In this document: one piece after another, positions 1 to 64,000 of the stretch
Position numbering within the stretch: the first letter of the stretch is position 1
Layout: each line of letters opens with the position of its first letter
Notes under the pieces: generated by a model
Databases searched by the model: none
The model's input: the letters and a program-made list of their open reading frames with translations, nothing else
What the model was told of the DNA's origin: nothing
Assembly (NCBI GenBank): GCA_946554335.1
Contig: CAMNSA010000011.1
Coordinates: forward strand, 12,158-76,157
DNA: 64,000 nucleotides
Source of the DNA: an uncultured Neglectibacter sp.
Lineage (GTDB): Bacteria > Bacillota > Clostridia > Oscillospirales > Acutalibacteraceae
Direction: 5' to 3'
Position numbers and translations under genes: made by a program

Positions 1-251
1 GTTGTTGATTTTTAGATTCCGGTTGTTAGATTCGAGGGATAAGTCGTTAGCAAACATCCCCCAGACGCTATGCAGCGTCTGGGGGATGTTTGGGTCGTGG
101 CTCGCCCGACACTCTTCCCAAAATTTTGCTTGGCTTTCCAATCCGCGAAGTGAAATTCGAGAAAGCGTTGAGCAAAAGACTGACCGTTGATCAGTCTTCG
201 GCTCAAGGTTTTTTGCCCTTCTCTAACAACTAACATCTAAAGTCTAACGAC
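1..251. repeat. MITE/REP-like palindromic dispersed repeat, copy A (may begin just before the window)
   Basis: 1..159 is the near-identical reverse complement of 9395..9553. It contains the hairpin CAAACATCCCCCAGACGC-loop-GCGTCTGGGGGATGTTTG and has imperfect ~30-bp terminal inverted repeats (GTTGTTGATTTTTAGATTCCGGTTGTTAGA versus the reverse complement of TCTAACAACTAACATCTAAAGTCTAACGAC). Confidence 0.85.
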
Positions 252-513
252 TACCAGACGAGAGGATCAGTCTGGTTTCACCGGGATTCAGGGCGGGCAG
301 CTTTTGACGGATGCGGGGATGGGTCAGGTCGTTTCTTACCATGTCCCGAAGGATGGTGCCCCGGTTGCAGCCGTGGATCACCCGCAGCTCCGTAACGCTT
401 TGAGGAGCGTGGGAAAGCCAGGTGAGCAAAAGCTCCTTCGCCTGAAGCTCTGAGGTCCCATGAAGGTCCACGGACATGACGGACCCGTTTCGCTGAAATC
501 GCAACATTCTCAT
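244..513 (-). CDS. Smr/MutS2 C-terminal-domain small protein
   Basis: VDLHG...LRVIHGCNRGTILR Smr-type motifs; GGAAAGG RBS before the ATG. Confidence 0.8.
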   Translation of the reverse strand: MRMLRFQRNGSVMSVDLHGTSELQAKELLLTWLSHAPQSVTELRVIHGCNRGTILRDMVRNDLTHPRIRQKLPALNPGETRLILSSGSR

Positions 514-840
514 CCTTTCCGAAATGAAGACAGCTTGATATTCCCATTATAATACCGGAGCAGAATTCCCGCAAGACCGCGAAAATACAAATCTGCCGGA
601 CAGTGAGAAAAGCCGCTGCGAGCATAATCGGGAAAGAACGGAAAACCCTAGAAGTGTTTCCTTTTGCGAGCTTTTTCGGCAGTTGCAAAAGAAAAAGGGC
701 TGTGTTAGAATTTGCTGGGCTGATAAGGGGGACAGTTTCAGTCAAATGGGCTTTGGAGCAAAAGAACCGGGAAGCCTTTCCGGCATTTTCTGCTCTCTTA
801 AAGGTGCGGCCCGGATTTTAGAAAGAGGAAGTGGGCAAAG

Positions 841-1707
841 ATGCAGGCGAAGAAAGAGCGAGGCCAAAGCAAAGGAATCCAATTTCTTCTCATCAACCTG
901 GGAGTGCTTTTTCTGGCTCTGGGGATCTATTTTTTCAAGTTTCCCAATCATTTTACCACAGGAGGCGTCAGCGGTATTTCCATTTTGCTCAGCAGTGTGC
1001 TTCCCTCCCTTACACCGGCAGTTCTGATGGGAATTATCAACATAGTGCTGCTGGTTATAGGATTCCTTTTTCTGGGCAGACAGTTTGGTTTTTGGACCAC
1101 CTATTGCAGCCTGATGCTGTCTTTGGAAACCTGGATATTGGAAGTCTTTTTTCCAATGGACGCGCCCTTTACCAACGAACCGCTGTTGGAGCTCTGCTTT
1201 GCCATTATGCTTCCGGCGGTGGGCTCCGCCATCCTGTTTAACCTGAACGCCTCCAGCGGCGGAACGGATATTGTGGCGATGATCTTGAAGAAGTACACTT
1301 CTCTGGATATCGGGAAAGCCCTGTTACTCACCGACAGCCTCATCGTGCTGTCCGCCTTCTTCCTGTTTGGGGTGGAGACCGGACTATTCTCCTTCCTGGG
1401 CCTGTTCTTGAAGGCCTTTGTGGTGGATTCGGTGATTGAAAGCATCAACCTGTGCAAGTTTTTTTCTATTATCACCACCAAGCCACAGGAGATCTGCGAC
1501 TATATTATTCAGGAGCTCGGCAGAAGCTCTACGATCCTTGACGCCCAGGGCGCCTACTCCCACGAGGGGAGAAAGGTGGTGCTGACAGTGTGCAGCAGGG
1601 GAGAGGCCGTGAAGCTCAAGCGCAAAAGCAAAGAGCTGGATCCCCATTCCTTTACGCTGATCACCAACACCAGCGAGATTTTAGGAAAGGGTTTCCGCTC
1701 TGTTTAA
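841..1707 (+). CDS. YitT family membrane protein
   Basis: TTGGVSGI, SSGGTDIVA motifs, multiple TM helices, C-terminal DUF2179-like GAYS...VC.R.E domain. Confidence 0.9.
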   Translation: MQAKKERGQSKGIQFLLINLGVLFLALGIYFFKFPNHFTTGGVSGISILLSSVLPSLTPAVLMGIINIVLLVIGFLFLGRQFGFWTTYCSLMLSLETWILEVFFPMDAPFTNEPLLELCFAIMLPAVGSAILFNLNASSGGTDIVAMILKKYTSLDIGKALLLTDSLIVLSAFFLFGVETGLFSFLGLFLKAFVVDSVIESINLCKFFSIITTKPQEICDYIIQELGRSSTILDAQGAYSHEGRKVVLTVCSRGEAVKLKRKSKELDPHSFTLITNTSEILGKGFRSV

Positions 1708-1718
1708 CGAAAAAAGCA

Positions 1719-1748
1719 AGCGCCCGGGGGAAGTCTCCCCCGGGCGCT
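1719..1748. terminator. Bidirectional intrinsic terminator
   Basis: GCGCCCGGGG-loop-CCCCGGGCGC hairpin between convergent genes. Confidence 0.7.
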
Positions 1749-1773
1749 GTTCTCTATCCGAAAATATCTTTTT

Positions 1774-3753
1774 TTATTTCTCGAAAAGCTCTTCCAGCAG
1801 CGCGAAGGTTTCCGGGAATTCATCTTTCCGGATCTCCATGGCACAGTCGCTTGCAAGCTTCAACTCTTTTCCCGCTGCCGCCTTTCCGCCGAACACGCCG
1901 CCCTTGGGAGTGAAGGAAACCTGGGAGGCGTAATTCAGAGAGTAGAAGGTCTCTTCGTAAAAAGAGGTATTTGTATCGGCCCATTCTTTTTCCGAGTCAA
2001 AGGGGTCTTGAATATCCCGATCTATCTGAGCCTTCAGGTCGTTATACAAAGCGGATTCCAGCTTCCTGCGAAAGCCTCCTTCATCCTTCAAGGCGGACAA
2101 GAGTTTCGTGCGCTCTGCCGTGTAATCTTCCGGGTTCATGAGATGCACGGCGTCGATCGTCTCTATGGCATTGATGGGGAAGAGACCATTCAGGTACTCT
2201 TCATCGGAATAGAGCTCCCGCAAAATGCTCAGCGCCTTTTGAAAAGAGGCGTTAGACTGTGCGTCGTGAAGACAGTAGCACCGGGTGAAGCTGCCGGACT
2301 CTCCCGGATAATAGTTTAGATAGCAGGTCCAGGAGGCTAGATCGTAGGAGATCTTATTTTGTCCCATGGTGTAGGGGTATTGTTCTTCCCGCGCCGCTTC
2401 GATCAGGGTTTTGTTAAGCTCTATAGCCTGGTTGACCTTTTCCTGGCTGTAGAAGGCAGGAAGAAGAGCTTTCGAATAGTCCCACCAGTCCTCAGAGGTA
2501 GAAAGCTTTTTATCGGCGGAGTAGGCCCTGACATTGGTGGGATAGGCAGTGCCGTGATTGTAACTGATGTCCACGCACTCCACCTCATCCGCCTTGGGCA
2601 GATAGGTGTCCAGCCCAAAGAATCCAAAGCTTACAAAGGCAGTGAAGAGAGCGAAGATCAGCAGGACGCCTCCATAGGGGATCAGGTGCCGATGAAGGCG
2701 GCGAAGGGTTTTGGTATAGACCAGCTCCGTAACCACATAGGCAAGTAGAGAGGCAATGGCTGTGCCCCACAGATAATACAGGTGGTTTTGGGTGGCCAGA
2801 TAGACGAGATATCCGAACAACATTCCTCCGGTTCCACTGGAAAGGACGCGGATCGCCAGCTTGACAGGCCCATAGGAAACCGTGCTTTCGGCGCTTTCGC
2901 TCTTTCTTCGGCAATAGAGAAAAAGAGCGAAGAGGGTCAGCAGCACCGCCATCGTTACCCACCAGAGCCAGAAGCCCGTTCCCACAGAAAAGACTCCGTC
3001 CAGAGAATGAGAGGCGGTGGCCAGATAGGCGGCTGCCGGAGGGCTGAAGGCGCAGACCAGCTCCAACGGCATAAACAGCTCAGAAAGCCCTGGAATGGTA
3101 TTGTAGATCACGGACCCGCCAATGAAGATCAACACCGGATAGGAGATGGAGATCAGGGCGATGGAGGCCATGGTGTCCAGGGTGGACCCGCTGCATACGG
3201 CGATGAGTACGGTAAAGGAAAACACAGCGCAGGTCATCAAAAGCAGAATGGCGAGCACCTTCAGCGCGGAGAGGAAAAGGCTTTGGGTGAGCACGCCGAA
3301 GCACAGCATGACGATCCACTGCAGGAGAAAGGCCAGCACGACGGGAGCGTACAGGCACAGGCACCCGGACAGGTATTTCCCCCAGAACATGGCGCCGCGG
3401 CTGATGGGCATGGCGTGGAACAGGTCGATCTGCTGCTTGCGATGAAGGTATCCGAAATTCCAAACGGTGAAAATCAGGGCAAAGAGGAGCATAAGAGAAG
3501 CGCCTACGGCCAGTGTAATGCCGTCTGTCATGGCGGAGAGCTGTCTCACTGTTCTGGAAAGCTGTTCTTCCTTTGTCAGGGAGAGGTAATACTCGTCACG
3601 GGGCATGAAGAGGGCGAACAGGGTGACCACGGGATAGGCTAGCAGCAAAATGGAGGCGTATACTGCGGAAAGCCCCATGCTGCGACGAAGCTGCCACTGA
3701 AAAACGCCCAGGGTCTGATTTTTCTTCTTAGCTGACAATGTTGTTGATGTCAT
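1774..3753 (-). CDS. ABC transporter permease with large extracellular C-terminal domain
   Basis: Multi-TM protein with FGYLHRKQQIDLFHAMPISR (ABC-2-like). Start taken at MTSTT, overlapping the end of the ATPase gene. Confidence 0.8.
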   Translation of the reverse strand: MTSTTLSAKKKNQTLGVFQWQLRRSMGLSAVYASILLLAYPVVTLFALFMPRDEYYLSLTKEEQLSRTVRQLSAMTDGITLAVGASLMLLFALIFTVWNFGYLHRKQQIDLFHAMPISRGAMFWGKYLSGCLCLYAPVVLAFLLQWIVMLCFGVLTQSLFLSALKVLAILLLMTCAVFSFTVLIAVCSGSTLDTMASIALISISYPVLIFIGGSVIYNTIPGLSELFMPLELVCAFSPPAAAYLATASHSLDGVFSVGTGFWLWWVTMAVLLTLFALFLYCRRKSESAESTVSYGPVKLAIRVLSSGTGGMLFGYLVYLATQNHLYYLWGTAIASLLAYVVTELVYTKTLRRLHRHLIPYGGVLLIFALFTAFVSFGFFGLDTYLPKADEVECVDISYNHGTAYPTNVRAYSADKKLSTSEDWWDYSKALLPAFYSQEKVNQAIELNKTLIEAAREEQYPYTMGQNKISYDLASWTCYLNYYPGESGSFTRCYCLHDAQSNASFQKALSILRELYSDEEYLNGLFPINAIETIDAVHLMNPEDYTAERTKLLSALKDEGGFRRKLESALYNDLKAQIDRDIQDPFDSEKEWADTNTSFYEETFYSLNYASQVSFTPKGGVFGGKAAAGKELKLASDCAMEIRKDEFPETFALLEELFEK

Positions 3754-4630
3754 AACCTGCCGCCTCCATTTCGCTGATAAATACTTCCTCAAGGGAAAGG
3801 GGAATTACCTCGTAAAACTGAGGCTCAAACGCCTTTAATTCCGCTAAGATCTCCTCCTCGTTTCCTCTGGCTACAAAGGAGAGTACCGAGCCGGTGCGTT
3901 CAAAATTGACTATGCTGATTTTTTCCTTCAAAGCGGAAATTTCAGGCATTTCCCGGAAAACTGCCTGGACTCGCAGGATCCCCAGACGCAGGGAATCAAG
4001 ATCCTTTTCCAGAAGCACGCCGCCCTTGTGCAGCAGGGCGATGCTGTCGCAGAAATCCTCCAGCTCTCGAAGATTGTGAGAGGCGATAAGCACCGTCATG
4101 CTCCGGTCCGCCACCTCGCCCGCGATCAGCTTTTTTAAGAGCTGCCGGACTACCGGGTCCAGCCCGTCAAAGATCTCGTCCAACAGGAAATAGGAGGGCC
4201 TGGTGGAAAGGGCCGCAATCACAGCAGCCTGACGCTGCATCCCCTTGCTCATGTCTTTGAGCTTTCCCTTGCGTTCCAAGGGGAACATGGCGCAAAGCCG
4301 GTCAAAGGTCTCGTCGCTCCAGTTGGGATAAAACCTTTGAAACATTTGTCTGAGATCCTCCAGCGTGCTTTGAGGAGGAAAGTAAGGATAATCCGAAATA
4401 AAGAACAGCTCTCCCTTTACTTCTGTGTTCTCAAAGGGCGCTTTTCCGTCAAAGAGCGCGGCCCCCGCATCCGGACGGTAGATCCCGGCCAGAGTGCGCA
4501 GCAAGGTGGATTTCCCGGCGCCGTTAGAGCCCACCAGCCCGAAAATGCTGCCGGTGGGGATCTGAAAGCTGATCCCGTCTAAGGCGGGGAAAGAACCGAA
4601 TTTTTTTGTCAAAGTCTGAATGTCGATCAC
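3728..4630 (-). CDS. ABC transporter ATP-binding protein (YtrB-like)
   Basis: Walker A GSNGAGKST, signature MSKGM, Walker B LLDE. Confidence 0.95.
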   Translation of the reverse strand: MIDIQTLTKKFGSFPALDGISFQIPTGSIFGLVGSNGAGKSTLLRTLAGIYRPDAGAALFDGKAPFENTEVKGELFFISDYPYFPPQSTLEDLRQMFQRFYPNWSDETFDRLCAMFPLERKGKLKDMSKGMQRQAAVIAALSTRPSYFLLDEIFDGLDPVVRQLLKKLIAGEVADRSMTVLIASHNLRELEDFCDSIALLHKGGVLLEKDLDSLRLGILRVQAVFREMPEISALKEKISIVNFERTGSVLSFVARGNEEEILAELKAFEPQFYEVIPLSLEEVFISEMEAAGYDINNIVS

Positions 4631-5007
4631 AAGGTGTCACTCCCTTCCTGATTGTCTTGTACCTGTGCGGCCTTGGTGATCTCTTCCTGGGAAGCGCCGT
4701 ATTCCAGTGCTTCCAAGGCGGCCTTGCTTACCTTGCGCAGGGCTTCCTCCCTTTGTTTTTTGATGGTGTCCTGTCGATCTGCCAAAAAGGAACCCTTGCC
4801 CGGCAAGGAATGGATAATGCCGTCTCTTTCCAGCAGCGCGTAGGCCTTTTGCACGGTGTTGGGGTTGATTCCCAGCTCTTCCGCCACCATGCGGACGGAG
4901 GGGAGCTGTCCGTTTTCCTCAAATGCCCCGGCATAAGCCAGCCTGACCACATTGCGGTAGATCTGCTCATAGATGGGAAGCCCGCTTTTGTAGTCGATGC
5001 GGAACAC
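4627..5007 (-). CDS. GntR family regulator (YtrA subfamily)
   Basis: PIYEQI...LPSVR..AEELGINPNTVQKAYALLE...GKGSF; GGAGG RBS before the GTG at 5007; heads an ABC operon. Confidence 0.92.
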   Translation of the reverse strand: MFRIDYKSGLPIYEQIYRNVVRLAYAGAFEENGQLPSVRMVAEELGINPNTVQKAYALLERDGIIHSLPGKGSFLADRQDTIKKQREEALRKVSKAALEALEYGASQEEITKAAQVQDNQEGSDTL

Positions 5008-5043
5008 ACGATCACCTCCTGGGTTAAGTGTATTATAAGATAT

Positions 5044-5070
5044 AACTGTAATATATAAAGCAGTACAGTT
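5044..5070. promoter_or_regulatory. Putative YtrA-type operator
   Basis: AACTGTA-N13-TACAGTT inverted repeat upstream of the GntR gene, resembling the B. subtilis YtrA site geometry (AGTGTA-N13-TACACT). Confidence 0.6.
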
Positions 5071-5187
5071 AGAATATATCATAATACAGCGCCCCTGTCA
5101 AGCCTGCGCAGGAAAAATTTAAAAGAAATCCCAAAGGCCCTTTCGAGAAAGTTGCCTTTGGAAATACGACCTGGGGAACAGGCTCTT

Positions 5188-5538
5188 TTATTGCCTTTTG
5201 CGGCGGGAGCTTTTTGCCGTCAGCAAAAAGCTTTCCGCCGTCATGCGCTTTAACTCCTCTTCGGGTACATCTCCGCCTAGAAACACGGTGTTCCAGTGCG
5301 TTTTGTTCATGTGATAAGCGGGGATCACGCTTTGGTATGCACTGCGCAGCAGCCCGGTTTCCATGGGGTCGCACTTCAGGTTGACGATGGTTTGCCCCTT
5401 TAGCTCCATCACAAGGGCGAACCACTTTCCGTTTTCTCCGTGACGGGCGACCCAGGTGTGGAAATCTCCCTCAAAGGGCTGATCAAGCAGGGCGCCGGAC
5501 AGGGAGCGGCAGAAGTCAAGATAAGCTTGTTTTTCCAT
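5188..5538 (-). CDS. MmcQ/YjbR family DNA-binding protein
   Basis: KWFAL...VNLKCDP...PAYHMNKTHWNTV motif. Confidence 0.9.
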   Translation of the reverse strand: MEKQAYLDFCRSLSGALLDQPFEGDFHTWVARHGENGKWFALVMELKGQTIVNLKCDPMETGLLRSAYQSVIPAYHMNKTHWNTVFLGGDVPEEELKRMTAESFLLTAKSSRRKRQ

Positions 5539-5601
5539 GAAAGTTTTCCCCCTTTTTTGGAAAGGCGCCCGGGGAAATTTCCCCGGGCGCCGAAAGGAAA
5601 A

Positions 5602-5952
5602 TCAGATAGCGGGAGGAGTGCTTTGCTGCAGGATGCTCAAGAGCAGATCCACTCGGCTTTTCAGCGTCTTTTTGATGGCGATGGCATAAAAGCCATTCAG
5701 CCCCATCTCTCCGCAGTAGACGCCGGGCAAAATCGGGAATTTCAGCCAGGCCTCCAGATGGACCTGCCCGTTTAAGGAGCTCACCTTGATGAACTGCGGC
5801 GCAGCGGCAAGGCCTACGCCCTTTTTCCATACCTGCTCTCCGCGGTAGTTGGTGTTGGTGAACCCTTCTCTGCTGAGATAGTCTGCGACGATGCCGCTGA
5901 TCTCATTGTCAGAACGGGTCACGGCAATGTCAGTGATAAAGCGTTTTCCCAT
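5602..5952 (-). CDS. Hypothetical protein (116 aa)
   Basis: GGAGGGG RBS, host-like codon usage, followed by a GC hairpin at ~5565-5592. Confidence 0.7.
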   Translation of the reverse strand: MGKRFITDIAVTRSDNEISGIVADYLSREGFTNTNYRGEQVWKKGVGLAAAPQFIKVSSLNGQVHLEAWLKFPILPGVYCGEMGLNGFYAIAIKKTLKSRVDLLLSILQQSTPPAI

Positions 5953-6440
5953 GTTGTTCCCCTCCGATTCTGCTGAAGTCCAGCAGTTATTTCACAGCTA
6001 CTATACAGGATTTTTAATAAAAGCGCAAGGGCTCGGTGAAAATGGAGAATGAAAGATTGGCGTCTTTTGGTTTTCGACGCGGCAAAGGTGCGGGCAAAAA
6101 GGTTGAATTCTGCCCCGCTGTGTGCTAAGAGGGAATCGAAAGCAAGCAAAACCTCGCGCCCTAAAAATGTGCTGCCGACACATTTTCTGAGGGATATACA
6201 GAATGTGCATCTCTTGGCCTTTCGATTCCCTTCGCCTATAAAAAATCAGCCATGCAAAAAGCATGACTTGGCCAGTTGACCGTGAAAGGTTGGTAGCGAC
6301 CAAATCGGCGTAAAAATCCGCACTTGTAAGGATTTAGCCGATGGGAGCGTGATCTTTCACGGAGAGGAGCCGCAGACGAGCGCAACAGGCGACATTCCTG
6401 CAAAGAAATGTCGCCGCAAGAGCGAATCTTGCGGCGACGA

Positions 6441-6514
6441 TGGAGCGGGCGAAGGGAATCGAACCCTCGTATTCAGCTTGGGAAGCTGATGTTCTACCAT
6501 TGAACTACGCCCGC
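6441..6514 (-). tRNA. tRNA-Gly (anticodon CCC)
   Basis: Reverse complement GCGGGCGTAGTTCAATGGTAGAACATCAGCTTCCCAAGCTGAATACGAGGGTTCGATTCCCTTCGCCCGCTCCA forms a cloverleaf with TTC T-loop and encoded CCA. Confidence 0.97.
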
Positions 6515-6735
6515 GCTTCACATGTGAAATCATTATAGTCCCGTCCGAGAAAAAAGTCAAGGGGCTTGAAGTGACGGAAAAAGATAATGTGAATAATATT
6601 AACAAAAGTGGATATATTATTGATATGTGACCTTTTAAGACGCAAAGTTTTTTCTCAGTCGAATTTGTGGCTTTTTTGTCGAATCAGATTTATAATACAT
6701 GAGTAGTTTTCTGAAATTGCCGGGAGGATGTTACA

Positions 6736-7158
6736 TTGGAGCAGGAAAAAGCTTATAATTATATTGCCGAGACCCTGCGCCGACTCCGGGTTCAGTCTGA
6801 TTTTTCCCAACAGAATATCGCGGATATTCTCAATGTTAACCGGTCCACCTATACCTATTACGAAACCGGTAAAACTACGCCCGATGTGCGCACACTTTAC
6901 AAAATCTCCAAGATTTTTGACGTGCCCATCGAGATTTTTTTTCCGGAGGAGGACACGGTACCGGTTTTTGAGGACCCGGCATGGGCCACCTCCAAGCAGA
7001 GGCCCGGGAAGCTTACAGCTCCGGATCCTAAGCGGATCGGCGATCTCTCTTCTACTGAACGCGCCCTGATCGCGCTGATTCGTTCTGAGAACAAGCTTAC
7101 CTGTGAGGCGGTGCTGGATTCCCTGAAAAAACGGATCGATCAGGAGAATCAAAAATGA
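6736..7158 (+). CDS. XRE/Cro-C1 family HTH transcriptional regulator
   Basis: LRRLR...SQQNIADILNVNRSTYTYYETGKTTPD HTH_3 pattern; TTG start. Confidence 0.9.
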   Translation: MEQEKAYNYIAETLRRLRVQSDFSQQNIADILNVNRSTYTYYETGKTTPDVRTLYKISKIFDVPIEIFFPEEDTVPVFEDPAWATSKQRPGKLTAPDPKRIGDLSSTERALIALIRSENKLTCEAVLDSLKKRIDQENQK

Positions 7159-7244
7159 AGCTTTCCGGAAACGACAAGTTTCTGCTTTTTTCACAGCTTT
7201 TTGTGGTATACTGAAGAGGCAAAAACCTTAAGGTTTTTATACAT

Positions 7245-7321
7245 GCGCTTGTAGCCCAGTTGGATAGAGCGACAGACTCCGACTCTGTAGGCCGCTGGTT
7301 CGAATCCAGTCAAGCGCGCCA
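7245..7321 (+). tRNA. tRNA-Arg (anticodon CCG)
   Basis: Acceptor stem GCGCTTG/CAAGCGC, anticodon arm ACAGA-CTCCGAC-TCTGT, GGTTCGAATCC, encoded CCA. Confidence 0.97.
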
Positions 7322-7688
7322 AATGAAAAAGGAACACTCAAAGGGTGTTCCTTTTTCATTGTTTGACTGGATTCGAGAAGGCCAAGAGATACACTTTCTG
7401 TGTATCTCTAATATGATGTCCCAGTGGGACATCTTTAGGCCGTGGGTTTTGAGAAAAGGTGTGAGTACCGCTTGGCTTACAGCAAGTTACTGAATCGTTG
7501 AGAGCGTTTTGGCTTTCCAAGGATAAATAGTGACATAAGCAGCAAAGCGTAAAACAATGCTTTTCAGGAGAAAGGTTTTGTGCTATTATGGATCTGGTAA
7601 AAATCTATTCTGCCGCTCCGGGCTATGGCAGTTCGAAGAACGCGGTGCAGAGAAAAAATGGCTGATAGGCCGGAAAAGGGGAACCAGC

Positions 7689-8357
7689 ATGTTATTTCAG
7701 GATGGAGATCGGATCGTATTCGCGGGGGATTCCGTCACAGATATGGACAGCGCCCAGCCCATCGGAGAGGGGCTGTTTGAAAATGTGGGACGCAGCTATG
7801 TGAGAGTGATTGAAAATATGCTCGCTGCCGTCTATCCGGAGCTGAAGATCCGCGTCACCAATGCCGGAACCTCCGGAAATACCAGCCGGGACCTGCTGGC
7901 GAGATTTGACCGGGATGTGTGCGAGCTTCATCCGGACTGGGTCTCCATCTGCATCGGGATCAACGATGTGTGGAGGCAGTTCGATTCTCCCGCCATGCCG
8001 GATGTGTGTGTGATGCCGGACGAGTACGAACAGAATCTGAGGAAAATGCTTGAGAAGGTAGTTGGTAAGACAAAGGGCGTGTTCCTTATTTCCCCCTATT
8101 ATATCGAGCCGAACCGGGAGGATAAAATGCGGGCCAGAATGGACGAGTATGTGGAGATCTGCCGGAAGCTCGCCCAAGAATATAACTGCGTTTTTGTGGA
8201 CTTTCAGAAGCTTTATGAGGAGTATTGCCAGGTGCGCCACTCCTCTGTGATCGCCTGGGACCGGGTGCATCCCAACCAGATGGGCGCTACCTTGATGGCG
8301 CTGCAGTTTTTGAGCCAGTGCGGATTTGAGTTCGACCATTTCAAAAAGGTTCCCTGA
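7689..8357 (+). CDS. SGNH/GDSL hydrolase (esterase)
   Basis: GDSVT block I, NAGTSG, GINDVW, DRVHP catalytic motifs. Confidence 0.92.
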   Translation: MLFQDGDRIVFAGDSVTDMDSAQPIGEGLFENVGRSYVRVIENMLAAVYPELKIRVTNAGTSGNTSRDLLARFDRDVCELHPDWVSICIGINDVWRQFDSPAMPDVCVMPDEYEQNLRKMLEKVVGKTKGVFLISPYYIEPNREDKMRARMDEYVEICRKLAQEYNCVFVDFQKLYEEYCQVRHSSVIAWDRVHPNQMGATLMALQFLSQCGFEFDHFKKVP

Positions 8358-8657
8358 AGGTTTGTCTCAGGAAGAGATGGCAGAGCACAGCGGAGCCGGG
8401 GCTTTTTAGAGGGCTTTGTGCGGAGGATCAGGCTTTCGGGAGAGGGCCTGATCCTTTTCCTTTCTGGAACTGCCCGGAAATCTCCGGGTGTGCTGACCTG
8501 GTTCTTTTTTAGGCTTGCACTGATATTGCATAGGCGTGTAGAATACAGATGGAAGGCGCGAAGCTTCTGGGAAGCTGGCAGGCGGAAAACCTGAAAAGTC
8601 CCGTCATGATAAAATCGGCCATTTGGCCGGAAAACCATTTAGAAAGGAGCGATGAGA

Positions 8658-9275
8658 ATGAAGGTACTGATGTTAAACGGCAGCCCCAATTCCAAAGGAA
8701 ACACCTCCATCGCGTTAAGAGAAATGGAGCAGATCTTCCAAAAGGAGGGTGTGGAGACGGAAACGCTTCTCTTGGGAAACAAGGCTATCCGAAGCTGTAT
8801 CGGGTGCAGAAAATGTGCCCAGACGGGGAAATGCGTATTTGATGATCTGGTCAACGAGACCGCAGCTAAGTTCGGGGCCTGTGACGGTCTGGTGGTGGGG
8901 AGCCCGGTCTATTATGCCTCCGCCAACGCCACGCTGGTGGCATTTCTCACCAGACTGTTCTACAGCACCCGTTTTGACAAAACCATGAAGGTGGGAGCCA
9001 GCGTAGTAGTGGCTCGCCGCGGCGGGCTTTCCTCGACCTTTGACGAGCTCAACAAGTTCTTTACCATCTCCGGGATGCCGGTGGCTTCCGGTCAGTATTG
9101 GAACAGCGTCCACGGTGCGGCTCCCGGAGAGGCGGAAAAAGATCTGGAAGGACTTCAGGGGATGCGCACTCTGGCGCGGAATATGGTTTTCCTGATGCGC
9201 GGCATTGCGCTGGCAAAGGAAAAATATGGCCTGCCGGAAAAAGAGCCTTTTGAGCGGATGAATTTTATCCGCTGA
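8658..9275 (+). CDS. Flavodoxin-like iron-sulfur flavoprotein / NADPH-dependent FMN reductase
   Basis: NGSP..KGNT, CxxCxxCxxxxxC, GSPVYY motifs. Confidence 0.9.
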   Translation: MKVLMLNGSPNSKGNTSIALREMEQIFQKEGVETETLLLGNKAIRSCIGCRKCAQTGKCVFDDLVNETAAKFGACDGLVVGSPVYYASANATLVAFLTRLFYSTRFDKTMKVGASVVVARRGGLSSTFDELNKFFTISGMPVASGQYWNSVHGAAPGEAEKDLEGLQGMRTLARNMVFLMRGIALAKEKYGLPEKEPFERMNFIR

Positions 9276-9310
9276 AAAAAACAAAAGAACCAATAAAAGC
9301 CTCCCAAGAG

Positions 9311-9553
9311 CTTAGTTTTGGATATTAGTTATTAGCGAAGGCCAAAAGATTGATCTGACGATCAAAAAATCTTAATCTGGCAATCAAGCTTCAACGAATT
9401 TCACTTCGCGGATTGGAAAGCCAAGCAAAATTTCGGGAAGAGTGTCGGGCGAGCCACGACCCAAACATCCCCCAGACGCCGCATAGCGTCTGGGGGATGT
9501 TTGCTAACGACTTATCCCTCAAAACTAACAACCAGAATCTAAAAATCAACAGC
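9311..9553. repeat. MITE/REP-like palindromic dispersed repeat, copy B (inverted relative to copy A)
   Basis: 9395..9553 matches the reverse complement of 1..159 with few mismatches. 9311..9345 resembles the reverse complement of ~212..248. The middle hairpin differs between copies. Confidence 0.85.
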
Positions 9554-12500
9554 TATTCACAGTACCTCATCAGCATACTCGCCGCCTCGGCGCGGTTGGA
9601 TCTCCCTTTGGGATCGAGGGTCTGGTTGCCCTTGCCGGTGACAATACCGTTATCTACTGCCCAACACAGGGCGGAGCGGGCAAAGCCGCTCACCTTCTCC
9701 TTGTCCCGGAAGGCGTTCAGTTCTCCATCTGTCAGAGGGCTTCCGGCATATCGGTACAGGATCGCCGCCAGCTCCTGCCGGGTGATCAGATCGTTGGGCG
9801 CAAAGCGTGTGGCGGATTTGCCGTTTACAATACCATGCTCTGCCGCCCAGCGGACCGCTTCATAGCAGTAGCTTCCCGCCTTTACATCGGTAAAGGCTAT
9901 GGGGGCTATGCTTTCCGGCTTTTCCTCCAAGCGCCACAGGATCGTCACGATCATGCCTCTGGTAGTGGCAGCCTTGAGGGAAAAGACCGTCTCTGCAGTG
10001 CCGCTCATCAAGCCGTTTTCATAGGCCCAGCTCACCGCCTCATAGTACCAGGCTCCTTCCTTCACATCCGTAAAGGGCAGCTCCGCAGGAGGTTGGGGGT
10101 CCGGTCCGGGGGCGGGCCCTGGGCCAGGACCGGGACCTGGATCTGGCTGAGAGGTGGGAGTGGGAGTGGGAGTATGTGTAGGCGTTGGGGTAGGTGTCGG
10201 AGACGGTGTTGGTGTTGGCGTAGGTGTGGGAGTAGGTGTCGGGGTAGGAGTAGGTGTAGGAGTCACAGTAGGTGTGGGCGTTGGCGAGGGATCCAGCTTC
10301 GGAATGGTTTCCCGCTCCAGAATTATCTTGCAGTCCTTACACCGTTTTACCCTCTCTCCTTCTCTTGTCGCGGTGGGTGTGGTCCACAGCTCCCAATCTC
10401 CCGCAATGTGCTCCCTGGTAGGAATGGCTTTCGTTTCCTTCGCCTGACACCGGAAGCAGGAACGGATCTCTTCTCCCTCTTTGGTACAGGTGGGTAATCT
10501 CGTTTGATTCCAGACAGTCCAGTCGTGGCCCAAGGCAGGGATGGTCTCCTGTTCCTTGAGAATCGTATGACACACGGAGCACTGGAACCCTTCCGTTAAG
10601 CCCGTCTTGGTACAAGCAGCCGCCACCGCCGGAAGCTTTACCTCCACATGAACATGCATGGGAAGCTCTCTCGTCTCATACCCTCCACAGCGGGAGCACT
10701 CTCTCCGCTCTTCGCCTTTTTCCGTGGTGGTGGGCGCTTTCGATTGCCTCCAATTTCCCCACACATGACCCTGCAAGGGTGTGGGATTCGTCTGATAGCT
10801 GTCCCCGCAGCGGGTACAGGTATGGGTAGTATAACCACTCTCTGTGCAGATGGGCGGAGTCACCACCGTATGGTAGTCGTGACCCAGCTTTTCTTCCAGC
10901 ACCTCTTTACACACCGTACAGATTTTGTCGTGGGTACAATCCGCCGCTGTTCTGTCTGGTTTGTGGCCCATTTTTGGAATCGCTATTTCCTGTAGGGTCA
11001 TTTCCGTGACTGCCTGTTCCTCCGCATAGTATTTCCCGCACTGAGAACAGTGCCAGTGTTCTCTGATTCCGTCTTCCGTGCAGGAAGCGGGAAACTCTGA
11101 GTTGTGGGTCAGGCTGTGACTTACCCTAACTGTTCTGACTTCTTCTGCCGTATTCCCCGCATGGTCTGTGACAGAATAGGTCACCGTGTAGGTTCCGGGT
11201 GTCTTTTCCCGCACAGTGGAAGTGACAGCCAGCTTCTCCTGAATCTTTCCGTCCTGGTCGTCTGTCACTACCGCGCCTTTCTCTTCATAAGCTTCTTCGC
11301 AGCTCAGATTAATATGGTCCTTGCCGTTCAGAGTGATGACCGGCGCTTCCTTGTCGATCCAGGTGACAGCAGCCGCCACAGTGCCTTTTGTTCCCACTGC
11401 ATTCTGAAGCTCAAACTCAAAGCTGCCGTTTCCTGTGAATACATGGGTATTGCTGCCACCGTTATTGAGGATGACAGTTCCGGCGGGAACGGCAAGAGTA
11501 GCTGTCACATCCTGATTGGTAGGGCCGGTAATATCATAGCTGACCGTCCCTGTGGGCAGGGACTTGTCAATAATGCTCACCGTGGCGGTAACAGTCCCTT
11601 TGTTGCCGCTTTCGTCCTCAAATTCAAAGGTGAAGCTGCCGTTCTCTGTGAAGGTATGGCTCAAACTGCCGCTTTCCATATTTGTCACCGTAACCGGCTC
11701 CGAAGGCGTGATAGTCGCCACCACATCTCCGCTGGTGGGCTGGGTGGTGGAATAGCTCACCGTGGCAGTGGGAGCGATGGTATCCTGCACGATGACCTCC
11801 CGTTCCACTGTAGTTTTATTGCCCGCATGATCTGTGGCGGTGTAGGTCACTATATAGGTCCCGGCCTTTTCAGTGTTCACCTCGGAAGAATCTATGGCAA
11901 GCTTTCCTTCCAGTTTTCCCGCAATAATGTCCGGGTCTAAATTGTCTGTGACCTCCGCCCCTGGATCACTGTATTTCTCCCCGCGCTCTATCACCTGTGG
12001 AGAAGCTCCTTTCAGGGTGAGCTCAGGGGGATGGGTATCAATGTAGAAAGGCTTGGAGGTTACAGCTTTTGACAGTCTGCCTTTCCAGCTGATCGCGCCG
12101 TCCAAAAAGACAAGCTGTCCCATTCCGTCCTCAAAACTTGGAGAAGAAAGCGAGTAGTGGGTAATATAGAAGTTATAGGGTGTTGGATTAAGGTTTGCCG
12201 TATATACTCCAAATTTTTCCAAGGTGCCTGTAAAATAAATCAAATCGCGGTTAATCTTCAGCTCTGAAACCGGGACCAGATCACCCCCGGGTCCGGCCGT
12301 AATTGCTGACCGAAAAATGGTTCGAAGATAGCTTTCATCTTTTAATAAGTTTGCTAGCCCTACAGAGGTTTTTTGTAATTGCGAAAGAGTGACAACAGGC
12401 GCGGGATCAGTAAACCCCTTGCGAAAACCGGTATCTATAGTGGCTTTGTCATGATCCATCTTCTGAACGGTCAGATATGCATCGGTTGACGCCCCGGAAT

Positions 12501-13842
12501 ACAGGCTGCTGCCATATGTGCCAAAGGACTTGATCGTTCCATGCGCAGTAGTTTCCGGCGTGTAAAGATCCTCTGCGCTATAGAGGCTGGGATGCGTTGT
12601 ATCCTGCGGGTCCCGCACTTTTCCGCTTTTCTATACCGGCATGATGTACCGGTATTCCCGCTGGTATAAGCTATACACTCCTGAAGACACAGCTCGTTCC
12701 GTATCGCAGTGCCAGATGACTACGCCGGGGTGGCCATACATTTTTGTCCTATACTCAGCCCCAGATCCACTTTCTACAGTTTCTCCCTGAGTGGCGCTGC
12801 GGTATTCTGCCACAAAGAACTCCGTAAAAGGAAACAGCGTGGAATCCGGGATCAGAACCACCGCTTTCGGTGTCTCCGTATCCGTGTAATTTTCCACGGC
12901 GCCAAGCTCGATATGGTTGGATAAGGCGTCTTCCTTTGTCAGAATGATTGGGTCAATCCAGCCCAGCAGGATTTTTTGATATGCATTCAGATATAAATCA
13001 CCCGAAGGACTGCTCATAACATCTGCTAAACTCACATCGATCCAAGGCTACTTACGATGATCACTATATCCATAGTGATCTGGAAGCCCCATCATATGCA
13101 GAATTTCATGGACAATTGTACTCGTGACTTTTGAAAAAACCGCAGAGAATGCCCAAAATCCATCCACCATTACCGCGCTCAAGGAAACGATGCCGCGTCG
13201 CGTAAATGTGCCCGTCCAACCGCCTGATCCGCCATTATATGGTGGACTTATTGGCTCATAATAGAATTCAACTAAAAAACCATCAACCCATCCGTCTTTG
13301 TCGCTGTCGTAGTCTGTCGGAACCAGATCTCCTGTAGAGATGCAGTGTTCCAACGCTGATTTCATCAGTTCTCTCACCATGCTCTCTGTTGAATAGTAGG
13401 AGCCGGGATTTTCAGCGTGATAGACGAAGGTATCCGCAGTCAGATCCAGTCTGCCGTAGGACAATGCCTGGAAAGCTGCATGCACGGATTGGGTAAAGGG
13501 TCCTTCCACACTTGCCTTATCAACATCCAGTTCAGCGTTATATTTCTTTTCCAATGCTCGATACAGTTCTTCATCATTTTCACGATGGTCTGAAAAATCA
13601 ATTGCTAAGACCGGGATTTTGATTTTACCAGTTGAAGGCATGGGTCTAACTAAAACTTCAGAAAAAATGGAAATCTGTGAAACTCGATATCCGCCTCCGC
13701 TTGTTTTTTCCGCTCCAAATTCTGTTTTTATTTCTTCCGGTTCACTGCTTTGCAAAGCAAAAGCTCTGTATTCACTTTGCAGTGATACAAAGAAAAATAT
13801 GGTCAAAAGGAAGGCCACTGCTCTTTTTTTCATGGAATCCAC
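9553..13842 (-). pseudogene. Secreted M6-family (immune inhibitor A-like) metalloprotease with Ig-like/DUF5011-like repeats, Cys/His-rich repeats, Pro-Thr linker and C-terminal SLH domains; one frame interrupted by two TAG codons (pseudogene or read-through)
   Basis: ORFs 13048..13842, 12631..13035 and 9553..12618 are all in one frame, with internal stops TAG at 13048-13050 and 12631-12633. Signal peptide MKKRAVAFLL; HEILHMMGLPD zinc motif; DVMS and LLGWIDP after stop 1; SLH motifs (FTDV...[18 protein letters not shown]). Confidence 0.85.
10151..10290 (-). repeat. Pro-Thr dipeptide repeat linker (followed by Pro-Gly repeats) within the SLH protein
   Basis: Translation [18 protein letters not shown]...; degenerate 6-bp codon repeats. 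Confidence 0.9.
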
Positions 13843-13933
13843 ATTCCTTCCCTGAAATACGTGTTATTGTAATTTTCGAAAGAGCTAAAGCAACCAGGGC
13901 GGTACATATTTGCACCGCCCGCTGCCTTAAAAA

Positions 13934-14512
13934 TTACTGGTTCTTGAGATACAGGGTCATGACCTGTTCCTTCACTGTTCCGTCTTCATAGAGACGCTCT
14001 ACTCGATATTTGTGCGCAGTATATCCGGGGATACCCTTTGCCTGTTTTGCCGCCGCTCTTCTCATGCCGCTTCCGCTGTCATTGAGCTGTGTCATGGAAA
14101 GAATCTGACTGTCCGGCTCATCTACAAACACGAATACCATCGGCTGGATATCGTCCGGGTTTTCCAGATATACGGGCAAATTGAACATACCCTCCACCAC
14201 ATAGAAATCGCTGATTTCCGCATCAATGGTATCCAAATCCCAAACGGCAGGGATATCTTCCAGCTCATCATTACTGAGGAGCGCCGGGATCGTCGCGGGA
14301 AGATAGTCCAGCGGATCTTCCCCCACCATCATATAGATATCCTCTTCCGGTACATAGGCTTCCACAATGGTGTATTTTGCTGTGCGCACAGCCAGTGTCA
14401 CAGGAAGGCTGCTGGGATTCTTTACATTGGAGCCCACCAGAAGCCTCCCGCGCAGAGTATAAGCGCCCACTGTCATGGGGTCGTAATTCGGATTTTCCTC
14501 CTGCCGCAGCAA
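13934..14512 (-). pseudogene. Probable 5'-truncated surface-protein fragment with Ig-like (Big_4-like) repeat
   Basis: LPATIPALLSNDELEDIPAVWDLDTIDAE...YVVEG resembles Big_4. No RBS or signal peptide; the frame closes ~10 codons upstream at a TAG and then a TAA. Confidence 0.55.
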
Positions 14513-14742
14513 GAAGGCGATGGGGACTGTGACTTCTGTCTAAAATGTTTTTTCGAAGTTTAGGCCCTTTGATTACGACTTTAAGAGCATCTTACTACTG
14601 GATAGTATTATATGAGAACTAGCAAGGAAATTCAATATTTTTGGAATAAATTCGTCAAAAATTGAGGGCTGTTAGTCGCTTAAAAAAGCCGCGCGTTTCG
14701 CGGCGAAGGGGGATAGGGACGCCCCTTCTGGTAAGAGACCGG

Positions 14743-15288
14743 TCACCGCAGCGCTTCGTAAAAGGAGTAGTCCACAAGGCCGCTCATTTTGTGAAGCGCG
14801 CCGCTTTTCAGCTCTTTGACCATCAGGCAGTCGGGGTTTGGAAGCTTCAGGTTCGGCCCGGCTTCGATCCCGAAGAGATAGCTGGGCTGAAACCCTCTGG
14901 CTTGATAATTTTTCGGGTCGCCCTCCACTAAAACAGCCTCAAAGCCCATCTCTTCCGCCCGCTGGAAGCCATGCTCCAACAGGTCCTTGGAGATATGTCT
15001 GCGCTGCAAAGAAGTCTTTACCGCCACCGGCGTGAGGATCAATAGGCTATCTTCATATCTGCCCTCAATGTGAAAGCGGGAAAACATAGCGTACCCGATC
15101 ACCTCGTCTCCGCTTACCATCACAAGGTCCAGCTGGGGAAGATAATACTTCTTCCTCCGGATCTCGCTAACCAGCCGTCTTACCAGCTTTCCTTCTTTTT
15201 GGTCCGCCCATTTTGTGAAAACATCCTCCACCAGCTCCAGGGAGGGGAGCAGGTATTTTCCCTCCATCGCCTTGACTGTTCTCTCCAT
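14743..15288 (-). CDS. GNAT family N-acetyltransferase (YhbS-like)
   Basis: LTPVAV...QRRHISKDL...VLVEGDPKNYQARGF; start approximate. Confidence 0.85.
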   Translation of the reverse strand: MERTVKAMEGKYLLPSLELVEDVFTKWADQKEGKLVRRLVSEIRRKKYYLPQLDLVMVSGDEVIGYAMFSRFHIEGRYEDSLLILTPVAVKTSLQRRHISKDLLEHGFQRAEEMGFEAVLVEGDPKNYQARGFQPSYLFGIEAGPNLKLPNPDCLMVKELKSGALHKMSGLVDYSFYEALR

Positions 15289-15560
15289 TCTCTTTTCCGC
15301 CCTTCTTCCGTTTGCCTTATAGCTTATTATAGGTCGAAAGAAATTGAAACACAATATTGCGGGGCGGGTCCCGGGAAAATATCCGGGGCAGGTGGATTTT
15401 TTTCACTTTCTGTGTTATACTGGCCCTAAAGGTAGGAAAACACTGCCGCCAAGCAGAAAACAGGCGGACTTTTGGAGTGGCCTCCCAAAACCGGGAGCGG
15501 ACTTTTGCAAGGCTGGTTTTGAAATTTCGCCGGAAATATGAGAAAAGGAAGGAGTTTCTT

Positions 15561-16418
15561 ATGGCAAAGGTTTATTTCACCAAGGAGATCACGCCCCAGG
15601 CGATGGTCCGGATGTACGAGGCGCTGGGGATCACACTGGAAGGGAAAGTGGCTGTCAAGGTCCATTCCGGCGAGGTGGGGAATCAGAACTTTTTGCGCCC
15701 GGACTTTATGAAGCCGGTGATCGACCTGGTAAAAGGCACCGTCGTGGAGTGCAACACCGCCTATGAAGGCAAGCGCAGCACCACAAAGGATCATTTGGAG
15801 ACCATGAAGCTGCACGGCTGGACCGAGATCGCTCCTGTGGATATTATGGACGCCCAGGGGGAGATAACGCTGCCGATCCAGGGCGGAAAACAGATCCACG
15901 AGAACTTCGTGGGCGCCAACCTGAAAAACTACGATTCCATGCTGGTGCTCTCCCACTTCAAGGGCCATCCCATGGGTGGCTTTGGCGGTGCGCTGAAGAA
16001 TATTTCCATCGGGATCGCCTCCGCTCACGGCAAGGCCTATATCCACGGAGCCGGCAAGCCGGAGAACCTGTGGACGGCAGATCACGACTCCTTCCTGGAG
16101 TCCATGGCGGACGCGGCCAAGTCCATTGTGGAGTATTTCGACGGGAAGATCGCCTTCGTCAATGTGATGAAGAATATATCTGTGGACTGCGACTGCTGTG
16201 CTGTGGCGGAGGATCCGGCTATCGCCGACATCGGGATCCTGGCTTCTCTGGATCCTGTGGCGCTGGATCAGGCCTGTCTGGATCTGGTCTATGCCTGTGA
16301 TGATCCGGGCAAGCCCCACCTGCTGGAGCGCATTGAGTCCCGCAACGGCGTGCATACCGTGGAAGCGGCAGAGGAGATCGGCGTAGGGGAGAGAAAGTAC
16401 GAGCTGATCGAGCTGTAA
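15561..16418 (+). CDS. DUF362 domain Fe-S protein
   Basis: VAVKVHSGE, SHFKGHPMGGFGGALKN, CDCC; AAGGAG RBS. Confidence 0.88.
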   Translation: MAKVYFTKEITPQAMVRMYEALGITLEGKVAVKVHSGEVGNQNFLRPDFMKPVIDLVKGTVVECNTAYEGKRSTTKDHLETMKLHGWTEIAPVDIMDAQGEITLPIQGGKQIHENFVGANLKNYDSMLVLSHFKGHPMGGFGGALKNISIGIASAHGKAYIHGAGKPENLWTADHDSFLESMADAAKSIVEYFDGKIAFVNVMKNISVDCDCCAVAEDPAIADIGILASLDPVALDQACLDLVYACDDPGKPHLLERIESRNGVHTVEAAEEIGVGERKYELIEL

Positions 16419-16436
16419 AAACACCAAAACCGTAAA

Positions 16437-16473
16437 GACTGCCTGAAGCGAATGTTTCAGGCAGTCTTTTTTG
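16437..16473 (+). terminator. Intrinsic terminator
   Basis: AGACTGCCTGAA-loop-TTCAGGCAGTCT followed by a T-run. Confidence 0.8.
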
Positions 16474-16536
16474 CAGACGAAAACGCGAGAATGAATTTTA
16501 CATCAAAAGAATTTTCAAAAAATCATTTAAATTATA

Positions 16537-16565
16537 TTGACATTCAAATGAATGTGATATATAAT
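16537..16565 (+). promoter_or_regulatory. Consensus sigma-A promoter
   Basis: TTGACA-17 bp-TATAAT upstream of the DUF1836 gene. Confidence 0.85.
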
Positions 16566-16594
16566 CATGTCAAAGTCAAGAGGAGGGAATCGGA

Positions 16595-17197
16595 ATGGAA
16601 CCGTATTTTAAGCAGGAAATATATTTCCCCGGGACTGTGGTGGAGCGCCAGGGGAAAAGCGCGAAGGAGTTTTTAGACGGACTTTTCTTTGCTACCCGGG
16701 GCCTGATGCTTTCTCAGGTCAGGGAGATTACCGCTCTGGAGACCTCTGTGATCCAGAATTGGGTGAACCGGGGCTGGGTGCAGAAGCCGGTGGAAAAACG
16801 CTACACCGCCAATCATCTGACCAGGATCCTGTTGATCAATATGCTCAGAGATGTGACGAAGCTGGAAACCATTGTGCAGCTTCTGACTTATCTCAACGGC
16901 AGCGCGAACTGCCGGGAGGACGACAGCATTTCGGAGTCACAGCTCTATCTCTATCTCTGCGATATTCTGGATGAGGCGGATTACGAGACCATCCTTTCCG
17001 GCAGGCTTGACAGGATGATCGAGGAGCGGGCGGCGGATTACCGGGAGCCCTTTCCGGGAGGCCGGGAAAAGGTGGTCAACGCCTTAAAGCTGATCTTGAC
17101 CTACTACGCCGCCTCCCGCATCAAGGTACGGGCGGACCGGCTTTTCAAAACGATCATCGGTGAGGAAGAGGCGCTGACGGAAAAACCCTTTGTATAG
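16595..17197 (+). CDS. DUF1836 domain protein (winged-helix-like)
   Basis: SVIQNWVNRGWVQKPVEKRYTANHLTRILLINML pattern; GGAGG RBS. Confidence 0.8.
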   Translation: MEPYFKQEIYFPGTVVERQGKSAKEFLDGLFFATRGLMLSQVREITALETSVIQNWVNRGWVQKPVEKRYTANHLTRILLINMLRDVTKLETIVQLLTYLNGSANCREDDSISESQLYLYLCDILDEADYETILSGRLDRMIEERAADYREPFPGGREKVVNALKLILTYYAASRIKVRADRLFKTIIGEEEALTEKPFV

Positions 17198-17248
17198 CGA
17201 TTTTCACATAGGACAGCTGTGTTTTTATGACTGAGAGGAGGAAGAACA

Positions 17249-17986
17249 ATGACAGAATGGTGGGAGGGCTTGTCCCTTTTGGGCCGCATTTTTACCTGTA
17301 TCGCTGTTCCTGCCACCGCGGTGATGATCTTACAGACCATCCTGGTGCTCTGCGGCATGGGCGGGGGCACAGACGGTGATCTGGACGGAGATCTCGACCC
17401 GGATACGGACTTTGACGCAGATTTTGATACAGACCTGGACACAGATTTTGACGGGGATCTTGACGCTGACCTGGATGTGGATTCGATGGATCCGGAGGCC
17501 CAGGAGGCGGGAGGGGACGCCCCGGAAGGCTCTTACAGCCTTCGGCTTTTCAGTATTCGCGGTATCGTGGCGTTTTTTTCCATCGGAGGCTGGGCAGGTC
17601 TGGCGGCGGAACGGGCGGGGATTCCCTTGCCCGGAACCATTACGCTGGCCGTGGCAGCCGGGGCGGCCGCTCTTTTTGCGGTAGCCTGGGTAATGAAGAA
17701 GGCGATGGAGCTTCAGGAGGACGGCACCATGGATCTGCGCTGCGCCTTGGGAAAAACCGGAAGCGTCTACCTTCCCATTCCCCCTAAGGGGCAGGGAAAG
17801 GGAAAGATCCAGCTGCTGCTTTCCGGAAGTCTGGTAGAGCTGGACGCCGTGAATACTGGGGAGAAAATGATCCCCACCGGCAGTGAAGTGATGGTATGTG
17901 CTCTTGTTGACGCCAATACGCTGGCGGTAGAATCTTTGTTTTCCCGGAAGGAGCGGGGAGGAGAGGAGGAGTCGGAAAACGCTTGA
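17249..17986 (+). CDS. NfeD-like membrane protein (flotillin partner)
   Basis: TM helices, acidic DxD repeat, C-terminal OB-fold (GKTGSVYLPIP..GKGKIQ); directly upstream of flotillin. Confidence 0.85.
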   Translation: MTEWWEGLSLLGRIFTCIAVPATAVMILQTILVLCGMGGGTDGDLDGDLDPDTDFDADFDTDLDTDFDGDLDADLDVDSMDPEAQEAGGDAPEGSYSLRLFSIRGIVAFFSIGGWAGLAAERAGIPLPGTITLAVAAGAAALFAVAWVMKKAMELQEDGTMDLRCALGKTGSVYLPIPPKGQGKGKIQLLLSGSLVELDAVNTGEKMIPTGSEVMVCALVDANTLAVESLFSRKERGGEEESENA

Positions 17987-18029
17987 CAGAAAAGAACAGA
18001 GGCTTCAAAAACAGAAAGGGGTATGATTT

Positions 18030-19445
18030 ATGGACCATGTTGAGATTGTGATTTTGATCACTGTAGCAGTACTTCTGCTCTTTACCACAGCAATCGTTGT
18101 TTTTTCCCGTTACCGGAAATGTCCCTCTGACAAGATCCTGGTGGTGTACGGCAAGATCGGCACCAACAAGGACGGTACGGCCCGCAGCGCGAAATGTATC
18201 CACGGCGGCGCGGCGTTTATCGTGCCGATTATTCAGTCTTACGCCTATCTGGATCTGACGCCGCTTTCCATCCAGGTGGATCTAAAAAACGCCCTTTCCA
18301 AGCAGAACATCCGCATTGATGTGCCTTCCCGCTTTACGGTGGGCATCTCCGTGGAAAACGGTGTGATGCAGAACGCGGCGGAGCGCCTGCTGGGGCTGAA
18401 GCTGCCCGAGATCCAGGAGCTGGCAAAGGATATTATTTTCGGTCAGCTGCGTCTGGTCATCGCCACGATGGATATCGAAGAGATCAACACCGACCGGGAT
18501 AAGTTCCTCACCGCAGTGTCCAATAATGTGGAGACAGAGCTGAAAAAGATCGGACTGAGACTCATCAATGTGAATGTGACCGATATTTCCGATGAGTCCG
18601 GGTATATCTCCGCGCTGGGTAAGGAAGCGGCTGCCAAGGCCATCAACGACGCGAAGATCTCCGTGGCGGAAGCCAATCGCTCCGGTGACATCGGTGAGGC
18701 CAACGCCAAGAGGGAACAGCGTATCCAGGTATCTCTGGCGGATTCGGAGGCCATCCGGGGTGAGAACGAAGCCAGGGCGCAGATCGCCGAGTCCAACGCC
18801 ACCTTAAACGAGAAAGAGGCTGAAGCTCTGCGCCGCTCCACCGCGGCGGAAAAGATCCAGGCCGCAAAGGCTTTGCAGGAGGCTTATGCTGCTGAGCAGG
18901 ACGCTGAAAAGGCCCGTTCCGCCCGTGACGAGGCCACATTGGAAGCGGATGTGATCGTGAAGGCGGAGATCGAAAAGCGTCAGAGAGAGCTTCAGGCTGA
19001 GGCCGAGGCGGAGCAGATCCGCCGTAAGGCTCAGGGTGAGGCGGACGCCATCTTCGCCAAAATGGAGGCTCAGGCCCGGGGTACTCAGGAGATCCTGATG
19101 AAGCAGGCCATCGGTTTCCAGAAGATCGTGGAGGCTGCCGGAGGCAAGGCGGAGGACGCCATGCGTCTGATGATCGCCGACAAGATCGAAGAGCTGGTCA
19201 AGACTCAGGTAGAGGCTGTGAAGAACCTGAAGATCGATAAGGTCACCGTCTGGGACGGCATGAACGGCAAGGACGGCGCTCCTGCCACAGCCAACTTCCT
19301 TTCCGGAATGATGAAGTCCATCCCTCCCATGAACGAGATGTTCGAGATGGCCGGGATGCAGCTTCCGGAATTCCTGGGAAAGAAAAAGGAAGAGGCAGCC
19401 GTTGCCCAGGGTGAAACTGACCTTCCTTCGGAACAGATGGAATAA
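18030..19445 (+). CDS. Flotillin family (SPFH) protein
   Basis: N-terminal TM, SPFH domain (GQLRLVIATMDIEEINTDRDKF), EA-rich coiled coil. Confidence 0.92.
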   Translation: MDHVEIVILITVAVLLLFTTAIVVFSRYRKCPSDKILVVYGKIGTNKDGTARSAKCIHGGAAFIVPIIQSYAYLDLTPLSIQVDLKNALSKQNIRIDVPSRFTVGISVENGVMQNAAERLLGLKLPEIQELAKDIIFGQLRLVIATMDIEEINTDRDKFLTAVSNNVETELKKIGLRLINVNVTDISDESGYISALGKEAAAKAINDAKISVAEANRSGDIGEANAKREQRIQVSLADSEAIRGENEARAQIAESNATLNEKEAEALRRSTAAEKIQAAKALQEAYAAEQDAEKARSARDEATLEADVIVKAEIEKRQRELQAEAEAEQIRRKAQGEADAIFAKMEAQARGTQEILMKQAIGFQKIVEAAGGKAEDAMRLMIADKIEELVKTQVEAVKNLKIDKVTVWDGMNGKDGAPATANFLSGMMKSIPPMNEMFEMAGMQLPEFLGKKKEEAAVAQGETDLPSEQME

Positions 19446-19817
19446 AGAGATTTTCAGAGGATAAAAGAGCTTTGTGCTTCTGAAAACAGCCTAAAAACGA
19501 TCTGCCCGCTGAAAGGATTTACCTTTCAGCGGGCAATGTTTTATAATATTCTCACGCTGTAACCCAACGCCCTGCGGGCTTTGGACAGCTGAGAGAATAT
19601 TGAAACATGATGGCGTTTCACTTCAGATGTGAAACGCCAAAGGACGAATCACTTCGTGATTCAAGCATGTTATAATATACGCAGAAAAGCTTGTTTCACA
19701 AGCTTATGAGACTAGCGTCTCTGCGGCCGCGCAATGGAATTATGGTATAATGGGTGTGCGGGTTCGAAAAACGAAAAAGGGAACGGTGTGAAATTCGGTT
19801 TGTGGAGGTGCTCTAAA

Positions 19818-20354
19818 ATGCAGCTTGAAATGCGCAAGGTAAAGCTTAACAGCCCGGAAATCAAACGCATCTATTTTGAAGCATTTCCTCCAAAGGAGCG
19901 TATGCCGTTCCCTATGATGGTGGGAATGTCCAAATTGTGGAATACGGAGTTTCTCGGTTTTTACGATGAGGGGCTTCCTCTAGGCCTTGCATATTTCGCT
20001 TTTAACAGGAAAATGGTGTTTTTGATGTTCCTGGCTGTAGATCAAAGCTTTCGCTCAAAAGGTTATGGAAGCGCTGTGCTGGAACAGATAAAAAGGAAAT
20101 ACTCCGGGCAGAAAATCGTTGTTTCCATTGAGCCCTGCTGGGAGAATACGGAGGATAGGGAAGTCAGGAAAAGACGCAAGGCGTTTTATCTGCAAAACGG
20201 GTATCTGGAGACCGGTTATCTAATGAAGCTGAACGGTGTAACGCAGGAGATCCTTATTGCAAACGGCGCGTTTGCAAAAAAAGAATTTTGCCGGTTTCTC
20301 TTCGCCTACAGCTTCGGCAGTCTGTACCCGAAGCTATGGCTTCAAACCGTTTAG
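19818..20354 (+). CDS. GNAT family N-acetyltransferase
   Basis: FLAVDQSFRSKGYGSAVL, FYLQNGY; GGAGG RBS. Confidence 0.88.
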   Translation: MQLEMRKVKLNSPEIKRIYFEAFPPKERMPFPMMVGMSKLWNTEFLGFYDEGLPLGLAYFAFNRKMVFLMFLAVDQSFRSKGYGSAVLEQIKRKYSGQKIVVSIEPCWENTEDREVRKRRKAFYLQNGYLETGYLMKLNGVTQEILIANGAFAKKEFCRFLFAYSFGSLYPKLWLQTV

Positions 20355-20383
20355 TTCTGCACTTTGTCAGGGAGGGAAGATGT

Positions 20384-20935
20384 ATGAAGCTGCTGTTTTT
20401 ATTTGGCGATGCCGCTGTTGGGAAAATGACGGTGGGGCAGGAGCTGATGAAGCTTACGGGGCTGAGATTATTTCATAATCATATGACTATTGAGCCGGTA
20501 CTGGAGATTTTTGGGAGCTACAACGGCACAGCGATCAACAGGATCCGGCAGGTAGTTTTTGAAGAGTTTGCAAAAACAGACCAATACGGCATGATATTTA
20601 CCTATATGTGGGCTTTTGATCAGAAATCTGACTGGGACTATGTGGAATCGGTTAAGAGCATTTTTCGCCCTTATGGCGCTGAGTTTTATTATGTGGAGCT
20701 GGTAGCTCCCCTCGAAGTGCGCCTGGAAAGGAACAGAACGGAGAACCGGCTTCGCAATAAAGCGTCAAAAAGAGATTTGGAACAGTCTGACCGGCGGCTG
20801 CTGGGCGACGCGGCCCGCTATCGCCTGGAAAGCCTGGACGGCGAGATCCCTTTTGAAAACTATTTAAAAATCGACAATACGGCTCTCTCTCCGGAACTGG
20901 CTGCGCAAAGGATCAAGGAGCAATTTCACCTATAA
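20384..20935 (+). CDS. P-loop kinase / shikimate-kinase-like AAA protein
   Basis: GDAAVGKMTVG P-loop, LFHNHMTIE. Confidence 0.8.
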   Translation: MKLLFLFGDAAVGKMTVGQELMKLTGLRLFHNHMTIEPVLEIFGSYNGTAINRIRQVVFEEFAKTDQYGMIFTYMWAFDQKSDWDYVESVKSIFRPYGAEFYYVELVAPLEVRLERNRTENRLRNKASKRDLEQSDRRLLGDAARYRLESLDGEIPFENYLKIDNTALSPELAAQRIKEQFHL

Positions 20936-21045
20936 GAGCAAAGCCCTTTAAATGACACAGTATAGTCATGACAAGGCATAAAAAAGCCAAGGCAAACCGA
21001 GAAGGTCCGCCTTGGCTCCTTTGTTTTTCGGAAAAAACGCTCTTC

Positions 21046-22056
21046 TTAGCCGATGTTCAGCTTCTCCAGAGTGTTGTTGAGCAGGGTCATCTCGTCGGCG
21101 CTCAGAGACCAGTCGAAGGTGGCGCAGTTCTCTTTTGCCTGGGCGGCATTGGCCACGCCGCAAAGAGCGGTGCCAACAAAGTCCTGCTGAGTGCTCCAGT
21201 TGATGGCAACCTGAGCAACGGGCTTGCCGTGAGCCTCCGCAATGCCGTCGATCACCTTCATCAGCTCCAGGAACTTGTTGAAGGCATCGTCCTGATAGAG
21301 CTTGCCATAGAAGCCCTTGCGAATATCGCCGTCCTTGAAGTTGGGCTTTTCACGGATGGCGCCGGTGAGCAGGCCGGAACCCAGAGAGCCATAGGTGAGG
21401 GAGTCGATGCCTCTCTCAGCGCACCACTTCATCAGGCCGGTAGCCTCGCGGCTGACCATGGAGAAGGGAGGCTGGATCACATCCACCTGGCCCCACTCCT
21501 GGGCCTCGGCAATCAGCTTTTCGTCATGGTTGGAAAGGCCGATATAGCGAATCAGGCCTCTCTTCTTCAGAACATTCAAAGCAGACATGGTCTCTGCCAG
21601 GTCGGTGTTCACATCCGGCCAGTGAATAAAGTAGAAGTCGATGTAATCGGTGCCCAGCAGGGAGAGAGAGCTCTGAACCTCACGCATGATGTTTTTGTAG
21701 CTGGCGTCTCTGCCGGTGAAGGCCTTGCTGCGGCAGGAAGCGGGAACAGGTACCAGACCGCACTTGGTAGAGATCAGGATCTTGCTGCGGTCAAAGTCCC
21801 GAATAGCTTCGCCTACGATTTTTTCGGAAGCACCGTTGCCGTAGCAGGGGGCGGTGTCGATCAGATTTGCACCGCCGTCCAAAGCGGCCTGAATGGCCTC
21901 AATGGCGTCGTTGCGGGCGTTCTGAATTCCTTTGGTAGTGACCTTTCCGGTTTCGTCCTTGACATAGCCGAAACGCTCCAGCTCACCGATTCCCCAGGTG
22001 CCAACAGCGAATTCGGACACATCTACATTGGCGTTCTTAAAATGTTTGTAGCGCAT
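21046..22056 (-). CDS. Aldo/keto reductase
   Basis: GTWG, DTAPCYG, STKCG, IHWPD, YIGLSN motifs. Confidence 0.93.
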   Translation of the reverse strand: MRYKHFKNANVDVSEFAVGTWGIGELERFGYVKDETGKVTTKGIQNARNDAIEAIQAALDGGANLIDTAPCYGNGASEKIVGEAIRDFDRSKILISTKCGLVPVPASCRSKAFTGRDASYKNIMREVQSSLSLLGTDYIDFYFIHWPDVNTDLAETMSALNVLKKRGLIRYIGLSNHDEKLIAEAQEWGQVDVIQPPFSMVSREATGLMKWCAERGIDSLTYGSLGSGLLTGAIREKPNFKDGDIRKGFYGKLYQDDAFNKFLELMKVIDGIAEAHGKPVAQVAINWSTQQDFVGTALCGVANAAQAKENCATFDWSLSADEMTLLNNTLEKLNIG

Positions 22057-22173
22057 GAATTTAGACCTCCGTTTCATATTTTTACGCTAACTTCAAGTAC
22101 AACTCCTGTGCTTCTCCGGTGTACTTTTTATCAATAAGGCTGCGGCATTTTTGCCGCCGCCTCATTTTCAGGC

Positions 22174-23439
22174 TCATTCTTCGTCATCGGAAGGCTCTTC
22201 GTGCTTTCCGGTCACAACGATCTCCGTGACCCGGTTGTTTTCTACCTGCCTGACGGAAAAGGTGAGACCCTCAAAGCAGAAGGAATCTCCCGCTTCCGGG
22301 ATCCGGTCCAGCTTTTCCAGAATCCACCCGTTGATGGTGGAGGCGTCTGTTTCACAGGAAAGGCGGAAGAATTCAAAAAGATCGTCCAGATCTGCGGAGC
22401 ACAGCACCCGGTAGGCGTCTTCTCCAATCTTCAAAAAGCTTTCCTGGGCGATGGTATCGTGCTCGTCCCAGATCTCTCCTACCAGCTCCTCAATTACATC
22501 CTCCAGCGTGACCACGCCTTCGGTGCCGCCGAACTCGTCTATAATGACGGCCATATGGAGCTTGTTTTGCTGTAATAATTTTAACAGCGTAGAGATCTTC
22601 ATGGACGGGGGAATGTACTCTGCGGGCTTGAGAATACTGTCGATCTCTTTCTCGGTTCCCCAGACATAACTGTAGAAGTTTTTCTCGTGGATCACGCCTA
22701 AGATCCGGTCAATAGTCTCCTCGTAAACCGGGAGGCGGGAGTAGCCGGTCTCCCGAAAGATCTGAGCCACCTGCTCTTTGGAGGCGTCCTTCGGAACCGC
22801 CGCCACATCCACGCGGGGGGTCATGATGTCAATGGCTTCAATATCGTCGAACTCAATGACATTGCGCAGCATGTCGCTTTCGCTCTTATTGATGCCGCCC
22901 TCCTGCTCTGCCTCGTCCACAATGGTGAGCAGCTCGCTTTCTGTCATGGAGCGGCTGGAGTTTCCCTTAAAGAGCTTGGAAAGTCCCTTTTTCAGCATGG
23001 AAAACAGGAAATTGACAGGCTTGAGCAGTACCACCAGGCCGCGCATAACGGGGGCGGTAAACATGGCAAAACGCTCCGCGTTCTCCTTGGCAAGGCTCTT
23101 GGGAGATACCTCGCCGAAAATCAACACCACGACGGTCATGATGACAGTGGAAAGCGTAGGGCCAGTGCTGCTGCCAAAAGCTGAGACAAACAACACAGTG
23201 GCGATGGAAGCCGAAGCAATATTGACAATATTGTTTCCCACCAAGATCGTGGAGAGCAGCTCATCATAATTTTCTGAGAGCTCATAAGCGAGCTTAGCCC
23301 GCTTATTTCCTTCAGAGGCCAGGTTCTTCAGCCGGATCCGATTGAGGGAAGAGAAGGCCGTTTCCGTGGCGGAAAAATAAGCGGAAAGAATAATCAGAAT
23401 GATCAAAACAAGAATCAGTGTCGTACTGTGACTGTCCAT
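22174..23439 (-). CDS. HlyC/CorC (CNNM) family CBS-domain membrane protein
   Basis: FSATETAFSS, GEVSPK, CBS pair (MTPRVD, DEFGGTEG), CorC domain. Confidence 0.93.
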   Translation of the reverse strand: MDSHSTTLILVLIILIILSAYFSATETAFSSLNRIRLKNLASEGNKRAKLAYELSENYDELLSTILVGNNIVNIASASIATVLFVSAFGSSTGPTLSTVIMTVVVLIFGEVSPKSLAKENAERFAMFTAPVMRGLVVLLKPVNFLFSMLKKGLSKLFKGNSSRSMTESELLTIVDEAEQEGGINKSESDMLRNVIEFDDIEAIDIMTPRVDVAAVPKDASKEQVAQIFRETGYSRLPVYEETIDRILGVIHEKNFYSYVWGTEKEIDSILKPAEYIPPSMKISTLLKLLQQNKLHMAVIIDEFGGTEGVVTLEDVIEELVGEIWDEHDTIAQESFLKIGEDAYRVLCSADLDDLFEFFRLSCETDASTINGWILEKLDRIPEAGDSFCFEGLTFSVRQVENNRVTEIVVTGKHEEPSDDEE

Positions 23440-23548
23440 AGAGGAGAAAACCACAACCTTTAATAGTCATTTATTTAGAAAGTATTATAGCATGGTTTTA
23501 TGACAAATTCAAGGAAGAGACAGGAGTTTCCCTGGAAAAGGGGAAAAC

Positions 23549-24847
23549 TCAAGCCTTGCCGGGAGACAAGACCACCTGAGGCTTTTTTGCGGCGTCCGGC
23601 AGCGGCTGCTTGAAAACCTTCTGGATCAACGGGAAGCTGATGAGGAAGAGGCAGACCGCACTCAGGATCATGCCGCCTGCTGTAAAGTAGAAAGCTTTTA
23701 CACCAAATGCGGCAATCATCTGGCCTCCCAAAAGGTTTCCGAGAATGCCCGCGATGGAATTGGTCGCGCCGTTGATGGTCTGGGCAGTGGCTTTCAGATG
23801 GTCGGGAGCCAGGCGGTAAACATAGTTGGTGCTGATGCCGATAAAGAGGCCGCCGCCGATGCCCTGAAGCGTGACGAAAATCATCAGGTGTGTAAAACTG
23901 CCGGCCAGGGAGTACAGCATCATCTCCGCAGAATAGCAGATACCGGCGGCGACGATAATGGCGGGCATCCGGAATTTCTTTCTCAGACGCACCATAATGA
24001 TCAGCATGGGGATCTCCATCAGAGCCTTGTAGCCGGTCATGATCCCGTAAAGGGAGCTGTCTGCTCCTACGGATTCGATCAGATAGGGCATGAAGGTGAA
24101 GGAGCAGTTCAGGGGGATATTCAAAGCGACAGCGAAAATGAGATAAAATACATAATAATAATTATGGAAGAGCTCGCCGATGTGCATTTCCCGGAAGGAG
24201 AGAGTCTTGCCTTTGGTCTGGGCGTCATTTTTGATGGAGAAGGCCACCAGAGCCAAGGGAACGGCCACCACCGAGAAGCAGACGAAGGCGTACTGAACGC
24301 CGATCATAGGCAGGATCGCGCTGAGGCCCATAGACATGACAGCGAAGCTAATACTTCCCCAAAGCCGGATACCGCCGTAATTGAGCCCCTGCCGGTTGGA
24401 GGCTTGAACGACCCAGGTGTCCACCAAAGCGCCAGTGGGATTGCGGAAGAAGCAGGAGACGGGGATGATCAGATTCGCAAGAAGCACCGGACCCAGGTGA
24501 TGCCGGGCAAGCACCGGGATGAGGGGAACAAGGACTGCGCTGACCAGAGTGGCAAAAATAAACACCTTCTTCACGGAGCGCAGCTTATCGCTTAACGCTC
24601 CCCAAAGAGGGGTAGCCAGAATGCTGACAGCAGAATTTAGGGCGCTGATGGTGCCCACCTGAGTGGGATCCATGCCGATCCCCTGCAGGTAAACGGTGGT
24701 AAAGGAATTGGTAGCGGCGGCAAACCAGTACATGAACTCCAGTCCGGAATATTGGAAGTATTCCCTTCCCAAGCTCATCCGCATATTTTTTGCCCGGGCG
24801 GGAATCCTTCCCAGGGCTTCTGAAATCTTCATCGTATACCACTCCAT
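23549..24847 (-). CDS. MFS transporter (MFS_1-like sugar/nucleoside permease)
   Basis: ~12 TM helices, WGALSDK, YGGIRLWGS; start approximate. Confidence 0.88.
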   Translation of the reverse strand: MEWYTMKISEALGRIPARAKNMRMSLGREYFQYSGLEFMYWFAAATNSFTTVYLQGIGMDPTQVGTISALNSAVSILATPLWGALSDKLRSVKKVFIFATLVSAVLVPLIPVLARHHLGPVLLANLIIPVSCFFRNPTGALVDTWVVQASNRQGLNYGGIRLWGSISFAVMSMGLSAILPMIGVQYAFVCFSVVAVPLALVAFSIKNDAQTKGKTLSFREMHIGELFHNYYYVFYLIFAVALNIPLNCSFTFMPYLIESVGADSSLYGIMTGYKALMEIPMLIIMVRLRKKFRMPAIIVAAGICYSAEMMLYSLAGSFTHLMIFVTLQGIGGGLFIGISTNYVYRLAPDHLKATAQTINGATNSIAGILGNLLGGQMIAAFGVKAFYFTAGGMILSAVCLFLISFPLIQKVFKQPLPDAAKKPQVVLSPGKA

Positions 24848-25003
24848 GGCGCACCACCCGGCGCGCATAATAAGATAAAACCAAAGTCGATTATAAAACT
24901 TCGATGAGAAAAATCCAATGGGGATTCCCGACTTTTATCTGTACGATTCCGATTTTTTCCTTCCTTCTTCTGCCTGCTTGCAAGGAGTGAAATTTATGGT
25001 AAA

Positions 25004-25027
25004 ATGGTTGCAGAATTCTGCAACCAT
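25004..25027. promoter_or_regulatory. Perfect 24-bp palindrome, putative operator
   Basis: ATGGTTGCAGAATTCTGCAACCAT overlaps the end of a TTGCAA-16-TAAAAT promoter pointing toward the Tet-family gene. Confidence 0.55.
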
Positions 25028-25186
25028 CATAGAGAAGCCTCTAAACAGAAAAAAGCTTTAGCTTTTTTCAAGAAGCGATTTCCTTTTCTCGCAGGCTTGA
25101 AAAGTACCGGGCTTCTCCAATGCAGGCGTCTCTTTTGGCGTTTGTGATGGAATGGTAGCGAAAAGCAGGAGAGGAGAGGAGAAGCT

Positions 25187-27133
25187 GTGAGCGAAAAGAC
25201 GCTTAATCTGGGGATCGTAGCCCATGCGGACGCCGGAAAAACCACGCTGACAGAACAAATTTTGTACTTTAGCGGCTCGATTCGGAAAATGGGCAGCGTA
25301 GACGAAGGCACTGCCAGCACGGACACGCTGCCCATTGAGCGCAGCCGCGGAATCTCCGTCAAGTCAGGAAGCGTCAGTGTGAGCTGGAATGATGTAACGC
25401 TGAATTTCATTGACGCGCCGGGACATTCCGACTTTCTCAGCGAGGTGGAGCGTTCGTTAAGCGTATTGGATGCCGCTGTACTGGTGGTATCGTGCGTGGA
25501 GGGCGTCCAGCCACAGGCGCGTATGCTCATTGAAGCTGTAGTAAAAATGCAGCTTCCCTGCTTTCTCTTTCTCAATAAATGCGACAGGGCCGGAAGCCGC
25601 AGCCGGGAGGTTTTGAAAGAGCTTCAGGATCTATTTGGTATTCCCTGCCTTTTGTTTTCAGAGGTAGAGAGTGAGGGAAGCGATTCCCTTTCGGAGCAGC
25701 CGGTAGAATTATTGGGAGAACGCCTGGAGGATGCTGTGATGGCCTGTGGGGAAGAGAGGCTTTTAGAACAGTATCTGAATTCCCCTGAAAAGGCAAAACA
25801 GGAGCTTTCTACAGCGCTCAGCCGCGCTGTGGGAAAGGCAAAGCTCGTCCCGACGGTGTGCGGTTCCTCCAAGCTGGGGATAGGAGTATCGCCTCTTTTG
25901 CAGGCAATTTCCTCTTTTTTGCCCCAGCGGGTTTCAAAGGAGAAAGAGCTTTGCGCCAGAGTGTATCAGGTAGAACATGACCCGGCGATGGGAAGGGGCG
26001 CCTATGTGCGTCTGTTTGCCGGAACGCTTTCCAGCCGGGACGCGGTGCTGATGCCGGACGGGACGGAGGAAAAGGTGACGGTGATCCGGAAAATCGCGGG
26101 GCGCAGACAGGAGGACGCTCCCAGGGTGGAGACCAATGAGATTGCTCTGGTATATGGGCTTTCCACGGTTCGTGCCGGAGATCTTTTGGGAAAGCCGTGC
26201 TCCGGCTTGCGGGAATACCGGCTATGTGAGCCCTTGATGATCTCCAAGGTAGAGACGGATCAGGAAGGCCTGGAAAAAGCCTTGGGGGAACTCTGCGCGG
26301 AGGATCCGTCCCTTGCGTTCCAGTGGAACCGGGAAAAGCGGGAGGCCTGGGTCCATCTGACCGGACGAATTCAGGCAGAAGTGCTGCAAAGCGTATTAAA
26401 GGAGCGCTGGGGGATCGAGGCAAGCCTCTCGAAGCCCTCTGTGATCTATCGGGAAACGCCTCAGAAAAGCGCGGAGGGCTTTGAAGCCTATTTGGCGCCC
26501 AAACCCTGCTGGGCGGTGGTAAGGCTTCTTTTGGAGCCGCTGCCCCGGGGAAGCGGGGTGGAATATGAGTCCGGGGTGTCGCCGGGGAGGCTTGCTTACC
26601 GCTACCAGACCCATATCAAACGGGCCTTTTTCGACGCGCTGAAGGAGGGGCTCTCAGGCTGGGAGATCACAGACCTTAAGGCGACCCTCATAGACGGGGA
26701 GTCTCACCATGTGCACACCCATCCGCTGGACTTTTTTGTGGCGACGCCCATGGCGGTGATGAATGGGATGCAGCAGGCGGGAAGCAAGCTTCTGGAGCCC
26801 ATCCTCCGGCTGGAGATCACCGCCCCCAAGGAATACCTCGGAAAGGTCATCAGTCTGGTGACCGGGCACAGAGGACGCTTTGAAACGCCGCTTATGAGGG
26901 AGAAGGAATTTGAGCTTGAGGCCCTTGTTCCCGCGGCGGAGTCCTTTGATTTTCCGGTAGAGCTGGCGGCCGCGTCGGCGGGCAACGGCATGTGTTCCTC
27001 TCGGTTTTCCCATTATGAGGACTGCCCTCCGGGAATGGGGTGCGCCCGGGAGAGGATTACGCCGGATCCGCTGGATAGAGCCAGGTTTATCCTGTGGGCG
27101 CGCTCTGCTCTCAGCGACGGGGAGTCCGCCTGA
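25187..27133 (+). CDS. EF-G-like GTPase of the TetM/TetO/TetB(P)/OtrA ribosomal protection family (divergent)
   Basis: AHADAGKTT, RGISV, DAPGH, NKCD; 648 aa; five-domain layout with VIYRETP and HHVHTHPLDF in domain IV. Confidence 0.85.
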   Translation: MSEKTLNLGIVAHADAGKTTLTEQILYFSGSIRKMGSVDEGTASTDTLPIERSRGISVKSGSVSVSWNDVTLNFIDAPGHSDFLSEVERSLSVLDAAVLVVSCVEGVQPQARMLIEAVVKMQLPCFLFLNKCDRAGSRSREVLKELQDLFGIPCLLFSEVESEGSDSLSEQPVELLGERLEDAVMACGEERLLEQYLNSPEKAKQELSTALSRAVGKAKLVPTVCGSSKLGIGVSPLLQAISSFLPQRVSKEKELCARVYQVEHDPAMGRGAYVRLFAGTLSSRDAVLMPDGTEEKVTVIRKIAGRRQEDAPRVETNEIALVYGLSTVRAGDLLGKPCSGLREYRLCEPLMISKVETDQEGLEKALGELCAEDPSLAFQWNREKREAWVHLTGRIQAEVLQSVLKERWGIEASLSKPSVIYRETPQKSAEGFEAYLAPKPCWAVVRLLLEPLPRGSGVEYESGVSPGRLAYRYQTHIKRAFFDALKEGLSGWEITDLKATLIDGESHHVHTHPLDFFVATPMAVMNGMQQAGSKLLEPILRLEITAPKEYLGKVISLVTGHRGRFETPLMREKEFELEALVPAAESFDFPVELAAASAGNGMCSSRFSHYEDCPPGMGCARERITPDPLDRARFILWARSALSDGESA

Positions 27134-27153
27134 AAAGAGTTTGCAAAAACATC

Positions 27154-27184
27154 TTGACTTAAAGCAAACTTTAATTGCTATACT
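27154..27184 (+). promoter_or_regulatory. MerR-type promoter with AdhR/NmlR-like dyad
   Basis: TTGACT-19 bp-TATACT containing CTTAAAG-CAAA-CTTTAAT. Confidence 0.75.
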
Positions 27185-27256
27185 GTTTTTCAGAAAACGG
27201 GGGACGGGTCAAGGCTTTGCCCAGGCCATCCCCATTTTACAGATCGGGAGGACGGT

Positions 27257-28108
27257 ATGAAGGAAGAACGATATGAGGATCTGGTGCTGGACGAGGAAAG
27301 AGCCCTTTACGGCGTTCACGGGGCGCTGATCCGCCGCTGCGCTTTTCGCGGCCCGGCGGACGGGGAGTCTGCCTTAAAGGAGTGTGGGGAGATCCAGGTG
27401 GAAGACAGCGAGTTCCTGCTTCGCTATCCCCTCTGGCATGTGACTAAGGGCAGGCTGCTTCGCTGCCGGATGGAGGACACCTGCCGGGCGGCCCTCTGGT
27501 ATGACCGGGGGCTTTCTCTGGAAAATTGCGAGCTGAATGGGATCAAGGCGCTGCGGGAATGTGATGAGATCACTCTGAAGGACTGCCGGGCAGACTCTCA
27601 GGAATTCGGGTGGTTCTGCCGTGGCGTAAAGTCGGATAACCTTACATTAAAAGGGGAATATCCCTTCCTTCAGGGGCGGAACCTGGAATTTGACCGGCTG
27701 AACCTGACGGGTAAATATTCCTTCCAGTATGTGGAGCATATGGAGATCAAAAATTCTGTTCTCGACACGAAGGACGCCTTTTGGCACAGCAGGAATGTGA
27801 CGGTGACAGACAGCGTCGTCAAAGGAGAGTATCTTGCTTGGTATTCGGAAAACCTCCGGCTGGTGCGGTGCCGGATCATCGGGACTCAGCCCCTTTGCTA
27901 CTGCAAGGGACTTACGCTGGAGGACTGTGAGATGGAGGGGACGGATCTGTCCTTTGAGAACAGCGAGGTGAACGCCGCCATTTCAGGAGATATCCTCAGT
28001 GTGAAAAATCCCCTTCACGGGAGAATCACTGCCGGGAAGATCGGCGAGGTGATTTTAGACGAGAATCTGCCCGACTGGGCAGACTGTCAGATCTGTCAGG
28101 GGGAATAA
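27257..28108 (+). CDS. DUF3737 family protein (beta-helix)
   Basis: DEERALYG, ESALKE, RYPLWH, KDAFWH, GEYLAWYS, GTQPLCY. Confidence 0.88.
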   Translation: MKEERYEDLVLDEERALYGVHGALIRRCAFRGPADGESALKECGEIQVEDSEFLLRYPLWHVTKGRLLRCRMEDTCRAALWYDRGLSLENCELNGIKALRECDEITLKDCRADSQEFGWFCRGVKSDNLTLKGEYPFLQGRNLEFDRLNLTGKYSFQYVEHMEIKNSVLDTKDAFWHSRNVTVTDSVVKGEYLAWYSENLRLVRCRIIGTQPLCYCKGLTLEDCEMEGTDLSFENSEVNAAISGDILSVKNPLHGRITAGKIGEVILDENLPDWADCQICQGE

Positions 28109-28155
28109 AATAACATTTTATAAAATAGCATTTTAAAAGAGAGGGAGAGATCGGC

Positions 28156-29073
28156 TTGAAACAGATCAATATCGGAGGCTCCGGCCTGCAGGGCTCAGAA
28201 ATCGTGCTGGGCTGTATGCGGATCAGCGAGATGGGAGAAAGCGCGCTGGAAAAGCACATTCGCACAGCGCTGGAATGTGGGGTCAACCACTTTGACCACG
28301 CGGATATCTACGGCGGCGGAGAGAGCGAACGGCTGTTCGGAAAGGTGCTGAAAAACGCGCCCCAGCTGCGGGAAAAGATGGTTTTGCAGAGCAAGTGCGG
28401 GATTCGCCCGGGCAGGTATGATTTTTCCAAGGAGCATATTCTGGAAAGCGTGGACGGTATTCTTTCCCGGCTGGGCGTGGAATATCTGGACCTTCTGCTT
28501 CTGCACCGGCCGGACGCCCTGATGGAGCCGGAAGAGGTGGCCGAGGCTTTTGATTCCCTGGAGGCTTCCGGGAAGGTGCGCAAATTCGGCGTCAGTAATT
28601 TTAACGCCCGGCAGCTGGAGCTGCTGCAAGCTGCCTTAAAGCAGAAGCTGGTGGTCAATCAGCTTCAGTTCGGCGTCATGCACACGGGGATGATCAACCA
28701 CGCGCTGTGCGCCAACACGAAGTTCCCGGGCAGCGAGGACAGAGACGGCGAGATTCTGGATTACTGCCGTTTGAAGGGGATCACCATTCAGGCCTGGTCT
28801 CCCTTCCAGTACGGCTTCTTTGAAGGGGTTTTCCTTGATAACGGGAAGTTCCCGGAGCTCAACGCCGCCTTAAAGGAGCTTTCCGGAAAATATCAGGCGA
28901 CTCCCACGGCCCTTGCCGCCGCCTGGATCCTCCGGCACCCTGCCAAAATGCAGGTGATCGCCGGGACCACCAACCCCCAGCGTTTGCAGGAGATCTGCAC
29001 CGCGTGTGAGATTTCCCTTTCCCGGGAGGACTGGTACAAGATCTATTTGAGCGCGGGAAACCGCCTGCCCTGA
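28156..29073 (+). CDS. Aldo/keto reductase (YcsN-like)
   Basis: LGCMR, DHADIYG, SKCG, LLHRPD, GVSN; TTG start. Confidence 0.93.
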   Translation: MKQINIGGSGLQGSEIVLGCMRISEMGESALEKHIRTALECGVNHFDHADIYGGGESERLFGKVLKNAPQLREKMVLQSKCGIRPGRYDFSKEHILESVDGILSRLGVEYLDLLLLHRPDALMEPEEVAEAFDSLEASGKVRKFGVSNFNARQLELLQAALKQKLVVNQLQFGVMHTGMINHALCANTKFPGSEDRDGEILDYCRLKGITIQAWSPFQYGFFEGVFLDNGKFPELNAALKELSGKYQATPTALAAAWILRHPAKMQVIAGTTNPQRLQEICTACEISLSREDWYKIYLSAGNRLP

Positions 29074-29173
29074 GAGACGGAAAAAGTCGATCCGGACGAA
29101 ACAGAAGCTCCCCGTCCAAAGCCATACCATGCGGCTTTGGACGGGGAGCTTCTCTATAAACGCTCTTCTCTTA

Positions 29174-29530
29174 TCAGGCTTTATCTCTGGGCTTTGCCGC
29201 CAGGGCGGCCAGGTAGCCAAAAAATACGGCGGCGGCAATGCCGGCCGCTCCTGCGGTGACGCCGCCGGTAAATACCCCAAGAAACCCCTGCTTATTGATG
29301 GCTTCCCGCACGCCCTCCGAGAGCGCCCAGCCGAAGCCGGAAAGGGGAACGGTGGCGCCGCAGCCGGCAAAATCCGCCAGGGGGCCGTAAAGTCCCAAAG
29401 CCCCCAGAGCCACGCCCAGAGTAACATAGAGGACCATGATCCGCGCTGGGGTGAGCTTACTCAGGTCGATGAGCAGCTGCCCCATGACGCAGATCAGGCC
29501 GCCCACCCAGAATGCGTTCAGGTATTCCAT
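29174..29530 (-). CDS. spoVAE: Stage V sporulation protein AE
   Basis: AFWVGGLICVMGQLLIDLSKLTPARIMV...FAGCGATVPLSGFG. Confidence 0.88.
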   Translation of the reverse strand: MEYLNAFWVGGLICVMGQLLIDLSKLTPARIMVLYVTLGVALGALGLYGPLADFAGCGATVPLSGFGWALSEGVREAINKQGFLGVFTGGVTAGAAGIAAAVFFGYLAALAAKPRDKA

Positions 29531-29611
29531 TTGGTTTCCAGTCCTTTCTTCCGGTTTTCTCTTAGTGTTTTCCGGAAAAAGAGAAATATGCGACTGGGCC
29601 GGAAAGAAGGC

Positions 29612-30205
29612 TTAAAGCTTCAACAGGATCCCCGCCGCGGCAGCGATGACGATGAACACTACCGGGTGGATCTTTTTCCACAGGTTCATGCCCAGGAACA
29701 GAAGCAAAAACAGGAGAATGGCCGGGAGGCAGAACAGGGTCAGATAGCTCCCGTCTGCCTGAAAGCCCGGGATGTTCAGAAGAGAGGTTTCCAAAATGGA
29801 GAAGCAGGCGGAGGCGATCAGGGCGGTCACAGCGGGACGCAGGGTGTAAAAGGCGTCGGACACCAGCTTGTTGTCCTTAAATTTTTTCAGGAAATTGGCC
29901 ACGATGAGGATAATGATCACCGAAGGGGTGATCAGTCCTATGGTTGCGGTGAGAGCGCCCAGGATCCCCCCCGGAACGCCCAGCACGGCATGACCGCAGT
30001 TATAGCCCGCGTAGGTGGCCATATTGACTCCCAGCGGGCCGGGAGTGGATTCGGAGATCGCGATCATATCCGAAAGGATGGAGGAGTCAAACCAGGCGTA
30101 CTTGTCGGCGATCTCATAGAGGAAGGGAAGGGTGGCCAAGCCCCCGCCGATGGCGAAAAGACCGGCTTTGAAGAATTCGTAAAAGAGCAGGAGAAAGGTG
30201 ATCAT
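29612..30205 (-). CDS. Chromate transporter (short-chain CHR)
   Basis: GLFAIGGGLA, SESTPGPLG motifs. Confidence 0.9.
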   Translation of the reverse strand: MITFLLLFYEFFKAGLFAIGGGLATLPFLYEIADKYAWFDSSILSDMIAISESTPGPLGVNMATYAGYNCGHAVLGVPGGILGALTATIGLITPSVIIILIVANFLKKFKDNKLVSDAFYTLRPAVTALIASACFSILETSLLNIPGFQADGSYLTLFCLPAILLFLLLFLGMNLWKKIHPVVFIVIAAAAGILLKL

Positions 30206-30766
30206 TTACTTTTCCTCTCCTTTCTTTTTCGGGGCAAACTGCCCATAGAGAAGCCCCAGGACGATGGCGCCGATCACCACCCAGATGGGGGAGAGAGACA
30301 AAAACACGGACAGAAGGAATACCAGAAGAAAAATGGCGATTCCCAAAAGGTCCTTCACGCCCTTTTTCCAGAGCTTGATCACGGCGTTTACCACAAGGGC
30401 CGCCACCGCTACCCGGATCCCCGCCAGGGCGTGGGCCACATAGACATTGTCCGCGAAATTGCGGATCACGGCGGCCAACAGCAAAATGATGAAAAAGGAG
30501 GGGGCTACCACTCCCAGGGTGGCCATGATCCCGCCCAGCACGCCCTTTTCCTTATGGCCGATGAAGGTGGCCACATTCACGGCGATGATGCCGGGGGTAC
30601 ACTGTCCCACCGCGTAATAGTCCAAAAGCTCTTCCTCTGTGGCCCATTTTCTGTTTTCCACCACTTCCTTCTGCAGCATGGGAAGCATGGCGTAGCCTCC
30701 CCCGAAGGTGAGCCCTCCAATGCGGGCAAAAGTGAGAAACAGATCCAAATATCCGCCTTTTTTCAT
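30206..30766 (-). CDS. Chromate transporter (short-chain CHR)
   Basis: TFGGGYAMLP, GQCTPGIIA motifs; paired with the downstream CHR gene. Confidence 0.9.
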   Translation of the reverse strand: MKKGGYLDLFLTFARIGGLTFGGGYAMLPMLQKEVVENRKWATEEELLDYYAVGQCTPGIIAVNVATFIGHKEKGVLGGIMATLGVVAPSFFIILLLAAVIRNFADNVYVAHALAGIRVAVAALVVNAVIKLWKKGVKDLLGIAIFLLVFLLSVFLSLSPIWVVIGAIVLGLLYGQFAPKKKGEEK

Positions 30767-30786
30767 AGCTTGCACACACTTCCTTT

Positions 30787-31611
30787 CTAAAGGGAGTCCC
30801 TTGAATGGGGCTCCGATTTTTCCAGCAGGCCGCTGAGCTCGTCCAGATCCCGCAGAACGAGATCTGGCTTCACATCGCTCTCTTTCAACATCTCCTTCGT
30901 GGTCTCACCGCTGAGCACCAGAATGGAGGTGACCTCAGATCCGGCCGCCACGGCAATATCCGTGTAAAGCCGGTCTCCCACCACCGCCAGCTCTTCCGGT
31001 TTACACCCGGTTTCCCGCAGCATATATTCCAGGGTGTGAGGGGAGGGTTTTCCGAAAAACTCACAGGGGACGCCGGTAGAGGTCCTGATGAGGGCGGCCA
31101 TAGAGCCGCAGTCCGGGATAAACCCCTCCTCCACCGGACAGTTGAGATCCGGGTTCACCCCGTAATAGGGCCTTCCCCGCCTGATGAAATGGCAGGCCTT
31201 CGTAAGCTTTTCGTAAGTCAGGGTGGTGTCGAAGCCCAGCACGACGAAGTCGGGGTCCTGATCGTTTTGCGGGATCCCCGCGGCTTCAAAATCCGCGCAG
31301 AGCAGGGGGGTGCCCACGACAAAGCAGCTTTCCCCGGGCCGGTTCTCTTTGAGCCATTCTATGATTACGGCGCTTGCGATCAGCATTTTTTCCGCCGGGA
31401 TATGGATCCCCATGCGGGAGAGCTTGTCCAGATAGGCCTCTCTGTTTTTGGAGCTGTTATTGGTGAAAAAGCAGAATTCCCGACCGGTTTTTTCAACCGT
31501 TTCCAGAAAGCGGGGCATAAAGGGAAACAGGTGCTCTCCCAGATAAATGGTGCCGTCCATATCCAGCACGAACATTTTAATGCGGGAGAGCCGCCGAAGG
31601 GCTTGTTCCAT
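30787..31611 (-). CDS. HAD-IIA (NagD-like) hydrolase
   Basis: DMDGTIY, TNNSSK, GKPSP, VGDRLYTDI. Confidence 0.92.
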   Translation of the reverse strand: MEQALRRLSRIKMFVLDMDGTIYLGEHLFPFMPRFLETVEKTGREFCFFTNNSSKNREAYLDKLSRMGIHIPAEKMLIASAVIIEWLKENRPGESCFVVGTPLLCADFEAAGIPQNDQDPDFVVLGFDTTLTYEKLTKACHFIRRGRPYYGVNPDLNCPVEEGFIPDCGSMAALIRTSTGVPCEFFGKPSPHTLEYMLRETGCKPEELAVVGDRLYTDIAVAAGSEVTSILVLSGETTKEMLKESDVKPDLVLRDLDELSGLLEKSEPHSRDSL

Positions 31612-31916
31612 AAAAAACATCCTTTCCACAGAGCCTGGGTCGACCGCGGCGGGGAGAACAGGGCGGAAAAGAGAAACATCGCCTTTGAGGGCTTCTCCCG
31701 GAAAAAACGGCAAAGCTATTTTAGCATGGAAGCGGGGCTCTTTCAAGGGAAAAGTACGGCCATTGAGAAGGGCGAAAAGGGGGCTGTTATTTTTTTTCGG
31801 TTTGCGCTATAATAAAAGTATGGATTTAAGAAAGGACTGCCCGGCGTTTTTCGGGGCAGAGCGACAAGGATCTGCAAAGAGCTCTCTTTGATTTCAAAAG
31901 GAAAGGAACGATCAGG

Positions 31917-32357
31917 ATGGAATTTTTCAAAAGTTTGGGACGCGCCGTAGGAAACGCGTGGGGCTTTGTTGAGGGGAAGAACCGGCGTGCCGCCGCCTTG
32001 AACCGGATTCGGGCAGTGATCAGCTGCGAGGAAAAGGCCGCCCAAAAACAGTATCTTGCCCTGGGAAGATATTATTACCATAATCTGCGGGACAAAAATA
32101 ACCCGGTCACCGAGGCCCACTGCGCAGATCTGGACGCCATTGAGTTCAGGCTGGACGCGGCTTTGAATCAGCTGGAGAAGTTCTATCAGAGCGAGGACGA
32201 CCGCGAGGAGATCGACCTTGAGGATGTTCAGTGCCTGGAGGAGACTGTACCGGAGGAGCACTCGGAAGAGGAGACAGAGCAGGTCAAGCACGGCGATGAC
32301 CCGGAGGAGGAGCCTGCCGCTTCTGATGAAAACGACGGCCTGCCCTTTGAAGGCTGA
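31917..32357 (+). CDS. Hypothetical protein (coiled coil, acidic tail)
   Basis: AAAGGA RBS, host-like codons, co-oriented with the next gene. Confidence 0.75.
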   Translation: MEFFKSLGRAVGNAWGFVEGKNRRAAALNRIRAVISCEEKAAQKQYLALGRYYYHNLRDKNNPVTEAHCADLDAIEFRLDAALNQLEKFYQSEDDREEIDLEDVQCLEETVPEEHSEEETEQVKHGDDPEEEPAASDENDGLPFEG

Positions 32358-32371
32358 GACGGAGGAGCGGT

Positions 32372-32998
32372 ATGTCTACGGAAATCGTAAAAGAGATCAT
32401 TTGCCCCCAGTGCGGGGAAACGCAGAAATACAAGCTGTATACCGGGATCAACTGTGCGGAGAATCCGGAGCTGAAGGACCTGATATTAAACGAGACTCTC
32501 TTTGACTGGCGCTGCAAGCGGTGCAATTATTTCGCCGCCATGGCCTATCCCTTTTTGTACACGGATCCGGAGAAGCGGTACGCCATCTGCGTTTCGCCTG
32601 CCGCGGGAAACACGGTGGAGCCCACCGCCGCCGTCAAGGATTTCACAAAGCGGATCGTCAAGAACCTGGCGGAGCTGAAGGAGAAGATCCTGATTTTGGA
32701 CGCGGGCTATGACGATATCGCGGTAGAGCTGGTGAAAAACGCCCTTTGCTCCATTATTCGGGGCACCTACAAGGTGCCCCGGGTACACGCCTACTATAGC
32801 CGCGTGAGCGGCGAGGAGATGGAGTTCGCGGTGTTCCTGCCGAAAAAGGAGGACCCGGTGTACCATTCTACGAAAATGGATGTATACAAGCAGTCTCAGG
32901 AGGTGCTCAGGGCCCTGGACTTTGTGGATCCGCCCCAGTTTTTGCAGGCGGACGCGAAGCTGGCGAAAAAGATCATCGAGGACTATCAGAACATCTGA
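32372..32998 (+). CDS. CpXC domain-containing protein
   Basis: CPQCG...INCAENPELK..IL..TLFDWRCKRC...YPFLYTD. Confidence 0.8.
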   Translation: MSTEIVKEIICPQCGETQKYKLYTGINCAENPELKDLILNETLFDWRCKRCNYFAAMAYPFLYTDPEKRYAICVSPAAGNTVEPTAAVKDFTKRIVKNLAELKEKILILDAGYDDIAVELVKNALCSIIRGTYKVPRVHAYYSRVSGEEMEFAVFLPKKEDPVYHSTKMDVYKQSQEVLRALDFVDPPQFLQADAKLAKKIIEDYQNI

Positions 32999-33068
32999 CG
33001 GTTCCGGAATAAGAGAAAAAGCTCCCCTCGCTTTGAAAGCGAGGGGAGTTGCTGCTTTTTGGGGCAGC

Positions 33069-34094
33069 TCAGTGCAGCTTGGCGGGCAGATAGCCAATCT
33101 TTTTCATGACCTTGGAAAGAGTCTTCTGGGCGAGATAATGGGCCTTTTGGGCGTTCTCGGTATAGCACTTTTCCAGGTATTCAGGATCCTCCATCAGCTC
33201 TTTGAACCGCTTCTGGATAGGCACGAGAGCGTCGATCACCACCTGGGCCACCGCCGGCTTAAAGTCGCCGTAGCCCTTGCCTTCAAATTCCCGCTCAATC
33301 TCCTCCATGGTTTTCCCGGTGAGAGAGGCGTAGATCTCCATCAGGTTGTTGACGCCATCCTTTCCGGGAGCGTAACGCACCTGGGACTCGCTGTCTGTCA
33401 CCGCGCGCTTGAATTTGCGCAGGATGGTATCCGGGTCGTCCGCCATGGTGATAGTGCCGTTTAGGTTCTCGTCAGACTTGGACATTTTTTTGGAGGGATC
33501 CTGCAGGGACATGACCCGGGCGCCGTGCTTGGGAATCAGGGGCTGGGGCACGGGGAAGGTGGGGCTGTAGAGCCCGTTGAAGCGCTCGGCGACGTTCCTC
33601 GCCAGCTCCACATGCTGCTTCTGGTCCGCCCCCACGGGGACGAAGTCCGCCTGATAGAGGAGAATATCCGCCGCCATCAGGCAGGGATAGGTAAAAAGCC
33701 CGGCGTTTACATTGTCAGCATGCTTTTGGGATTTATCCTTGAACTGGGTCATGCGGGAAAGCTCTCCGAATTGGGTGTAACAGTTCAAGATCCAGGAAAG
33801 CTGGGCGTGCTCGGGCACCTGGCTTTGAATAAAGAGAATGGTTTTCTCAAGGTCGATCCCCATGGCCAGAAGATAGGCGTAGGATTCTAAAATGTATTTG
33901 CGGAATTTTTTGGGATCCTGCCGGACGGTGATGGCGTGCAGATCCGCTAAAGCGTAGATGCACTCATACTCGTCCTGAAAGCCCACATGGTTGCGGATGG
34001 CGCCCAGGAAATTACCCAGGGTGAACACTCCCGTGCACTGGTACATGCTGAGGATCCGCTTTTTGGGGGCGCTTTCTGTTGTCAATTCAGTCAT
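33069..34094 (-). CDS. trpS: Tryptophan--tRNA ligase
   Basis: TLGN (HIGH variant), ADLHAIT, YPCLMAADILLY, VPVGADQKQH, KMSKS. Confidence 0.97.
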   Translation of the reverse strand: MTELTTESAPKKRILSMYQCTGVFTLGNFLGAIRNHVGFQDEYECIYALADLHAITVRQDPKKFRKYILESYAYLLAMGIDLEKTILFIQSQVPEHAQLSWILNCYTQFGELSRMTQFKDKSQKHADNVNAGLFTYPCLMAADILLYQADFVPVGADQKQHVELARNVAERFNGLYSPTFPVPQPLIPKHGARVMSLQDPSKKMSKSDENLNGTITMADDPDTILRKFKRAVTDSESQVRYAPGKDGVNNLMEIYASLTGKTMEEIEREFEGKGYGDFKPAVAQVVIDALVPIQKRFKELMEDPEYLEKCYTENAQKAHYLAQKTLSKVMKKIGYLPAKLH

Positions 34095-34119
34095 TCTGTT
34101 TTTCCTCCTCTAAGATGGA

Positions 34120-35307
34120 TCAGGCCATTTCTTTTGCGGTTTCTCCCAAAATGCGGATGCCTTCTGTGAGCTGTTCGTCCGTGGGAGTGGAGAAGTTGAT
34201 GCGGAAAGACCTGCAGGGAGCGGACTCGTCTGTCAGAAAGGCGGTGCCGGGGACGACACACACCTTGCGCTCCATGGCCTTTTTCACAAATTCCAGCATA
34301 TCGATGGACTCCGGAAGAGTACACCAGGCGAAAAGACCGCCCTCAAATCTGCTCCAGGAAATGAGGGGGGAGAAGTGCTCCTGCATGGCCTTCAGCAGAA
34401 CGCCGCTCTTGCGAGCGTAGATCTTTCTAAGTCCCTGCAGATGGGCTTCGTAGTCGTACTGGGTCATAAAGCGGTGGCATACGATCTGGGCCCAGATATT
34501 GGAGTGGACATCCTCGCCCTGCTTGCACACCACCATTTTCTGGACGATCTCCCTGGGGCCGATGGCATAGCCCACGCGCATGCCGGGGGACACCACCTTG
34601 GAAAAGGAGCCGGCGTACATCACCACGCCTTCCCGGTCGAAGCTTTTGATGGCGGGCAGGTCCTCTCCGGCGAAGCGCAGATCGCCGTAAGGATTGTCCT
34701 CTAAAATCAGCACATTGTGATCCCGGCAAAGCTCGTAGACCTTTTGGCGCTTCTCCAGGCTCATGGTGATGCCGGAGGGATTCTGAAAATTGGGGATGGT
34801 GTACAGGTATTTGACATTTTTTTCCGTGGACAGCGCCTTTTTCAGGTCCTCAATGGAAATGCCGTCCTCCTCCATGGGGATCCCGCACAGCTTCGCCCGA
34901 TAAGAACGGAAGGTGTTGAGGGAGCCGATGAAGCTGGGGGCCTCGCACAAAACGGTATCCCCCTCGTTGAGCAGGGACTTCGTGAGCAGATCCATCACCT
35001 GCTGGGCTCCGCTGGTGATGAGGATCTCGTCTCTCTCGCCGCCCACCTGATGCTTTTTCTGCATGTAGGCGGACAGATGCTGCCGCAAGGGAGTATATCC
35101 CTCTGTGATGCTGTATTGCAGCGCTTCAATGGGCGTGTTCTGCAAAAGCTCTGCCGAAATGGCGCCGATCTCCCTCTGGGGAAATGCGTCCGGCGCGGGA
35201 TTTCCGGCGGAAAGGGGGATCACGCTGGGGTCGGAAGAGTTTTTCAAGATCTCCCGGATAGCGGAGGGCTTTAAGCTTTTGACCCGTTCAGAAAATTGAT
35301 ATTCCAT
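34120..35307 (-). CDS. PLP-dependent aminotransferase class I (LysN/Aro8-like)
   Basis: SAGNP, ITSGAQQ, TIPNFQNPSG, EDNPY, GSFSKVVSPGMRVG. Confidence 0.92.
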   Translation of the reverse strand: MEYQFSERVKSLKPSAIREILKNSSDPSVIPLSAGNPAPDAFPQREIGAISAELLQNTPIEALQYSITEGYTPLRQHLSAYMQKKHQVGGERDEILITSGAQQVMDLLTKSLLNEGDTVLCEAPSFIGSLNTFRSYRAKLCGIPMEEDGISIEDLKKALSTEKNVKYLYTIPNFQNPSGITMSLEKRQKVYELCRDHNVLILEDNPYGDLRFAGEDLPAIKSFDREGVVMYAGSFSKVVSPGMRVGYAIGPREIVQKMVVCKQGEDVHSNIWAQIVCHRFMTQYDYEAHLQGLRKIYARKSGVLLKAMQEHFSPLISWSRFEGGLFAWCTLPESIDMLEFVKKAMERKVCVVPGTAFLTDESAPCRSFRINFSTPTDEQLTEGIRILGETAKEMA

Positions 35308-35340
35308 TTAAAAAATCCTCTCTTCAAATTATTTTACGGA

Positions 35341-35605
35341 AAAAAAGAAAAGCCCGTCCTCTCCCCATGCAGGGAAAGGGACAGGCTGAATCAGTCTGCG
35401 GTACCACCCAAATTGACGGGAACATCTCCCGTCCGCTCTTTTTCCTTAACGCGGAAAGCGTCAGGCCATACTGCCAAAGGGTTCCGGCCTGCCCTCGCGA
35501 GCCCATTCACAAGCGCCCTTACGCCGCGTTTCCACTTGCCGCGGCTCCCTGGAGAAAAGGGGAAAGCCTGTTACTCTCCTCGCATCGTCGGTTTTCTTTT
35601 CTTCA
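35341..35605 (-). ncRNA. T-box riboswitch, Trp specifier (UGG)
   Basis: T-box AATTTGGGTGGTACCGC (35398-35414, minus strand); stem I with GAA-TGG specifier at 35503-35505; terminator hairpin plus U-run at ~35345-35387; upstream of aminotransferase-trpS. Confidence 0.9.
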
Positions 35606-35615
35606 CTTGCCGCTC

Positions 35616-35644
35616 ATTATATGCTTTTCCGGGCGATTTGTCAA
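35616..35644 (-). promoter_or_regulatory. Consensus sigma-A promoter of the T-box operon
   Basis: TTGACA-17 bp-TATAAT on the minus strand. Confidence 0.85.
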
Positions 35645-35869
35645 CGGGAAAGCGGTCCCTTTCTTTTGATGACATAATCAATTTACATAACTAGTTTACA
35701 ACATAATTATCTTCTAAGTCTACATAACTTTCCGATAGTAGGAAAATAGTGGGAAAAATGACAGAAAATCCCAGCCGATAAGTGACAGGAAAATTTGGGA
35801 TCTTTCGGTATAATTCACAGGTGACCTGCATAGTGAGGTTTCAATAATGATGTTGAGGCGGTGTTTTCG

Positions 35870-38191
35870 GTGGAAGAAAGTAGAGTTCGGCGCGCCTTTT
35901 TTAAGGTGAAGGAGTCCTTGGATTCCGTTTACATGAGAAAGGCCTTCGTGATGCTGGGAAGCTTTTTGGGAGGAATCTTTTCCTCCAAGGGGATCGTTTT
36001 TGGAAAATACGCTCCCTTCGGAGTGGCTATGGTCGCGGCTGCTCCCAGAGAGGGAATGTGGAGCGCGGCGGCCGGGGCATTTCTGGGATACCTCATGCCT
36101 TCTCCCGCGGATGTTCCCGCCAGATACGCGGCTGCCCTGATCGCAGCGGCCGCTATTCGATGGTCCCTTTCTGAGCTGAAAAGCGTAAGCTCTCATCCTC
36201 TGTTTGCCCCGCTGGTCACCTTTTTTCCACTGCTGCTCACCGGTATGACCATGGTGTTTCTCAATGGTTCCCTTTCCTACTCGGCGGCGCTGTATGTGGC
36301 GGAAGCCTTCTTAGGAAGCGGGTGCGCCTATTTTCTCTCCCGTACCTCCAGGCTGCTTTTGCACCCCGGCAGGGAGGGAGTATATGAAACGGCGGATGTG
36401 GCCGCCGTCACCGCCGCAGTGGGGATCCTGCTGCTGGCCTTTTCGGATGTGACCATCGCCGGAGTTTCCCTGGGCAGGGTCCTGATGATCTTACTGGTGC
36501 TTACCTGTGCCCGGTCCGGCGGGATCTCCGGCGGAACGGTGGCCGGTGTGGCGGCCGGGGCGATCCACGGACTTTCCACGGCGGGGCTTTCCCATCTTTC
36601 CGGCGCCTATGGCCTGGGAGGGCTCATGGCCGGCGTCTTTGCGCCCATGGGGAAAGTGGCGTCGGCAGCTGCCTTTATCATCTCTTATGGGGTGGCGTCT
36701 CTCCAGGTGGGAAGCGGAAACGACCCCTGGACCGGGGCTTTGGAGGTGGCTGCGGCTACTCTCCTTTACATGCTTCTGCCCCAGAGCAGCCGGATCGCCG
36801 CTCTGTTCGGCGTGAGAAAGGATAGCCTTTCCGGGGACGCCTTGAGAAGAAATATCGTGATGCGTCTCAAGCACGCCTCCCAGTCTATGACCGAGGTGTG
36901 CGCCTCGGTGGAAGAGATCTCCCAAAAGCTCTCCACAGTATGCGCGCCCAATTTGCAGGAGGTCTATAACCGCTCTACGGAAACGGTTTGCGCAGGATGC
37001 GGCAAAAGCGGAGTCTGCTGGCGAAAAGAAAAGGAGGAGACCCTTAAAAATTTTTCCCGCCTTTCTCCTGTGCTGCGCAGGGAGGGAAAGGTGGAGATCC
37101 ATCACTTCACCAAGTCCTTTTCCGAGGGATGCAAGCGGGCAGGCGAGATGCGGGACGCCGTCAACCAGAACTACAGCCGTTATCTGATGCGGGAGGAGGC
37201 GGAACTTAGGGCCGCCCAGATCCGTCAGGTGGTGGAGGAGCATTTCAAAACCACAGCGGGCGTGCTGGAGGAGATGGCTGGAGAATTTTCTCTGTACCAG
37301 CATTTCGATGAGGAAGCCGCTCAGCGGGTGGAAGACATCCTCAGAGAAAATGGATTGACTCCCCTGGAGGTGTGCTGTCGGCTGGATAAGTTCGGAAGGA
37401 TGACGATGGAGGCGGAGGTGAAGAGAGAGCGGCAGAAACGCCTGAATCGCAGTGTCTTTACCAGAGAGATCTCCTCCGCCTGCGGCAGGACCTTCTCTCC
37501 GCCCTGTGTCAGCACGGCGGAGGACCGCTGCAGGATTCAGATGTGCCAGCGACCCGCCTATGAGGTGGACCGGGGATTTGCCCAGCTCAGCGCGGGGAAC
37601 GACACATTTTGCGGGGACAGCGCCAATGTGTTCTATGACGGCTGCGGCCGCCTGGTGGCCGTGCTCAGCGACGGCATGGGAACAGGAGGCCGGGCGGCGG
37701 TGGACGGAGCCATGACGGCGGCCATGGCGGAAAGCCTTTTGAAGGCGGGGCTGGGATTTGACAGCATGGCGCAGACGGTGAATTCGGCGCTGCTGGCGAA
37801 AAGCGGAGATGAATCCCTTGCCACCATCGACGCGGTGTGTGTGGATCTGTTCACCGGAAAAGCGGAGTTCCGCAAGGCAGGGGCCGCGGCCACGGTGCTG
37901 CGAAAGGGGAAGAAAACCGAGGTGATCGAGATCTCCTCCATGCCGGTGGGGGTCATGCCCAGCGTGGATTTCCCCAAAACAGAGCGGGAGCTTTCCGCGG
38001 GAGACCTGGTGGTGCTGGTGTCGGACGGAGTGGTGGCCACCGGCGTGGAGTGGCTTCTGGATTTTGTGGGCAACTGCGATGAGGAAGAGAACCCCAATAT
38101 CCTTGCGAAGCGGATCACTGAGGAAGCTCAGAAACGGCGAAGCGACGGGCATGAGGACGATGTGACGGCGCTGGTGCTGAGGCTCATATAA
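35870..38191 (+). CDS. spoIIE: Stage II sporulation protein E (PP2C phosphatase)
   Basis: N-terminal TM bundle, CxxC..CW middle region, PP2C motifs CGDS, LSDGMGTG, LATID, SDGV, DDVT; start approximate. Confidence 0.9.
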   Translation: MEESRVRRAFFKVKESLDSVYMRKAFVMLGSFLGGIFSSKGIVFGKYAPFGVAMVAAAPREGMWSAAAGAFLGYLMPSPADVPARYAAALIAAAAIRWSLSELKSVSSHPLFAPLVTFFPLLLTGMTMVFLNGSLSYSAALYVAEAFLGSGCAYFLSRTSRLLLHPGREGVYETADVAAVTAAVGILLLAFSDVTIAGVSLGRVLMILLVLTCARSGGISGGTVAGVAAGAIHGLSTAGLSHLSGAYGLGGLMAGVFAPMGKVASAAAFIISYGVASLQVGSGNDPWTGALEVAAATLLYMLLPQSSRIAALFGVRKDSLSGDALRRNIVMRLKHASQSMTEVCASVEEISQKLSTVCAPNLQEVYNRSTETVCAGCGKSGVCWRKEKEETLKNFSRLSPVLRREGKVEIHHFTKSFSEGCKRAGEMRDAVNQNYSRYLMREEAELRAAQIRQVVEEHFKTTAGVLEEMAGEFSLYQHFDEEAAQRVEDILRENGLTPLEVCCRLDKFGRMTMEAEVKRERQKRLNRSVFTREISSACGRTFSPPCVSTAEDRCRIQMCQRPAYEVDRGFAQLSAGNDTFCGDSANVFYDGCGRLVAVLSDGMGTGGRAAVDGAMTAAMAESLLKAGLGFDSMAQTVNSALLAKSGDESLATIDAVCVDLFTGKAEFRKAGAAATVLRKGKKTEVIEISSMPVGVMPSVDFPKTERELSAGDLVVLVSDGVVATGVEWLLDFVGNCDEEENPNILAKRITEEAQKRRSDGHEDDVTALVLRLI

Positions 38192-38228
38192 AAAAGGCGC
38201 TCCGGCAAAATTTGCCGGAGCGCCTTTT
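38192..38228. terminator. Bidirectional intrinsic terminator
   Basis: AAAAGGCGCTCCGGCAAA-A-TTTGCCGGAGCGCCTTTT between convergent genes. Confidence 0.85.
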
Positions 38229-38246
38229 CAGTAAAGCGGAATGGGA

Positions 38247-39017
38247 TCAGCCCTTTTTATTTTTGTGGTACAGCACGGAAAGGCCCTCCAGCAGGAGGTT
38301 TTCCTCATAGTGGATTTCCCGCTTGCAGAAGGGCAGCACGGTGCTGATCAGTCCACCGGTGGCCACCACGGTAATGGGTTCTCCCAGCTCCTCCTCCACC
38401 CGCTGGGAAAGGCCGTCCAGCATGGCTGCGTTGCTGTAGATCGCCCCCGCCTGCATACAGTCGATGGTGTTGGAGCCAATGAGCTTTTGCGGGGCGCCCA
38501 GATGAATATAGGGAAGCTGGGCGGCTCGGGAACTCAAGGCGTCTACGGAAAGCCGCAGGCCCGGGATGATCATCCCGCCCAGATACCCGCCGGTCTTGTC
38601 CAGCACGGAAAGGGTGGTGGCCGTTCCCATGTCGAAAATGGCAAGGGGAGGCCGGTATTTCGCCAGGGCCGCCACCGCGTCTACTACCAGATCAGCTCCC
38701 AGCTGGGCAGGGTTGTCCATGAGGATCTTGAGCCCTGTTTTCAGCCCAGGTCCTACGGTGAGAAGGCGTTTTCCGGTGAGCAGCTCCATTGCGTCGCCCA
38801 GTACGGTGCGAAGCTCCGGCACCACGCTGGACAGGATCCCGCCTTCGATCAGGGAGGGGTCCACTCCCTTATGGGCAAGCAGCCCGCTGACCAGCAGCAT
38901 ATATTCGTCGGCGGTCTTGTGGCGGTCGCTGCGGACCCGCAGAGTGAACAGCAGCTTTTCCCCCTGAAGACAGCCCAACACGATATTGGTGTTCCCGATG
39001 TCGATAGCAAGGATCAT
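38247..39017 (-). CDS. coaX: Type III pantothenate kinase
   Basis: AIDIGNTN, SSVVP, LGAD, DMGTATT, IIPG, VATGG. Confidence 0.95.
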   Translation of the reverse strand: MILAIDIGNTNIVLGCLQGEKLLFTLRVRSDRHKTADEYMLLVSGLLAHKGVDPSLIEGGILSSVVPELRTVLGDAMELLTGKRLLTVGPGLKTGLKILMDNPAQLGADLVVDAVAALAKYRPPLAIFDMGTATTLSVLDKTGGYLGGMIIPGLRLSVDALSSRAAQLPYIHLGAPQKLIGSNTIDCMQAGAIYSNAAMLDGLSQRVEEELGEPITVVATGGLISTVLPFCKREIHYEENLLLEGLSVLYHKNKKG

Positions 39018-39685
39018 GCCTCGTTTTCTCCTTTCGTTTTCCCAGCCATCAGGCCGAAGGCTTTCTGGATGGCGAGACAAACCGCGGGGGTGAGCACAGC
39101 TCCGGCGATGGCCTCTGGGACGCCGTTTGCCAGGACGATCCCCATCACAGCGCCGCTGACAAGATCAGGGGAAATTTCTTTTGCAGCGGCAAAGGCCCCG
39201 GAAAGCACGGTTCCGATCATCCCCATGACCAGAGCGGTGTTCACCGCAGCTCCCACTGCGCCTGCCAGGGTGAACTGCACCGCTCTGGCCCAGACCTTTT
39301 TCCCCATGAGCTTTTTCAGGCCCTTTACGAGATACCAGGGAATGATACCTGTCAAAATGCGGGGAATAAAACAAATCACCAGGGCCCACAGACTGCCCTT
39401 TCCCATACCCGGCAGGGGGACGAAGGGAGAAAAGGCAAAGCTTAGCAGACTGGGAGCCATGGTGTTTTTGATGAGACTGGTAATGCCGAACAGAGCGCCG
39501 AAAAACGCGCCCTTTTTGGGGCCCAGCAAAACGGCGCCGATGATGACGGGCACATGGAGAATGGTGGCCTTGATCACCGGCAGGTCGATCAGCCCCAGGG
39601 GTGTGAAGGCCATCAGAAGGATGACGGCGGTGAACAGGGCCGTGAGGACCAGGTCGCGGGCGGACGAAGCGGAACGATTTTTCAT
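39014..39685 (-). CDS. ECF transporter S component (PanT-like)
   Basis: FTPLGLI...ATILHVPVIIGA, IPRIL; translationally coupled to coaX. Confidence 0.85.
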   Translation of the reverse strand: MKNRSASSARDLVLTALFTAVILLMAFTPLGLIDLPVIKATILHVPVIIGAVLLGPKKGAFFGALFGITSLIKNTMAPSLLSFAFSPFVPLPGMGKGSLWALVICFIPRILTGIIPWYLVKGLKKLMGKKVWARAVQFTLAGAVGAAVNTALVMGMIGTVLSGAFAAAKEISPDLVSGAVMGIVLANGVPEAIAGAVLTPAVCLAIQKAFGLMAGKTKGENEA

Positions 39686-40034
39686 AGTATTTGCCTCCTG
39701 CTGCTGTTCCCGGAAACAGGCGGGATACAGCGCGTAATTTTGGCGGGCCGCAGCCCCTTCGCTCTTTCCGACTCCTGTCCGGGGCAAAGCCCCAGGTGCA
39801 GGTCCGGACTTAAAAAAGGATGCGGCCAACGGGAATATTATACGCAAACATGTGAAAAAATACAACCCCTAAAAATATGGTGTCTGTGAGGCAACGACTT
39901 GACTACATCAAATCGCTTTGTTATACTTTTCTCCAAAAGAGATAAGATAACAGAAGATTATTTCAGTCAGCGGCAAAACAAAAATCAGATTGGCCGTGAT
40001 TTTTTCAGCACAGGGAACAGGGAGGACAGAATCA

Positions 40035-41249
40035 ATGACAAAGGAAAAGAAGACGGTAGTGCTCTGTGTAACGGGAGGTATTGCCTGCTACAAATCGGCT
40101 ATGCTGGCTTCCACTCTGGTGAAAAAGGGCTATGAGGTGGAGGTGGTGATGACCAAAAACGCCACGGAATTTATCGGCCCCCATACCTTTGACTCTCTGA
40201 CCCATCGCCGCACGATGGTGGACACCTTTGACCGGAATTTCCCAAGCCATGTAGAGCATGTGGCTTTGGCGGACAAGGCGGACCTTCTGGTGGTGGCCCC
40301 CGCCACGGCGAATGTGCTGGCAAAAGCCGCCCACGGCATTGCCGACGATATGCTCACCACTACGATTTTAGCCTGCGACTGTCCCAAGCTGGCGGTTCCG
40401 GCCATGAACACCAGAATGTATGAAAATCCGGTGACTCAGGAGAACCTCGATACCCTCAGACGGTTCGGCTGGCAGATCTTAGAGCCGGAAAGCGGCAGAC
40501 TGGCCTGCGGCACGGTAGGCAAGGGAAAAATGCCGGAGCCGGAGGCCATCGCCGAGGCGGTGGATCATCTCATCGGCTATGAGAAGGATTTGGCCGGGAA
40601 GAAGGTGCTGGTGACGGCAGGGCCTACCAGAGAGGCCGTGGATCCGGTACGGTTTTTGTCCAATCACTCCACCGGCACCATGGGCTATGAGGTGGCGAGA
40701 GCCGCCGCTTCCCGTGGGGCGGCGGTGACTCTCGTTTCCGGCCCCACCGCTTTGAAGCCTCCCGCGTTTCTGGAAACCGTGCCGGTGATCAGCGCCCAGG
40801 AGATGTTTGAGGCCGTCGCTCAAAGGTCCGACAGTCAGGATATCATTATCAAGTGCGCCGCCGTGGCAGATTTCTGCCCGGTGACTGTGGAACAGAATAA
40901 AGTGAAAAAAGGAAGCACGGAGGAATTTTCCCTGCCTCTCAAGCGCACACGGGATATCCTGGGCTATTTGGGAGAGCACAAAAAGCCTCACCAGTTCCTC
41001 TGCGGCTTCAGCATGGAGACGGAAAACCTTTTGGAAAACAGCAGGAAAAAGCTTCGCGCGAAGCATGTGGATATGATCGCGGCCAACAGTCTGAACGAAG
41101 AGGGAGCGGGCTTCGGGGGAAGCACCAATGTCCTGACCCTGATTACCGAACGGTCTGAGGAAAAGCTTCCCTTACTTTCCAAGGAAGCGGCGGCCCACCG
41201 GCTGTTGGACGCCATTGTGCGGGAAACAGAGAAGAGCAAAATCGGGTAA
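40035..41249 (+). CDS. coaBC: Bifunctional phosphopantothenoylcysteine decarboxylase/ligase
   Basis: TGGIACYK, VAPATAN, PAMN..MY, LACG..G.GK, TAGPTRE.VDPVRF.SN.STG, AAVAD. Confidence 0.96.
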   Translation: MTKEKKTVVLCVTGGIACYKSAMLASTLVKKGYEVEVVMTKNATEFIGPHTFDSLTHRRTMVDTFDRNFPSHVEHVALADKADLLVVAPATANVLAKAAHGIADDMLTTTILACDCPKLAVPAMNTRMYENPVTQENLDTLRRFGWQILEPESGRLACGTVGKGKMPEPEAIAEAVDHLIGYEKDLAGKKVLVTAGPTREAVDPVRFLSNHSTGTMGYEVARAAASRGAAVTLVSGPTALKPPAFLETVPVISAQEMFEAVAQRSDSQDIIIKCAAVADFCPVTVEQNKVKKGSTEEFSLPLKRTRDILGYLGEHKKPHQFLCGFSMETENLLENSRKKLRAKHVDMIAANSLNEEGAGFGGSTNVLTLITERSEEKLPLLSKEAAAHRLLDAIVRETEKSKIG

Positions 41250-41553
41250 AAGTGAAGAAGTTTGAGAGCCCTTTCCCCCTGAGAGAAAGGGCTTTTTGAT
41301 ACTCTTGAAAATAATACGGGAAATCTTCCCGAACCCCTTGCACTTTTTGAAAAAGATGATATGATAGGAGCCGTGCAGGGTCAAAAAAGGTGCAGTGCTT
41401 TTGATCCTCTGAAAGGGAAAAATCTTTCTTTTCGGGAACCAGAAAGTTGTATTGAAAAATGAGAGGGCGGCCCGGCGGCTGCACAGTCGGCAAGAACGCC
41501 GCTTCTTCTCACAAACAAGGCTGCCTGAAAGCGGCGGAAACGGAGTGTTTATC

Positions 41554-42804
41554 ATGGCGTTCAAAAAAGTCAAAGTCGGCGTGGTAGGCTGCGGAAACAT
41601 TTCCTACACCTACCTTTACAACCTGACCCGCACCTTCTCTGACATCATTGAGGTGGCGGGCTGCTCTGACCTGATCCCGGAGAAGAGCAAAGCGCGCTCG
41701 GAGATCTTTGATATTCCTCAACGCACCACGGAAGAGCTCCTGAACGATCCGGAGATCGAGATCATCGTAAACATCACTGAGATCATCAATCACAACAATG
41801 TGACGGATATGGCTCTGAAGGCCGGCAAGCATGTGTATTCCGAGAAGATGATGTCCCATTCCTTCGAGGACGCTGCAAAGACCATTGCCTATGCCAAGGA
41901 GCATGGCCTGCGCTTCGGCGCCGGTCCGGACACCTATCTGGGCGGCGTTCTCCAGAGCGCAAGAAAGATCATTGACGACGGCGTGATCGGCGAGCCTATC
42001 CTGGCTCATGCCATCTGCCTGCGCGGGCGCGGCGCAAATCATTCTCCCATGGCCGTGGATTTCAAGCATCCCAACGGCGGCCGTACCGGCACCACCATCC
42101 CTTATGATGTAGGCTCCTACTATGTGAACGCCATGCTGGGTCTTCTGGGACAGGTCAACAGCGTCACCGGTTTCTGCCGCTTTAAGGACAACAAGGTGAT
42201 GACCAATCCCGTACATCCCCGCTTCGGCGAGCTCGTAAACAAGCAGGAAGGCGCCACCATGTTCCTGGGCGCTCTCAACTTTGACTGCGGCTGCTACGGC
42301 AGTCTGGCAGTTTACAGCGAGTCCTTCCCGCCGGAGACCGCCGGTTTGACCATTTACGGCACCAAGGGCAACCTCTATCTGCCCGATCCCAACTATTATG
42401 GCGGCTGGGGCTATGACGCCACCATGAGCCTCAACGGCAATCCCGGCACCATGCCCATGCCTTATCTCTTTGGCTTTAACGACCACTCTCCCGAAACGCC
42501 TCTCCTGAAGCCTGAAGTGCCCCGTGCGCCCCGTCAGGGTGACGCCATGCGCTTTGGTCTGAGAGGCATCGGTGTGGCTGACATGGCTTATGCCCTTCGT
42601 CTGAATCGTCCTCAGCGCTGCAGCGAGGATCTGGCTCTGCATGGGCTGGAAGTGCTGCATGGTATCGACGAGTCCAGCGCGAAGCATATCGTTTACGATA
42701 TGACCACCAAGACAGAGCGTCCCTATCCGCTGTGCCCCGGCTTCATGGGCGGCCCCGATCAGGACGCGGCTCTGATCTACACCGACGAGTCCTACAAGCT
42801 GTAA
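41554..42804 (+). CDS. Gfo/Idh/MocA family oxidoreductase
   Basis: GVVGCGNIS Rossmann motif, AGKHVYSEK, GAGPDTYLG. Confidence 0.9.
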   Translation: MAFKKVKVGVVGCGNISYTYLYNLTRTFSDIIEVAGCSDLIPEKSKARSEIFDIPQRTTEELLNDPEIEIIVNITEIINHNNVTDMALKAGKHVYSEKMMSHSFEDAAKTIAYAKEHGLRFGAGPDTYLGGVLQSARKIIDDGVIGEPILAHAICLRGRGANHSPMAVDFKHPNGGRTGTTIPYDVGSYYVNAMLGLLGQVNSVTGFCRFKDNKVMTNPVHPRFGELVNKQEGATMFLGALNFDCGCYGSLAVYSESFPPETAGLTIYGTKGNLYLPDPNYYGGWGYDATMSLNGNPGTMPMPYLFGFNDHSPETPLLKPEVPRAPRQGDAMRFGLRGIGVADMAYALRLNRPQRCSEDLALHGLEVLHGIDESSAKHIVYDMTTKTERPYPLCPGFMGGPDQDAALIYTDESYKL

Positions 42805-42827
42805 GAAGTATTCACAGACGGGCGACC

Positions 42828-42870
42828 AACAGCGCCGGGCTTAGAGTGTCTAAGCCCGGCGCTGTTTTTT
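42828..42870 (+). terminator. Intrinsic terminator
   Basis: AACAGCGCCGGGCTTAGA-loop-TCTAAGCCCGGCGCTGTTTTTT. Confidence 0.85.
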
Positions 42871-42975
42871 AAAAAAGGGAAATGTGGTTCGACAAAAAGG
42901 GGAACATCTCCGTTTCCTAACATAAGAAAGAAAAAATCATCCGGGGCCTTCCGGAAGGGAAAGCGGGGAATTCTG

Positions 42976-44352
42976 ATGAAACGATGCCTTATTTTCTGTT
43001 TGGTTTTGTGTCTGCTTGCAGGCTGTGCGGCGGGAGGCTCTCCCGGCGCGACCGGAAAAGCTCTGTGCCTTGTAAAGGCCGAGTATCCTCAGATGCAGCC
43101 CTTCCCCAGGGAGGAGGCGTATCAAGACGAGGCAACCGGCGAGTGGGATCACTCTGCCTATGAGGAGGACTATGAAAAATGGATCCACTCCCGTTCACAG
43201 CTTCGGAGGGACCTGCCCGAGGGATACAACCGGGGACTTACCGCTTTTTTTGAACGCAGCGCGAAGGAGCTTTTGCGCCCGGAAAGCGGCGAAGAGGAGG
43301 AAAACCGGGTCTATTCTCCCTTAAATCTCTATTTCGCCCTGAGTATGCTGGCCGAGACCGCCGGGGGCGATACGCGGCAAGAGATCCTGAAGCTTTTGGA
43401 AAGCAACAGCGTGGAATCGCTCAGAGAGAAAACAGCGGATCTCTGGACGGCTAATTATGTGGATGACGGCCGGGTGACTCAGATTCTCTCCAATTCCTTC
43501 TGGCTCAACGAAAGCCTTTCCTATCATCAGGAGACTCTGGACCTGCTGGCAAAGGAGCATCGCGCCTCCTCCTTTTCTGGGAAAATGGGAAGCGCAGAGC
43601 TGGATCGGGCCCTGCAGGACTGGATCAACGAGCAGACCGGAGGGCTGTTGGAGGAATCGGTGGAGGGCGTCAAAACAGACCCCAGAACGGTGATCGCGCT
43701 GGTGTCGTCTCTGTATTTCAAGGCGGGCTGGGATGATGAGTTCTCCCCTGAAATGACGGAAGAACAGGTGTTTTACGCTCCCTCCGGGGAAGAGCGCTGC
43801 CTCTTTATGCGGGAAACTCAGGACATGGGCCTGCTCTATGAGGGAGATCAGTTTTCCGCGGTGATCAAGCAGTTGTCCGAGGGGCATATGAAGTTCCTGC
43901 TTCCCAAAGAGGGCGTATCCCCATACTCCCTTTTGGAGGATCCCCAGGCGCTGGAGTTTCTCTTTTCTCAAAATCAGTGGGAAAGTGTTCGGGACTGCAC
44001 CATCCATTTTGCTCTTCCCAAGTTTGACGTCACCTCCGACCTGGATCTTATTTCCGGGTTGAAGGCGCTGGGGGTCACTCAAGCCTTTGATCAGACGGCG
44101 GCTGACTTTTCCCCTTTGACCGACACACCGGGAACCTATCTCTCCAAGGTCCAGCACAGCGCCCGGGTTATGGTGGACGAAGAGGGATGCGCGGGAGCTG
44201 TCTATACCGTGCTCCTACAGGAGTGCGGTGGGGCGCTGCCGGAAGAGCAGGAGGAGATCGACTTTATTCTGGATCGTCCGTTCCTCTTTTCCGTTTCCGG
44301 GATCGCTGGCGAGACCCTTTTCGTGGGGATCGTACAGCATCCGGAGAGCTGA
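42976..44352 (+). CDS. Serpin family lipoprotein
   Basis: Lipobox LAGC, VYSPLNLYFALSML, NDWIN-like QDWINEQTGG, LYFKAGW, LPKFD, VDEEG, DRPFLF. Confidence 0.92.
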   Translation: MKRCLIFCLVLCLLAGCAAGGSPGATGKALCLVKAEYPQMQPFPREEAYQDEATGEWDHSAYEEDYEKWIHSRSQLRRDLPEGYNRGLTAFFERSAKELLRPESGEEEENRVYSPLNLYFALSMLAETAGGDTRQEILKLLESNSVESLREKTADLWTANYVDDGRVTQILSNSFWLNESLSYHQETLDLLAKEHRASSFSGKMGSAELDRALQDWINEQTGGLLEESVEGVKTDPRTVIALVSSLYFKAGWDDEFSPEMTEEQVFYAPSGEERCLFMRETQDMGLLYEGDQFSAVIKQLSEGHMKFLLPKEGVSPYSLLEDPQALEFLFSQNQWESVRDCTIHFALPKFDVTSDLDLISGLKALGVTQAFDQTAADFSPLTDTPGTYLSKVQHSARVMVDEEGCAGAVYTVLLQECGGALPEEQEEIDFILDRPFLFSVSGIAGETLFVGIVQHPES

Positions 44353-44418
44353 CCAAAAGCAAAAAGAACACCGCCCCGTTTATCAAAACAGGACGGTGTT
44401 TTTTCTGCTCGTAAAGTT

Positions 44419-45564
44419 TTATCCCTTTACTTCTATTTGGCCGTTTACCAGCACATAGCGCACATTGGATGCCACTTCATGCCAGGGGCCGTCCATGATC
44501 ACGAGATCTGCGTCCTTTCCGGTTTCCAGAGAACCCACCCGATCCTGGACGCCGATATGCTCTGCCGGGCGGATGGTGATGGCGCGCAGGGCGTCAAACT
44601 CATCCATGCCGGATTTCATGGCCAAAGCGGCGCAAAGGGGCAGATAGCTTTGGGGGATCACCGGGGAGTCGGTGATGATAGACACATGGCAGCCTGCCTT
44701 GCTGAGCACGCCCGGGGTGGAAAAAGTCTTATTGCGCAGCTCGAACTTGGTGGGATGGGTGAGAGAGGGGCCTACAGCCAGAGGATAGTTTTCCTTTGCC
44801 AGCTCCTCCGGGATCAGATGTCCCTCTGTCACATGCTCTAAAGTGAGCTTTACGCCAAACTCCTTGGCAATGCGGATGGCGGTGAACAGGTCGTCCGCCT
44901 GATGGGCGTGAGCTTTCAGCGGGATCTCTCCGTGGAGGACCGGCAGCAAAGCTTCCAGCTTGAAGTCAAAGGCAGGGCGCTTGGAAAGGTCATCTCCGGC
45001 CGCCTGCTTCTTTTCATCGTATTCTCGGGCCTTCATCAGGGCTTCCCGCAGCTTTGCCGCGGTGGACATCCGGGAATAATTGTTTTTATCCCGATAGCAG
45101 CGTTTGGGATTCTCTCCAAAGGCGCATTTCATGGCGGCTCTGGGGTTAATGACCATATCGTCTACCCGCTTGCCTGTCGTTTTGATCACGGCGAACTGTC
45201 CGCCCAGCACATTGGCGGAGCCGGGGCCGGTGCATACGGTGGTCACGCCTGCCCCAAGGGCTTCCCGAAAAGCGGGATCCATGGGCTCGATGCCGTCGAT
45301 GGCCCGCAGCTGGGGGGTGAGAATATCCGTCATCTCGTTGCAGTCGTCCCCTTCAAAGCCGATCCCGCTGCCGTCTAAGCCGATATGGCAATGGGCCTCT
45401 ACAAAGCCGGGGTAGAGATTGAGACCTGAAGCGTCGATCACCGTGCAGTCAGCGGAAAGGGAAGGGCCGATCTCCGCGATCTTTCCGTCCTTGATCAGCA
45501 GGTCGCCGGTATAGGGCTCCCGATGGATCGCGTCATGGATCGTTCCATTTTTGATCAAATACAT
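44419..45564 (-). CDS. Metal-dependent amidohydrolase
   Basis: PGFVEAHCH, MKCAFGENPK, KAHAHQADD, ITDSPV, GKDADLV. Confidence 0.92.
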   Translation of the reverse strand: MYLIKNGTIHDAIHREPYTGDLLIKDGKIAEIGPSLSADCTVIDASGLNLYPGFVEAHCHIGLDGSGIGFEGDDCNEMTDILTPQLRAIDGIEPMDPAFREALGAGVTTVCTGPGSANVLGGQFAVIKTTGKRVDDMVINPRAAMKCAFGENPKRCYRDKNNYSRMSTAAKLREALMKAREYDEKKQAAGDDLSKRPAFDFKLEALLPVLHGEIPLKAHAHQADDLFTAIRIAKEFGVKLTLEHVTEGHLIPEELAKENYPLAVGPSLTHPTKFELRNKTFSTPGVLSKAGCHVSIITDSPVIPQSYLPLCAALAMKSGMDEFDALRAITIRPAEHIGVQDRVGSLETGKDADLVIMDGPWHEVASNVRYVLVNGQIEVKG

Positions 45565-45596
45565 TTTTTCTCCTCCTCTAAAAAGAAACTGCCTCC

Positions 45597-45625
45597 ATCA
45601 TAGCACGATGGAGGCAGTTTGTAAA
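45597..45625 (-). promoter_or_regulatory. Sigma-A-like promoter embedded in a hairpin
   Basis: TTTACA-17 bp-TATGAT (with extended TG) inside the inverted repeat AAACTGCCTCCATC...GATGGAGGCAGTTT. Confidence 0.65.
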
Positions 45626-45626
45626 C

Positions 45627-45968
45627 CAGCGTGACGCTGGACTCATGTCGGGCAGATAGCATGTGGAGTGCTTTGGTGAGCGGCCCGACAGTAAGCGTGT
45701 GGGAAAGGGAAATTTATACAGCGTGACGCTGGACCCAAGTCGTGAAGCCGGTGCGCAGAGTGCTTTAGTGGGCGGCCCGGCAACGAACGCGTAGGAAAAG
45801 GAGAAAATCACACAGCGTGACGCTGGACTCATGTCGGGCAGATAGCATGTGGAATGCTTTGGTGAGCGGCCCGGCAGTAAGCGTGTGGGAAAGGGAAATT
45901 TATACAGCGTGACGCTGGACCCAAGTCATGACGCCGGTGCGCAGAGTGCTTTAGTGAGCGGCCCGGCA
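45627..45968. repeat. Tandem ABAB array of 92/94-bp structured units
   Basis: Units start at 45627, 45719, 45813 and 45905 with CAGCGTGACGCTGGAC. A second conserved block is G(A)GTGCTTT(G/A)GTG(A/G)GCGGCCCG(A/G)CA. Unit 1 is nearly identical to unit 3, and unit 2 to unit 4. Confidence 0.95.
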
Positions 45969-45990
45969 TATGAAAAATCGGAACAAAAAA

Positions 45991-46527
45991 TCAGGAAGTA
46001 ATCGCTTCCTCTTCGGGATTCAGAATGGCGTACACATAGGTGTCCCAATAGATGGGATTCCCCGAAGCATCCGTATGAAATGACACATTCTTTCTAAAGT
46101 GTGCTTCCCGCTTCATCCCAAGCTTTTCCATCAGTTTCCAGGAGGCAGTGTTCTCCGGCGCACATTCCGCCCAGATCCGGTGTACTCCCTCCTTGAAGGT
46201 CTGATGGAGAACAGTCAGGCAGGCTTCCGTTCCGTAGCCTTTCCGGTGGTAGCGCTCATTGAGCACATAACCAAGCTCCCTTGAGTTCTGCGGCCTTTCT
46301 CCCAGGTATATATTGCCGATGACCTTTTTCTCCTCTTTGAGCTCAATGGCAATAAATTCCTGATTCTGACTGCGGGAAAGTACTTCTTCCTTTGCTTTCT
46401 CCGCCGTGAAATCGGGGTATGCTTCAAAAACGGTGTTTACCCGCTGCAGCATATATTCCCGCAGATCTTCCTCATCGCTGGGCTGAAAGCTTCTCAGCAA
46501 GAGGCGTTTTGTCTCCAGTATCGTCAT
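45991..46527 (-). CDS. GNAT family N-acetyltransferase (RimJ/RimL-like)
   Basis: ETKRLLLR, ELGYVL...YHRKGYGTEA, NTASWKLMEKLGM. Confidence 0.9.
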   Translation of the reverse strand: MTILETKRLLLRSFQPSDEEDLREYMLQRVNTVFEAYPDFTAEKAKEEVLSRSQNQEFIAIELKEEKKVIGNIYLGERPQNSRELGYVLNERYHRKGYGTEACLTVLHQTFKEGVHRIWAECAPENTASWKLMEKLGMKREAHFRKNVSFHTDASGNPIYWDTYVYAILNPEEEAITS

Positions 46528-46533
46528 GGCTTC

Positions 46534-46977
46534 TCATTCCTTTCCGTGTATTTCAAAAGGCGTCCCCTCTCCGCCCATCAGCTTTGTCAGCTCTTCGATG
46601 CGCTCGATGGGGAAGGGAGGCGCGCACAGGGGCAGCATGGCAATGGACATCAGCTTCATGGGATTGTCGTCTGCCGCCACCCGATTGGAGGAGAGCTTCC
46701 CGCAGCGCCTGCAGCGGTGGATGATCGCCCACTCTCCGCCCTTTCTGACCCAGACGCCGATGGGCTCCATGATCCCTCCGCAGTCCGAGGCGCGGTCCCC
46801 CGGCTCTTCGTCCACATGGAGGCTTGATAGGCAGTTGGGGCAATGGTTCCTGTGATTGCTGCCCGCTCCCTCGGGGGTCACCGGGCGTCCGCACACCTTG
46901 CAGGTGAAGCTCTCGTTACAGGGGTGGTTTCGGTAATAGTCTTTTTGAAATGATTTTCTTTTGTTTTCGCGATTCAT
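46534..46977 (-). CDS. RNHCP domain-containing protein
   Basis: FTCKVCG...HRNHCPNCLSSLHVD..PGDRASDCGG.M...HRCRRCG; GGAGG RBS. Confidence 0.92.
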   Translation of the reverse strand: MNRENKRKSFQKDYYRNHPCNESFTCKVCGRPVTPEGAGSNHRNHCPNCLSSLHVDEEPGDRASDCGGIMEPIGVWVRKGGEWAIIHRCRRCGKLSSNRVAADDNPMKLMSIAMLPLCAPPFPIERIEELTKLMGGEGTPFEIHGKE

Positions 46978-47601
46978 AAAATAATGGATTCCTCCTGAAA
47001 ATACAAATGCCGTCTCGGCGGCTTATTTTCTGCGTGTAATGATCGGATTCGATCCGTGGCTCCCAAAGAGAGCGCGGGGATAAGGCCACAGCCATAAAAG
47101 GGCCACCTTTCTTTTTTATTTTTCTGAAATGGGGATACGGCTTTGGATGGAGGATGTCTTTTACCGCCGGACGCTCTCTGAAGCACAAAAAACCGCGGTA
47201 CAATGTACCGCGGTTACAGTCAAAAGACCTTTTCGGGAGGCTCCCGAAAAAGAAAGGCGCGGAAACTCCGCGCTGTCTCTCAAAATCAAACAGCGGCGTT
47301 TTCTGTATCGAAGCATCTGAAAGTACGGCAGACAAAGACATACGCGAAAAGCGCATCCCCAGTTTTGTGCGGCTTTTGCCGCACTGCCGAAATTACTCAG
47401 ATACCGATAACAAAAAACACCCGCCCTTTCTCTTTAAGCTGGAAAAAGAGTATCATATTTTTGAGCGGTTGTCAAGGTTTCTTGAATTTTGATTTGTTCT
47501 TTGATAAAATGAAAACAAAAAGACGGCGTTTCACTAGGGCGGGACCGGCTCTCGGCCGGAGCTGTTAAAGAAAAGACGCAGGAGAAGGGAAGTGCAGTAT
47601 T

Positions 47602-48543
47602 TTGAAAGAGACGATCGATCAGATCAGGCGCAACATTGAAAAAGTGATGATCGGCCAGAAAGAGACCACCGATCTTTTGCTGGCAGCTTTGCTTGCGAAG
47701 GGCCATGTCCTGCTGGAGGATGTTCCCGGCATGGGGAAGACCGTGCTGGCCCGATCGCTGGCGAAATCAGTATCCGCCTCTTTTGGACGGATCCAGTTTA
47801 CGCCGGATCTGCTGCCCTCGGATGTGACAGGCCTCAATTTTTTCCACCAGCAAAAGGGAGAGTTCGTCTTTTCTTCCGGGCCGGTATTCTGCAATATTCT
47901 CCTGGCGGATGAGATCAACCGCGCCACTCCCCGCACCCAGTCCAGCCTTTTGGAATGTATGGCGGAGCGGCAGGTCACGGTGGACGGCGTCACCAGAGAA
48001 TTGAGCGCCCCCTTCTTTGTGGTGGCCACGGAGAACCCGGTGGAAACTCTGGGGACCTACCCTTTGCCGGAGGCCCAGCTGGATCGCTTCCTGATGCGCC
48101 TTTCCATGCAGCCTCCTACCCGGCAGGAGGAGACGGCCATTTTATCCCGGTTCCAGAAGGAGGAGCCCTTAGAGCAGCTTGCCCCGGTGTGCACGGCCCA
48201 GCAGGTATGCAGCCTGCAGGAGCAGGCGAAAGAGGTCTATATCCATCCGGTGCTTTTGGATTATATCGCCGGGATCTCCCAGGCTTCCCGTGAGGAGAGG
48301 AAAATCGTAATGGGTGTCAGCCCCCGAGGGTCTCTGGCCTTGATGCGGGCCTCTCAGGCTTTGGCCCTGGTTCGCGGCCGGGAGTTTACCACGCCTGAGG
48401 ATATCAAAGAGGCGGCGGTTCCGGTGCTTGCTCACCGGATCCTGGTGGAGGGGGCCTCCCAGGGAGCGGCAGAGGCCCAGAAGCAAGCGGTGGAAGCGCT
48501 GCTTTCCCGGGTAGAAGTTCCCACGGAAGATTGGGAGCGGTAA
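47602..48543 (+). CDS. MoxR family AAA+ ATPase
   Basis: EDVPGMGKT, RIQFTPDLLPSD, DEINRATPRTQS, ATENP, LPEAQLDRF; TTG start. Confidence 0.95.
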   Translation: MKETIDQIRRNIEKVMIGQKETTDLLLAALLAKGHVLLEDVPGMGKTVLARSLAKSVSASFGRIQFTPDLLPSDVTGLNFFHQQKGEFVFSSGPVFCNILLADEINRATPRTQSSLLECMAERQVTVDGVTRELSAPFFVVATENPVETLGTYPLPEAQLDRFLMRLSMQPPTRQEETAILSRFQKEEPLEQLAPVCTAQQVCSLQEQAKEVYIHPVLLDYIAGISQASREERKIVMGVSPRGSLALMRASQALALVRGREFTTPEDIKEAAVPVLAHRILVEGASQGAAEAQKQAVEALLSRVEVPTEDWER

Positions 48544-48547
48544 AGCC

Positions 48548-49651
48548 ATGGCGCTTTTTGTAGTACTCATTTTTTTGCTGCTGCTCTTTCTGCTTCTGCG
48601 TATGCTTTACGACTATGTGTGGGACAAGGGCCTTTCCACCCGGATCTCCTTTGAGGAGGAGTACCTCACAGAGGGGGAGAGATCGCATCTGAGAGAGGTA
48701 GTGGTCAACGATAAGCTGCTGCCTTTGCCTGTGGTGGAGATCGACTTTCACATGGATAAGCGGCTGCAATTCTCTGACGGTCAGAACAATTCTGTCAGCG
48801 ACCGTACTTACCGCAGAGATGTGTTTGCCCTGGGGATCCGCCAGAAGATCACCCGCACACTGGAATTTAAATGCGTGGGCAGGGGATATTTTCGGATCGA
48901 TGAGGCCAGCGTCAACGCCCAGGACCTTTTCCTGACCAGAAAATACGGGAAAAACCTCCCTCAGAACACGGATTTTTATGTGCTGCCCCGGCCGGTGTCC
49001 GCTCATGAAGTGAAGATCCCCTATTCTCAGATCATGGGGGAGCTAATCAGCCGGAAGAAGATCTACGACGACCCCTTTGAGTTTGCGGGGCTTAGAGAGT
49101 ATACCAGAAACGACCCCATGAAATACATCAACTGGAAGGCCACCGCCAGGGCCGGAAAGCTGCTGGTGAACCTCCACGAGTCCACCCTTTCCCAGAAGGT
49201 GATCTTCCTTTTGGATATGGAGGGGGCGGGAGTTCAGCAGGCGGATCTGCTCAACGAGGCAGGCGTGCGGCTGGTGTGCACGCTGTGCAGCCGGCTTCTG
49301 TATGAGGGCATTGAGGTGGGTGTTTTCAGCAACGGCCGGGATGTGCTGACCGGGAAGGCCTTTTCCCTTCCTCAGGCGGCGGGAGCCCAAAGCGAGCTGT
49401 TTCTCAAAAAGGCGCTGGCCCGGGTGGAGGCTCAGAATAATTTAGCGCCCATCACCGCCTTTTTTCCCTGGGAGGAGAAACGGGAGAACACCCTGTTCGT
49501 GCTGGTGTCCCGCAGGCAGGAGCCGAAGCTTTCCGGAGAGTTTTCACTGTTCATAGGAAAGGGGAAGGGGATCTGGCTCATTCCCTATCGGGGAGAGAAA
49601 AAATCGGGCCTTCTTCGGGACAACATGGACACTCTGTGGATCGAGATATAG
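48548..49651 (+). CDS. DUF58 domain protein
   Basis: FAGLREY...DPMKYINWKATAR; follows moxR. Confidence 0.9.
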   Translation: MALFVVLIFLLLLFLLLRMLYDYVWDKGLSTRISFEEEYLTEGERSHLREVVVNDKLLPLPVVEIDFHMDKRLQFSDGQNNSVSDRTYRRDVFALGIRQKITRTLEFKCVGRGYFRIDEASVNAQDLFLTRKYGKNLPQNTDFYVLPRPVSAHEVKIPYSQIMGELISRKKIYDDPFEFAGLREYTRNDPMKYINWKATARAGKLLVNLHESTLSQKVIFLLDMEGAGVQQADLLNEAGVRLVCTLCSRLLYEGIEVGVFSNGRDVLTGKAFSLPQAAGAQSELFLKKALARVEAQNNLAPITAFFPWEEKRENTLFVLVSRRQEPKLSGEFSLFIGKGKGIWLIPYRGEKKSGLLRDNMDTLWIEI

Positions 49652-49703
49652 CTTGAAACGGACTTTGCGGTTTTCATAAAGATTTACAAAAAAGAGGGAT
49701 AAG

Positions 49704-50903
49704 ATGAGAAAGCTTTATTCAGCCCTGGAGGTGAGAAGCGGGAGAGAGCTTCTGCTGCGGATTATGGGCAGACTCCACTTCGGCCTGATCGTGGCTGTTT
49801 TATACGCTATGGTCTGGGCCATTGTCTCTTCGGGAGAGAGTTTTCTGATCCCTTTTTTCCGGGGCTTTACCCTTACCGCGGCGTCTGTTCTCAGCTTTTA
49901 CGCGGAAAAGAAGCTGCGGAGCATGGGGCAGTTCCTCTTTGCCAGTCTGGGCGTTTCCCTGCTTTCCTGGCTGATGATGGGAAATATCGCGGGCCTTTTT
50001 CTCTCCGCTGTCATCTGCTTTTTCCGGGGCAGGGCAAGGCTTTCCGAGGTGCGGGAGGAGTCCTTGTTTGACAGCCCCCATCCGCTTGCGCTGTTACTTT
50101 TCCTCGTCCCCTTCCTGTGCGGGGCCGGCTTTGAATATTTCGATCTGCAAAAGCTCTGCCTGATCAGCGCCGTATGCTATGCTTTGGTCTGCATGGCGTT
50201 TTATGGATTACAGCGTATCGACGCTTATCTGAAGCTCAACGAGGGAATGAAGGGCCTTCCCTCTAAAAGGATCCTGCGCACAGCGGGCCTGGCGGTGGCT
50301 CTCATGACAGGAGCGGCGGCCCTTCTGCTGATCCCGGCGGCCTGGTTCGGCTTTCAAGGCTTGGCCATCGATTTCAGCGCTCTGGAACAGGGCGGCCTGC
50401 CGGTGATCCTTCCCGGAGAGCCTGCAGCCGTTTCTCAGGAGCAGATGGATTTTTCTCAGCTGCTCCCTGAAGGGCAGAAGCCCTGGTTTGAAATTCCACC
50501 CTTTGTCTTCTACCTTGTGTATGCCCTGTGCATAGGGGGGATCCTTCTGTTGGTGATCTACGGGGTCTATCGGATCATCCGCAGCTTTCGCTCTTCCTTT
50601 ACGGACAGTCGTGACCTGGTTCAGTTCCTCTCCCACAAGGAGGAGAGGAAGGAAGTGGTGGAGAAGAAGCGCGTCGGGAAAAGACCTTCCTTTTTTGACC
50701 GGTCGCCCAACGCCCTGGTGCGAAGGCGTTACCGCAGGGAGATCCTGAAACGGGCGAAGGAACGCCCAAGCTCGGCCCATACTCCCCGGGAGCTGGAAGC
50801 GGCTGCCGGAGTGCTAGACCCCGCTCTACACCGCCTTTATGAGAAAGCGAGATACAGCGAGGCCGGATGCACAGTGGAAGAAGCCAAAGGCGTAAGAGGC
50901 TGA
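49704..50903 (+). CDS. Polytopic membrane protein (DUF4129-like C-terminus)
   Basis: Multiple TM helices, C-terminal RRRY...TPREL...LYEKARYS; third gene of the moxR operon. Confidence 0.75.
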   Translation: MRKLYSALEVRSGRELLLRIMGRLHFGLIVAVLYAMVWAIVSSGESFLIPFFRGFTLTAASVLSFYAEKKLRSMGQFLFASLGVSLLSWLMMGNIAGLFLSAVICFFRGRARLSEVREESLFDSPHPLALLLFLVPFLCGAGFEYFDLQKLCLISAVCYALVCMAFYGLQRIDAYLKLNEGMKGLPSKRILRTAGLAVALMTGAAALLLIPAAWFGFQGLAIDFSALEQGGLPVILPGEPAAVSQEQMDFSQLLPEGQKPWFEIPPFVFYLVYALCIGGILLLVIYGVYRIIRSFRSSFTDSRDLVQFLSHKEERKEVVEKKRVGKRPSFFDRSPNALVRRRYRREILKRAKERPSSAHTPRELEAAAGVLDPALHRLYEKARYSEAGCTVEEAKGVRG

Positions 50904-50955
50904 TTCCCTGATAAAATATGAAAAGGCATATTGCTTTACAGATAGGGAGAGGAAC

Positions 50956-52302
50956 ATGGAACAGCAAAGCTTTTTTGAACACTCCCGGAAGGAGATTTCC
51001 GGCGTTCCCATTGCCGCCAGGATGCGGCCGGAGACGCTCAGTGAGTTTGTAGGGCAGGACCATTTGCTGGGAGAGGGGAAGATCCTGCGCCAGCTTATCG
51101 AGCAGGACCAGATCGCCTCCATGATCTTCTGGGGGCCTCCCGGCGTGGGGAAAACCACCTTGGCGAGGATCATCGCCAGGCACACTCAGGCAAATTTTGT
51201 GAATTTCAGCGCGGTGACAAGCGGGATCAAAGAGATCAAGGAAGTGATGAACAAGGCGGAACGCAGCCGTATTTTGGGGGAGCGGACCATCCTCTTTGTG
51301 GATGAGATCCACCGGTTCAACAAAGCTCAGCAGGACGCCTTCCTGCCCTTTGTGGAAAAGGGCAGCATTATTCTGATCGGCGCCACCACAGAAAACCCTT
51401 CCTTCGAGATCAATTCCGCTCTTTTGTCCCGGTGCAAGGTGTTTGTGCTGCAAAGCCTTTCCGTTTCCGTACTGTTAGAGCTTCTCCACCGGGCGCTGAA
51501 GGATGAAAGAGGCTTCGGCGGGCAGGAGATCTCCATTTCGGAAGAGCTTTTGGAATCTATCGCACGATTCGCAAACGGCGACGCCCGCATGGCCCTGGGG
51601 ACCCTGGAGATGGCTGTGCTCAACGGTGAGCGGAAGGGCCTTTGCACCAGGGTGACGGAGGAAAGCCTTGCCCAGTGCATCAGCAGAAAATCCCTCCTGT
51701 ACGATAAGAAAGGGGAAGAGCATTACAATATTATTTCAGCGCTGCACAAGTCTATGCGCAATTCAGACCCGGACGCAGCGGTCTACTGGCTTGCCAGGAT
51801 GCTGGAGGCGGGGGAGGACCCGCTCTATGTGGCCCGCAGGCTGATCCGCTTTGCCAGCGAGGATGTGGGAATGGCGGACAGCAGGGCGTTGGAGGTCGCG
51901 GTGGCGGCCTATCAGGCCAGCCATTTTATCGGGATGCCGGAATGTACGGTGAACCTGACCCATGCGGTGGTATATCTCTCGTTAGCGCCAAAATCCAATT
52001 CCCTCTATCGTGCCTATGAAACGGCCAAGGAGGACGCGGGGAAAATGCTGGCGGAGCCGGTGCCGCTTTGGATCCGCAACGCACCCACCGCCTTGATGAA
52101 AGAGCTGCATTATGGAGAAGGGTATCAATATGCCCATGATACAGAGGAAAAGCTTACCTCCATGCAGTGCCTTCCGGAATCCCTTTGGGGGAAAAAATAT
52201 TATCTGCCCACGGAAGAGGGCAGTGAGCGCCGGGCGGGAGAAAGGCTCAGGCAGATTGAGGAGTGGAAGGAACAAAAACGAAAAGCGACAACTCATTTAT
52301 AG
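50956..52302 (+). CDS. rarA: Replication-associated recombination protein A
   Basis: PIAARMRP, WGPPGVGKTT, DEIHRFNKAQQD, ISALHKSMRNSDPDA, ASEDVG. Confidence 0.95.
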   Translation: MEQQSFFEHSRKEISGVPIAARMRPETLSEFVGQDHLLGEGKILRQLIEQDQIASMIFWGPPGVGKTTLARIIARHTQANFVNFSAVTSGIKEIKEVMNKAERSRILGERTILFVDEIHRFNKAQQDAFLPFVEKGSIILIGATTENPSFEINSALLSRCKVFVLQSLSVSVLLELLHRALKDERGFGGQEISISEELLESIARFANGDARMALGTLEMAVLNGERKGLCTRVTEESLAQCISRKSLLYDKKGEEHYNIISALHKSMRNSDPDAAVYWLARMLEAGEDPLYVARRLIRFASEDVGMADSRALEVAVAAYQASHFIGMPECTVNLTHAVVYLSLAPKSNSLYRAYETAKEDAGKMLAEPVPLWIRNAPTALMKELHYGEGYQYAHDTEEKLTSMQCLPESLWGKKYYLPTEEGSERRAGERLRQIEEWKEQKRKATTHL

Positions 52303-52305
52303 ATA

Positions 52306-52347
52306 AAAACAGCTCCGAAAAGGTGTGAACCTTTCCGGAGCTGTTTT
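52306..52347. terminator. Bidirectional intrinsic terminator
   Basis: AAAACAGCTCCG...CGGAGCTGTTTT between convergent genes. Confidence 0.8.
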
Positions 52348-52376
52348 GTATGAAAGGGAAAACGATCATCGGACGA

Positions 52377-54686
52377 TCAGGAGAAAAGGCCCTTGATCCT
52401 GTCCCAAAAGCTCGTTTCCTGGGAAGAGGAGAAGCTGCTTTTCTCCTCGCTTTCTTCTGTGGACTCTTCTTTTTGTTCCGGTACGGGAGCCGCTGAAGTG
52501 CGCATGACAAATTTTACGGTAAAGTCCATTTCATCGCTGCACCCGGAGCCCCGGTAGGCCTTGGCCTTCTCGCCCATCGCCTTTAAAACCTTCCCCAGCT
52601 CAGAGTCCGGATCAACCATGGAGAGAAGCCTTCCGATCGCCTCGTCGGCGTAGGTGTCCATCCCGGTTTTCAGCTCATCGGTGCCATCCTTCAGCTGAGA
52701 AGCACCGCTTTGGAACTGCGTAATGGAGTCAGAGACAGTCTTGCTGGAGGAGGAAAGGGTAGTAAGCCCGGAGAAGAGCGTACCGGCGCCTGAGGAGAGC
52801 TGATTCACTCCTCCGGCAAAGGCTCCGGCTCCGTCTGCCAGAGCGCCGGCGCCTTCACTGAGGGTTTTTGCCCCGGAAGCCAGAAGACCGGAAGCGCCCA
52901 CCACGGTGGAAGGATCGTTGGGAGCTGCCTCGTTATAGAGAGAAGAGGTGAGAGTGTCCACCTGAGAAAGCATACCGTTTGCTTCCTGAGAGAGAGTTTT
53001 GAACTCCCCTAGAAGGGAGGAAAACTCACCGGTGTCGATCTGCGGGATCTGGGAGGTTACAGCGGAAATTGCCTCGCCGCGTGCCGCCTGCATCTGTGAA
53101 GAGCCGCAGACAGCGGCGCTGATTTCCGATGCTGCCTGGTCCGTGATCGGATTTTCACTGAGAGCGGCAAGGGGCAGAGCATCCTTGAGCCCTTGGGTAG
53201 CTCCATCGGAAAGATCAGAAGCGGCCTGCGCCTGACCGGACTGCATGGCAGACAGAATGGCCTGCTGCTGCATATCACTGAGGCCCAGCTCGGGAGAGGT
53301 AAGAACTGTCTGCAAAATTCCCAGATCGACGCTTTGCGTTGAAGAAACGATCTGCCCTGCGGCAGGAGAAAAGTCAACCTCTGAAAGAGAGGAGGAGATC
53401 CTTTCTGTAACGACCTGTCCCGCCGCCTTGGCCCCTGCCTTGGAAGCACCCTGCGCAGCCTGGTCGAATACGGTTCCGACTCCCTGAGAAAGCGCGCCGG
53501 AAAGCGAAGAGAGATCCGGAATCGTAAGAGAGTCAAGCCGTGAGGAAAGCACGGAAATCTTCCCCTTTAAAGCCGCTTCCTGCTCTTTTGCGGCGGTGAG
53601 TCCGGGGACCAGTTGATTGTTAAGCGTATTGGAAAGCGTTCCGGAGCCGGACTGAAGCTGTTGTGCGCCGTCTGCCAGCTCTCTGGACTTTTCGGACAGC
53701 AGATCTGCGTTTTTCAGAAGTGTTTCCCCTCCCTGGGAGAGCTGCCACGAGCCGGAACGGGCGCTTTCCAGCCCCTCGTCAAATTGGGCGTACCCTTTGG
53801 AAAATTCGGCAAGCTTTTCCACCAAAGTGGAAGTGGCTTCATTCAGTGATTGCACGCCGTCCTGCAGTTTTTCAGTGGCATTTTTCAGCTCTTTGAAATC
53901 TTCTGGGAGCTCTGCCATTTCCAAATCAAGGCCCTTGAGGCTGGGAGAGGCTGCGAACAGGAAGGTGGGAGCGGAAAATTCAGTGACATCGGCTTCGATG
54001 GTGCAGGTATCTTCCAGAAATTCCTCCAGCTCTGAGAGGCTTTCCGGTATCAAGCCCTCAAGGGAATCTCCAGCGCCGGGCAAACTGAGAAAACAGATGA
54101 GCTGAGTTTTTGCGTCATTCTCTGTAATGCCCTTTTCCGTTTTTACGTTCTGGAAGGTGTCTGTGGGCAGCAAAGCGGAGGCCACGGTGAAAAAAGGTGT
54201 GGCGATCTCCCGCTTTTTTCCGTCGATCTCCACTTTTGAAATTTCGTTGTTCTGAAGGGAAATCTCTATTCTTAAATGACCGCTTTTTCCAGCGAGTTCT
54301 GTGGGGGAAAGCTCTTTCCCATCAAGCCGGTAGGAGATGGAAACGGAAATCGGAGAGGGAATCGAAGAGCTTCCCTGATAGTAGAGGTCTGTTTCCCCAG
54401 TGTTCCAGATCAGAGCGCCGTCCTTTTTCTGAGGCTGGGTATCACTTTTCAGATTTTCCGGCGCTTCCAGCCCGCTTTGATCTTCCACATTGGAAAATCC
54501 CCGGTCGCTGTGGAGCCAGTCGCTTACGATCTCTTCTTTTACAGTACCGTCTTCCTCCAGGATCAGATAGACAGTTTCCGATTTGGAGATCTGTGAGCTT
54601 TCCGCAGCAAAGGCGGAAGAGGTGCTGCTGGTCAGAAGAAAAAGAGAAAGCAGCAGGGCAATGGCTTTTTGAAGCTGTTTTTTCAT
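52377..54686 (-). CDS. Secreted YhgE/Pip-like coiled-coil protein with X-X-X-Leu-X-X-Gly heptads
   Basis: Signal peptide, KSETVY...DWL, ELAGKSG, repeated LADGA/LSSGA heptads; downstream of an MMPL gene. Confidence 0.8.
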   Translation of the reverse strand: MKKQLQKAIALLLSLFLLTSSTSSAFAAESSQISKSETVYLILEEDGTVKEEIVSDWLHSDRGFSNVEDQSGLEAPENLKSDTQPQKKDGALIWNTGETDLYYQGSSSIPSPISVSISYRLDGKELSPTELAGKSGHLRIEISLQNNEISKVEIDGKKREIATPFFTVASALLPTDTFQNVKTEKGITENDAKTQLICFLSLPGAGDSLEGLIPESLSELEEFLEDTCTIEADVTEFSAPTFLFAASPSLKGLDLEMAELPEDFKELKNATEKLQDGVQSLNEATSTLVEKLAEFSKGYAQFDEGLESARSGSWQLSQGGETLLKNADLLSEKSRELADGAQQLQSGSGTLSNTLNNQLVPGLTAAKEQEAALKGKISVLSSRLDSLTIPDLSSLSGALSQGVGTVFDQAAQGASKAGAKAAGQVVTERISSSLSEVDFSPAAGQIVSSTQSVDLGILQTVLTSPELGLSDMQQQAILSAMQSGQAQAASDLSDGATQGLKDALPLAALSENPITDQAASEISAAVCGSSQMQAARGEAISAVTSQIPQIDTGEFSSLLGEFKTLSQEANGMLSQVDTLTSSLYNEAAPNDPSTVVGASGLLASGAKTLSEGAGALADGAGAFAGGVNQLSSGAGTLFSGLTTLSSSSKTVSDSITQFQSGASQLKDGTDELKTGMDTYADEAIGRLLSMVDPDSELGKVLKAMGEKAKAYRGSGCSDEMDFTVKFVMRTSAAPVPEQKEESTEESEEKSSFSSSQETSFWDRIKGLFS

Positions 54687-56773
54687 GATAAAGGTTCTCC
54701 TTTCTGTTCAGGAATGATCCAATGATAGGTGGTCTTTTTCAGCAGCGGGGCGCACAGGCTCAAGAGAGCGGGCAGAACCAGCAGAATCACGGCCATGCTG
54801 ATGAGTGCGCCGCGGCTGATCAAACGGCAAAGGCTTCCGATCAGTTCCATTTTGGAAACCAGAGACACGCTGAAGGTAGCCGCAAAGAAGGTAAGCCCGC
54901 TGGTCAAAACGCTTTGGCTGCACTGCTCTACAGCGATCTGTGCGGCCTCTTTGGCGTTTTTTCCCTTACTCATTTCCTCGCGGAACCGGGTGGTGATCAG
55001 GATCGCATAGTCTACAGTAGCACCCAGCTGGATCGTGCCGATCACGATGCTTGCGATGAAAGGAAGCGTCTGCCCTGCAAAATAAGGGATCCCAAGGTTG
55101 ATCATGATGGCGCTTTCAATGGCGGCCACAAGCAGTACCGGCACGGAAATAGAACGGAAGGTGAGTGCAACAATTAAAAATACAGCCAGAATACTAACGA
55201 AATTGACATTTCTGAAATCTACATCCGCAACTTCGATGAGATCCTTTGTCATGGCGCCTTCTCCGGTAATAATGCCCTCCGGATCACAGCTTTTGACGAT
55301 CTTTTGCAGCTTTGAAAGCTGAAGGCTCTGTTCGTCCGTACCGCTTTTGTAGGAGGAATTTGCCAGAAGAAGCTTTTTCCCGCCGGCCTCAAAAATTTCA
55401 CGGACCTCATCGGGAAGAAAATCTTCCGGGATCCCGGCGCCTAAAAACTTCTCATAGCTTAATACCTGGTGGATCCCATCCACTTTTTCCAGATTTGCGG
55501 TAAGCTCCTGAAGCTGTTTTTCGGGAAGATCCTCATCTACCAGAATAAAGTGGGAGGTGGTCATACCGAAATCATCTTTCAGACGGTTTGTACCTGCGAT
55601 TCCGGGAAGCGTCTGGGGCAGGGCGTCGGTAATGGTGTAATATACGGGTACTTTTGCCTGAGCGATGGCAAAGGGAATAAAGCAGACCAGAAAAATCACC
55701 AGCAGCGGCACACGGCGCTTGACTACAAAACGGGAAAGGTGCTTCAATTTGGGGATCAGGATGCGGTGGGTGTGCTTCTGAATGGAGCGGCGGAAGGTCA
55801 TGATCAGGGCGGGCAGTATCGTTAAGGTGCACAGGACGCCTAAAAGCACGCCCTTTGCCATGACGATCCCGATGTCTCTTCCCAGAGTAAGCCGCATGGT
55901 GCACAGAGCCAAAAAACCTGCGATGGTGGTCAATGAGCTTGCGGAAATGGAGGAGAAGGTTTTCTCTATTGCGTACACCATTGCATCCTCATCTTCCGCT
56001 CCGCTGTTTCGCTCTTCCTCAAACCGGTGCAAAAGGAAAATAGAGAAGTCCATTGTAACGCCCAGCTGCAAAACAGTAGCCAGTGCTTCTGTGATGTAGC
56101 TGATTTCTCCCAGGAAGATATTGGTGCCGAAATTATAGGCAATGGGGAATATCATACCCAGAAGGAACAGCAGCGGGACGACGGTCTCTTTCAGGCTTAA
56201 AAACAGGATCAACAGAGAAGCGCCTACCGCGCACAGAATATACAGCGGCATTTCTTCCTGCACCAGGGCTTTGGTATCCTCCAGGATCGCGGACATACCG
56301 CCGATGAAGCAGTTTTTCCGCAGCATATTTTTGATTTCCCGCTGGGCCTTCATTGTAATTTCATGGGCACTGGGGTTCTCAAACTGCACGATCAGCATGG
56401 TCGCGCCGTTTTCACTGTAGAAGAACTTTTGCAGGTCACCGGGGAGCATTTCCTTTGGAGTGCTGACATCCAGAAGGTCGCTGGTCCACAGTACGCTTTT
56501 GACTCCCGGAATTTCTGAGAGCTCTTCCTTCAGCTTTAAAGTTTCCGCAGTGGGCATATGCTCTATGGTGATCATGGAGGTGGAGGCCATTTGAAAGTCG
56601 TCTTCCAGACATTGCTCTCCTATGATTGACTCCAGGTCTTCCGGCAGATAGGTCAGGATATCATAGTTGATATAGGTTCCCACTGCTCCGAGCAGAGAGG
56701 GGATCAACAGCAGCACTGCCAGAATCAGAATGAGCTTCCTGCGGCGAACGATCCATCTTGCAAAGCGTTCCAT
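54683..56773 (-). CDS. MMPL/RND family transporter
   Basis: INYDILTYLP, QLGVTMDFSIFLLHRF, QLGATVDYAIL; two TM bundles. Confidence 0.9.
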   Translation of the reverse strand: MERFARWIVRRRKLILILAVLLLIPSLLGAVGTYINYDILTYLPEDLESIIGEQCLEDDFQMASTSMITIEHMPTAETLKLKEELSEIPGVKSVLWTSDLLDVSTPKEMLPGDLQKFFYSENGATMLIVQFENPSAHEITMKAQREIKNMLRKNCFIGGMSAILEDTKALVQEEMPLYILCAVGASLLILFLSLKETVVPLLFLLGMIFPIAYNFGTNIFLGEISYITEALATVLQLGVTMDFSIFLLHRFEEERNSGAEDEDAMVYAIEKTFSSISASSLTTIAGFLALCTMRLTLGRDIGIVMAKGVLLGVLCTLTILPALIMTFRRSIQKHTHRILIPKLKHLSRFVVKRRVPLLVIFLVCFIPFAIAQAKVPVYYTITDALPQTLPGIAGTNRLKDDFGMTTSHFILVDEDLPEKQLQELTANLEKVDGIHQVLSYEKFLGAGIPEDFLPDEVREIFEAGGKKLLLANSSYKSGTDEQSLQLSKLQKIVKSCDPEGIITGEGAMTKDLIEVADVDFRNVNFVSILAVFLIVALTFRSISVPVLLVAAIESAIMINLGIPYFAGQTLPFIASIVIGTIQLGATVDYAILITTRFREEMSKGKNAKEAAQIAVEQCSQSVLTSGLTFFAATFSVSLVSKMELIGSLCRLISRGALISMAVILLVLPALLSLCAPLLKKTTYHWIIPEQKGEPLS

Positions 56774-56797
56774 TCCTTTGCATCCGTCCTTTCTTAA

Positions 56798-56910
56798 AAA
56801 ATGTCTAACAGTCATTTTTTGACTGTCCTTATCTTATGCTAAAAATGACTGTTAGTCAATAATTGAAGTAGACGAAGAAAAAGAGAAAAATAAAATGACT
56901 ATTAGTCAAT
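56798..56910. promoter_or_regulatory. Three TetR-type operator copies in the divergent promoter region
   Basis: AAATGACTGTTAGTCAAT (56843-56860), AAATGACTATTAGTCAAT (56893-56910), and an inverted variant at ~56798-56817; core TGACT-N3-AGTCA. Confidence 0.75.
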
Positions 56911-57052
56911 TTAACGAAAATATAGATTTCCCTTGCTTTTTCACGATGTCGGAAGTTATACTGAGAAAAACAAGATATCTGATCTGCGGTATTTTTTGAT
57001 TTTGCAGAGCGGGAAAGCGACGCAAAACGAGGTAAGGGGTGGGCACATTATT

Positions 57053-57643
57053 ATGGGAAAAGTGACGGACGAAAAAAAGGAACAGAAAAAGCAGGGCCTG
57101 TTGGCAGCGGCTTACCAGCTGTTTCTGGAAAAGGGTGTGGCAAAGACCTCAGTTGATGAAATCGTGAAAGGCGCCAATGTTGCCAAGGGCACCTTTTATC
57201 TCTACTTCCATGATAAGGAACACCTGCTGCAGCAGCTTGCCTATCAGATCTCTGTTCGAGTGCTCGGGGAGGGCTATGAGTTCGTCCATGCCCATCAAAC
57301 CGGAGATTTTGTAGAGAATGTAGTGCTGCTGATCGATTATGTCATCGAATATTTCAAACGCAATAAGCTGACGCTGCGTATTCTCGAGCGAAACTTCTCC
57401 TGGCCTATGGTAGAACGGAAGCTGAGCTTGCGGGAGGACGACTTTTGGGACAGGCTGATGACTGCGGCAGAATCGGGAGAATTCGCCCGTGGGCGCACGG
57501 AGGACGAGCTTTTTAAAATTGTTTTTATCATCATTGAGATGATTGGTTCCGTTTGCTTTTCCTCTATTATTGAGGGAAAACCTGATCAGATTGACCGGAT
57601 GAAACCGGTGCTGTATGACATGGTTCGAAAAATGCTTTCCTGA
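57053..57643 (+). CDS. TetR/AcrR family regulator
   Basis: LFLEKG..KTSVDEIVKGANVAKGTFYLYFHDK. Confidence 0.93.
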   Translation: MGKVTDEKKEQKKQGLLAAAYQLFLEKGVAKTSVDEIVKGANVAKGTFYLYFHDKEHLLQQLAYQISVRVLGEGYEFVHAHQTGDFVENVVLLIDYVIEYFKRNKLTLRILERNFSWPMVERKLSLREDDFWDRLMTAAESGEFARGRTEDELFKIVFIIIEMIGSVCFSSIIEGKPDQIDRMKPVLYDMVRKMLS

Positions 57644-57675
57644 AAGAATCTGAAAGATCAGAGGTATCAAAATCA

Positions 57676-57708
57676 AAAAGCCCGCTTCCCAAAAGGAAGC
57701 GGGCTTTT
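57676..57708. terminator. Bidirectional intrinsic terminator
   Basis: AAAAGCCCGCTTCC-loop-GGAAGCGGGCTTTT. Confidence 0.85.
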
Positions 57709-57730
57709 AAGGCTTGTTTTAAAAGGGTGG

Positions 57731-58990
57731 CTATTCGTGGCGCAAGGCGTCGATGGGGTTTAGATTGGCCGCCTTTACGGAGGGCAGCAAGCCAAACAGG
57801 ATGCCGATGGCCATGGAGAACAGCACAGCAAGGAAAATAAAGGGAACACTGATGGAGACGGGAGCCTGGGTCAGGGAAGAGATCAGCATGGAAAGGCCAA
57901 ATCCGGCTCCTACGCCCAAGATGCCTCCCAGGCTGGTGAGTACGGCGGCCTCTGTCAAAAACTGCCAGAGGATCCTGCTCTTCTTAGCGCCGATCGCTTT
58001 TTTCAAACCGATTTCCCGGGTGCGTTCTGTTACCGATACCAGCATGATATTCATCACGCCGATACCGCCTACCAAAAGCGAGATACTGGCGATCCAAATC
58101 AGCTGTTGGTTGGTGGCATTGCTCAGATCCTGCAGCTCCTTGGCCTTTTGCAGGGTGTCCTCGCCCCGGTAGTGGATCTCTTTATTGGTGTTGTAGGAAT
58201 TGAGCAGATCTGCCGCGTCCTTGCCCACCGTGGACATGGCCTCGGTACTGGAGGCCTGTACAGACATCTCCTGGGGCTCGTCGTAGGAGAAAAGAGTGGG
58301 CCAGATGCTGTTGGGCAGAAAGATCTTTCCGCCGGAGGAGGACTGGGCATAGGTGAAATAATCTTCTATGCTGTTGATGACCGGCTCAAATTTCCGGTTT
58401 TCCTCCACGACGCCCACAATGACCAGAGCGATAGAGCTGTACTCAATGGTTTTTCCCACGGCTTCTTCGCCCTGAAACAGCAGCTTTGCCGTGTTGTCGT
58501 CAATGACGGCGACAGCCCGAAAGTCCCGGAAATCCTTGGGCATAAAGGTCCTGCCCCGCTTGACGCGGTAGCCGCAGGTGGTGAAGTAGGAATTGTCGAT
58601 CCCATATACCTCCGCCCCGGAAAGCTCGGTGTTTCCGTAATAGAAGGAGGCGTCGTAGCTCTGCCTGCGGTTATAGACCGCGGCGTTTTCCACATTGGGA
58701 AGCTCTAAAACCTCCTGATAGAGGTCATCGGAGATCTGGGGGATCCCCTCCGGGATCCCTTCGTAATTGACTTCGTAAACATAATCGGCGTCCTGGCGGT
58801 ACAGCTGGATCTTCACCACATTGTTGCCGGAGCCGATCAGATTCTGCTTGATCTGTTCATTGGTCCCCTTAATGGTGGACACAATGGAGATGATGGAGGC
58901 AATGCCGATAATGATGCCCAGCATAGTCAGAACGGAACGCAGCTTGTGTGACCAGATGCCTTGAAAGGAAAGTCGAATATTCTCAATCAC
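57731..58990 (-). CDS. MacB/FtsX-type ABC permease
   Basis: RSVLTMLGIIIG, LLVGGIGVMNIMLVSVTERTREIG, LNPIDALR. Confidence 0.95.
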   Translation of the reverse strand: MIENIRLSFQGIWSHKLRSVLTMLGIIIGIASIISIVSTIKGTNEQIKQNLIGSGNNVVKIQLYRQDADYVYEVNYEGIPEGIPQISDDLYQEVLELPNVENAAVYNRRQSYDASFYYGNTELSGAEVYGIDNSYFTTCGYRVKRGRTFMPKDFRDFRAVAVIDDNTAKLLFQGEEAVGKTIEYSSIALVIVGVVEENRKFEPVINSIEDYFTYAQSSSGGKIFLPNSIWPTLFSYDEPQEMSVQASSTEAMSTVGKDAADLLNSYNTNKEIHYRGEDTLQKAKELQDLSNATNQQLIWIASISLLVGGIGVMNIMLVSVTERTREIGLKKAIGAKKSRILWQFLTEAAVLTSLGGILGVGAGFGLSMLISSLTQAPVSISVPFIFLAVLFSMAIGILFGLLPSVKAANLNPIDALRHE

Positions 58991-60770
58991 TTAAGATCAC
59001 CTCTCCTTCCCCTTCCGGATAAAACTCCGGGCTGATTTCCCCCTGTGAAGACGAGGAAGACAGCGTATCGGAAGACGATTCCATGCCGGAAAGCAGGAAC
59101 TCTTCTTCAGAGCCCTCCAGACGGACTCTGCTGCCGGCAGTGGCGTCCTTGCCCGGAAACGCTACATAGTCGTCTTGCGTAAGACCCGCCTGGATCTCAT
59201 AATATTCGCCGCCGTAAATGGATTTTCCAATGGAGAGATACTGCTTTTGCAGGCGGTTGTCCGGGCCTACGATCATTGCGTAATAGCCGCCGTTGTCCTC
59301 TTTCAAATAGGGCCTCCAGATATACAGGGCGTCGCTGCTTTCTTCTTCTGAGACGCTGATGGACACATCCAGATATTCGCCGTTTTGCAGCTCGTCCTCC
59401 GTGTCCAGCACGGCGATGAACTCATAGCTGGAGCTGTTGGGGTTTCCGCTGCCTCCATAATAATAGCCGCGGCTGTCGTCCAGAGGATAATCGGAAATAG
59501 AGACGATCTGGGCGAAGTAGGTGGCTCCCGTCTGCCAATAGGAAGCGGTGACGATATCGCCCACCTGAACGCTTCCCAGCAGGTTTTCGCTGAGTACCCC
59601 GGTAAGATAATACTGCTGGGCGCCGGAGACTACCAGGAACGGCTGCCCGGCGGCGGCCGCCGAGTCCGTGTCGGTCAAAGTGCGCACCACGCCGTCTACG
59701 GTGCTGAGCACCGTAGAATTTTTCAAAGCCAGCTGAGCTCTGTCCAGATTGATCTTTGCCTGCCTGCGGTCCAGCTGCAGGGTTCGGATCTCCTGCCTCT
59801 TCTCCGCAATCAGTTTTTTCAGCTCCTCCGCCGTATAGCCCATATGATCATAGTTATCCGTGGAGGGAGTGGGGGTTGGAGTCGCCTTGAAAAGGTCCGC
59901 GATACTGTCGATCGTATTGGAGCCGCTGATCATCCCGGTGATCTGGAAGCTGGCGGAAAGCTGAGTGCCGTCCAGCTTGAAGGCGGAGATCAGTTCTCCG
60001 AAATTGGAGTTTTGCTCCCGTACCTCAAACACCGCCGCAAAGGGAGAGGGCAGATCGGAGGTGACGGGAGGCTCAGAGGAATCTCCTTCCTCAGAGTCAG
60101 AGGGAGGAGGCGTAACGCCGTCAGAAAGCTGGGCGCCTAAAAGCCACAGCAGAAATTCTGAGGTCATAATGCAGTCTTCCGTACAAAGGAACAGATAGGG
60201 ATCCTCCGTGGTGCCGCTGCCCGCGTAGGGGACAGAGCTGAGATCCAGCTTGCTGTAAAGCGTCACCGTGGCGGGGGGAACAGAGGAGGGCATGGGAGAC
60301 GCGGTGGGCGCGGGGGTCCCGGTAGGCCGGGGAGCGGTGGTGGGTCTGGGAGTACTGGAGGGGTGTGTGTTTTGCAGCTTTTTCAGCTGCTTTTGGGCAG
60401 TGTCGATTTTTAAATCGGCCTCCTTCACTCCCAGTTCCTTGGATTCCAACTCCAGCTCCAGCTTGGTTTTATCGTACTGGAGCAGCTTATCGCCTACGGC
60501 TACCTCATCGCCCTCCTGCACGAAAATATCGCTGATCACCTGATCGTTGGAGGGGTAAAGCTCTTGAATGTAGTCGCTGCTTACCGTGCCGCTGGTGCGG
60601 TTCTCATCTCCCCAATAGGTGGTGGAGATTTGAGACACCGGAACCACCTCTACCAGCTTCTGATCCCGCCGGTATTGGAAAAAGAACCAGAGCCCTGTGC
60701 CCAGCCCCAGGAGAAACACCAGGGTGAGAACGATGGCCAGGGTCTTCTTTTTTCTTTTATTCAGGCTCAT
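58983..60770 (-). CDS. Periplasmic-adaptor (MFP/HlyD-like) subunit with internal insertion
   Basis: N-terminal TM, lipoyl-like VQEGDEVAVGDKL and STVDGVV, coiled coils, ~170-aa Pro/Thr/Ser insert. Confidence 0.82.
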   Translation of the reverse strand: MSLNKRKKKTLAIVLTLVFLLGLGTGLWFFFQYRRDQKLVEVVPVSQISTTYWGDENRTSGTVSSDYIQELYPSNDQVISDIFVQEGDEVAVGDKLLQYDKTKLELELESKELGVKEADLKIDTAQKQLKKLQNTHPSSTPRPTTAPRPTGTPAPTASPMPSSVPPATVTLYSKLDLSSVPYAGSGTTEDPYLFLCTEDCIMTSEFLLWLLGAQLSDGVTPPPSDSEEGDSSEPPVTSDLPSPFAAVFEVREQNSNFGELISAFKLDGTQLSASFQITGMISGSNTIDSIADLFKATPTPTPSTDNYDHMGYTAEELKKLIAEKRQEIRTLQLDRRQAKINLDRAQLALKNSTVLSTVDGVVRTLTDTDSAAAAGQPFLVVSGAQQYYLTGVLSENLLGSVQVGDIVTASYWQTGATYFAQIVSISDYPLDDSRGYYYGGSGNPNSSSYEFIAVLDTEDELQNGEYLDVSISVSEEESSDALYIWRPYLKEDNGGYYAMIVGPDNRLQKQYLSIGKSIYGGEYYEIQAGLTQDDYVAFPGKDATAGSRVRLEGSEEEFLLSGMESSSDTLSSSSSQGEISPEFYPEGEGEVILSD

Positions 60771-62575
60771 AACTGTCCCTCCTCATCTCCCGGCCGGGGG
60801 GAAAGCGCCTCGTCGTCCAAAGCGCCGAAGGTCAGGGAAAGGTTTGTGGAAATAGGCGTACCGAACCGGCCCTCCGGAAGATCCCCTTCGGAAGGGGCGT
60901 CAGATCCTTCCGTGGTGAAAGCTTCAGCCAGCGTATCTTTCTCAGAAAAGTCCTCTGCGAAAGCCCCTTCGGAACCATCTTTTGTAACAGTACCATCGGA
61001 AGGATCTTCCGTGGAAGATCCTTCCGGAGACCTTTCTTCGGCAGAACCTTCCATAGAAGGTTCTGCTTCTCCCCACACATCAAAAGCCAGCTGCATAAAA
61101 TGCTCTGCCTCGTCAATAGCGGCGGAGACCTGGCTTAAATCAAACACATCCTCTTCCGGCGCCAGAAAGGAGAGCTGTTCTGCTTCTTCGGGCTGAAAAT
61201 CGGCAAAGCTTTCCTCTTCTACAGGCTCCTTAACGATCTCGTCCCCGGTGGGCTCAAGACGCTCTGACCCCACCGCGCCCAGTTGGGCAAAGAGCGGGTC
61301 AGACTCGGCTGGGGCGCCCTCCAGCAGGGCGAAAAGCTCTTCGTCTGCCAGGAAAGGCTCCGGCGGCTCCTCCTGCGGGAGAGCGAGAGCTTCTTCCGGC
61401 GAGGGAAGGACCTCCTCCTGGGAAACGAAGAGATCGCTTTCTCCCGCTGCCTCTTCCTGCGGTTCTTCCGTCGGTTCAGAAAGCTCGGGCTCGGAAAGCT
61501 CGGGCTCTGCCGCCGTTTCCTCCGGCGCCAGGTCTTCCAAAACCGGCTCTCCCAAAGAAGCCTCGGCCTCTTTAGGGAGAATACTGGCATCTGCAGCCAG
61601 AACCTGTTCCAGTTCTTCCTCCAGAAGGGAGGAAGCCGCGTTCTCCTTCGGAGAGTCTGAAGGAGAGAAATCCGGAGTTTGGGCATAGACATTCGCGGCC
61701 TCTTCCGCCGCGTTGGGGCTTGTCGCGGCGGGAGATGGCTCAGGGATCAGCTGCTCTATGGGTACCTGTTCCACAGGATGCTGCGGGGGAGAGGAAAGGC
61801 TTTTGTGCAGCTCCACAGCAGGAACCACAGTGTCCTGGGAAACGGGCATGACCTCTGCCTGGGCCGCTGGAGCAGGTTCAGTTTCCGGGCTCAGGAAATT
61901 TCCGGAGGCGTCCGTCAGGCGTCCGTCCCGGATATGGAGGATCCGCTGGGCGTGTCGGGCAATATCCGCCTCGTGGGTGATCATGATGATCGTCACGCCC
62001 TCTTCGTGAAGGCGCTGAAAAATTTCCATGATCTGCTCACCGGACTTGGTGTCCAACGCGCCAGTGGGCTCGTCGGCCAGCAGGATCTTCGGGTTGTTGA
62101 CGATCGCCCGAGCGATGGCTACCCTCTGGCACTGCCCGCCGGAAAGCTGGGTGGGCTTGAAATCGGTGCGGTCTCCCAGCCCTACCCGCTCTAAAGCCTT
62201 CTGGGCAGTTGTCAGGCGTTCCTGTTTTTTCACGCCGGCATAGAGAAGCGGCAGCGCCACATTCTCAATGGCAGACTGCCGGGAGAGCAGATAAAAGCTT
62301 TGAAATACAAATCCGATGCTGCGCAGGCGAACCTCTGACAGCTTGAGGTCGCTGTGCTTGGAAAGATCCTCCCCCTCCAGCAGATACTCTCCGGAGGTGG
62401 GGCTGTCCAGGCAGCCGATCAGGTTCATCAGGGTGGTTTTGCCGGAGCCGGAGGGCCCCATAATGGCCACATATTCCCCCTGCTCTACGCTGAGAGAGAC
62501 ATTTTTTAAAACCGGGACCTCCAGCTTGCCCTGATCATAGGTCTTGAAAATGTTTCTGAGCTCCAGTATTCTCAC
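60767..62575 (-). CDS. MacB/LolD-type ABC ATPase with ~370-aa acidic low-complexity C-terminal extension
   Basis: [33 protein letters not shown] in the first ~225 aa, then E/P/S/A-rich sequence. Confidence 0.9.
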
Positions 62576-63993
62576 TGCGTAAACACCTCCGCAGAGGCAT
62601 CGGATCCGCCGAGAATAATATTGCCCTGGATGGAGGCTGTGTCGCCGTTATCCTCCGGGAAGGTATCGTTGTCGAAGCTCCCGTCGTCATGGAGGCCGCC
62701 GTCCTCTGAAAAATCGCCATCAGCCGGCAGAACGCCCTCTTCCGGGGGGATCAGGATCCCATCCTCTTCTCCGGGGATTGCTCCCGCGCCTCCTGTATCC
62801 TGCCCGGGAATTGCGGTTTGACCGGAGTTGTCCTGGGTGGTGGGCATCCCTTCCATCAGGCTCTCCTCCGGATAAGCGATAGCGTCCCGTTGGTTCAGTC
62901 CGCTTTTGATCTCGTACAGATCGTTTTCCGTATCGTACTCCCCTAAGGTCACGGTGCGCTTCTCCAGCTTGTCCTTATCATTGCGGGCCCAGACATAGCT
63001 TCCGGCGTTATCGTGGGCGACATAGAAAGCGGGAAGCCAGATCCCCTCCTTTTTCCCGGGTTCGCCCAGATCCGGCTCTATGTAAACATGCTGGCCTAAA
63101 ATCAGGCCTTCCGGATTTTGCAGAGACACATAGAAGTCGTATTTGGAGCTCTTGTCGCCGCTGTCCATACCATAGTAGTAATTGTTGTTGTTCTGCTGAG
63201 TGGGTTCAGTGCCGATGGTCTCCACCGTACCGGCCCAGGAAACAGCGGAATCGGCCCTGGAATAGACGACCACAGCCTGCCCTTCAAAGAGATTCCGGTA
63301 ATTGAGCTCGGAAACCGTACCCTTGATTTTGTACTCGCCGCTGGAAAGAATACTGATGAAGGGAGCTGGCTGTCCGGAAGAATCCGTTTTCGGCGTGGTG
63401 TTGATCTCCTGGATCACGCCCTCCGCCTCGGAAAGAACCTCCGCGTTATTCAGCGACTGCTGAAGCTTTTCGATCTCTCCTTTTTTAACGGAGCTGTTGT
63501 ACTCCTCGGTCTTGATTTGCAGTTCTACAGACTGGATTTCCACAGTATAAGAGTATTGGTCGTCCTTGGAGGCCTTTTTCTGCTCGGCTTCCAGGGTGGA
63601 TTTCTGGGTTTTCAGGGTGCTGATGAGATTGGTGGTGCGCTCCAGGTCCAACTGAGCTTCGGAAAGGGAGAGGCGCATATCCTCTGTGTCGTAGCGAAAC
63701 AGGGGCGTGCCCACCTGTACCGGCTCTCCTTCAGCTACCAGCACCTCGGAGACGGTTTTGGTCTCGTCTTTTTCTACCTTGTAGATCGTCTGGGGTTCTA
63801 CGACCCCGGAGTAGCGGGGGTTGCTTCCGGTATCCAGGCCTGCGATGGCCGCCACGGAATTGACATAGACGGGATCGGAATTGGCGGCTTTCAGGGCGTT
63901 CTTTCCCCAGAAAAACCAGATGCAGCAGGCGATGGCCAGAAGGCCTCCCAAAATGGAAACGGTAAGAATGACAGGTTTCCTTTTATTTTTCAT
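62572..63993 (-). CDS. Periplasmic-adaptor (MFP/HlyD-like) subunit
   Basis: N-terminal TM, VAEGEPVQVGTPL, SEAEGVI, beta-barrel, acidic tail. Confidence 0.85.
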   Translation of the reverse strand: MKNKRKPVILTVSILGGLLAIACCIWFFWGKNALKAANSDPVYVNSVAAIAGLDTGSNPRYSGVVEPQTIYKVEKDETKTVSEVLVAEGEPVQVGTPLFRYDTEDMRLSLSEAQLDLERTTNLISTLKTQKSTLEAEQKKASKDDQYSYTVEIQSVELQIKTEEYNSSVKKGEIEKLQQSLNNAEVLSEAEGVIQEINTTPKTDSSGQPAPFISILSSGEYKIKGTVSELNYRNLFEGQAVVVYSRADSAVSWAGTVETIGTEPTQQNNNNYYYGMDSGDKSSKYDFYVSLQNPEGLILGQHVYIEPDLGEPGKKEGIWLPAFYVAHDNAGSYVWARNDKDKLEKRTVTLGEYDTENDLYEIKSGLNQRDAIAYPEESLMEGMPTTQDNSGQTAIPGQDTGGAGAIPGEEDGILIPPEEGVLPADGDFSEDGGLHDDGSFDNDTFPEDNGDTASIQGNIILGGSDASAEVFTQ

Positions 63994-64000
63994 AGCAAAA

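Follow-up and report, generated by a model that had tools for sequence, protein, structure and literature searches.

A gene for an SLH-anchored, M6-like zinc metalloprotease on the minus strand of the window, i.e., the whole 64-kb stretch of DNA analysed here, is very probably a young unitary pseudogene that was broken by two ordinary single-base nonsense mutations, and not a recoded gene. The two in-frame stops, hereafter TAG1 and TAG2, are real DNA on contig-level evidence. The gene is classed as unitary on the grounds that intact orthologues exist, that the change from TAC to TAG is seen directly at TAG2, and that TAG1 presumably derives from GAG or CAA/CAG. The adjoining giant surface-protein gene, already cut to a 3' stump, is also counted in favour of a pseudogene.

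Gene layout and domain architecture

Translation of positions 9553-13842 on the minus strand yields 1,430 codons, interrupted by exactly two stop codons, each of them a TAG, and thus bears out the initial annotation, in which a single frame was described as broken by two TAGs only and by no frameshift. The stops read DHRK*PWIDV (TAG1) and IMPV*KSGKV (TAG2) in the translation, and aag TAG cct (13050..13048) and gta TAG aaa (12633..12631) in the minus-strand DNA. Their previous placement at codons 265 and 404 is correct when counted from GTG 13842, while they represent codons 262 and 401 when counted from ATG 13833. The latter is the likelier start of the gene because the sequence GGAAGGA is located approximately 10 nt upstream of this ATG, and the frame that begins there comprises about 1,427 codons and closes with the gene's own terminator, also a TAG (9553-9555). 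The ORF products of the broken frame are 264, 134 and 1,021 aa in length. Judged by alignment, the frame represents a single gene and is no fortuitous open frame, because two uninterrupted orthologues align full length across both stops: L002:6001..10563 (1,520 aa), from an uncultured Clostridia MAG (CAMVYG010000008.1), and L003:5854..9306 (1,150 aa), from Neglectibacter caecimuris and of the same architecture. The encoded order runs from a signal peptide through the M6-like zinc protease domain, the Ig-like domains, the Cys-rich repeats and the Pro/Thr linker to three SLH repeats, and the component features are as follows:

9553..13833, minus strand: whole disrupted protease gene (pseudogene), from translation, Pfam/TIGR matches and the collinear intact orthologues L002 and L003
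13756..13833, minus strand: predicted Sec signal peptide, MKKRAVAFLLTIFFFVSLQSEYRAFA, judged by eye from the sequence
13078..13110, minus strand: zinc-binding motif HEILHMMGLPD (HExxHxxGxxD), residues 242-252, from translation and alignment
13048..13050, minus strand: TAG1, codon 262 from the ATG, presumably the older nonsense mutation, from contigs and orthologues
13012..13023, minus strand: D-V-M-S with Met273, candidate Met-turn, from alignment, with a putative structural role
12631..12633, minus strand: TAG2, codon 401 from the ATG, TAC (Tyr) changed to TAG, presumably the younger mutation, from contigs and orthologues
11116..12030, minus strand: Ig-like region, two PF16403 Bact_surface_Ig-like domains on either side of further Ig-like repeats
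10294..11115, minus strand: Cys-rich (CxxC-type) repeat region, from the translation read by eye
10087..10293, minus strand: Pro/Thr and Pro/Gly low-complexity linker, from translation
9556..10086, minus strand: three SLH repeats, cell-wall anchor, PF00395

The zinc-binding motif is invariant in an alignment of close homologues (alignment A2) and conserved among 55 family members. Met273 is also invariant in alignment A2, and the D/E-x-M column is retained in nearly all 55 relatives. Met273 is located downstream of TAG1 and is consequently absent from the ORF1 product, so that the earlier view of ORF1 as lacking the Met that follows the zinc motif, and of the SLH anchor as lying beyond TAG2, holds at the level of sequence. 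The assignment to family M6 fared less well: HExxHxxGxxD and a downstream Met are present, but the match to TIGR03296 (residues 76-358, 63.5 bits, E 2.8e-17) falls below the curated cut-off of 110.8, and no Pfam match to Peptidase_M6 was obtained at E<=0.01. The protease would be described as M6-like or as a distant relative, not as a certified M6 member, the 'M6' label itself being weakly supported. When alignment A2 was used as a profile against PDB sequences, no protein of solved structure was matched. The protease shares with the InhA-type M6 metallopeptidases of Bacillus (MEROPS M6, TIGR03296) its secretion (here predicted), the HExxHxxGxxD motif and a later conserved Met, whereas its C-terminal Ig-like/Cys-repeat/PT-linker/SLH architecture and its probable inactivation set it apart from them.

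A Pfam scan of the protease gene returned PF16403 in two stretches (127 bits) and PF00395 in three (101.9 bits), the latter representing the C-terminal triplet of SLH-anchored surface proteins, while no matching family was found for the Cys-rich repeat region. The length of the linker differs among strains, the X1 and X2 contigs skipping 10167-10232 and inserting 16 nt, which alters the length by -48 nt overall and keeps the frame. In the population, the alleles of the protease are mosaic and length-variable, as expected of exposed surface proteins.

The L002 protease resembles that of the window in its domain order from signal peptide through three SLH repeats (51-73% identity by segment), in the almost identical stretch LLGWIDPIILTKE...FFVAEYR, and in being preceded by a Big_4-repeat gene. 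It differs in being uninterrupted, with GAG at the position of TAG1 and TAT at that of TAG2, in a loop after the zinc motif that is 9 residues longer, and in the full length of its upstream Big_4 gene (1,952 aa), of which the window retains a 198-residue stump. A Neglectibacter-like copy (P0001 on L001, Logan SRR11450179) belongs to the same protease family at 41% identity and is also divided into two ORFs, one for a protease of 463 aa and the other for a 712-aa protein with Ig-like and SLH parts. Its split, however, is due to a frameshift at a C run near L001:1603-1612, with no nonsense codon, and may reflect either slipped-strand variation or a fault of assembly. A word-indexed protein search returned one homologue only for a 609-aa N-terminal query and none for the partial ORF of Logan contig L008; the index missed the window's own ORF products (P0035 and P0045, retrieved by exhaustive representative search) and is thus uninformative for the protease gene.

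TAG1 and TAG2 in related strains

TAG1 is located 10 codons past the zinc motif, in a hypervariable loop between this motif and the conserved D-x-M, and its column across the 55 family members is hypervariable and often gapped. The closest intact orthologue, L002, carries GAG (Glu) at this codon, while X5 and X9, two diverged sister strains, possess the stop-free loop Y-GSRHGPEQN-W (...GAA CAA AAT TGG), with CAA (Gln). This loop was obtained from contig overhang on L002:6700-6900; none of the X5 and X9 contigs aligned on the TAG1 region of the window at 80% identity, and a reference cut at L002:6797 likewise yielded no alignment. TAG1 itself is unchanged in the X1-X4 and X7 contigs and in three Logan contigs (L008, L009 and L010), and occurs in independent assemblies of at least seven runs (X1-X4, X7, SRR26831067 and SRR26831068). 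Samples of several studies and years (2020-2024) carry TAG1, and the disrupted allele has not been rapidly purged, a point that counts against the pseudogene reading.

TAG2 sits at the conserved Tyr inside the conserved PVYKSG motif. Tyr occupies this position in the three close homologues L002 (TAT), L003 and P0001, and in 22 of the 55 family members. The window base 12631 (C) is G in the X1, X2, X3, X5, X8 and X9 contigs, which restores TAC, and these six runs are rat-gut and faecal metagenomes from at least four studies. Among the contigs compared, the TAG2 allele was located only in the window and in L009, the Logan assembly of SRR26831068, with all of its 2,486 nt identical to the window, both TAGs included.

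A sequencing or assembly error, with one or both stops absent from the organism's DNA, would be most readily argued from TAG2, which is unlike every metagenome contig aligned on the window. The two sampled words that cover its allele occur in no run of a 31-mer index (61-nt stretch; with two words only, a weak search), and SRR26831068 could be the window's own read set, which would make a systematic read error possible at this site. Such an error is nevertheless extremely improbable, as TAG1 recurs in independently assembled contigs, TAG2 is reproduced within the identical L009 sequence, and the remaining window genes are without any disruption that would point to a poor consensus. The null alternative of the initial annotation, i.e., two independent nonsense mutations or assembly errors, is therefore supported in its first part, while the recurrence of TAG1 in at least seven runs and of TAG2 in SRR26831068 speaks against the second.

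Order of the stops and state of the downstream frame

The distribution of the two stops is nested: L008 combines TAG1 with TAC at the second site, the window and L009 carry TAG1 and TAG2, and TAG2 without TAG1 was not seen in any contig examined. The existence of TAG1-alone strains and the absence of TAG2-alone strains suggest stepwise decay, in which TAG1 would be the older stop.

Over about 2.4 kb, the window and L008 show only three differences, all non-synonymous or nonsense, which is counted in favour of a pseudogene. Variation among metagenome contigs after TAG1 falls in third codon positions at 27 of 38 sites (a hand count on short contigs that are unphased with TAG1), and the contig differences there are clustered like recombination tracts; as the contigs are mosaic and L002 is too distant for dN/dS, this third-position bias is taken as uninformative on selection after TAG1. 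Identity to L002 amounts to 50-73% in the downstream segments versus 51% before TAG1, and the approximately 1,165 codons after TAG1 contain no frameshift and no stop besides TAG2. The gene thus bears no positive sign of decay beyond its stops, which fits a very recent inactivation and is no proof of lost function.

Persistence of the TAG1 allele with an intact downstream frame would be explained if the allele were a hypomorph and not a null, with function retained either by near-cognate read-through of TAG1 at a low level, up to the appearance of TAG2, or by separate fragment products. The TAG1 loop tolerates almost any residue, the downstream frame of L008 is intact to the contig's end, and the allele recurs across studies, all of which would accord with a hypomorph. 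However, stop codons are as a rule read through spontaneously at rates much too small for normal amounts of protein to be regained, the fragment beyond TAG1 has no signal peptide and, by eye, no convincing ribosome-binding site, and a second stop was later gained at a conserved Tyr, as expected once a frame escapes selection. On balance a hypomorph is improbable. Very improbable is a scheme in which TAG1 is partly read through, owing to a suppressor tRNA elsewhere or a leaky context, with TAG2 as a later true knockout in one sub-lineage; if true, the leakiness of TAG1 would allow an anchored surface protease to be made in a small, tunable amount. Re-initiation at GTG 13035, past TAG1, was rejected as a functional route, this start having neither a ribosome-binding site nor a signal peptide.

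Pyrrolysine, suppressor tRNAs and TAG usage

The initial annotation had proposed amber suppression, whereby pyrrolysine or a suppressor tRNA would decode both TAGs into a full-length anchored protease, perhaps conditionally. It is true that both internal stops are TAG in a frame otherwise intact over 1,427 codons, that TAG1 persists in several samples and years, and that the search for suppressor and pyl genes covered the 64-kb window only. Within this window, the reported absence of pyl genes and of a CUA tRNA was confirmed, as ARAGORN gives only tRNA-Gly(CCC) and tRNA-Arg(CCG), and Pfam scans of the large ORFs detected neither a PylS-type synthetase nor a methylamine methyltransferase; a suppressor is presumably absent from the rest of the genome as well.

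At published bacterial pyrrolysine sites, an in-frame TAG occupies a conserved position of a methylamine methyltransferase, and pylBCD, pylS and tRNA-CUA are also present (PMC7593587). The mtmB, mtbB and mttB genes (e.g., of Bilophila, PMC7593587) likewise contain an in-frame TAG in an intact frame and are truncated by annotation pipelines, but their TAG occupies one conserved position, whereas those of the window are confined to certain strains, have taken the place of ordinary sense codons and are found in a protease gene. The alignment of orthologues, advised earlier as a check on conservation, revealed that the two TAGs lack conservation: TAC, and thus Tyr, is found in close strains at TAG2, where the stop replaces a conserved residue of a conserved motif, and relatives have CAA or GAG (Gln or Glu) at TAG1.

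Furthermore, TAG is in ordinary use as a terminator, as the initial annotation had also stated. It ends the protease gene itself and at least five Pfam-verified window genes (16595-17197, 19716-20354, 30787-31806 on the minus strand, 50896-52302, and 57731-58990 on the minus strand), and in a greedy ORF set of the window TAG closes 9 of 54 ORFs, including three fragments of the protease gene. No other split gene was found in the window. A genome-wide reassignment of TAG was rejected in view of the verified genes ending in TAG and of a lack of any TAG-specific excess of same-frame split ORFs. With sense codons at both sites in conspecific and sister strains, the first outcome that the initial annotation had named as a refutation, amber suppression yielding a conditionally anchored protease is unsupported and has next to no likelihood.

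The neighbouring surface-protein remnant

Upstream of the protease gene, the following features were recognized:

13897..13920, minus strand: GC-rich stem-loop with a weak T tail, between the remnant stop and the protease start
13934..14539, minus strand: remnant (3' end) of a giant surface-protein gene with Big_4 repeats, 72% identical to L002:45-5903, residues 1755-1952
14607..14635, minus strand: promoter-like site TTGAAT-17-TATAAT upstream of the remnant, 10/12 consensus matches, a consensus match only

The gene immediately upstream of the intact L002 protease encodes 1,952 residues, of which the remnant matches only the last 198, and the similarity between the two begins ahead of any start codon. 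The same GNAT-remnant-protease arrangement is also present in L008, L011, L012, L013 and L014 and in X9/X5. The promoter-like site may drive transcription of both the remnant and the protease gene.

Discussion

In a spore-forming Clostridia bacterium of the rat gut, the intact ancestor of the pseudogene would have encoded an M6-like zinc metalloprotease that was secreted and anchored through SLH repeats. As a first step, a single-base change would have converted a Glu/Gln-type codon (GAG or CAG) to TAG1 in one strain lineage, so that translation would end after 261 residues. The exported fragment would keep HExxHxxGxxD and would be devoid of the conserved Met, the remaining catalytic domain, the Ig-like domains and the SLH anchor, and protease function was presumably lost. 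In a second step, a sub-lineage represented by the window and SRR26831068 would have gained TAG2 from TAC at the conserved Tyr, a change that we propose was acquired because selection on the remaining gene had gone after TAG1.

The ORFs of 264, 134 and 1,021 aa should accordingly be annotated as one pseudogene, and neither as three proteins nor as a recoding candidate. More generally, in-frame TAGs of Clostridia genomes are no evidence of pyrrolysine unless orthologues share them, and public metagenome contigs can quickly settle stop-codon questions of this type. The present case is an ordinary recent pseudogene and matters little beyond correct annotation. It is of modest ecological interest in that a rat-gut lineage would appear to be shedding a two-gene surface locus, which encodes, besides the SLH-anchored protease, a giant adhesin-like Big_4 protein.

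A surface protease frame interrupted by two TAG codons

Across the 1,430 codons translated from 9553-13842 on the minus strand, the only internal stops are two TAG codons, as described for this single frame in the initial annotation.

TAG1, 13050..13048, minus strand: DNA aag-TAG-cct, peptide context DHRK*PWIDV
TAG2, 12633..12631, minus strand: DNA gta-TAG-aaa, peptide context IMPV*KSGKV

An ORF listing cuts this frame into products of 264, 134 and 1,021 aa. The likelier start, judged by eye from a GGAAGGA motif ~10 nt upstream, is the ATG at 13833 rather than the GTG at 13842; numbered from this ATG, TAG1 and TAG2 represent codons 262 and 401 of 1,426, while the gene's own terminator is also TAG.

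The Pfam scan of the frame matched two Bact_surface_Ig-like domains and three SLH repeats, but not Peptidase_M6. The NCBIfam M6 domain model TIGR03296 covers residues 76-358, extending across TAG1 (E 2.8e-17), although its score of 63.5 bits falls under the curated cut-off of 110.8, and the M6 metalloprotease label originally applied is therefore defensible only as 'M6-like'. The zinc motif HEILHMMGLPD (residues 242-252) is N-terminal to TAG1 and the conserved D-x-M (Met273) C-terminal to it, as had been proposed. Termination at TAG1 would yield an exported product of 261 residues that retains the zinc motif but has neither the conserved Met, nor the remaining catalytic domain, nor the SLH anchor, and which would thus very probably be inactive and unanchored.

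Intact orthologues and sense codons at the stop positions

Two orthologues that share the architecture of the window gene and contain no interruption were recovered from a scan covering a single genome for each GTDB species. The disrupted frame is one gene, of which intact versions exist elsewhere.

L002:6001-10563: 1,520 aa, uncultured Clostridia MAG, uninterrupted
L003:5854-9306: 1,150 aa, Neglectibacter caecimuris, uninterrupted

The protease family is sizeable, since an exhaustive HMMER search with the Neglectibacter-like homologue P0001 as query matched 1,153 cluster representatives at E<0.001. Identity between the window gene and L002 was 51% before TAG1, 72% between the two stops and 50-73% after TAG2. 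At 12800-12990 (protein residues ~283-345), LLGWIDPIILTKE..AVENYTDTETPKAVVLIPDSTLFPFTEFFVAEYR, the two are near-identical while the flanks reach only ~50%, pointing either to a core under strong constraint or to recent exchange between species.

The TAG2 site corresponds to the Tyr of a PVYKSG motif in three of three close homologues (codon TAT in L002), and Tyr occupies this column in 22 of the 55 members of a family alignment, nearly all close relatives among them. At base 12631 the window has C, whereas all Logan contigs covering it, from metagenomes of rat gut and faeces (X1, X2, X3, X5, X8, X9), have G and consequently encode TAC. TAG1 precedes a conserved W-I-D by two codons and falls in a loop that, in the 55-member alignment, is hypervariable and frequently gapped. 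In L002 this site is GAG, encoding Glu (cac tat cga aat GAG gct tgg vs gat cat cgt aag TAG cct tgg in the window). The diverged sister strains X5/X9, which are 90-95% identical to the window outside mosaic patches, carry a different loop without a stop (first 30 nt C GGT TCA CGA CAC GGT CCT GAA CAA AAT TG, i.e., (Y)GSRHGPEQN(W)), with CAA (Gln) at the TAG1-equivalent position. Orthologues, whose comparison was suggested in the initial annotation, and related strains thus carry sense codons at both sites (TAC/TAT at TAG2; GAG/CAA at TAG1), and, given these codons, each TAG is a single base from a sense codon.

These data bear on the earlier suggestion that amber suppression or pyrrolysine decodes the TAGs. 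The TAG of the pyrrolysine site described in Bilophila is conserved across orthologues (PMC7593587), and such conservation, the key criterion, is seen for neither TAG here. ARAGORN detected only tRNA-Gly(CCC) and tRNA-Arg(CCG) in the window, no PylS-type synthetase or methylamine methyltransferase family was found within the 64 kb, and same-frame split ORFs in the window displayed no TAG-specific excess. Furthermore, TAG terminates the Pfam-verified genes at 16595-17197, 19716-20354, 30787-31806 (minus strand), 50896-52302 and 57731-58990 (minus strand). Decoding of the TAGs, unsupported by the tRNA and gene content of the window, is therefore considered highly improbable.

Distribution and probable order of the two stops

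Contigs of X1-X4, from one study, and of X7, from a separate one, carry TAG1 unchanged. A lookup with the precise ORF1 product (P0035) gave three contigs from Logan.

L008 (SRR11223912, matching the 3,964-nt X1 contig): TAG1 present, TAC at the second site
L009 (SRR26831068): identical to the window over all 2,486 nt, TAG1 and TAG2
L010 (SRR26831067): TAG1 present, contig stops short of the second site

Based on these assembled contigs, both stops are real DNA with a nested distribution, and TAG2 without TAG1 was not found in any contig examined. The sole independent witness of TAG2 could come from the window's own read set; nevertheless, recurrence of the stops in independent assemblies contradicts an assembly or sequencing error, also raised in the annotation, to which we attach very little probability.

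Tyr is present in all outgroups (L002, L003, P0001, X5/X9), indicating that TAC is ancestral at TAG2, and in the simplest history TAG1 would have arisen first and spread, with TAG2 following later in a sub-lineage. This order is the expected pattern after a first stop lifts selection on the remaining frame. The gene is thus very probably a pseudogene of recent origin that resulted from two nonsense mutations in succession, and the null explanation of independent nonsense mutations is substantiated by the relatives' sense codons and the nested alleles. Leaky read-through of TAG1, which would make the allele a hypomorph, appears unlikely: the frame past TAG1 shows no decay other than TAG2 and the TAG1 loop tolerates any residue, yet the later stop at a conserved Tyr counts against continued selection.

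Across ~2.4 kb the window differs from L008 at only three bases, none of them synonymous (GTG/ATG in the upstream remnant, TAG/TAC and ACC/CCC). Contig variation is third-position biased (27/38 sites, by hand), although the short mosaic contigs cannot be phased with TAG1 and are uninformative on post-TAG1 selection.

Allelic variation of the protease gene

The protease gene is mosaic between strains at 12663-12788, 12990-13252, 13618-13756 and 10167-10232. X5/X9 carry diverged whole-patch replacements in which the frame is always kept (107 vs 110, 261 vs 279 and 137 vs 137 nt), while the Pro/Thr linker of X1/X2 is 48 nt shorter, a pattern suggestive of recombination, or of diversifying selection on a protein exposed at the surface. 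The Neglectibacter-like homologue on L001 (Logan SRR11450179) is likewise divided into ORFs of 463 aa and 712 aa, in this case by a frameshift within L001:1600-1850 at a run of ~9-10 C; the frame shifted by one stays open as far as the Ig-like/SLH ORF. Slipped-strand phase variation of a surface protease could account for this, as could an assembly error.

At 15600-16400, within the DUF362 gene (15357-16418, plus strand), metagenome depth rises several-fold, with many short diverged contigs and apparent 'joints'; as this gene is conserved in many co-resident taxa, contig evidence here is unreliable for strain comparison.

Genomic context and the upstream remnant

The window represents unremarkable chromosomal DNA from a spore-forming member of the Clostridia. 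Among its genes are those for SpoIIE, a class I Trp/Tyr-tRNA synthetase, an EF-G-like GTPase, MgsA, transporters and a serpin, all intact. The serpin, a bacterial one in the genome of a rat-gut Clostridia organism, is encoded at 42976-44349 (plus strand) by a 458-aa ORF whose Serpin domain is full-length (PF00079, E 1e-53). It lies some 30 kb away from the disrupted protease, to which it probably has no relation.

13934-14539, minus strand: 200-codon frame upstream of the protease
14607-14635, minus strand: near-consensus promoter-like site (TTGAAT-17-TATAAT) ahead of this frame
14688-14704, minus strand: terminator-like hairpin of the GNAT gene, preceding the promoter-like site

The 200-codon frame is 72% identical to residues 1755-1952 only of the full-length, 1,952-aa Big_4-repeat surface protein (L002:45-5903) encoded directly upstream of the intact protease. 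Since this similarity starts ahead of any start codon, the frame is read as a 3' stump left by deletion of a giant gene; in annotations it may still appear as a 192-aa 'hypothetical protein'. The promoter-like site may originally have belonged to the deleted gene, and could today drive both the stump and the protease pseudogene.

The disrupted protease is a real and ordinary feature. The GNAT-stump-protease order is common to all conspecific contigs examined and also to the diverged X5/X9 strains, which indicates that the giant-gene deletion is older than TAG1, and hence that this two-gene surface locus was already one member short before the protease was hit.
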